Source: Saccostrea cucullata (taxonomy: Eukaryota). Taken from it: a DNA stretch of 64,000 bases. Below the pieces are notes generated by a model that had not been told where the DNA came from, searched no databases, and saw nothing but the letters and a program-made list of their open reading frames with translations. The stretch lies in assembly GCF_032062105.1 (NCBI RefSeq), contig NW_026935066.1:1-64000 (forward strand). The letters run 5' to 3'. A program made the position numbers and the translations under genes. Below are positions 1 through 64,000 of this stretch, piece after piece. Each line of letters begins with the position of its first letter. The first letter of the stretch is position 1.

Positions 1-14045: not shown

Positions 14046-14899
14046 ATCAGCAAATAAAAGTGCATGCAAAAGCTACACTATTTTCCTTTATACATTCTAC
14101 TCTTTGATGTCAAGGGAAAACATTGATTTAATATTGTGTATTTTTAAAGCTTTGTATCTAAAGCCAGTAAAAACTGAAGAAAAAAAAAGTTGTACATTTA
14201 AGTTTTTTTTAAAGACCAAATACCTTTATAATCCAATCATATACATGTACAACATTTTTTACCATAAAGTAATTGTATATTTTTCTTAAATTCTTACATT
14301 TGCTTTTTTATTTTCATAAATAAGTCATAAATATAAATTAAAAGCAAAAAAGTATTTTTTCGACAATGAATTCGATTTCAATTAAATGTGCATGATAATT
14401 AAATTCAGAAATAAGGCAATAAATGTAACATCCAAAACATCATATGGGGGATCAGGTGCCATGGAAGAGTGAGCATCTCCTGCCGACCGGTCACATTTGC
14501 CGTGTGCTCCTAGTCATAATCGGGAAATAATGTAAAAATCAGTCGTCAATAAGGCATCCACATAATATAGAAACAGTTTGAGATTCTTATTTCCTTCGCC
14601 CCACCTTTAAAAAATTGGATTTTTTTTTGTACTTTATTATATCAGTGCAAGTAAGCTGTCGGCTTTCCAAAAAATTGAATTATTCAATTTACTTACCTTG
14701 TCCTGATATATTTTCAAGTTTTGGGATTATAAAGGTTATGAATGTTTTTACATAAAATTGATTTTCAAAAAATGTTTGAGTTTCTGATTGATGATATCTG
14801 TGTAGTTTTTTGGAGATAAGTTCTTCCACCAATCTGTTTAAACTCTCATGGGCCCCATTTTTAGAAAACCAATTTTTGCATTCATACAATGCAGAATTT

Positions 14900-15520
14900 A
14901 TTCAAAAACATAAATGAGAAGATTAAAAACTGTTGCTGCTGCTCTCAGTTCCTCATTTAGATATTTCAACGACGTATTATCATTTAACAATTATTACAGT
15001 TACTTTCATATGTCGACTCGATATCTCATTGTAATCTTGAAATAAAATATAGCAGAGAACCTGACACATTTGTTTTGTATACATGGATAAATATTTATAG
15101 TAACCTTGCAACAAAGCTTAATTATAAACAGGGATGACTCCATTTTTTTCTATCGTCATTTTCCCCTTCTTATGTAGAAATACACACTGATCACCTTCAG
15201 ATGGGGTTTGTGTCCCCAACGTTGATTCGTCAGACAAAAGCGTGATCTAGTACAAATAATTTCTGAGCACAAAACAAGTTGATGACGAACAAGCTGTGGA
15301 AATAAAAAGATATTAACAGTCTTCTTTATCATAATCATTTCGTTATTAATCTCTATGGTTGATGCAATGATATTATCAGCAAGTACAATCTATCATTTAG
15401 TCGAATGCTGATTAACGTTGTTAATACAAATTGATACATCATTTTACACACTAATTTTCTAAGAATTTTGTTTGTTTTCCCGATCATGACAAGAAGCAGA
15501 CGGTGGGCGTGACAGATCCA
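14900..15520 (+). mobile_element. Decayed copy of the same PLE-derived family
   Basis: Colinear similarity to 43560-44300. Confidence 0.65.
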
Positions 15521-17654
15521 CGTTTGCTTTGCTCTGGACTTTAAAGCTTTAATTCTCAATGGACCGCCTCTTAATGACATTAAGACATACCGAATGCGTT
15601 TTAGCACTCAATGATATTAATATTTGATTCCTTCGCTGAATGAACAACGGTATATCAGCATATTTAATTATTTTTGTGTCTTATTTGTTTTGAACGTTTA
15701 AAAAAATTAACATGTGCCGGTCCGGCAAAAAGGGTTAATCATTGTGTTGGAAGTTGGAAACTCACTTCGGATGAGACCTCAACAAGTATTTACTGACAAA
15801 ACGTCAGAGATACTCAAGATGTAGGAATTCAACTAGGATGTGTCATTAAATTATATCCTGAAATTGTATAAGATGAGGGCTATTGAGTTTAACCTTCTGT
15901 TGAATGAAATACATGTACATGAACCAGAATTCATATATTGAATTTAATCAGAATAAATATAATTAATCGTACTACTTTTTAAGATGAATTTACATAACAC
16001 ACTTTCTGGAATATTTTATTATTTATAGAGGATAGTTGCTGTTTCTTACTTTAATGAAATATTTTTTATGTAGACATTTAATATACTTCGAACTATATAC
16101 GTTTTTCTTGGTATTTTTTGCTTAATGACATACATAATTAATATACATCAATCCAATACATACATGTATTCCGTACGAATCCAAAAGAAGTTATATAGGT
16201 TCTGTTACCAAAGCTGAAAATAATGCTATATTTAAAAAAAACGTTTGAGGGAGAATTTAACATTAATTCATTTTGTGCTATTGTTTTATTGTCACTCAAA
16301 ATGCACATCATTTGCAGGCCCGTGACAAGCAATATCAGTTTGGGGGGACATGTTAACGATGGGGTAACCTGCGTAAACTTTCAGAGTAACCAGTGGACTC
16401 TTCCAAGGATGTTTTGTCAGTGACCGAAACGTCGGCGACTGAAAGTTACCTGAGATTCCTACGCAAAGGAAAGCGCGAAATCTTTGTATAGAAAATTAAA
16501 CTTGCCACTGCGGAGCTTCACTCATTGTTCATTCGCCATAGAATAGAATCCGACATTTAACACTCCATATTTATGAATATTCAGAAGTTTTCAAGATTAG
16601 CTTCATGTTTATTTCTAGAAATATTTTGTCTACAAAAATATTATATTTTTGCGTTTTTAAACTGAATAAATCGATGACCTAGCATCGTTTTAGGTAACTC
16701 AAGCTCATCTAGGGCTTGAGTAATTAACCGAGGTTCTGTATCGCAAAAGATGCTGATTTTAAAACGTTCATTCGTTTCTGATAAAGTCTGAAGATTCTGC
16801 ATTTGGCTAAAATCATTTGCGACCATCAACCGGTTAATGAAAGTGTCTCAATATGAGTGAAAAAATTCTCGAAGGCACCTTAACAACAGCGAACAACAAC
16901 AACCGAAAAAAGAAAAATAAAACAACAAAATAACCCCCCCCCCCCCAAAAAAAAGCAAACCATGCAAAGAATTGAATATCTCAATGATATACATGTAGAT
17001 CTTTTTCATGATCCTCATTATTAGTTCTAACATAAAAATGTGTTTGTTCCAACAATTACATGAATTTGCATAGAGCGATAAATTTACAACTGTGAATTTA
17101 TCATTAACCAAATATACAGCATGTATATGTAATGCACTAAGCTCAACGCTATGAACCATACAGTTAAAGAAAAAAAAAACATCATCGAAGAGCCAACTTT
17201 TAATGTTAAATCGTGAGACATTTATAACAACAGGAATTGAAAAGATAAAAATTTGAAAGAATTTACCTGTATTTAAATCGTGTCATTCTGATAATATGAC
17301 TGATAGTATAGATATGAAAAGATAATTTATAATGATAAACATATTCAAAGCGGAAATGCTGTGGGTGTTCAGTGGAACTATAAGGAAGTTTTTGTTATAA
17401 AATTAAACGCCAACATATTGAATTCATAAGAGCCATGCCAATTTGTTTAAATTAAAATGCAGAGCAATTGTCCTCCAAACCTATTGAAAATATTTTGTTT
17501 TTAAAATACGATGTGAGCCGAAACTTTTTAAATGAAAAAGTGAGTTTTATTTCTATTTCAGGACAGACGGACATAAGTAATCTCACGCAATGGAATCATT
17601 TAGGACAAATAAAACTGAGATTATACAAGTATTTTGCGTATAAAAATATGAAAA

Positions 17655-18741
17655 AACAAGATGTGTTTGTGAAACACTAATGGCAACATAGCGAAAGTTA
17701 AGCTTTCTCCATTGCAGATCAAATATGCTGGTACCAAAAGTAAGGCTCTTTCACAAGAAAACACCTGTAGCTACACCTGTTCCAGGGTTATGATCAAGGT
17801 TAACATTTTATAAGATAGGACAAACTCCGGGTCAAGGTCAAAATGTTAAGGTTGTTGGTTTCTAAAGAGAGGCCTTGTCTCTGGCCCTTACCGTTCAAAA
17901 GTTATGGCCAAGGTAAAAGTTTGTAAAAAGTAGGTCAAACTGTCAAGGTCATAGGGTCAATATTCTTGGTATCCCATGCAAGGTCCTGTCACAAGGATTA
18001 CACATGTGAAATATGAAAGTTCTAGCCCCTACTGTGCAAAAGTTATGGACAAGGTTAAAGTTTGTAAAAAGTAGGTCAAACTTCAAGGTCAAGGGATCAA
18101 GGTTCTTGATATCAAATAAAAGGTCTTGTCACAAGGATTAAATTTGTGAAGTATGAATGCTCTAGTCTTAACCTTTCAACAATTGTGGTCAATGTTGTGT
18201 TTTTAAAGTAGGTCAATATCCAAGGTCAAGGTCAAAGGGTCAAGGTTCTTGATATTCAATAAAAGATCTTTTCTCAAGAAATATATGTGTGAAGTTTGAA
18301 AGCCCTAGTTCCTACTGTTCAAAAGTTATAGCCAAGGTTAAGGTTTTTCATAGGTACGGAAATCTAAAAGGTCAAGGTCAAGGTTGTTAGTATCCAATGA
18401 AAGGTCTTTCAACAAAAAATATATATGTCAAGTATGAATGTTCTTGTATCTATTGTTCAAACGATATGGAAAAGTAAAAGTTTAAAATTTTTTTGTGAAA
18501 CTGGGTCAAACTCCAAGGTCAAAAGGTCAATTTTGGTGGTACCCAAGGAAAAGTCTTGTCACAAGAAATACACATGTGAAATATGAATGTCATAGCTTTA
18601 CTAATTCAAAAGGTATAGGCAAGGTTAAAGTTTTTGGGGACACACAGACAAACAGAGAGACAAAGATACAGACAGACAGCTAGACAGACGGACGGACACG
18701 ACAAAAACTATATACCCCTGAAACTTCGTTTACTGGGCATA
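17655..18741 (+). mobile_element. pearl/HINE (Helentron-associated)-like element with internal tandem repeats
   Basis: Starts AACAAGATGTGTTTGTGAAACAC; imperfect ~130-140-bp GGTCAA-rich repeats; (GACA/GACG)n tract; terminal hairpin. Confidence 0.8.
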
Positions 18742-18943
18742 GTAATTTGATAAAATACGTACAGGGATTTATATGTATTATGATATGTATACAACAACCA
18801 ATATTATTTCATTAATTGTTCAGCTTAACAGAGTGTGGATATAATCCCCTTATCAAATTATTCATTTTTATTTGATGATTTACTTTTCTTTTTCTCAAAA
18901 TTAATTGGACACATTTCTATCGGATCAGTTGGTTGAAATATTT

Positions 18944-20562
18944 TTATGCCCCCGTAAACAAAGTTTCGGGGGTATATAGTTTTTGTCGTGCCCGTCCGTC
19001 TGCCTGTCTAGCTGTCTCTCTGTTTCTCTGTCTGTCTGTTTGTCCGCAAAAATTTTAACCTTGCCCATAACTTTTGATTTAGTGGAGCTATGAATTTCAT
19101 ATTTCACAAGTGTATATCTTGTGACAAGATCTTTCCTTGGGTACCACCAAATTTGATCTTTTGACCCTAACCTTGGAGTTTGACCCACTTTTACTCAAAA
19201 ATTTTAAACTTTTACTTTGGCCATATCTTTTAAACAGTAAAGACCACGACATTTATACTTCACATTTGTATTGTTTTTTGAAAGACCATTCATTAGATAC
19301 CAACAAACTTGACTTTTTGACCATGACCTAAGAGATTTTCGTTCTTGTGAAAAAACTTTAACCAAGGTCATAACTTTTGAACGGCAAGGGATAAGGCTTT
19401 CATTCTTCACATATGTAATCCGCGTGAAAAGATCCTTCATTGCATACAAAGAAAATTGACCCCTTGACCTTGGAGTTTGGCCCACTTTTAAAAAGCAAAC
19501 CTTGACCGTTACTTTTAATTGGGTTAGTTTTAGTGCTTTCATACTTTACATATTTAATCCTTGTGACAAGATCTTCATTTGATAGCAAGACCTTTGACCC
19601 TTTGACCTTGGAGTTTGTCTTACTCTTAAACATTTTTAACCTTGGCCATAACTTCTGAACGGTAAGGGCTAGGGCTATCATACTTTACATACGTATTTTA
19701 TGTGGCAAGAACTTTTATGGAATACTAACAACCTTGACCTTTTGATCTTGACCTTGGAGATTTTTGTTCTTATGGAAAAACCTTGGCCATAACTTTTCAA
19801 CGATAGGGCTAGTGATCTTCTACTTCACTTATGTAATTCTTGTGAGAAGACACTTCATTGGATACCAAGAACTTTGACCCTTTGACCTTGACAATGGAGT
19901 TTGACCTACTTTTAAGAATATTTAACTTAGGCCATAAATTCTTAACGGTTAGGGATAGGGCTTCCATACTTTACATAAGTATTTGATGTGGCAAGACCTT
20001 TGATCGGATATCAATAGCCTTGACCTTTTGACCTTGGAGATTTTGTACTTATGAAAAAAACGTTAACTTTGTCATAACGTTTGAACGCATAGGGCCAGTG
20101 ATCTCATACTTCACTTATGTAATCCTTGTGAGAAGACCCCTCATTGGATACCCAGAATATTGACCATTTGAGCTTGAGATTGACCCACTTTTAAAAAGCA
20201 AACCTTGACCATTACTTTCAAAGGGTTAGGCCTAGTGCTTTCATACTTTACATATTTTATCCTTGTGACAAGACCTTTCATTTGATAGCAACACCTTTGA
20301 CCTTAACTTTGGAGTTTGACCTACTTTTTAAAATCTTAAACCTTGGCCATAACTTCTAAACGGTTAAGGCTAGGGCTTCCATACTTTACATATGTATTTT
20401 ATGTGGCCAGACCTTTCATTGGATATTAATGACCTTGAAGACTTCTGTACTTATGAAAAACTTTAACCTTGGCCTACTTTCATATTTCACAAATTGTATT
20501 TTCAGTGAGAATACACTACTTTTGGTACCAATATATTAAATTTGCATTTAAGAAAAGTTTAG
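18944..20562 (-). mobile_element. Second pearl/HINE-like element, inverted relative to the first
   Basis: TATGCCCCCG...CGGGGGTATA hairpin, (GTCT/GTCC)n tract, about 11 TTGACC-rich repeats; 20520-20562 mirrors 17695-17740. Confidence 0.8.
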
Positions 20563-21162
20563 CAACTCCCTAGGGACTAAATATGTAAACTATTGATTCT
20601 GAGGTCAAAAGGTCAAAGGTCAAGGTAATAAATTTGCAAATTATGCTTAACACTTTCGTTTCCGCGCGATATCTCGAGAACCCTTTGGGCTTTTGCAATG
20701 AAATTTTACATAACAACTCCCTGTGGCCTAAGGAAGACCCTATTTATTTGAGGTCAAATGGTCAAAGTTCAAAGTCATAAATTTATACATTCTGTCTGGT
20801 GTAACACTATCCTTCCGGGCAATATTTCAAGAAGATTTTGAGCTTTTGCAATGTAATTTTATACCAAAACTCCCTAGGACCTCCCTATCCCTCTCAAAGT
20901 GTCCCGTCTCGTTTATTTTATTAGTATTTATTGTATTACTTGTCGCTATTTTTAGCACAGAGGCATGAGGAGAGTTATTACGTATAAAATAGGTTCTCGG
21001 CGAACTTTATATTCTTATTACATCTTTTAGAACTGTTTAATAAAGGTTAAATTATACACCATGCATTGTGTAAAATTTTGACAATATCGAACGTGATTAT
21101 ATACATTTGTGACTTTATCTTTTCATATAATTTTCGCCAGTTGAAAGCAGTTTGTGATGTAG

Positions 21163-21247
21163 TCCCGGGACCTTTCACATGTGCTGCGAGAGATATACCA
21201 CTACAGTAGTGGTATATCTCTCGCAACACATGTGAAAGGTCCCGGGA
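21163..21247. repeat. 85-bp near-perfect palindrome
   Basis: 42-bp arms, single central A at 21205, one mismatch. Confidence 0.95.
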
Positions 21248-22340
21248 TCAAATACTTTTTTTTACTAAATGATAGTATTCAGCATGTGAAATGAAAAATT
21301 GATGAGGTCTGGCTTGTACAAACTTATGAAATCATCATTACGGTGTAATAAATATTCCATATAAAAAGAATCTTCGATACACATAATAAAGAATAAGTAA
21401 TCAAATCTTTATATATATGCTTCAGTATACATGTTTACATTTAATAATTCTACAAATTTAGTCAGGGGGCATCCAACCCCCCAACCCCCCTCCCCCAACT
21501 GCGCATGGTTTACTTTTTCCCTAAGCGGGGTACACAAGTTCTCTGAATTAGCTTGTTTGGTATAAGGTGTAATGCAAATGAAAAAAAATGACCATATCAA
21601 TCATTCTTATGTCATATAATGACAGTTCTTTGTAAAATAGAACTGAATCAAATAATTTGTTTTTCAATCTTGGAAAAAACAAATATCGAAATCACCCTCA
21701 ACTGTCTCAGCAGTTTCTAACTTAGATAATTTTTTTCTAACTTGAAAACGAGAGCATGGTTAAATGATCATATTTATAGAGTAGTAACATGAAATGTTTA
21801 CATTCAGCTGTAGTTGATACCGCAGTTTTTACCTGTTTTAGTCACGCAAAAACGTGAAAATAGCACCACACATCTACTAGCTCACTGAGCATTTAGGTAA
21901 AATTTTAACCTTAAAAAAATCCTTTACAACAATAAGTGCGTCAGGACAGGGGTTAATTTTCAAAGACCTATATTTAATACTTTTTGTTTGATATATTGTG
22001 CACGTTAATTTTAATACCGCGAACATTCACGAATCGATGCCTCGTCATCTTTTCGTATGTGTTTGACATCAATCAAAGCCTCAGCTAAACTAATTATACC
22101 ATAAACACTTGAAACGCAGTACAACTTACGATATACAGGTCATGAAAGGAAAACCTTCAGAAATCACTTTAAGAGTACCTAATTGTGTCACTTTGTTTTG
22201 CCGTGGTATCCGACAAGATTTTCTAATAGCTGTGATAAGCTCTTCTTGTCAACAACGCAATCTCCTAGTAAATGCTTTAAATTTTAAGGTTTGGAACAGG
22301 AAGTTTAATGCATGCAGGGAAATAAAAGAAATACACCGAG

Positions 22341-22464
22341 TGACTCAATACTCATCGATACCGGATATGGTGAAATCATTCTACAATATGTTTCCGGGAG
22401 TACAATTTGATCTTCCCAATAATTTTAGATTGTTACCAATTAGTTTAATATCAAGTGACACAGC
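22341..22464 (+). promoter_or_regulatory. Candidate AP-1 and ARE motifs upstream of the + strand GST
   Basis: TGACTCA 22341-47; GTGACACAGC (RTGACnnnGC) 22455-64, about 190 bp before the ATG. Short motifs; chance match possible. Confidence 0.4.
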
Positions 22465-22553
22465 CCTTTGGAGCCCCTTCAATTTGTAAATAAAACTCGC
22501 GTAAATGATATCAGAAATCCATGTCTTCCATTTAACCTACACTAAATAACTGA

Positions 22554-25780
<3,227 letters not shown>

Positions 25781-26418
25781 TATAAATCTTAAAGATTTTT
25801 CATAATATCAACGTTTAATTTATACAGCACATCTACAATAATTATTAAAGATTATGTACTTTTATAAATCATCACTTGAAAACACAAAATACATGTAAAT
25901 TACGCCGTTATACATGAAAAATGTACACCAAAATGTCAAATAAAAAGAAATATCGATATATTGTAGCTGTGTGTCTACTTGTTATATTGCATCTTTCAAA
26001 AATTGTTGTTTTTCTACACTCTATATATAAATAGGTTTCTATTTGAAAAAAAAAAATCTAAATTATTTATTTCTTTAAAAGTGTAAATACACCCCTGTAA
26101 TCTTTTACTTTGTTTCTTTTTATTATTGGACACATGATAATTTCAACATTTAACGTAGGCTTACAATGAAAACTTTTGTTCAACGTCATAAAATTTCAAT
26201 AAAATAAGTAACGAAAACTGTATTTTATTCAAACTTCTCGCTGTGGTCAGGTGAAGCAAACAAATAGCAAAGGAATTTTTTTTGCTAGTAATGCCAATTC
26301 AAAGTTAAAACTAAAATCTGTTGGTTATCAATATTTTTATTGTGAAAAAAAGTTTTATTTTTTATTATAAAGTTCATTGCCTTTAATTTTTATAATTTAT
26401 TATGCAACAACTTAAAAT

Positions 26419-29296
26419 TTAAAATTCTGTTTCTGGTCTTGATTTGAGATATTCCTGAATTTTGGGTAGACTTTCAATCCTCTTCCTTAAAGCTTCCAGT
26501 TTGTCTGTTAACTTCAGCCCAAATTTATCAAAAGCATCCAAGGACCTTAGAAACGTCAGATCAGCCAGGGTCAGCTGTATATCAGAGAAACAAAGATATT
26601 ATTAAACAGTGTCGCATAAAGATTTAAAACAAACAAAAATATAAAATCCGTGATGGCGATGGATAAAATACTTCTCTTCTGATCAAATAATTACTTTTTA
26701 TCAAAATTAAATACGTCAAGAATGATAATTTATATGATCTGTACAGTAGGGAACTAACCAAAACTTTCATTTGAAAACATATTTAAGATTATGTTCCATA
26801 GAAAAAGTTAAGGATATATATTTTCGTGAGAGATAATCAGGTTTTTAAATTTAAACCCACCAAGCAGGAAAAAAGTATTTTAAAATATTCAATATCAAAA
26901 CCTGACCGGTAGGTGCTTTTTTGCTTAAAATATAAACGCTTCCATTTTTGCTCAAAATAGTCGTTAATTAATTAGTTAATGTATCCAAAGATTGTCTATA
27001 CATTTTATATATATGATATAACAGATATAACATTTGCTTTTTACCGATGGTCCCACTAAAAACCCGTTACCCCCTCCGTTCAGTGACAAGCGATCTTCTA
27101 TTCTTTTCATATACACGGGAACTTGTTCATGGAATTTCTTCATTAACTCTGCCTACAAGATATAGTAAAAGTCATAATGTATAGAAACTAACACATTGTC
27201 AATGTTATGCTTAACACTAAAAATTTATTTATCATGTACGTACATAGAATTTCAACGTTAAAATGATGAAGTTATACAATGCATCAATTTTCATCTAAAG
27301 TCTGTACAATGCTTCATCTGATTAATACAATGTGAATTTATTTTCCTTCTCGCGTTCTTAGTTCTACGGGAGACAACTCCAATAGCTGTCATCTTAATTG
27401 TTGTAAACACATTTATTTATCGTTTACAGCGGTAAAAATGTAACAGTCCTACCCCGAGCTTACTTCGGATCGTGGGCGAGACAATGATTGCATTATATTA
27501 CTAAAAATGACCTATAAAGAGACTATACCTTTTTGGCTTCGTCTTTTTCAAACATTACAGGTCGGAGACTCTCAAAGAAATCATTGACTGTTTCACATAT
27601 CACGTCCACACAACAACTTTCCATGTTCGTTTTGCCATAAAGTCCTAAAAAGGATAAACATATTTTAAGAATATTTTAAGGATGGGATGGGATGCACCAT
27701 CATGAGTCTTAAGAGTTAATTAATATATAAAAAGTTAACCTTTATGTCAGAACAATAAGGGGGACTTTTTCTTTATATCCTACTTGCATTTGTAAATTTT
27801 ATAATACTTTCTATCTAAAAGCAGTTCTACAAGGCAAATTCGGACGAGTGAGGGACCAGCTGTCACTTCTATATATATGCTGTTCAGTGGAACTGGGCGG
27901 GAATTGGATTTGGGACTATATTAATATATACTGTGTAAAAATAATACATCACAGTGACTTACCAAACTCCCTAGCCAAGAAGCGCTCTATAGCTCTACTC
28001 TGAGGAATCTTTTTACCGTCAATCTCCAACACAGGCATGGTCTCTTGAGGCATTGCTACAAAATAACATTCACATTTAATATAACTGAATTTGAAAAAAA
28101 AACAACCTGATTTTGAATCATGAAATAGTCCACATTTATTATTCCCTTGCATCTGTTCTGCTAAAAGCGCCCGGTATTACATCCATTAAATTGATTTTGT
28201 TTTACTTCTTGGGGAAAGAGGTGGGGTGGGTGGTGATCAAATCTTTCTCAAAAGAGAATTTTTTTTGTAATGCTGGGTGATTTTTCTTAAAAATAACAAT
28301 TTAAGTTAGGGACTATTTGTCATACTGCTCTATTGAACTGTCAAACTATATGTTCATCCATATACAGATATTTTTTGTGGATAATTTATTCAAATATTTT
28401 AAAACATAGATACATTTATAGAAACATTTATATTATAGATATAGATTTAAAGATTTCCCTTTCAGAAATCAGATTTAATTACTGTGATGTGATTCTTCTA
28501 GACAAATATTTTGGCGGGAAAAATAAAAAAAAATCCCTTCGCCATTTTGTTTCCCTTTTATATTCATAGTATATTGCTGTACATCGATTCACAGTTCATG
28601 AATACATTTTCAATACAAACTAATCCATGCCATAATTTAAAACCCACGACACAAATATGCGAGAAACACCCTTTTACAAATATTTGAAACCACATGTAGA
28701 TTCAATAAAGCGAAACGTATTGATATCCTGAACTTTAAATTAAATATTAGCTTGTTCAACATTTGCATATGGTTAGTTTAATGGTTTTTATCAAAGAACA
28801 ATTTGCTCCACCATTCTGTGGCTAATTGAAAATCATAATTCTTAACATTCCATCAGAAAATACTATTGTTTTGAAGAGTATCGCAAAATATCGGTCATGT
28901 GAAGGTTAAAGAGAAACTGGCGCGGATCAAAACCCCCTTCTATCGTATAGATGAAGCTTGTATAAATATAAGTAGACTAGGATCCTTCATCATACGAATC
29001 AGGAGGTGCAATGCCGCCTTTAAGTTAAAGTTCAAACATCATTTTGAAAATGCAAAAGATGACAGTTTTCTCGTTTTAAAGAAAATTTGATACATCAAAC
29101 ATGTTATTTCGATGCCCCTTTTCATGCTGAGCCTTACATAAAACTCATTTATAAACTCACTTGGTTTTGTTTTGGGCCAATCCGGACCTTGTATCCGAAT
29201 ATCCTCATATTTTATCCCGGAGGCGGCAAAAATCAAACGGCTGACTTCAGCTCTCCCCTTTGCATTGAAATAATAGAGCTTATATGTACTAGGCAT
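26419..29296 (-). CDS. GSTS: Sigma-class glutathione S-transferase, 5 exons, 202 aa (convergent paralog)
   Basis: Exons 29296-29161, 28055-27963, 27644-27529, 27152-27045, 26574-26419, all GT-AG, total 609 nt in frame, same intron phases (1,1,0,0) as the + strand GST. Motifs [61 protein letters not shown]. Confidence 0.95.
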
Positions 29297-31077
29297 CTTA
29301 TTCTTTAGTGTCGTCTGTCGAGCTCTATATCTGATTCAAAATGGCGAGTGGTGATGTTTGTGGTCGCATTTAAATCTGAATGTTTTATTGAGAGTGTGGC
29401 AATACCAGGGTCGGGATATGGGACATCCGATCACGATTGTTTTCCTACTTCCAAGTTACTCAAATATTCGCTAATCATGGTAGTTTACTCCAAAGCGATT
29501 GCTTGTTCTATAACTTAAAAGCTACTCTTTGTAAACGAAGAGTCCTGGGATTCATTACTCGGCAAAATTCCGTTACAGTTCTTCTTGATCTTCCAAATAA
29601 ATTGAAAATTTGAAAAGATCGATACAGTAGTAGCGCGAGGTTAACAAAGTCTACATTAATATTATTTGTAAATATCGATTAATTCTTCTCGGTTACATAT
29701 TAAAGCAACACCCTATATTTCGTGTCTAAAATTATTTAATTTTTAAGCTTTTTAATTTAGAAAAATTATAATTCTTACTGAAGTATCAGTGACAGAGCTT
29801 ATATCTTAAATTAACGATTTAATTTTTGTTTCAATTTTGGCTATAATTGATTATTTCGTCAAAAAAAGGCAGATAGGGATGGAAAGAGATCTTATTTCTT
29901 TACAACAAATTACAAGCACCAAAATTCATTGTTTATTGGCGTGGCACTGTATTTATTATTATATCTCAATACCATTGATAATGGTATTGAGTAAAATTCT
30001 AAACTAAAGAGGAAAACTCTCGATAGCAAGAGTTGTCTTTCATTGGCTAAAATGAAGAGAAATAACACAAAAAGCCAAGGCAATTATTCTATTAAATTGA
30101 ATCATTGGCTATCTGTAGTGGTGTTTTACCGGATGAAACAGACGGAAAATAAAATAAATGCTTATATTCAATTGAGTTAAATGTATTTTTTGTGTGTAAA
30201 GATGACAACTAGAGTACTAGAGGATCTACAGAATTATTGTTTTTCCTAGATAGGGGAAAATGGCAACATTTTTTTTTTTTGAAAAATAATAATTTACAAG
30301 TAAAACTATCTTAGGCATCCCTTCTTGTAAAAAGGAAAAAAAAGAAAGAAAATACGTATTGCAAAATTTAAAATAAAACTTAATCAATATTTTTTCAGTG
30401 AAATGGGTGGACTCTCTATAGCTTTGGATATATATTACCATTATTTGCCTTTTATGTTTATATGAGCAATCTAACGGGTCGAATCCAAGAAGTTGATATA
30501 TATCCATGTCAATCCTTAAAGAAATGCATCGGGGTAGTACATGAGGTAACACGTATCATCGTACACTTTTGGATTCCTTTGGGTTGTATATCTTAAATAG
30601 AAACGATTTTCCCACTTTTTCTTGCTAAAATGGTGCAGGACTGGAATAGGGAAGGTGCTGTTGGGTTGACCATGTTAAGGAACATAGATTATTTGATAAG
30701 AGGTTTGACTCTCACGCGGACAAGGGGCTGCTATTTGGCTTTTGAAATTGTCGAGTTTAAAACATTTGTTGTTGCTATAGATTTTCACTGCATGCTGATA
30801 TTTACTGAAAATACGACATAGAATATATGTCTTTTAATTTGGAAAATCATACATCGAAACAAAAATTAATGAGAATAAAAGAATAATGAAAATAAAACTC
30901 ATTCTTAATATAATTAAATGAGCTTGCATAGGCAGTAACACAGGAACTTGTTTCTGTAGATGAAGATAACCTATAGTTGTGTCATTATCAGGGTATTAAT
31001 CTCTGATTTGAAAAAAATACAGAACAAGCTCCTGTGAGCAGCAACTATAAAGTTTTCTTGAAAGATTTTGAAATAAG

Positions 31078-31198
31078 GACAGACATGCAAAAGAAAGTTT
31101 TAAAAACGAGATTGAACCTAAATACAATGTACATGTACGGGTCAATTTTCCAAAATACACTTTCTAGAAACTCTACAGGTTACATGACTGGAGGCAGT
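31078..31198 (+). pseudogene. Orphan decayed copy of GST exon 4
   Basis: Aligns to 25367-25471 (ATTTTCCAAAATACACTTTCTA.AAACTC.ACAGGTTACATG) and keeps a GT donor. Carries indels and a shifted acceptor; no other GST exons recognisable nearby. Confidence 0.85.
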
Positions 31199-32029
31199 GT
31201 ATGTTCATAATTATAAATGATATAAAGGCATTTAAGAAAAATAACAAAAACTGTTTTTATAACGTACATTTTAAAACTCTTTAACCATCTTTCTTACTAA
31301 ATACTTATACTGTTTCATTATATTAAATGATGAAATATTTAGATAACGGATTGAAACGGAAATTGATTTTTGTGATTTAGTTTCGTATAAAACGTTAGAC
31401 GTACGTCTTGTTAAATATCTTAAACACTAAAAAATATTAATTTTATGATCATACAAGTAGTTTGAAACTGCCGATGAACTAGTACTGGGACTGCACTGAG
31501 GAATACAAGCTGCCTTATAGAAAGCTTAGGAGACCTCTATGGTAACGGAGTGAGTAAACCTTAGCTTGCGTTTTCTCCTATACTATTCCATTACCTGAAA
31601 AGGACAGACGGTTGCGGGGAAGGGACAGCTAAGTATTTCTTAGTAAGCCAACGTACATAAGGTCTGAATAAGGCAGTTACTTGGTTTGGCAGAGAGGTGG
31701 CATAGCACAGAGAAAGGTGGGGGAAGTGCCAGGAAATAGCAGTACTTTTAGAGTGGCAGGTCCAGAGAAATTCATTGCGGGAGACACCCATTGACCACAG
31801 TTAGTGGTTGTCCAATCAAGAAGAAACCCATTGTACTATTGTTAAATATATAATTGCATGTATATATTTGATTTGGTCAACAAAAATCTGAGTTAACAGG
31901 TTAACGAACCTAAGTGTAACGCCTCGGTGATGCAAGACATATCACCACACACCAAGCTCGGCCGCGTTGCACGTTACAGGATAGTATTCATGCTCAAAGT
32001 CCCTTCAAAGAATGTAAATCAGAAGGGAT

Positions 32030-32545
32030 GAAACATATGGAGATAACGAACAGTATTCAAGTTCAAAAATCTAAAAAAAAGAATACAAAATAGGAGCAGA
32101 GCAAACACGCATCTCCAAAACATCAGAGGTGGGATCAGGTGCCATATAGGAGTGAGTATCCCCTGCCGACCGGTCACACTCACCTTGCGCTCCTTGTCAT
32201 GATCGGGACATAACTGGAAAATCCTCAGTCAATTCAGTGTATAAATAATGGACTAACAATTAGTATGATAAACGTCAGTCAGCATTTGACTCAGTGATAA
32301 ATTGTGTTTTCTGACAAGGTCATCGTATCGACAATAGAACTTACGAAATGATGACTTTAAACGAGAGTGCTGATATTCTTGCTTCATTTACTTGTTTGTC
32401 AATAATTTACCTCGTTTTAGAATGTGTACACACGCTGAGCATGCTTTTGCCTATCAAATTAACTGAGATAATATGAAGTTCATGAACTCTGTATGCAAGT
32501 GACGAAGGTATATTCAATTTGCTGCATAAGTAGGGGAAGCTGTCG
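32030..32545 (-). repeat. 3' end of PLE-derived repeat
   Basis: Reverse complement of the same motif at about 32125-32185, well preserved. Confidence 0.8.
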
Positions 32546-32619
32546 CCTATGTATTATTTTTTTTACCAGATAAATATTCTAAAACATTTCCAAATTCATA
32601 ATAGATCAAAATTCATATG

Positions 32620-33435
32620 TATGGAGCAAACTTTGCAACTGATGAGATAAATGCAGTTGTCAGTAGACAGGACAAATTCCCCAGTATTTTGTAGCTGCGG
32701 TCTTTAACGGGGCTGTTAAAACTGTCTGCGTCAGTGCTGTGCTTACAAAGAAGACATCTTCTGTCAGAGCAAATTTTAAAGCCCCCGTTAGGTAACGGGT
32801 TGTACAATCTGGTTCTTACTACCATGTCCTTTAGGTTCCTTGGGCGTCTGTATGCAGCCAAGGGGGATTCCTTAAAGACCTCTGCCATTCGTTTGTTTGA
32901 ATGGAGAATTGGTAGGTTCTTTTGAAGGATACCGCTAGGGTTCTTAAGGACGGGATGGTATGTGATTACCAGAGGGACCCTGCCGCTATTGTCTTTCTCC
33001 TTCTAGCGTTATAGGCTTTGCCTGTCATGTCCCGCCATCTCATCAATAGCAGTTTGTACGGTTCGGGGATTGTAGCCTCTCTTCCATAAGTGGAACTTAA
33101 GAAGACCACTTTGCTCCTGATATAAGGTAGGGGACGAACAGATGCGTCGAATTCTGGTGGTTAAACCATTAGGCACTACCTTAAAAGTGTGTGAGGGATG
33201 ACAGCTAGTGGGCATAAGATATAGGTGGGAGTTTGTGGGTTTGGTGTGGAGAGTGAACTCGATTTCATCATCAATCAGGGTAGATGTAGTATCTAAGAAT
33301 ACGTTTTTCGAATTAGATACGTCTACTGTAAATTTGATAGACAGATGAAAGGTGAAACGTAATGAATGCCTCGAGGCTGTCGATTCCATTCACTTCATCT
33401 CTATATCGTCAATGAAATGCAACCAGCTTTGGGGC
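32620..33435 (-). mobile_element. Penelope-like retroelement fragment (RT C-terminus, linker, start of GIY-YIG), disrupted
   Basis: FIDDI, IKFT...[50 protein letters not shown] and CIYLISC..C motifs, with stops and frameshifts. Confidence 0.9.
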
Positions 33436-33700
33436 CTATATGGCATATTGAAGTTTAAGGAAAATACTGATTGTTTTAGCTACATTTTCTTCTGTTAAAG
33501 GCGGGGGTTTAAAAAGCCTATGATTTTCAATATCCATAATCACAGATCCGAGCCTATATTCTTGTGTCGAGGAATCAGAAAATGGGTTTTTCTTGAACTT
33601 TTCAAGAAGACTATTTAAAAGTTTCAAAGGGACAGTGTAAGGTTTGGTGCGAATATGATGTAGACCTAACTGTTGATTTACATGAGGCAGTATGAATCAA
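33436..33700 (-). mobile_element. Fragment of a second retroelement ORF (probably PLE)
   Basis: LGLHHIRTK...EYRL..IMDI.NHRLFKP...FLKL resembles, from recollection, mollusc PLE ORF sequence upstream of the RT. Confidence 0.45.
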
Positions 33701-35573
33701 ATTAAAGGTTTATTGTAAGACCGATGCCCATCACTACGGTTATGCCTCTAGTCCCATCACATTTACAATGTTGCACTGTGGACTGTAAAGATTTTTAACA
33801 CTACCGACATTGTCATTACATTCTAAAGGAAAGGCTGTCCTCAGTTTTCTAATTCAAAATTCAAATTTTCAACACATTTTTTTGGCTTTGCAACAGATAA
33901 GAATTTTTAAAGTCGCAAAACTTACTAGCATTCTAAATTGGTTCTTCTGACTAATGAATTGTATTAAGGTGGTAAATGAAGGATGCCGACCTCATTATTG
34001 AAAAAAATCAAATAAACTCTCAATCAGAAAATGAAATGGAAAAATATTTTTTCTTTCTACCTGTGTCTATAGTAAAAATATTCAAAGTTGTAATTTCATT
34101 GTGTTATATTTGTAGAACACGTTTACTTTTTAGGCGGAAGCCGCCTTTTGCATTTGCTTTGTTGACCTTTCGACCTCTCAAGATGTTTGCCCCGTTTCGT
34201 GGTACTCCAAACGGATGTATCTTAAACTAAGGGCATACAACCCGCTAAATTATATTCTACCCCCTTCCCAATCTTTATCGTTATTATCATATCAAAAAGC
34301 GTGTGTTATGGCGAATTTATTTTAACAATTTATTTTGATTAATGTAAAAAAGTCCAATAAAAATAACAGCCTAACAATAGAACGAAAAGTTACTTTAGTA
34401 CTCCTGATACGTTTCACGTTTGAGAGAAGAACGAACGACAACTCTGTATGTCTAAAACATAAACAAATCGGGATCAACATTTGATTAGCACGGGGTCCTG
34501 AAGCGATCTTTAGAAATACTACGAGGGACAAAATAGTTCAAGTAGGTAATTATGTTTAAGAATTAATGACAGGTACATAGCTACTGAGGAACTAATCTTT
34601 TCAATAATATTGCATAAAATAGAAGAAAAGAGGTATGTAACTCCTTTTATCAATTGTTTTAATATTTATTTATATATAGGCCTATGTACTACATTCGCGT
34701 AATAATCTAACATAGACGATTCAGCGTGAAATTATTGTCAACAAACCCATGCACATGGAGCACAAATGATTTACAATGGTTGATTGGAAGTGATGGGCCT
34801 TCTCTTCAAAATAAGCAAGGTAACGCACGCTGTGTGATTAGCCTATCTTTTATTGTCACCCTTATCTTTTATTGTTTTAACTTGAGAATGTCGCCTCCCT
34901 ATGCAGGCATGCTTTAGATATCGTAATATGATAGCTGTTATATGGTCGGGTCTTATCGAACGAACTGGTACTCTATAATTACCATGATTACATGCCTGGG
35001 AGAAATTATTTGAGGAATTATCATGCCGAGTTTGTGTATACATTTATATATTCTTTCTCATTTAATGTAAATACATGTATGTTGAAGGATGGGCCAAAAC
35101 TGTAAAATTTGGACAGAAATTAAGACGCAAGCATAAGAACTACATTGTGTTTTAGTCTGTATAGATGTGTCCCTGCTACAGTGGCAGCTAACAGAAAGTG
35201 GGATATAATTAAGATTGCATAGTGAATTTGCTCTGTGTCACCTCTAAATGGCAGAAGAAAACTCAACTCAGCACAACCAGAAACACTTTTCTGAAGGTGA
35301 GTACATCAATTTATTATATTTCTAGTGGAAAAGTTTTTCATAAGTTATGATACATATTTTTGATAGCATAACAAATTTTCTTGTTATGATGGCAAAGATG
35401 AACCGAATACTATTTTTGAAAGTATATTTTGACATTTCTTATTTTTGTTGACTTATTTTATTTTCATTTTTTTTAAATACATGCAAATACATGATTACTT
35501 ATAATAGTAGGCTTTTGAGAGAGAAAAAAAAGATTAAAAAAAATATTAGGGTAGTCAATAGGTTAATATTTAA

Positions 35574-36326
35574 GGGGGCCGACTATAGTTCTATTGTGTG
35601 AAAACTACAATAGCGAAACTCTTCATTTTTATACCATATATAACTTACATTAACTTCAGTGTACATGCAAAGTTTGGGGGGAATCTACCGTCCAGGTATT
35701 TTTGAGGGACCGTCTCAAAATACAGGTACATTTACTATAGGATTATATAGGAAAATGCCAATTTTTAGCACTTTAAAGCAAATTATACAAATACTACAAT
35801 AGACATTTTGTTCAAACTATAATATTTTATGAGTAATACTATATTATACAATGTATGTAAGAAACGCAAAATTCTACCGTCTTGTTACCAGAGGGGGCAT
35901 CTCAAAATGCAAAAAATTAGCAAATTTTACTATTTTTATAGAGTATTACAAAATATGACGTACACAATGGATTCACATGAAAACATAATAAAAATATTGC
36001 GAATATTCTCTAATTTCTATGTTTGAAATTTCAAGAGCGTATGTTTATCACTTTTTCTTTAATAATATTTTTCTTACCCATTCTTTAAGAGCTACAGATT
36101 ATCATAACGTCAAAAACACACTGCAACGACGTCAACCTACCTATCAATTGCAATATCGGTTAAAAAATCAATTATATCAAGTTGTAATTACATTTTCATA
36201 CCTATGATTTCTTAATTTTGTTTAATTTTAAGAATTAAGCGAATAAAGTTGCATTAAAACAGTAAATACGCTTCATTTTACTATGATGCGCGAAATATTG
36301 CGCAATGGAAACGATAGTCGGCCCCC
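35574..36326. mobile_element. TTAA-flanked MITE (Kolobok-like)
   Basis: TTAA|GGGGGCCGACTAT...ATAGTCGGCCCCC|TTAA. Confidence 0.85.
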
Positions 36327-36898
36327 TTAATAATCGCTTACTCGATATCTGACTTTTTCCCAATTGAATACACAGTTACACGGTAAATTGTAGATAGAAG
36401 TTTGTTCTTGAGCCTAGTTAAGCTCTGCTAACCCACAAAGCTGATTTTATCGTGTTTATCAATGTAATACATGTACAAATGATTATCAATTCCATTGGAA
36501 ATATTTTTTGGTACTAAAATTAGTTATCAAATAAAACACGAATGCACAATACACCCAAAATTACAAAAGGTTGTTTTAATTGGATCTATTTGACAAACTG
36601 CTGTGTACACATGTAGGTTATATAACTAGCCAAAGAGAGGGGACAGATGTTGTTGGTCAGGATGGCTAGTCTTATCTTATTTCATTTGTTGTTTGTTTCC
36701 AGTATACTTACACTAAACTTACTACACATGTTGACTTTCAGCAGTTTTGAATCTTTTGTTATTTCTATATCACTTTACTCTTGAAGTGGGTATAGTGGCA
36801 TTAATTTCTTTGCATGTCAGATTTCAATGAATGAATGAATGTAGATCAAGGTGATAGCGGGTGTTTTACAGCTAGGTGTAGATGAAGACATGCTAATA

Positions 36899-38070
36899 CC
36901 TGTACGAAATGTTCCGCCTGGAATATAGGGGGAATTGAGGCGTACTTGGAGAGGCGTCAATTTGTCTCTCTACATATATTGTGATACACAGGTTCCGGGC
37001 GTAACTTAGGCGGAAACCAAGCGTAAATGGGCATGAATTTGAGGCGAAAAATGTAAATGAGCTACGCCCGGAAAAATAAATGACGCCCGTAAAAAAAATT
37101 ACGCCTGGAAACTAAAATGACGCCTGGAATAGAATTACGCCTGGAATGTCCTTATTATTATATAATACTATGTGACCTAAAAACCTATATATTTACCATG
37201 TTAACAAAGAAAAAACATTCAGATTATGATTTACAATGTTAAAGCTAAAAATTTAGCTTTTTGAACTGTAAGAAAACATAATGACAGGTCATTAACATAT
37301 ATCATTAACAAGTATAGAAAAATAACATGAATTTTGTGTATTATAGGGACACTAAAACACGACCACCATGATTGAGTGTGTATTTAAAATTAAACTTTTT
37401 TACAATACCTGTACATTTTATCACTTCAATAATTATATTGAAACATTTTAGCTACTGACTGAATACAATTCTTCATTTACTCTGCAGTTTACAGTTAGAT
37501 TCTCACTGCGGCCTCTATCAGACTGATATTTCTCAGAATGTGTGCAAGGACAAACTCAAATATCTAAAGTAATTTTAGGGTCAACCAGTTATAACTATCA
37601 TTGTACATAATCATAATCAAATTTACTCAAAAATGTACTAGATATTCATGATCACACCTACCAGCAGACACTGTGTCATCCTCAAGAAGTGTAAAAGCCT
37701 TAACATTGAGATATCTGCATTTCCTGTTTCACTCGCACTAAACTCCCTCCTTCATGATCAAATTCAACCTTAACCTCCTATCTGAAATGACTCTTAATTG
37801 ATAATTAAATTGACCAATCAGAGGCTTTTACTTCTCCTGAAAGTTCCAGGCGTAATTTTTGTTTCTATTTTCCTGCCATTTTACGCCCGAAAAATCTGAA
37901 CTTGGCAATTGACGCCCGGAAATTACAAATGACGCCTGTAAGACGTCTCTTCTACTGAGGCGTAACTCTTTGAAAATTCCGTCTCCGCCTCAAGTACGCC
38001 CGGAATTTGCCAATTCCTGCTCAATTCCACCCAAATTCCAGGCGGAATCCGCCTTTAAAATTCATACAGG
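36899..38070. mobile_element. TIR element with subterminal repeats (possibly CMC/EnSpm-like)
   Basis: Ends CCTGTACGAA / TTCATACAGG; many (T/G)ACGCC(C/T)GGAA repeats clustered at both ends; TSD unclear. Confidence 0.7.
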
Positions 38071-38955
38071 TTACCATTTGCATGTTTTAGTTTTAATTGA
38101 TAAGTTTTTGGTAAAAATGTGTACATTGAAATAATAAATAATATACATCCGAATAAACGAGTACCTATTTTTAGTATTCGATACTTGGACCTTGGATCAA
38201 GTACCTGGTGAAGTTGACTTCCCTAGAAAATATATTAAAATATATCATAAAAGGTTATTTGAAGTCCTTGATTTCATTCATTGAAAGTCGGATACATTGT
38301 AAAATAATTTTTGTTAAATAAACATTATGAGATATTCTTAATTTTTTTTTTCAATTATACACTTTGTAGAAAATTCTGCCATGAGACAGTTGTGAGGGGA
38401 ATGGTGTAGATAATCTCCAGAAAAGAAATCACCACTGATATTGGGATGTGTGTACATGTACCAATATTTTGCAATCATCAAAGACAAATTTACCACACGA
38501 ATAAAAATAAAATTGTCTGGCGTTCAAGGGCTTACCATGGTAGAAGCTCTCCTGAAAAAATATCCCATTTATTGTGGACATCATGACACAGTGTTCACCT
38601 GTCATCAGCATTAGAGACTTGTGATTTGTTCTACCTGGGCTATATATGTATTGAATGAAAACAATTCATAGAACCACAAGCACATTGTAAATCTATGTAA
38701 GATCTTCTATGTATGTTGCATCCTTATATAATTTGCTGTTTTATAACAAGACTTTGTTTCATTGGTACTGAAACTTAATACACATAAAAAAAAAAACCAA
38801 AAGCAGTTGTGATATTTATTGTTTTCTATTACTCATTAGTTCTCATTTTTGTGTGAAATTTTATAATTATCCATTTCTTGTTCCCCAAAACCATATCTTA
38901 CAAATTTTATGTATTGCAACTTGCATTTCAATTTTAACTTGTTATACTTAATAAA

Positions 38956-39286
38956 AACTAGAGGTACTGTGAGCAATGAGCTCACGAAATGATACCCCCG
39001 CTTCCCATATGATTATAATGGAAAAGTCCATCTTTTGCTGTGGCCGGGAAACCCAAAATATGTGTCGGATCAAAAAGTAAAATAGGAGGTGCACAATGGC
39101 AATATGTAATAAGGATTCTGTGAAGGTTTCATTAAATTTCACTCAGTGGTATAAAAGGAGTTGCAGATAAGATATGAGTACCCCAAAGCTTAACAAATGG
39201 ACGGACGGACAGCTAGACGTACAGACGGCCGGACGGACATACTGATTACAGTATACCCTCCCACTTTTCAAGCGGGGGGGTATAAT
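38956..39286 (+). mobile_element. Short pearl/HINE-like element, copy 1
   Basis: AACTAGAGGTACTGTGAGCAATGAGCTCAC start, (GGAC)n tract, terminal hairpin TATACCCTCCC...GCGGGGGGGTATA. Confidence 0.8.
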
Positions 39287-39938
39287 AAATGTTAGAATGT
39301 TCATATTGTTATTGACGTCACTTCTCATGTATCTGCTTCAAAAGGGAGACATATTGTTTATTCTTGTTCCTTGGTTTCAATACTACAATCCATCATAATA
39401 TTTATCACACCCCCCCCATTTAAAACAGATTATGCTTCAAATATGTGTCATGAAAGTTTTGCACATGAGAACTAGCAATCTTGCTTCCGCTATCAGTACT
39501 CTCAGTACTTTGATTTTTGTTACCTATACATTTCAAATGACTGAATTTTCATTAATTTTGATGTAATTTAAAGTCTGAAATTTCCTCAATCTATAAAGAT
39601 AATTTGACCTGTTGCTAAGGTCATTTCTTCGGTCAGGTTATCACAGCAAAGAAGACTCAAATTATAGTAGTTATTGTTCCTAGTATTGTTTGGTATATAG
39701 AAGAAAACATTTCATATATTTTGATAGCATCCTTTACTTTGTATTTACATTATAAAATGTACAATATTGTTAACAATCAGATAAAAGGTTCAAACCTAGC
39801 GTTTGTTTACATTCAAAAGATATGGAAAGAGAAATATACACTACGATCCACTCGAAAGCAAGTGACTGAAATGACTAAATAAATAAACAATACCGAAAAT
39901 GTTTTTCTAATAAGAAAACGAAATTGTTCAGAGTTAAA

Positions 39939-40863
39939 TTATCTCTTGAAATGATGGAACACTGTTCCCATCGCTTCACAGACTGGCACGAAGCAGCAGT
40001 TCATGCAGTTGGCGTACAACCTCTGGCAAAGTCCACAGTTGATTTCGCAAACCTTCAAGCATGGACTGATGTACCAAACATGGAAGAAGGAGATAATGGC
40101 AAACTCACAGCCCCACTCGGCGGCTATGAAGCATCCCAGGTAGAATGTCAGGAGCTTGTAGAGGCAGCCTTTCCACAAGTTGAAGCAGGTGTGTGAAAGC
40201 TTGTAGGCACAGTCAATACTGTGGGTACCATCTGGCTCACCAATCACATCATTGAAATGGAGGGTCTAAAAACAATGTCAAAAATCATGAGTAAAACGTA
40301 ACAAACGATTCATTTACATATTTAGTTTCTCAATACATTCAGATTTCTTTTCATAAAAGACATTCATGTTTTGTTTTATATACATATGTTAAAGCAGTAT
40401 TTCAGAGAGGTAAAAAAGAACTTGTTTTTTCATAATGTCCTGAATTCCATATGTTCTTCAATTGTTTTATAGAATGTCTTCTTTTTAATATCAAAGTCAG
40501 AAAAATGAATTACTCTTCCTGATGCAAGTCAAGGACATTTCAAGATTGTTTTTCATAAGAAGAGCTGTCCATATTCTTTCCAAATTAAAAAAATCATTCG
40601 AAAATTTACAGAAAGCTACTTTAATAGATAAGAATGAAAAGACGTATAAAGATTATCTATAAGTTCTTCTTGAACATAAATTTTCCTTTTAATCGTTTCG
40701 AATTCGGAGAGGCCCACTTATATCTGAAGACATTCGTCCTATGTGAAAAAAATATTGCGTACTTTACGAGGCTCTTGTGTATTCTCTGAAAACTTACCCC
40801 TAAATGGGAGTTTAGTCCATTAGGATCCCTGTTGACCAAATCAACTTCCTCTGCTCCGGACAT
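39939..40863 (-). CDS. CAV: Caveolin, copy A (2 exons, 130 aa)
   Basis: Exon 1 40863-40798 (MSGAEEVDLVNRDPNGLNSHLG|gtaag); exon 2 40265-39939 (TLHFNDVIGEPDGTHSID...). DLVNRDP and FNDVIGEP match the caveolin motifs DLVNRDP and FEDVIAEP. Confidence 0.95.
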
Positions 40864-43559
40864 TATTGGATGCTAGCCGTCTGAATTGTAAGGATAAAAT
40901 GATATTGTTTTCACTGACTACCTGCTGTTGGCAACGTTTTGTGTATTTGTTGATGGTGGATACAAAGATTAATCTGACTTAATGAAGGATTAATCTACTG
41001 CAGAAAAAGAGATTTCAGTTAGAACACTCTTTTGTATGCATTTACGAAATCCGATCAGGGTTGGTTAATCTTTCGAATGAGAAAAGTTGCAAACAATGAA
41101 GGCGTTATTCAGAAAGAAGTAAATGCTTACAACAAATCGTGTTAAATTTTGACTTTTTTCTGTAACAGATTGTTAACCGTTTGATATAGGTCAAGACACG
41201 GGTAAAGATAAAAAAAATAATAGAATGTCAAAACACCTCATAAGCTATGCCTGAAATAAAAAAAGAAGAATAATCGAAGGTGTTATAACCCAAACGAATT
41301 GTTAACCCCTTTTCCCTCCTTATTTTTGCTTCCTTTTTGTTTTGCCACTTAGAGAACTTTTTCTCTTTTTCTCAATTTAATAAGACGAAAATTAAGAAAC
41401 ACGTCTATGGCCTTTTTACAAACTTTTATAATAATTATTTTTTTTATCTTTTCAATTCACAAATTACGTACAATTATTTCTTACATTTGAGCTGTTCATT
41501 GTATTTTTGACAGTTTAGTTTGCATACATTCTCATTCAGTTAAGAGTTTGTAGCTGATATCACTGTATTTTTTTCTGTGTAAAATAAGAAAAGAATTTTT
41601 GAATTAAGACATGCATTTCTTATAACTCTGAAAATGCTAAATTATTTTCATTTTTGATTTTAAAAAATGAGACCAACAAATAACACGATATGAAATTGTA
41701 TTTGAAAATTGTAAACATAACCCTCAGAATAAATGTTATTTATTGCATAATATATATGTACACTAGCCAGGAGTAAAATGCTATCCTCAACTTAAAACTA
41801 AAACCTCTAGTATGTAAAGTGATACATGTTTGACAAAGAATTTTTTTATCAACTGAAGGAGAAATCAAAACTGTAAGAATCCTGTTTTAGATATGAATAT
41901 CATTAGGATAAAGTGTACATGTATTGGGTATTGTTGACTAAATGTGTAATTAGGCATTTCTATATTTTTGTCTACTTTGAGCAGCACACAAATGCAAAAA
42001 CTTAGAGAAATTTTCTGCATTGCTTGCTATTTTCAGGATAGAGCAATCCACAACTTGTATAGAATTGAATGATTTGGGATCCGCGCTGGATTTCGTACTT
42101 TGTATATAGTTCAAGTATTTTAAATATAAGACCAGGATAATGTAATAGAAGGAATGTTTTACATTTATATTCCCAAATTGATTAAGCGAAAGCTTTTTCC
42201 TTCATCAGAACTTCGTTGTTTCAAAGATTTTGTCAGGGTTTAAAAAGACGCACATCATATGTTTAAAATAACCTATTTGATGCCATTGTACAGCGTACCA
42301 TATTTAAAACCAAAACATAATTACTTTCATCAGTGGATGTTTAAAAAACTGTGATAACATGCATGAGAAGTTTGTATAAGAATTATGTAAAGTTATTCTA
42401 TTCTCGGGGTTATTTTTTCTCTGACATATTTTTGTTCGTTTTTATTTTTCGCTCTTAAAAGTTTTTTAATTATGTATTTTGGATTTCCAAAGTTTCGATA
42501 AGAGTATCACTGAAGAGGCATAATTTTATCGAAATGCGTACCATATGTATCAAAATTTGAACCGTAAAAGATTCAAATTAATATTTCAAATCTTTAATTC
42601 GTTACTGCTTTTTTACTACGTTTGACAACGAATTACCTCGATTACATATATTTGGACACATTGACAACGCCAACTTAAAAGAATGTACAGGGAATTTTCC
42701 ATGAGAAACATATCTAGATCTGATATCTGATAGTTGCTTAAGAATGTTCACAATGTTTTTAAAAGATTTTACATATTACATGTACGTATATCAGACACTA
42801 TAAAATGATATGTATTTAATTTGTTTACTCTATCTTTGAACAAACAATCTTGCTGATTAAATACATGACACTCGATTCCATCTCCGATATTTTGCTCTGT
42901 TCAGAAGAAGAAGGTTCATCTTGGACCTCTTTTGGCCCTGTGAATTTCTGAAAAACCAGAACTGCTCATTTTTAGTTGAAAATATGTTAAATTTCACTTG
43001 GACCCTCGGTGACCTCATTTCAAATAAAAATGATGTAATTTTTTCTCTTGTCCATGTATTACATGTTTGACGTCATGAATTGCGTCATTTTCCTCAAATC
43101 TTGAAAATTTATTTTAAAATGGCCATAATTCTAAGCCGTTTTTGAATATTTCGTATAACCCCAACCTCTGATCTTAAATATTTAACCTTACAATAAAAGA
43201 ACTGTTTCGGAAGTTTCTAATTCATAAAACACTTTTTGGATCGCAGTGGGCTCATGTTTTAATCAATAATTGAAGATACTCAAATTCACTCATTTTCTTC
43301 AAAAATCAGGAACATTGTAGTTTCACATAGCCTGAGTAATAAAACTTGGACTCATAATTTTTTTTTATAGGAAATGAAAGCACTATGTCTCCACATTATG
43401 TTGAAGTTCCAAATAGGACGTAAGGACTTGGTCAGTTTATTTGTACCATGTCAGGAGCATTTTATGGAGTTAGCTAATTTACCTCTTTGTACTGTGTAAT
43501 GGACTTTTGAGCTTGAATATATTTGTGTCCTCATTATATTATGGGTAGCAATTTTCCCC

Positions 43560-44435
43560 GTTATTACATGTAGCAGGATATTTTTGTATTCATTTGAAAT
43601 AGAATTTGTGCAAATACATGTACTTATGCATGAAAAGAAGGAAACACTTGAACTCGACAGTTATATATATCGACGACGTATTAACAATTGTAATTTCCAT
43701 TCCTATGTCGATACGATATATCCTAGTGAGCTTGAGATAAAAGATACCCCAGAGTCTAACACATCTGTTTCATATTTGGATATTTTAACCACGACCAACA
43801 ATCGCCATTATAAAAATAAATGTGATTAAAATCATTTTTTGTTTATTTCTTCTATATAAATAGTTGGACATTTTACTTGGTAAAGACGTAAATGGTAATC
43901 TTACAGCCTAGCTCTATCATAAACGTGACGACTTTAACTTTTCTTTCGTCAACTTCCCATACTGCCTTCATCTCCTTCATACGGAGTTTATATATCTCAG
44001 TTGATTCGATAGTAAGAGCATGCTCTACGTATATAAACAATGTCTAAAGCAAAGTAAATTATAGACAAACAATTTGATGAAACAAAAATATCAGGACTCT
44101 CATTTAAAGTCATAATTTCGTATGTTCTATGGCCGATACCATGACTTGTCAGCAAATAAAATATATCATCGAATCTAATGCTGACTGACGTTTTTCATCC
44201 TAATTGTTAGTCCATTATTTAAACATTGAATTGACGATGTATTTTTCCGTTTTTTCCCGACCATGACAAAGAACACAAAGCGGGTTTGACCAGTCGGCGG
44301 TGGATGCTTACTCCTCTATGACACCTGATACAACCTCTGATGTTTTGGAAGTCTGTGTTTGCTCTGCTTCTATTTTGTATTGTTTTATGGACTTTTGATC
44401 TTAAATACTGTTCGTTATATCACCATGTTTCATTA
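43560..44435 (+). mobile_element. Abundant PLE-derived repeat: RT remnant plus conserved 3' end
   Basis: IYPSELEIKDT.ES..SVSYLD, KRDDFNF..VNFP, YGVYISQLIR, FYGRY, followed by the GGATGCT.ACTCCT...CACCTGAT terminal motif. Confidence 0.85.
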
Positions 44436-44552
44436 TAATTCTATAAATGGACGATAACTCAAAATGATAAAGAAAACAATTTCGTTGTAAGTGACTGCTT
44501 GCGAGCATGTGAGACGGACATTGCTTTATGTTGATCCTTCGCAAAATAAATA

Positions 44553-46830
44553 CAGCTCAACAAACTTTTTAAGCTCACATGGTTTTTCGCACAAATTAAG
44601 GTCACATTTTTGTAATAAAAATTACTATTTTTGAACCTCAGAACGATGACATAGCCCTACATTGTATTACATATATAATGTCAAGTATAAATGTCCTTTA
44701 AAAGTATTATCTTAAGTTTCCAAAGTGGATGTTTTAGAGGGGAATTTATCAATGAATGGTACGATGTTTCTACTATAGGCCTCTACCATAGGTTTTTCAC
44801 AAATAATATAAAACGTGCTTTCTTTGATACAATGTAGTTGAAAATTTTAAATTTTCTTCTTAAAGGTGAGTATTTTTGTCTCGCCTGCGACGAATGTCGC
44901 GAAGCGAGACATAGCGACCATAGATTCCGTCGTCGTCGTCGTCGGCGTCCAACTTTTGGTTAACCCAAATGTCAAAGTTTTATAAACTGCAATAACTTTC
45001 TCAAATTTTATTCAGTCTTCTTGAAATTTGGACACAATATTCAGTATGGATAAAAATTTATATCCCAAGTATGATTTTGAAAAAAAAAATTCAAATTTTT
45101 CCGTATTTTTTCCTTAAGTTGGACTTAGTTTTTTCATGATAATTTATGGTGAAGACCTATATTCCAGCAACTATAAGTTATAGGGATATGATAATTAGTC
45201 AGTGGATACATCATGGGTAACCACAAACGTCAGTACCAGAATTAGGTCATCTTGACCTACATTTTTCTGCATGAGTGACTTTGGTTAAATTTTTGGTGGA
45301 GGTCCATATCTCAGCATCTATAACTTATAATGGCATGATGATTTGTCATTGTACAGGTTATAAGTAACCAACAACATCAGTACCAGAATTAGGTCATTTT
45401 GACCTACATTTTTCTGCATGAATGACTTTGGTTAAATTGATAATGGAGGTTCATATTTCAGCAACTATAACTTATAGTGGCATGATAGTTAGTCAGTGGA
45501 TACATCATGGGTAACCACAAACGCCTGTACCAGAATTAGGTCATCTTGACCTACATTTTTCCGCATGAGTGACTTTGCATAAATTTATGGTGGAGGTCCA
45601 TATCTCAGCAACTATAACTTATAGTGGCATGATAATTTGTCAGTGGATACATCATGGGTAACCACAAACGCCTGTACCAGAATTAGGTCATCTTGACCTA
45701 CATTTTTCCGCATGAGTGACTTTGCATAAATTTATGGTGGAGGTCCATATCTCAGCAACTATAACTTATAGTGGCATGATAATTTGTCAGTCTACACATC
45801 ATGGGTAACCAACAATATCAGTACCATAATTAGGTAATCTTCACCTACATTTTCTGCATGAATGACTTGATACATATACAGTGGATTTGATTTCAAAATG
45901 CAAGTTCAAATTATTGCGACTCATAACACGTTGCAATATTCGCAATAATAAAAACATCACAATAATTTGTGAATTTACAGGGTATATGTATATATATATA
46001 AATGCCAATATAATCGCCAAGGGATTAGATATTAAGTCAGCTGTTCCATTTCTTTATTATTGTATTTTTGAGTTATTCCTTCTGAAATGTCAATAAATGC
46101 TTCAGTTTATCAGACAATCATTTCTTACTAACCACAGCGACAGCAGGCGAGACACAGGGTTGCGGGCAACCCTTACGTACTTTTTAAAATTCTTTGCTCA
46201 TTTACCTTACTCATGTGGGTTTTGTCGAAATGTAGCACCCAAAAGGGATAACATTGCAGAGAGGAACCATACTACAGAGTAGGATAATGAAGTATTGTTT
46301 ATTTTTTAATAGTAAATTTTTCTATAAAAAGGAAAATTCTTCTGCATTTACGGTTTGAAACGTTAAAATTTTGCTGTGGGATGAATCTTTCATGATTCTA
46401 GATTTTTAGAAGGTGACTTTGAAAAATGCCACCTACAGAGCAGTCAAACAGATGAAAAATACTATTATCACCATGCGCTAAAGAGTCGAATATACAGAAA
46501 ATACAAGTTACAGTAGCTATACTGTGCCCTTGTCTATGTTTCTGCAAAGAGCTACTGCTTTCAAAAGAATGGATAAAAAGACAGCTGCAATTGGCAAGAA
46601 ACTACAAAAAATCAAATGGAAATAATTGTTATTTTTCAGCCAAGCATATATTAAAGTTCTAGCAATTGATTTGTATGAATTATGTTTTAGTAAATGAAAT
46701 AAAACTCAAATAATGTAAACAAATACTTTTAAAATGTATTTTGATGTCTCAACACACAATATTACATTATAACAATGTGACCTTAATTTATGCGAAAAAA
46801 CCATGTGAGCTTAAAAAGTTTGTTGAGCTG
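44553..46830. mobile_element. Tc1/mariner-type non-autonomous element
   Basis: TA|CAGCTCAACAAACTTTTTAAGCTCACATGGTTTTT... with matching ~56-bp inverted end ...GTTGAGCTG|TA. Confidence 0.88.
44875..46182 (-). mobile_element. HINE-like element with ~5 x 147-bp tandem repeats, nested in the TA element
   Basis: Subterminal IR GTCTCGCCTGC/GCAGGCGAGAC, (GTC)n tract, repeat register at 45231, 45378, 45525, 45672, 45819. Confidence 0.85.
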
Positions 46831-46849
46831 TATAAATTTACTCTATAGA

Positions 46850-47192
46850 AACTAGAGGTACTGTGAGCAATGAGCTCACTAAATGATAACCCCCCCCCCC
46901 CCGCCTCCCATATGAATATAATGGCAGTGTCCATGTTTTGTTTTTGAAAATCCAAAATATCTGTCAGATCAAAAAGTAAAATAGGAGGTGCACAATGGCA
47001 ATATGTAATAGAGATTCTGTGAAAGTCTCATCAAATTTCCTTCAGTAGTATGAGAGGAGTTGCGGATAAGAGATGGGTACCCCAAAGCGTAACAGACGGA
47101 AGGACGTACAGACAGACGGACAGAGGGACGGACGGACGGATGGAAATACCGATTACTATATACCCTCCCACTTTTCAAGCGGAGGGTATAAT
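46850..47192 (+). mobile_element. Short pearl/HINE-like element, copy 2
   Basis: Colinear with 38956-39286. Confidence 0.8.
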
Positions 47193-47843
47193 GAAAACGA
47201 AACAATCAGATGGAACTAGGTGCTAAACTCTTAAACGGAGAGCTTACGTAGCCTCAACGCTAGAAGAGCGCTAGCAAACATTATTTGATGCTTACTACCA
47301 AATCCAAGATGATCTCGTTGGTTACAACTTTGCAACCAACACAATCATATTACGCATTTTCCATATCTGAGGAATTTAAATGTAAATTAACATACATATT
47401 TTTGCTTGATATAAACTTTTTTTACAGATATATTTATCTGGAATCCTTCACTTAGCGATAACTTACAATGTACAACTGTAGATACATGTAACTTAATCAG
47501 AAATGAATTGAGTTTCTATTAGAACATATACATTGTTAAACATTGGTTCATAAAATCATTTTTAGTTACCTTTCATATATGTCAAGGGGGAAAATGTATT
47601 GCTATAATATTGAATTTTTTTAAAAAATTCTTTTTAAAAAGCAATAGCAAATTTCTTTGAAATTATTATACATCCATATAAAAGAGAAAGAACAAGGATA
47701 AACATTTAAAACTAAAAAAGCAATGATTCCAGCATTAACAGAGCATTTTTTAAATTTGCAATTTGTAACTATAGTAAAATAAGGAAACAAAACATTCATT
47801 GCAATTTCATTGCAGTTACATAAAGAGGAATAGACCAAAATCA

Positions 47844-48490
47844 TTAGGTTCTCTTAAAATGGTGGAACACTGATCCAACTGCCTCACAGTATGGCACGAT
47901 GCAGCAGTTTATGCAGTTAGCATACAGCCTCTGGCAAAGTCCGCAGTTGATTTCGCAAACCTTCACGCATGGACTGATGAACCACACATGGGAGAAGGAG
48001 ATAAGGGCAAATTCACAGCCCCACTCGGCGGCTATGCAGCATCCCAGGTAGAATGTCAGGAGCTTGTAGAGGCAGCCTTTCCACAAATTGAAGCAGGTGT
48101 GTGAGAGCTTGTAGGCACAGTCAATACTGTGGGTACCATCTGGCTCTCCAATCACATCGTTGAAATGAAGGGTCTGAAATAAATATTAATAAATATCGAG
48201 CTTCATCTTTACCTAAAATTTCTGAAGATAAATATATGTACGCAAGAAACTATCTATCTTCAAACGATCCCGTTATATTAAAATATACTTTTAACATAGT
48301 TTTGGATACTAAAAAGAAATCGGTAATAATTATAGTACTGTTATAAATAAATTCAAAGTTTAGTTAGATTAATATATTCCCTCTGCATGAATCATATCTT
48401 CAATATTTAAAATTGTTTTCTTACCCCTAGATGAGAGTTTATTCCATTAGGATCCCTGTCTTCTAAATCAATTGGTTCTGCTCCTGACAT
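47844..48490 (-). CDS. CAV: Caveolin, copy B (2 exons, 131 aa)
   Basis: Exon 1 48490-48425 (MSGAEPIDLEDRDPNGINSHLG|gtaag); exon 2 48173-47844; GT-AG phase-0 intron. Confidence 0.95.
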
Positions 48491-50584
48491 TGTTGGGATG
48501 TTTTTCGTCTAATTTTCGAAGATGAAGTGTTGTTGTTTGAGGTACCCGTTGTTGCTAACAATTTGAGTATTTGTTGACAATAGATACAAAGATTAATCTG
48601 TCTTAATGAGGGATTAACCAGATATTTTTAAAAGAATGGACTAAAACCACAAGCAAATATACGTCTATAACAGCACTCTTTGGCGATAAGAGGATATATG
48701 TAAGAAAAATCCCCAGGTATCGTGTGGATTTATGAATTTCGTTCTCCTTCACAATGCATGCACAACATAAATGTCTCATTCAAAGACTTTGTCTCTTTAA
48801 GGAATGTTTATGATTTATTCCTTATACATTTATGTATTTATTTCCTATCCTTTTAATTATTTATATAGAAATTTATTTTCTACTTTTTAACCATATTGTT
48901 TTTATTAATTTAAAAAAAATTATTCAGTATGCTTGATTTATTTATGTTAATAATATGAAGAGTATTGTTTTCATCTTACATTTGTACGACACAATCGACT
49001 AAAATGTATTTTCGTTTAAAAGGTTTTGCTCAAAATATATAGTTTAAAGTAATGTCTTTTTACGATCGTCAACCAAATTTAATTGTGCAATGTTTGGCTC
49101 ATTCATTTTAGAGTTTATATAATTATTTGTTGACGTTTCATTTCTATCGCTTAAGTAAGAAGGTAAGGGAGGATAGGGTATAATTTCCATATGTTTCATT
49201 CCCTTTATTTCAAGTTCTTGAAAAGATTATGATCCGCTGTTTCAAAACTACATAAAAAAATGCTTTGTGCATTATATGCTGCCTTTAACCTTTTTCATAT
49301 TGGTTTTATCTATCAATTCATTATGTTGAGGGCTCGGAGGATTATAGTAACTGTATGGTTTAACACAATTCTAAAGTCGCATTTGAAGTTTCCATAGCAT
49401 AGTGTAATGCTGAGAAAATATGCACATTTTCAGACAACAATTGTTTTCATTATATATATTCAATGTATGTACGACGTACATGTCATCTATCGTTGATATG
49501 CTCTCAGCAGTACGACAAATTACATTGTTTTGTATTGTACGTTATGTAGTTACAGTAAAAAGTAAAACATGGATATAACGAACGATATTCAAGTTCAATC
49601 TAAGTCCATTTGAAAAAAATGGATAAACATGGGCCTCAAACAAATCAGAGGTACGATAAGGTACCGTGGAGGAGTGAGCAGCCTTTGCCGATCAGGAACA
49701 CCCTTTATGTCCTTTTTCTCATGACCAGGAAATAAAGGGATAATTTGCTAACATTTTAGGCCTCACAATAAACATAAGAAACGTTCGTCAGCATTTAACT
49801 TAATAATATATTTTATTTGCTAACAAAAGTTTTCCTATCGACCAAACAACTTGCATATTGATAACTTTAAATATTCTTTTTTCATCAATTCGTTTATCAA
49901 TAGCTTACATTCCTTAAACAACTGTTAAAAAAAGTGAAATGTTCTAATGTACCGTATGTATCGAATCAACTGGGAAATTTAAAGATTAACCGGTGTGACC
50001 GGTCGATATGGGATGCTCACTCCTCTATGGCATCCCAAATTAAAATGTTAAGGCTGTAACCAAATTGTGATTATAGTATCACAGATAGAGCCAACCATAA
50101 AAATACCAGTTCTGAGTTACTAGTACTTAGTTTATAATATCATGATACAATGTATATGTATGATCAATCACTTATTACATTAATCATAATGAAAAGAAAA
50201 CGATAACTATGAAATAAGTTTAATTCTAACCAAATAATACAAAAGATTATAAAGTGTCCTCCAAACAACCACTTGCATTTGGATTGAATTAAATTGGTGT
50301 CTTTGGTTTATAATAATAGAAATGCATAGCGGTACATTAACATGTATGCTGAAATCAGTAAAATATTAAACTTATCGCATTTAATCAACACTATAAATAT
50401 TCGCTTAACATACTGAATATAACATTTCCAAACTTTTTTGAAATGTAAGCACTGCAATTAACTGGTATTGAGGTATCCTTGAAATCAAATGCTAGCTGAA
50501 TTTTCTAAAAGTTTATTATGTTCTCTCATGACCTAAAAGATTCAAAGAAGGGAACGAAAAAGGATTCCGATTCAATCTAAACGT

Positions 50585-52393
50585 TTATGTTCTTTTAAAA
50601 TGATGGAACACAGATCCCATCGCTTCACAGACGGGCACGAAGCAGCAGTTCATGCAGTTGGAGTACAACCTCTGACAAAGTCCACAGTTGATTTCGCAAA
50701 CCTTTAAGCATGGACTAATGTACCAAACATGGACGAAGGAGATAATTGCAAACTCACAGCCCCATTCGGCGGCTATGAAGCATCCCAGGTAGAATGTCAG
50801 GAGCTTGTAGAGGCAGCCTTTCCACAAGTTGAAGCAGGTGTGTGAGAGCTTGTAGGCACAGTCAATACTGTGGGTACCATCTGGCTCTCCAATCACGTCA
50901 TTGAAGTGGAGGGTCTAAAATTAAAATATAAATGAAGAGCATTATTCAATTTGCATCCGAATACCTTGTTTTCATAAAAGAAATGAGAAACACACTATAA
51001 ATACACCAGAAAATAAAATACTGTCTGAATTAAATAGTTAAGTGCATTAAATCATTTTCAAAACGTTCGGAAGAGAGCCATTGAGAGAAAGGAAATAACG
51101 TTGTTCTGCATGGTTTTCTTACCGTTGTGCTGACTGAAGACACTTAACACCATTACGCGCATTGTAGAAATTGATATTTGGGTTGGGATTTTTTGTAAAA
51201 TTATATAAACTAATGTTTCTCCTGCCGATTCATATCTTTGAAAGGAAGAATCAAAGGTTGATGATTGAAAACGATTGCTAGATCTGTCTTTGTCGAGCAG
51301 CTTTCAAATTTCAATCGCAAAAATTAAAAGAAAAGTGTAATTTGATGTTAAAACCATTTAAAATGAGAAATATTGTTTAAGGAACTCCGATCCTCAGCAA
51401 AGAAGGATAACTCTTTAATTTATAATTTAAATCAAAAAGTCCAAAGTTGAAGCTTGAAAATAATTTTTTTCGTGCAATTTTTTTTATTTTATGCCTCTCA
51501 ATGTACATGTGCTTCAAGGTTCTTCGAAGTTCTCAGAAAGGTCTTATAAAAAGTCAAAATTTTTACCCAATAATAGTATTAAAAATAACAAATTTTAAGA
51601 AATTGAGGTTCTAACCAAAAATAGCAATGTTTATTAACATGATATGAAATAAGAAGTAATTTATGGTGTTTTGTAATGATAGTAATCTTTATACACCATG
51701 TATAGTAAAATGATCAAAGTAAATAGAAGAAACTAAAGTACCTTATAGAAACAAAGTACCGTATAAGTATTAAAATTGTGCAATTTCTTCAAAAGCCTGG
51801 ATACCTATGAGTTTTATTTCTAAAAGTGTTTGCTGATCGAATTGAAATTGGAAAAGGCATAGTAGATGTTTTAATTCGCATTTGCTGAAAATTTATTTGA
51901 GAATTCTTTATTTTCCCTATATAATATGATTAACTTTAAATATGAAGTTTGAAGAATTATCGTGGGTAAAACACTTAACGTTGAGAATTCAAAGATATTT
52001 TTGTTAGCATTTTCAATTAGACAATGTTTGATTTTCAGAACCTGAGGATCGGACTACCTTAACCAGCTCTTCTGATGTTATACTGTCCTCCCCGGCATCA
52101 TGAAACTGACATTTTGCTGAAGTACAAATCATCCTTAAATATCTTTTTTCTTTAAATTCTTTTATATTTTTGTCGTTTTAAATTATTTCAGTAACATTTA
52201 TTGGATATGAAATAAAACAATATCTGGAAAAATTCCTATATCTGCAGACAAAATTTAAAATGGTGAGTTTTTAGATTTAAACAGATACATGTACACATAA
52301 TATTGATGAATGGTTCCAATGCCTTACCCCTAGATGGGAATTTAGTCCATTTGGATCCCTGTTCACCAGATCTACCTCCTCTGCCCCAGACAT
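50585..52393 (-). CDS. CAV: Caveolin, copy C (proximal first exon, 131 aa)
   Basis: Exon 1 52393-52328 (MSGAEEVDLVNRDPNGLNSHLG|gtaagg); exon 2 50914-50585. Confidence 0.92.
51381..52058. mobile_element. TTAA-flanked MITE (Kolobok-like) in the caveolin C intron
   Basis: TTAA|GGAACTCCGATCCTCAG...CTGAGGATCGGACTACC|TTAA. Confidence 0.85.
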
Positions 52394-52636
52394 TTTTTAT
52401 TAAATTTTTTATCGGAACTGACTCTAAGTGTTTAACGAAAGAGTTTAAGTATTGAGGGTTTTGTGCATTCAATTGTTTGTTAGAAACGTGGGTTTCAGAT
52501 TAAAGATTAAGGTGGGGATTATCTACGTTACAATCGACATTACAGCAATCATTATTAAAAATGTTTTAAAAAATTTAAAAATGGTGAGGTTTTAGATTTA
52601 AACAGATACATGTACACATAATATTGATGAATTTCT

Positions 52637-52661
52637 GATCTACCTCCTCTGCCCCAGACAT
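52637..52661 (-). pseudogene. Truncated caveolin first exon inside a local duplication
   Basis: About 52570-52680 duplicates about 52250-52410 with an internal deletion. It retains ATG TCT GGG GCA GAG GAG GTA GAT but loses the rest of the exon and the donor. Confidence 0.8.
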
Positions 52662-53125
52662 TTTTTATTAAATTTTTTAATAATGAGTTATAGCTCAGCT
52701 TTATTGAAAAAGATTCATTCTTGTACTTGTTTCGATGTTTAAAAAAATAGAATCTAGTTGCTATGATATGTTTAAAAACATTAATTCTAAGAGTTATTCA
52801 TATGTACGGATGATTTATAGCAAAAACCTATATTTTCTTGATAATAAAACTTACACCATAATATTTTATTATCATAAAAAGGTCTTAATATTCATTTAAA
52901 ATATTTTCTTCTCACCATTGTACATGTATGTACCATTGGTTGAAATTTTTTTTTTAATTGTACTACAACTGTGTAAAACGGAAACAAAATACTCAATAGT
53001 TTTTTTTTCAATTAATTCAACACTACGTGTTTCTACATGTAACGTAAAATAATCATAAATGAAATTTCTCAATTTATTTCAGGATACACATTTAAAGTGG
53101 TAATTACACGTAAGTATACACGTAC

Positions 53126-53191
53126 CCCAAGATGAGCATTTACTCCATTTGGATCTCTGTCCACAAGTTCAACCTCTTCTGCCCCGGACAT
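53126..53191 (-). CDS. CAV: Additional intact caveolin first exon (candidate alternative exon 1 of copy C)
   Basis: ATG...GGG|gtacgt, 66 nt, MSGAEEVELVDRDPNGVNAHLG. No second exon lies between it and exon 52393-52328. Confidence 0.8.
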
Positions 53192-54214
53192 TTTTTGCTT
53201 AGAGTCTGTGATTTTTTAATATGTTATACACCAAATGGAAGCTCATTATTAGATAAAGATTATGCAGACAACATGTAAATAAAGATGGTTTCTAGGGCAG
53301 ATTACTGGGATGACACATTGAATTCTTTAATGCTCATCGGCAAGTTTACAAGTCTCATCTTGAACAGTTCGATGGAAAGTATTGAGAGACTGTCTCTTAC
53401 ATGTTGATTACGTTAAAGACCATCATCACAAGCGGAGTCTGCATGTGGGAGAAGATCGTACATTTTGGCCGTGGTTTGCGACGATGGTTAAAGACAGACC
53501 ATGTGGGACTTTGTTTGCTTAGAATAAAAAAATAGAATTATAGAATTGACGTACTGAGTAAACACATCGTCATAAATTATGATAAATTTCAATTTCTGTT
53601 TCTTTTGCTTGATATGAATTAAAAACATCATGTGCGTAATTTAATGTAGAACCAAAGAAACATACTAACTTAATTTCTTCACAACTCATACTTGAAATCG
53701 TTCTGCCACAACAATGAAGCATAAAGCTCATCTATACATGTATAATTTCAAAAATATTAAAGAAACGTTCCAACAGCTTCAAAAACTAAACAAAAGATAA
53801 TTTTTTCTCGAGAAAACATTTTAACGCTTTAATATCTTATTGGTTATAAACACATATTTATTTTCCTTTTAATTTTTTCTCCGAATTATTACAACTTATG
53901 TTTGTTCGATTATTCTTTTAGCAACAAATCAGCAGAGTTTTTGAATTCGTTATAGAACAAAAATACAATAAATACAAATAAAAAAGCATATTCCTCCCAT
54001 CTTTTATTTATGAAACTAAATAACGTAGAATAGATAACGTAGCATTACGATTTAACGGCGATTTTACTACAAAATCACGAAATGAAGTAAAATTCAAACC
54101 AAATATACTGGTACATAGAGAATCAATTTCTAAGAAATACAATTTATAAAAGTCGGTTGTCATTTACAACATAAGATAAACGAAAAAAAGTCTCTCATTC
54201 AATCTAAAAGTTTA

Positions 54215-56949
54215 TTATGTTCTTTTAAAATGATGGAACATAGATCCCATCGCTTCACAGACGGGCACGAAGCAGCAGTTCATGCAGTTAGCATACAGCC
54301 TCTGACAGAGTCCACAGTTGATTTCGCAAACCTTCAAGCATGGACTAATGTACCAAACATGGAAGAAGGAGATAAGTGCAAACTCACAGCCCCATTCCGC
54401 GGCTATGAAGCATCCCAGGTAGAATGTCAGGAGCTTGTAGAGGCAGCCTTTCCACAAGTTGAAGCAGGTGTGTGAGAGCTTGTAGGCACAGTCAATACTG
54501 TGGGTGCCATCTGGCTCTCCAATCACATCATTGAAATGGAGGGTCTGAAATACAAACGAAACATCTAATCCTTTGGAAAATAACATTTAATGTAACAAAT
54601 CGCTTTTTTATGTTTCATTTACTTGTATCAAATTTCAAGTTGTAAAATCGGCTTTTAGTCGAAAAACTAGGGCTTATCTATTCATTTTTAACACTTTTGT
54701 TATGATACCCTCATAAAAGTATTTTGGGATGATATTGAATTGATTTGACATTGCATGATTTAGACAATTTGAAGCATTTAACTGCAATATTTATTAAACA
54801 TCGTTTCATGTATGTCATAATTAATCTTAAGTTCAAATGTCTGAATTACATATACAATATTCCTATATATATATTCACAGTTTTGATTTGAACTGATTCG
54901 TGAATTAAATTGATGAACATTAAATTACCTTGTCTCATGATATTTTACTGTTTTCGTGGAGACAAGAGGTTATTTCTGCATAACGATTATATGATATACG
55001 GTAAAATACATATTATGTGTCTAAAATTTTGATTGGTGGTATAAATAACCAAAATTTTTCGTGCAATCATTACTGATGGGAGTTATTTATTTGTTTGATT
55101 ATTATATACTAATGTACGAGAAAGAAGTGTATATGAGAAACATTAAGAATGTAGCTTTTGGGTTGATATTTCTTTTAAAGAAAGGTTTGATAAAATCCAG
55201 ATTTGACCTTCCAACAAAGACGAAAGTGTAAGCAGATTTTCCTCTAGAAATAATTGAACGGATTGTAACGCTTTTGTCCATTGTACCTCAATGATTTTAA
55301 GCAGATCATTAAATCAATGCAATAAAAGGACTAACCGAATGGCCGTGGTTCGCAGGGTTTTAAGTAATGGGAGCTCTACTTAAACAAAGCTGTTTGGCAT
55401 GCTAGTGACACATTATAAACTGTATCAATAATAGACGTTTTTGGAAATAATTTCGTATTGTGATCTAACCTTTGCTCAGTTTGTGTAAGAGAAATTAACC
55501 TTTTTATTTATTTTTTTGCATCATTGAAAAACAGAATATAAGCACATTGTAAGAATGAGAAAGTATTACAGAATATTTTTGATTTAAGTGGAAAATGAAG
55601 CTACTTACTTTATTTTAAAATATATATTAAATTGACACAGAAATCTTGACGAAATAATCAAACTTTGCATTAAAATCCATAATTTACATATAGGGATTAA
55701 AATTTGTAATTGTCTTTTGAATTGAAGAATGCTATTTTATGTTCTATAAAACGAGATCGTAAGAAAACATGAACAGATTTTATGGATCTTCTCTTTAAGA
55801 TTTACTATTTTAACTGTATTTGTTTAAATATACAGTGTATAGAAAACTTTACAAAACAAAAGAGAACCCGGAGAATAATGAAGCTCAAATGTGCATTGGA
55901 ACAACAGAGATTGGGAAGAGACTAAAGAGGTCCTTCAAATGCATCAGAGATTGGATCAGATGTCATGGAGTCGGAAACATCCCTGTCGAACGGTCACACC
56001 GCTAATTGTACTCCTTATTATGATCGGGCAAACATAATCATATGATATAAGAACATTTTACTAAACGATTATTATATTTCATGTTGTTTATTTGGAAGAT
56101 GTTAATTCTGTGTTCAATCTTTCCAGTTTACTATGTCTATATATTTACGAAAGATTTACTTTTGTTTTGAGACGGATTTTTCAAGTTACATCAAAGCAAA
56201 GACTATAAAAATAAAAAATAAATTTAACAAATATTAATTTCTACTAACAAAATAAAAATATAAATTGTTGAATAAGAGATGTTAATTGAATTGGAAGCTT
56301 ATTTCAGATTTATCTTCATACCGATAGTTCTTAAACAAAATAAATTTCTCTAGCAAAATGCGTCATTATATTGAGTTTTCCCTTATATGGCATCAATTTA
56401 TTTCAATTATATTCCAAAAATTATGAAAAAGAGACTGGTGTTTTAAATGTTTGTTTTGTCGTACATTTGGAAATATTTTAACAGCCAGTGATATACATTG
56501 TGAGCAACTATAAAACAGGCCTTCGGGTATCCGGACTGCGTTCTATACCCAGATTCTAGGCATCTTTTATCAGTTTATTTCTGATATTTTCTGAAATACC
56601 CAAGTCTGTATTTTTCATTGATACAAACATAATGCTTTAAATTAATAAAATCTGAATTTTTGAAAGTGTGAGTATGAAAATGTGTGCAATGATCGTTTCT
56701 CAACGAATTAAATCAAACTGTGGTGTGTGCTGCCAGTGTAACCCTGCAAATAGGGTTATGAAGAATGTTGAATGCCTGTTCTTAGGACAGAAACCTACAT
56801 ACCCCGAGATGAGCATTAAGGTTGTTGGGATCCCTGTTAACAAGGTCTACTTCTTCTGCTCCAGACATTGTGCTTTTGGACTTGACGCTCTTTTCACTCC
56901 GCGGAGAGGAATCTGGACTCTTTAAACTCAGATCGCTAACGTGAGACAT
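54215..56949 (-). CDS. CAV: Caveolin, copy D (131 aa from ATG 56868, or 158 aa from upstream ATG 56949)
   Basis: Exon 1 ends at 56803 (NAHLG|gtatgt); exon 2 54544-54215. The in-frame upstream ATG adds MSHVSDLSLKSPDSSPRSEKSVKSKST. Confidence 0.92.
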
Positions 56950-57309
56950 AGTATTAAAAGTTGCAGTCGCTAGGATATTAAAACAGGGCAACAAAGGGAT
57001 AGTCTGTACAATAATTAAGCTGTGTTTTGCTGATTGTTAATCTGTTTAAAACACGATTAATTTCCATTACTTGGCGCAAAAGAAAATTTGAATTGGTTAC
57101 GATTAAATATTATTGTAATTGTTGACATAGAGCTGTTGGCAAACAGATTTCAAATTTAAAAAAAAGGTTCTTGTCACGAAAAAATACGACTAACTGAAGA
57201 TAGGAATTTGACAGCCTTATGATTTTGAGAATATTATAAAAAATAGTATATAATGTAAGCTTATGCATTACTATTGTTCAGTTTTTGCGACCTAAGTTAG
57301 TTAAGACAC

Positions 57310-57724
57310 TGTTTGGAAAAGAGAATGTTTGCCCTAAAAATAGGGAGACTAATCTTTTCCTTGTTTACTGCTATTAGCAGTCTAATTTGTATTCAAATAA
57401 ACAAGAATTTGTGCAAAATATTATGCGTGAAAAGAAAAAAACATGCTGTGACCTTCAAATGTACACTTATATATTTTCAACCACATATTGTCTATTAACG
57501 ATCTGTTTATGGTAATTTACATTCTCCTGGTGGCATTGGAATAAAAGATACCACAGAGTCTGACACATCTGTTTCATATTTGGATAGTTTATGTGAAAAA
57601 AAGACGTTAATTGTAATCTAACAACCAAGCTCTATGATAAACGTGATGACTTTAACTTTTCAATCGTCAACTTTCCTTTCTTAATACTGAAAAATATGCT
57701 TTCATCACCTGCATGCGGAGCTTA
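57310..57724 (+). mobile_element. RT remnant of the same PLE-derived family, interrupted at 57724
   Basis: EIKDTTESDTSVSYLD, TTKLYDKRDDFNFSIVNFP, SPA.G motifs. Confidence 0.8.
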
Positions 57725-58178
57725 CGAGGGTAGTCCAAAAAGTTCGTGGACAAATGCTTTATTCTCTTAATAAAGCCCGCGATGGCAAGCATGTGCGATA
57801 ATATCTTAAGGACCCTCTCTACACAAGTGCAATTGATTTTTTGGACGTGAAGAAAAATATATTGTATAAAGGTGTTAATATTGTGCTTAATTGTTAAAAT
57901 TTCACTATGTTTAAAAACAACACAGGATCAGTGAATAGAAATCACTGTTAATTATTTCAACAGAGAAAATACATGTAAATAACATGTTCAGTTAATTTAT
58001 CTTGGCCTCTTAAAATGTTAAGAATACTTGAATTAATTACAAATTGAGTAATACATTGTAAATTTTTTTTTTTTTTTATAATTTAGATCTAAGGGCAGGT
58101 CACTCTTACTGCAGAAAAATACCTTAGAATCAGAACTCTTTTGTGTGCAGTGTAGAGAGGGTTCTTAAAAATATACAA

Positions 58179-59373
58179 AACAAGATGTGTTTGTCAAACA
58201 ATGTGCGCCCGGCGACAACAAAGCTCGAAAAAGTTATTTCTAGCATATAGGGAAAAGTCAAGGTCACGAGGTCATTGACCTTGGTGTCATTTGATAAAAC
58301 TTGATTAGTGGAGTATGCATACCAAATATGAAGTCTCTTACTCCTATGGTTCAAAAGTTATAGAGAAAGTTCGAAAAAGCAATTTTTAGCATATACTGTA
58401 CAGCAGGAAATTAACTCGCGTAGTTAATTTTCGCTATATTCGCGGAAAAAGAAATTCCGCGAATTCAACATACAGTGAATATTTCTTTCGAAGAATTATA
58501 AGGACAAATTGAAATTATTACTATTTTCTGTGATTAGATGTAGAGTAGACTGTCTTTATAATTATGTGAGTGTCTGGATCAATTACAAACACATAGTTCT
58601 TGCTATTTTTAAAGCTTATTAATTGTTTAATTCATTTCTATAGCTAACGATTAATTTTGCCATCTAGCAGACGTGCGATGTAATTATTTAATAAAACATG
58701 CTTGCTTAATTTTACCCGTGCGTATCACTCACTTTACTTAGTAAACAGGGTAACGACAATTGATTAATTCCAATTATATGATTAAAAGTTCAACATTTTT
58801 ACTACGGTATATTTTTTTGTCTGATTTGGACCCGGAAATAAAAAAAATTAATGCGTAGCACTATTTTGACTTCAAATCGGGATCAGTCAATGTTTCGTTA
58901 TTATTCAATCGGGATCAAAATCGATACAATGAATAGACTACTTTTCTGTCTGATAAGCACGATATAGTATACTTGATTACAGACTTTCGTAATATACTAT
59001 ACAGACGGGAAATAGCAGCTCACACAATATATGTCTACAGAAAAATGCTTGCAAGTACTGTTTAAGAAATTTTTGGTTTTTCCTTTTCCGCGAATTCAAA
59101 CGACCGCGATTTGCTGAAAATTGAACAAATCGCGATCTTTTCCGACCGCGATTTTAACCTGCTATACAGTAGGTCACAGTCAAGGTCACAAGGTCATTGA
59201 CCTTGGTGTCATTTGAAAGAGCTTCATAAGTTTAGTAGGTACGCCAAATATGGAATCTCTATTTTGCATGGTTCAAAAGTTATGGCGAAGGTTAAAGTTG
59301 ACAACAGACAGACAGATAAACAGACAGGACAAAAACAATATACGTCCCGGATCTATCGATCCCGGCGCATAAA
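58179..59373 (+). mobile_element. pearl/HINE-like element split by a nested MITE
   Basis: AACAAGATGTGTTTGTCAAAC start, CAAGGTCAC repeats, (GACA)n tract, CCCGGATC..GATCCCGG terminal hairpin. Confidence 0.8.
58396..59169. mobile_element. TA-flanked MITE nested in the pearl/HINE-like element
   Basis: TA|CTGTACAGCAGG...CCTGCTATACAG|TA; removing it restores the host repeat (TAGCATATA-GGTCAC). Confidence 0.85.
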
Positions 59374-59466
59374 CAGCAAAACAATGCACACTATGTTATG
59401 AACATTATAGGTATAAAAACTGTATATTCAAGCAGCACGGGCAAGTCTGACGTAACGCTAATTTTA

Positions 59467-59994
59467 TACCCTGTTCACACGGAGAGTTTAATTCGAATTA
59501 CACGTAAAGTTACTGCGAATTAGCTTCGCTTAGCGTTCACACGGAGAATTTAATGCGAATTAGTTTAATTCGAATTGATTTACTGCGCATTAAATTACTT
59601 CGCATTAGCTCCGTGTGAACGCTAAGCGAAGCTAATTCGAATTAAATTTTGACGCATGCGTAAGGCCAGAATTAAGTCACAGGACACGTGTTGGTGGTTA
59701 TATATAGGTGTTTCTGCTATATTTGGTTCAAAAATTGAGGGAAAGTATGTTAATCACTAAAATCAATGAGTACCTGTAGCCACTACATGATACATGTATC
59801 AGAGGATGGCTCTGCATACATGACGTGATTTACAAATGACGTCATAATAGACTTACTGACGCCTGACTGTAGAAGAAAAATTTTTATTCGCATTAGCTGT
59901 CGTGTGAACGCAATTTAATTCGCATTAATTTGATTCGCATTAGTTTACTTCGTATTAATTTACTGCGAATTAAACTCGTCGTGTGAACAGGGCA
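59467..59994. mobile_element. PIF/Harbinger-like MITE
   Basis: TTA|TACCCTGTTCACACG...CGTGTGAACAGGGCA|TTA (3-bp TWA TSD); internal TAATTCGAATTA/TTCGCATTA repeats. Confidence 0.75.
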
Positions 59995-60959
59995 TTATAA
60001 TAACGTCAAAGATATGGACTTTTTCAATTATTTTTGATAACTGTTCATAGACACGCGCTAACTTCCTTTATCATGTTACACTGCCAAGTGAGTACAATAA
60101 TATCTATGTCTAGACCATAATTGATTCAATTTTTAAATTCAAAACAATATACACGATAATTTACAAGCGTCACCAGTATAAAACAGTACACAGCCCAGTC
60201 TGACGGCGCTCGATATATAGCAACGTCATGTATAAGGATAACCTATTTTCATCAAATAACAGTAATTGTCCACTTTTTGAAGTGTCTTTAAGATTTTAAA
60301 AATCGTTGAAAAATCGTATACATCAATTACTAATCAACAGATAAAATATATTCCAATAGTTTCAAGTTGTCTGAATAAATACTTTATGTCTGACGTCGGT
60401 GCAACCGTGTTAAACCACTATGATCGGACGCTGTCCTATTCGGATGGCCGACGTCGCCTTTTCTGTCTATTTTTGAAAAATACTTCTTGCGGTCTTCGCG
60501 TAATATTCTCAGTGTCTACATAATACGCGATAGTAAAGGTACCAGAAAATAATGATAACCACTATATTTGGGATACATTTAATTTTTATTGAGACTCGTT
60601 TTACAAAGAAAATTTTCATTTTAATCACACTTTATTTAAATGTTTATGCCATTTTAACCCTCGTCATAGCGCACAATCGGCGACCATTAATCACTGCGAT
60701 TTTCATAAAAAAAAAATTATTTATGTAAGATTAATTTAAATTGCAAGGCAAATATCAATATTGTGGCAACTGCTATATTTTGAAAATAAAACAATTGCAC
60801 AAATTAAATTATGCATTTTATTTTGGTTATAGAACAAAAATATTTTTATTTCCCTCTTTATTGTTTACCTTTTTTATCAAACATGCATGTAAAAAATATA
60901 CATATAACGATCTACGAGGGTCATTCAAAAAATACGTAGACTATGTTCCACTTCATATT

Positions 60960-62813
60960 CACTGTGTAGAAACGGACTAGGGTAAAGTGCGTTACCCTAG
61001 TCCAAGATGGCGACAAGCAAATACGCTTCGATCATTTTGCACTTACTTTCAGCGTTATACAGACTAGCATTATAAATTTTAATGTTAATATTGAATTGTT
61101 TTGTACAGAAGAACACAACTATTGCAAAAAGTCGGCATGACATGCGATGATTAAAGCCAGATTGTGAATACAAAATTTGAGCATGATTAGGGTAAAGTAA
61201 ATTTTTGACTAGGGTAAAGATATTATGAGCTTTTTTGGTGACTAGGGTAAAGTACGTGTAAAATATCATTTTCCTTGTTTCAGGACTTAAAACATCCTAT
61301 TTCTAGGGATGTTTACTCCTTCTAGACAACTGATCCTACTTCTGTAATTTCCAGGGGTCTGTGTTTTATACCCCGTCCACAGATTTATATTGTTTGTGGT
61401 TTTCAGTGATAGATCACTGTTCGTTATCCTACCTTTTCATTGAGCAGACTCGACACACACTTTGGGCCTTTTCATAAAATCATTGCACAAAACACTATGA
61501 AACGGAAAAATTCTGATTTTAAAATGAATCGAGAGCAATAACGAATTACTACTTCTTGTAGTTAGTTCATGATTCTATTTATAGACATAATAAAACAAAA
61601 TGAGTAGGAAAAGCAACACTCTTTTGATTTAGATGCGGCGAAAATATTTTCAAACATCTACAGATTAATTATTTAAAAATTATAAATAAAGAGAGGGGGG
61701 TATTTTATTTATTTATTGTATTGACGTGTGCATAATGGCCAGAAATAGGGTTTTGTAGTATTCTTACACTGGATCTATGATCGAGAAACGATGCGAAAAA
61801 ATATCATTGCTGTATCTATTGAGGTTACTGGCAAAGCATTTCTTCGAAAGAGAAAATAAATCTATACTTGGGGTTCTGATTCTTAAAATTTCTGTATGTA
61901 AGGTGTTTCTTTAAAGGTGTTTCTTTCACAAGTTGAACACCTGTGAAACGTTTCCGTTTTTGTAAACATGGCACGAACATTTTGTTAATGTTGACGTTTT
62001 ACCGTGTTCAACTCTGTACACATCACTGAGTATAAAAGGACTGATAATAATGGTGAGTTGGTTTTGCTTTCCCACATTTCCCACATTTCTACTCTAATTT
62101 TTCTGGATTACAGTTTAAATATACACTGTAGTTTATTAAAACATTTTTTCACTTCTCATAAGTACATTTATTAAGGACAAAACTTGCTTTGCAAGGATGT
62201 ATCAATTAAACGCATCCCGAAATTTCTAGTTTCAATAATTTTCAGATTTACAGAGTAAGTTTTTAAAATTATACTTCCGTGTGAAATGCTATGGTAACAT
62301 AGGTAAAACTCCAAAGTCCGATGATGACGCCAAATCCGATGGTAATCTGTGCGAAACCCCGATGGTTTGTTGTCGCATATCAGTCATAATATTATGCCGA
62401 AAATATTTGAGAAAACATTAACATAAAATTTGTTTCTATGCACCTTTAAAATTGCATAAAAGTATTTAAAGTAGCTCAAATAAAAGCAATAGTATTAAAT
62501 CTTTAAATAAATTAAGAACTATTCGAATAAAAAGTTCGTTTTGAAGAGGAGCTGAGGTATTGACTTCGACTTCTTAATGACATCACTTTTTTCAATGAAA
62601 CATATGGAGAGAACGAACAGTATTTAAGATCAAAAGTCCATAAAACAATTACAGAATAGGAGTAGAGCAAACACGGACCTTCCAAAAGAAAAATAAGGTA
62701 AGGTTTTTCATTAGTTTTCACCGATATTTATTCATGGTTATTTGAAGCGTAGGAGCTTGTCGTCATCTTGGACTAGGGTAACTCACTTTACCCTTGTCCA
62801 TTTCTACACAGTG
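60960..62813. mobile_element. Non-autonomous TIR element with CACTGTG ends and 5-bp TSD (Transib/RAG-like)
   Basis: 59-bp TIRs (60960-61018, 62755-62813; 4 mismatches) flanked by ATATT on both sides. Confidence 0.8.
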
Positions 62814-62831
62814 ATATTATTATTACAAGAT

Positions 62832-63320
62832 CACCGTATACAACGGGTAACGCGGGGGAGTCGCTAAAAAGTATGGGGGAGTCGTTTTCAACGTATGGGG
62901 GAGTCGATTTTCACCGCTTCGGAGTCAGAAGAGATGTGGGTCACGTCTTTTTTCGGTATATGTAAGATGTCTTTACCAAAAACAAATAGCCCACGGAAGG
63001 TAGCAATAGTTAAGCTTTCTTTTGGTCATTTGTCTGGTTAGCATATACGTCTAGTTTTCTCAAACACTTCGAAACTATTCGACAGATTTCATATTTACGT
63101 TGATCGAATGGTTAAAACATGCATAGTTTGCACAATCTACGACTTGTGTAAGGACTATGACAGTTAAAACAGCAAAAGCAAACGTCAATCTTTCAAATGT
63201 AACAATTCATGCTTGGCCAGACTTTATAAAAAGTATTAATTAAGACATTTTCTCTTCAGACAGTAATGGTTACGTAGGGGGGAGTCGTTTCTGGAAAAAC
63301 ACAACGCATAGGGGAGTCGC
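62832..63320 (+). repeat. GGGGGAGTCG-repeat region, probable transposon end
   Basis: Five copies of (G)GGGGAGTCG near 62854, 62875, 62897, 63278, 63311; no partner end seen in the window. Confidence 0.5.
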
Positions 63321-63709
63321 ACAATTGAATTGTACTATCATTTTAAATTTCGATTTTTCTTTTTGCTTACTGCTTCCTTACATAATTATTTTGATAATTT
63401 TATAATATTAGTAAAATGTAACATGAATAAAGATCAATAAAATCAATATGTACAAGTAAAAAAAACATGTATTGATCGTTTCCTATTTTGAAATGCATGA
63501 GTATATACTAGTACTTCATATACGTCATTACATGTACATTTGATATGGTTTCTGCACGGATGAGCACTTGCATATTCCAAAATTTTCAGCATTTTAATTA
63601 AATAAAATACCGTTAGGCATTTAATATCGAAGAAAAAATAACTACAAATATGGAGGGGTGAAGGAAAGGGGACTTCGGCTTTGTCAATTTCCTTCACACA
63701 TACATTGTA

Positions 63710-63978
63710 ACATCAAACTCTTCTAAAGCGTATATTTCGAGATGATGGCATGATATTTTAATATTTTTCTTTGTGAATTTTTATTGCTCTTATTATAATT
63801 AGAACCTCAGACCCATGTTTCTAATTCTTTTTTCTTTCATACCTACATCAAACTCTTCTAAAGCGTATATTTCGAGATGATGGCATGATATTTTAATATT
63901 TTTCTTTGTGAATTTTTATTGCTCTTATCATAATTAGAACCTCAGACCCATGTTTCTTATTCTTTTTTCTTTAATACT
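63710..63978. repeat. 135-bp direct tandem duplication
   Basis: Unit starting ACATCAAACTCTTCTAAAGCG at 63710 and 63845, nearly identical. Confidence 0.92.
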
Positions 63979-64000
63979 TATGAAAAATTGTTGTTATAAA

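What the first reader, a model, noticed from the sequence alone, without database searches (positions are those of the whole stretch)
60955..62818. 1.85-kb element with RSS-heptamer-like termini and a 5-bp TSD (Transib/RAG-transposon-like MITE)
Seen: 59-bp TIRs reading CACTGTG inward from both ends (the + strand ends in CACAGTG). ATATT is duplicated exactly; 2-, 3- and 4-bp TSDs do not fit. Each TIR holds a 12-bp hairpin (GGACTAGGGTAA-6-TTACCCTAGTCC on the left) followed by CAAGATGGCG, and GACTAGGGTAAAG-like copies recur at 61186-61255. Established: CAC termini plus a 5-bp TSD define Transib/RAG-like transposons, and RAG-like transposons have been reported in bivalves. From recollection, the amphioxus ProtoRAG TIR carries GCCATCTTG, the reverse complement of the motif here. 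Inference: a non-autonomous family mobilised by a RAG1-like/Transib transposase. No transposase is present in this copy.
Basis: partly seen in the sequence, partly recalled or inferred. Interest (0 to 1): 0.78.

Follow-up and report, generated by a model that had tools for sequence, protein, structure and literature searches.

The report
Old gene-less transposon with RAG-like ends
This is a real but old, gene-less jumping element of a bivalve genome whose ends and 5-base insertion scar look like those of the RAG/Transib transposon group, but the enzyme that moved it could not be found, so the link to RAG stays a resemblance.

Summary
Window 60960-62813 is a 1,854-bp insertion with about 70-nt terminal inverted repeats (TIRs) that read CACTGTG inward. 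It is flanked by an exact ATATT duplication.

It belongs to a family of roughly 50-60 copies in this 1.17-Gb genome. [quoted passage not shown] Three uninterrupted paralogues of the host repeat carry ATATT once.

The ProtoRAG TIR element TR5 (GCCATCTTG, a YY1 site) is present exactly in both TIRs, but inverted and 36 bp from the heptamer instead of 27/31.

- No copy, and not the family consensus, encodes anything (no ORF above 81 aa in the consensus).
- The genome's own complete RAGL-B transposon has different TIRs (CACTATCAAACTT...).
- No Transib-like transposase was detected.
- Bivalve P-like/AcademH-like elements also start with CA(C/T), though the two I measured make 8-bp TSDs.

Earlier notes of this scan tie other CAC/5-bp families of this genome to a P-type enzyme. 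I could not confirm or exclude that for this family.

Best reading (about 0.5): an old non-autonomous element of the Transib/RAGL/Chapaev clade, with no partner in this assembly.

The parts
60955..60959 (.). Left copy of the 5-bp target site duplication, ATATT
   Evidence: Paralogous empty sites carry ATATT once.
60960..61029 (+). Left terminal inverted repeat. It holds the heptamer CACTGTG (60960-60966), TAGAAAC, the 12-bp palindrome (60974-61003) and the YY1/TR5-like CAAGATGGCG (61003-61012). The first 53 nt are at least 90% conserved across 38 distinct ends.
61184..61254 (+). Three direct subterminal copies of the motif GA(C/T)TAGGGTAAAG, the same half-site as in the TIR palindrome. They are presumed protein-binding sites.
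   Evidence: D2, D4. The same motif triplet is seen in 3' subterminal regions of other copies.
61030..62743 (.). Non-coding interior, about 90% identical to the family consensus. Relative to the 2.9-3.0-kb copies, about 1.1 kb near the 3' end is missing.
62744..62813 (-). Right terminal inverted repeat, 90% complementary to the left one. It ends in CACAGTG. Its palindrome (62770-62799) has one mismatch and its motif reads CAAGATGACG (62761-62770 on the minus strand).
62814..62818 (.). Right copy of the 5-bp target site duplication, ATATT
60835..60954 (.). Left part of the high-copy host repeat into which the element inserted
   Evidence: (depth table and joints 60949->62814)
62819..63300 (.). 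Right part of the same high-copy host repeat

Best explanation
Window 60960-62813 is an old, internally deleted copy of a non-coding, non-autonomous cut-and-paste DNA transposon family. The family has about 50-60 copies and a modal length of 2.9-3.0 kb.

I infer that a DDE transposase of the CACTA-Mirage-Chapaev-Transib (CMCT) clade supplied in trans moved it, and that the enzyme belonged to the branch that makes 5-bp staggered cuts (Transib, RAGL or a Chapaev-like relative).

The proposed steps are these:
1. The enzyme recognises the CAC tip and the conserved 53-nt end.
2. Dimeric DNA-binding domains sit on the inverted GACTAGGGTAA half-sites and on the extra subterminal copies.
3. A host YY1-like zinc-finger protein may bind the CAAGATGGCG site, as YY1 does on the ProtoRAG TIR.
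4. The element is excised and integrated at c|AWWWT|g targets, duplicating the 5 central bases.

Shown here: the element, its family, its boundaries, the TSD length, the target preference, the lack of coding capacity, the conserved end architecture, and that it is not a derivative of the resident RAGL-B transposon.

Inferred: the enzyme family, the protein binding at the motifs, and that the autonomous partner is extinct or unassembled.
For: - Termini are CAC...GTG, with a heptamer 6/7 identical to the RSS heptamer CACAGTG and 5/7 to the Transib consensus CACAATG.
- The TSD is 5 bp in 13 of 20 independent copies, with 3 more at 4/5. Paralogous empty sites confirm it.
- The literature gives CA..TG termini with 2-5-bp TSDs as the CMCT hallmark (PMC12730594) and 5 bp as the Transib/RAG/RAGL hallmark (PMC1131882; PMC7204232).
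- The target is palindromic. C stands at -6 in 17/37 ends, A at -5 in 19/37 and T at -1 in 22/37. This recalls the cCASTGg / cCAWTGc targets of Transib-N1/N2_AG.
- There is an exact 9/9 match to ProtoRAG TR5 / the YY1 site in both TIRs. It is conserved in 30 of 38 distinct ends.
- The tip resembles published Chapaev3 TIRs at 10 of 14 positions, for example CACTATGTAACAAAATTT (my count against the TIRs listed).
- The third base is C, not the G of hAT ends.
Against: - No autonomous copy exists. Every two-ended copy and every unpaired end examined is non-coding or is broken by unrelated nested repeats.
- The PF12940 scan of the genome finds only one RAGL-B element and its decayed paralogue. That element's TIRs, CACTATCAAACTTCC..., share only CACT with this family.
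- A survey found one Transib DDE in all molluscs.
- There is no A-rich nonamer at 12 or 23 bp and no A-rich TR2 directly after the heptamer. The TR5-like motif is inverted and at the wrong distance.
- Targets are AT-rich, whereas Transib and RAG prefer GC-rich sites.
- Multiple subterminal half-site repeats are more typical of CACTA, P and hAT elements.
- Unverified notes of this scan assign other CAC/5-bp families of this genome to a P-type enzyme.
Confidence: 0.5

Rival explanations
1. The family is the passenger of a P/Academ-like transposon lineage (RNase-H fold with the C/DxxH motif) that makes 5-bp TSDs. This is the 'P-type transposon with built-in exonuclease plus a separate zinc-finger gene' that other agents of this scan reported for other CAC/5-bp families in this genome. 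The transposase's DNA-binding domain would bind the GACTAGGGTAA half-sites. The companion C2H2 protein could bind the YY1-like CAAGATGGCG.
For: - Scan notes s1-700961, s1-718304 and s1-716456 say so. They are AI notes that I did not verify.
- P-like RNase-H genes are abundant here, with 59 PF21787 matches.
- Bivalve P-like/AcademH-like elements do have CA(C/T)AGG...CCT(G/A)TG ends.
- Subterminal half-site repeats are typical of P and hAT-like elements.
- At least eight first-reader notes list CAC/5-bp elements in a genome that has only one RAGL family.
Against: - The two P-like elements whose ends I could measure make 8-bp, not 5-bp, TSDs. Their TIRs share only CAC with this family.
- No PF21787 hit, and none of the scored YqaJ hits, lies near any of the roughly 90 family termini.
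- I could not locate any P-YqaJ fusion. Of the YqaJ genes whose context I examined, the one in this genome belongs to an ISL2EU-like element and several from insects are Mutator-YqaJ fusions.
- The tip CACTG does not fit the P consensus CANRG (recalled from Yuan & Wessler 2011).
Confidence: 0.28
2. The family is cross-mobilised by the resident RAGL-B (RAG1L/RAG2L) transposon on contig C20275, despite the different TIRs.
For: - A complete RAGL-B element with a 5-bp TSD (ATATA) and a largely open RAG1L frame exists in this genome.
- Both TIR types start with CACT.
- Both carry a GCCAT-type YY1-like motif: GCCATATTT lies 25 bp after the heptamer in the RAGL 5' TIR.
Against: - Beyond CACT the first 16 nt differ (CACTATCAAACTTCC versus CACTGTGTAGAAACGG). 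The literature says the first 16-17 bp, including the A-rich TR2, are what RAGL-B needs.
- No family TIR motif occurs on the RAGL contig.
- The family is old (median about 89% identity to its consensus) and diverse, while RAGL-B has only two loci here.
Confidence: 0.07
3. It belongs to another superfamily that can give 5-bp TSDs (hAT5, Ginger2/TDD, KolobokP), or to an undescribed one.
For: hAT5 (5 bp), Ginger2 (4-5 bp) and KolobokP (4-5 bp in some families) are documented. Bivalve genomes hold many poorly described DNA transposon lineages.
Against: - hAT ends always have G at position 3.
- Kolobok ends are RR..YY.
- Ginger ends are TG..CA, as in integrase-type elements (from recollection).
- This family's CAC...GTG ends fit none of these.
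Confidence: 0.15

Closest known systems
Non-autonomous Transib elements (e.g. Transib-N1_AG / N2_AG; Kapitonov & Jurka 2005, PMC1131882)
   Same: CAC...GTG termini with an RSS-like heptamer, a 5-bp TSD, a short palindromic target with c before and g/c after the TSD, and no coding capacity.
   Different: This family has no A-rich nonamer 12/23 bp after the heptamer. Its conserved end is 53 nt long and holds an internal 12-bp palindrome. It has extra subterminal half-site repeats and AT-rich rather than GC-rich targets. No Transib transposase was detected in the genome.
RAGL-B transposons and their non-autonomous derivatives (ProtoRAG of amphioxus; CviRAGL_B of Crassostrea virginica; Pinctada non-autonomous RAGL; PMC7204232, PMC8289069, PMC7481187)
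   Same: 5-bp TSD, a CACT start, a bipartite end with a heptamer and a distal conserved block, and the exact ProtoRAG TR5 / YY1 9-mer.
   Different: The 9-mer is inverted and 36 bp (not 27/31) from the heptamer. The tip matches the protostome consensus CACTWMCAAACKT at only 5/13 positions. The A-rich block sits at positions 11-13 instead of 8-10. The resident RAGL-B TIRs are clearly different.
Chapaev3 / CACTA (EnSpm) elements of the CMCT clade
   Same: CACTG/CACTA tips followed by an AAAC-type block (10/14 identity to an Anolis Chapaev3 TIR, PMC3014272). Subterminal repeats of a ~12-bp motif occur in direct and inverted orientation, as in En/Spm.
   Different: Those families make 3-bp (TWA) or 2-4-bp TSDs. 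This family makes 5-bp TSDs, and occasionally 6-bp ones.
P-like / AcademH-like elements of bivalves (PF21787 transposase plus a convergent PIF1-helicase/PHD gene)
   Same: CA(C/T)...(G/A)TG termini, long TIRs, and abundance in bivalves.
   Different: The measured TSD is 8 bp in two elements. The TIR sequences are unrelated beyond CAC.

Membership tests
Transib superfamily (sensu stricto) | 5-bp target site duplication | tested here: met
   13 of 20 independent copies are exact, 3 have 4/5 and 2 have 6 bp. Paralogous empty sites agree.
Transib superfamily (sensu stricto) | Termini 5'-CAC...GTG-3' with an RSS-like heptamer (consensus CACAATG) | tested here: met
   The heptamer is CACTGTG: 5/7 to the Transib consensus and 6/7 to the RSS heptamer, with the CAC triplet in nearly all ends.
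Transib superfamily (sensu stricto) | A-rich nonamer-like block 23 (or 12) bp after the heptamer | tested here: not met
   Positions 31-39 read CGTTACCCT and positions 20-28 read AGGGTAAAG (against the consensus quoted).
Transib superfamily (sensu stricto) | Autonomous partner with the same ends that encodes a Transib/RAG1-core transposase | tested here: inconclusive
   No coding copy was found among about 90 termini. PF12940 finds only RAGL-B. The prefilter may miss distant Transibs, and the assembly is fragmented.
RAGL-B transposon derivative | TIR matching the RAGL consensus (heptamer plus A-rich TR2, CACTWMCAAACKT) or the resident RAGL TIR | tested here: not met
   The match to the consensus is 5/13. 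The resident TIR CACTATCAAACTTCC shares only CACT.
RAGL-B transposon derivative | Distal conserved block (TR5, GCCATCTTG) 27/31 bp from the heptamer, same orientation | tested here: inconclusive
   The exact 9-mer is present and conserved, but it is inverted and 36 bp away. It is also the generic YY1 site.
MITE | Miniature size (a few hundred bp) and high copy number | tested here: not met
   This copy is 1,854 bp, the family mode is 2.9-3.0 kb, and there are about 50-60 copies. One 177-bp copy exists (L041).
CACTA/EnSpm, Mirage, Chapaev3 | 2-4-bp TSD (3-bp TWA for Chapaev3) | tested here: not met
   2-, 3- and 4-bp readings fail at the CAC tip in the window and in 13 other copies.
P / Academ-like | 7-10-bp TSD (AcademX 3-4 bp); P-like RNase-H transposase partner | tested here: not met
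   The family TSD is 5 bp. The two measured bivalve P-like elements give 8 bp. No PF21787 hit lies near family termini. The reported 5-bp P-YqaJ lineage could not be located.
hAT5 | 5-bp TSD with hAT-type ends (third base G, YARNG) | tested here: not met
   The TSD length fits, but the third base is C in nearly all ends.

The most novel reading that the evidence does not exclude
The family is a genuine RAG-family (RAGL/Transib-clade) non-autonomous element of a protostome whose ends keep the same YY1-binding 9-mer as the amphioxus ProtoRAG TIR. Recruiting host YY1 to RAG-type transposon ends would then be an ancient feature shared by protostomes and deuterostomes. The element would have been moved by a RAG1-like enzyme lineage distinct from the known oyster RAGL-B.
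Probability: 0.12. Interest if true: 0.7.

Novelty: new member of a known kind. Interest (0 to 1): 0.38.

Why it matters
If a RAG1-like enzyme did move this family, it would mark a second RAG-family lineage in oysters that is now lost or hidden. It would also extend the ProtoRAG YY1/TR5 end motif to protostomes, which bears on how RSS-like signals evolved.

As it stands, the main value is cautionary and practical:
- In bivalves, 'CAC ends plus a 5-bp duplication' is a good pointer but not proof of RAG/Transib ancestry.
- The family gives a well-defined 53-nt end, half-site motif and target consensus (c|AWWWT|g). These can be used to look for the partner enzyme.

Tried and rejected
1. Long copies as autonomous elements. 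The 4-12-kb 'pairs' are 3-kb copies plus nested insertions, or two separate copies. No stop-free frame exceeds 130 aa.
2. Consensus rebuilding to recover a decayed ORF. The 2,855-bp majority consensus has no ORF above 81 aa.
3. tblastn of the resident RAG1L/RAG2L against all copies found nothing.
4. Unpaired ends:
   - The C18287 copy is split inside its TIR by a 5.1-kb foreign repeat.
   - The C23227 copy is cut by a very abundant young repeat.
   - C13662 carries a LINE-like insertion.
   - Five others are ordinary ends.
5. The hairpin as a selected structure. All 14 variant ends break a pair and none is compensated.
6. The P-type lead. I scanned for PF21787 and for YqaJ. One YqaJ locus proved to be ISL2EU-like. 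Word searches with P-like and YqaJ queries found no P-YqaJ fusion. Mutator-YqaJ fusions of insects showed no clear TIRs. A TTACCCTAGT match upstream of one P-like ORF is not kept in its near-identical second copy and counts as chance.
7. KolobokP was rejected on its RR..YY ends.
8. Metagenome scans for the tip and for the palindrome gave 0 hits.
9. The large profile-free protein search with RAG1L returned only RAG1/RAG1L-type hits in its top 150. It gave no Transib seeds.
10. Public reads were low-coverage contigs. They were useful only for paralogous empty sites.

Chapaev/CMC-type transposases (for example PF02992, or the RAG1 N-terminal 'Chapa' domain) could therefore not be scanned. The s1-700961 element could not be fetched.
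Full report
**Observation**

The window holds a 1,854-bp element at 60960-62813.
- Its arms, 60959-61029 and 62744-62814, are 90% complementary over 71 nt.
- Read inward, both ends start CACTGTG.
- ATATT stands directly outside both tips (60955-60959 and 62814-62818).
- Each arm contains a 12-bp palindrome, GGACTAGGGTAA-6-TTACCCTAGTCC. It is perfect on the left and has one mismatch on the right. CAAGATGGCG follows it.
- Three more GA(C/T)TAGGGTAAAG copies lie at 61184-61254.
- The 26-nt tip is not expected by chance in the window.

**Family**

In the window's own genome (1.17 Gb, 23,869 contigs) the tip 26-mer, allowing up to 2 mismatches, occurs 77 times against 0 for the reversed control. 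The inner 21-mer occurs 92 times against 0. BLAST with the 5' and 3' interiors adds a few copies with decayed tips.

That gives roughly 50-60 copies. Some are the same insertion on uncollapsed haplotigs, for example L031 and L036.

Copies range from 177 bp to 6.6 kb, and the mode is 2.9-3.0 kb. The window copy lacks about 1.1 kb near the 3' end. Part of that missing stretch is another, very abundant ~590-bp repeat nested in the longer copies.

Copies are 68-95% identical to a majority consensus, with a median of 89%. The family is therefore old and has subfamilies.

**Target site duplication and target**

Over 20 independent two-ended copies, 13 have an exact 5-bp TSD, 3 have 4/5, 2 have a 6-bp TSD (ATATCT, AGTATT) and 2 have none.

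Three uninterrupted paralogues of the high-copy repeat that hosts the window copy read ...ACTATGTTCC-8 nt-ATATT-ATTATTACAAG, with one ATATT. Public contigs join 60949 to 62814 in the same way. This fixes the boundaries and the 5-bp duplication for the window copy.

Across 37 oriented ends, C is enriched at -6 (17/37), A at -5 (19/37) and T at -1 (22/37). The preferred target is thus palindromic, c|AWWWT|g.

**End architecture**

In 38 distinct ends the first 53 nt are at least 90% conserved column by column, and conservation drops after that. The interiors are only about 85-90% alike.

All 14 ends that vary in the palindrome break a pair, and none is compensated. The palindrome therefore looks like two inverted protein-binding half-sites rather than a selected hairpin. 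The same half-site recurs in both subterminal regions.

**No coding capacity and no autonomous partner**

- Long copies have no ATG/GTG/TTG-initiated ORF of 100 aa or more and no stop-free frame above 130 aa.
- The 2,855-bp consensus has no ORF above 81 aa.
- The 12-kb 'pair' on C23121 is two separate copies.
- Unpaired ends are ordinary family ends or are interrupted by unrelated nested repeats.
- tblastn with the genome's RAG1L and RAG2L finds nothing in any copy.

**RAG-like genes in this genome**

PF12940 finds one locus, on C20275, plus a decayed paralogue that is present on three haplotigs. The C20275 locus is a complete RAGL-B transposon spanning 1766-9294:
- Its 5' TIR is CACTATCAAACTTCCC and its 3' TIR CACTATCAAACTTCCG. 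Its TSD is ATATA.
- RAG1L has a RING finger and the catalytic core in an 885-aa open frame, followed by a C-terminal piece in another frame.
- A convergent kelch+PHD RAG2L-like gene follows.
- Its TIRs are almost identical to the published Crassostrea virginica CviRAGL_B TIRs (supplement of PMC7204232). The host is therefore an oyster-like bivalve.

These TIRs share only CACT with the family studied here. None of the family's motifs occurs on that contig.

**Comparison with the literature**

- ProtoRAG TIRs consist of TR1 (CACTATG), a 27/31-bp spacer and TR5 (GCCATCTTG). TR5 overlaps a YY1 site, CGCCATNTT, that binds YY1 and is needed for efficient recombination (PMC8289069, PMC7481187).
- The family's CAAGATGGC(G) is the exact reverse complement of TR5. 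It sits at offsets 44-53, so it is inverted and 36 bp from the heptamer. By my estimate, a 9/9 match in either orientation somewhere in a ~60-nt end has a chance of about 5e-4. However, YY1 sites are common regulatory motifs, so convergence is plausible.
- The protostome RAGL consensus CACTWMCAAACKT is matched at only 5/13 positions.
- The Transib consensus is CACAATG-23-AAAAAAATC, with GC-rich targets. Here only the heptamer and the TSD fit.
- CA..TG termini with 2-5-bp TSDs define the wider CMCT clade.
- Kapitonov and Koonin place Transib, TransibSU/RAGL, Chapaev and Chapaev3 in one superfamily.
- Anolis Chapaev3 TIRs such as CACTATGTAACAAAATTT resemble the tip studied here at 10/14 positions. 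They make 3-bp TWA TSDs.
- hAT ends have G at position 3. Kolobok ends are RR..YY.
- A mollusc-wide survey found a single Transib DDE.

**The P-type rival**

Earlier notes of this scan report that other CAC/5-bp families of this genome match elements with a P-type DDE carrying a YqaJ-like exonuclease. I tested this only partly.
- The genome has 59 PF21787 matches and more than 500 YqaJ candidates. None lies near a family terminus.
- One YqaJ locus that I fetched is ISL2EU-like: DDE_Tnp_4+THAP next to a SAP-YqaJ-PHD gene.
- The P-like proteins without the GTP-binding domain are widespread in bivalves.
- In three public loci they sit beside a convergent PIF1-helicase/PHD gene. This is the AcademH architecture as I recall it.
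- The Tegillarca element has ~560-bp TIRs, ends CACAGG...CCTGTG and an 8-bp TSD. The Pinctada element has ends CATAGG...CCTATG and an 8-bp TSD.

CA(C/T) ends are therefore not diagnostic in bivalves, but these elements do not make 5-bp TSDs and their TIRs are unrelated. I found no P-YqaJ fusion. Mutator-YqaJ fusions exist in insects.

**Verdict**

The reading 'non-autonomous element with a Transib/RAG-type signature' is justified as a description. 'Mobilised by a RAG1-like/Transib transposase' remains an inference, which I put at about 0.5.

Direct derivation from the resident RAGL-B, or cross-mobilisation by it, is unlikely. A P/Academ-like 5-bp lineage is the main rival, at about 0.28.

The scan has noted the same kind of signature (CAC ends, 5-bp TSD) before, on other DNA of this genome.

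**Limits**

Chapaev/CMC-type transposases could therefore not be scanned, and the other agents' autonomous element could not be compared.

Noticed in passing
L050 (G000:C20275) 1766-9294: A complete RAGL-B transposon. Its TIRs are CACTATCAAACTTCC(C/G), nearly identical to published Crassostrea virginica CviRAGL_B TIRs, and its TSD is ATATA. RAG1L sits in an 885-aa open frame (3787-6441), with its C-terminal core piece in another frame (6351-6761), which means a frameshift or a short intron. A convergent kelch+PHD RAG2L-like gene lies at 7230-8572. The 5' TIR has a YY1/TR5-like GCCATATTT 25 bp after the heptamer.
   Followed up: partly
L052, L053, L054 (C6888, C13579, C16554): A decayed RAG1L copy, 82% identical in DNA to the C20275 gene and full of stops. 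It lies on three contigs that are collinear at about 98% over 10 kb. These are uncollapsed haplotigs, and such redundancy inflates repeat counts in this assembly.
   Followed up: partly
L035 1990-2580 (nested in the 3-kb copies of the family): A ~590-bp repeat with more than 11,000 first-look candidates in the genome, about 83% identical among the hits. It is a very abundant short element and was not classified.
   Followed up: no
window 60835-60954 and 62819-63300: The element sits inside a high-copy repeat, with very high summed depth in public contigs. At 62868-62910 there are two 21-nt units of the type AAAGTATGGGGGAGTCGTTTT.
   Followed up: partly
L092 (G000:C14853) 3694-7300: An ISL2EU-like pair of genes on one strand: a SAP-YqaJ-PHD protein (637 aa) followed by a THAP + HTH_Tnp_4 + DDE_Tnp_4 transposase (461 aa). 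The YqaJ scan gave more than 500 first-look candidates in this genome.
   Followed up: partly
L101 (Tegillarca granosa) 5403-12655; L104 (Pinctada imbricata) 5365-14271; L105: P-like (PF21787, no GTP-binding domain) transposase genes facing a PIF1-helicase/PHD gene, which is an AcademH-like architecture. They have ~430-560-bp perfect TIRs, ends CA(C/T)AGG and 8-bp TSDs. The perfect TIRs suggest young, possibly active elements.
   Followed up: partly
L093/L094 (G000:C18287) 679984-685095: A 5.1-kb insertion splits the TIR palindrome of one family copy. It has inverted ends (CCAGTCAGCAT...ATGCTGAGTGG), and both its sampled ends (about 340 nt and 265 nt) are rich in GGCCCAAC-type repeats.
   Followed up: no
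L099 (G000:C23227) 567605-567860: Another family copy is truncated by a young repeat. That repeat has more than 700 first-look candidates at 93-95% identity, all starting at the same base.
   Followed up: no
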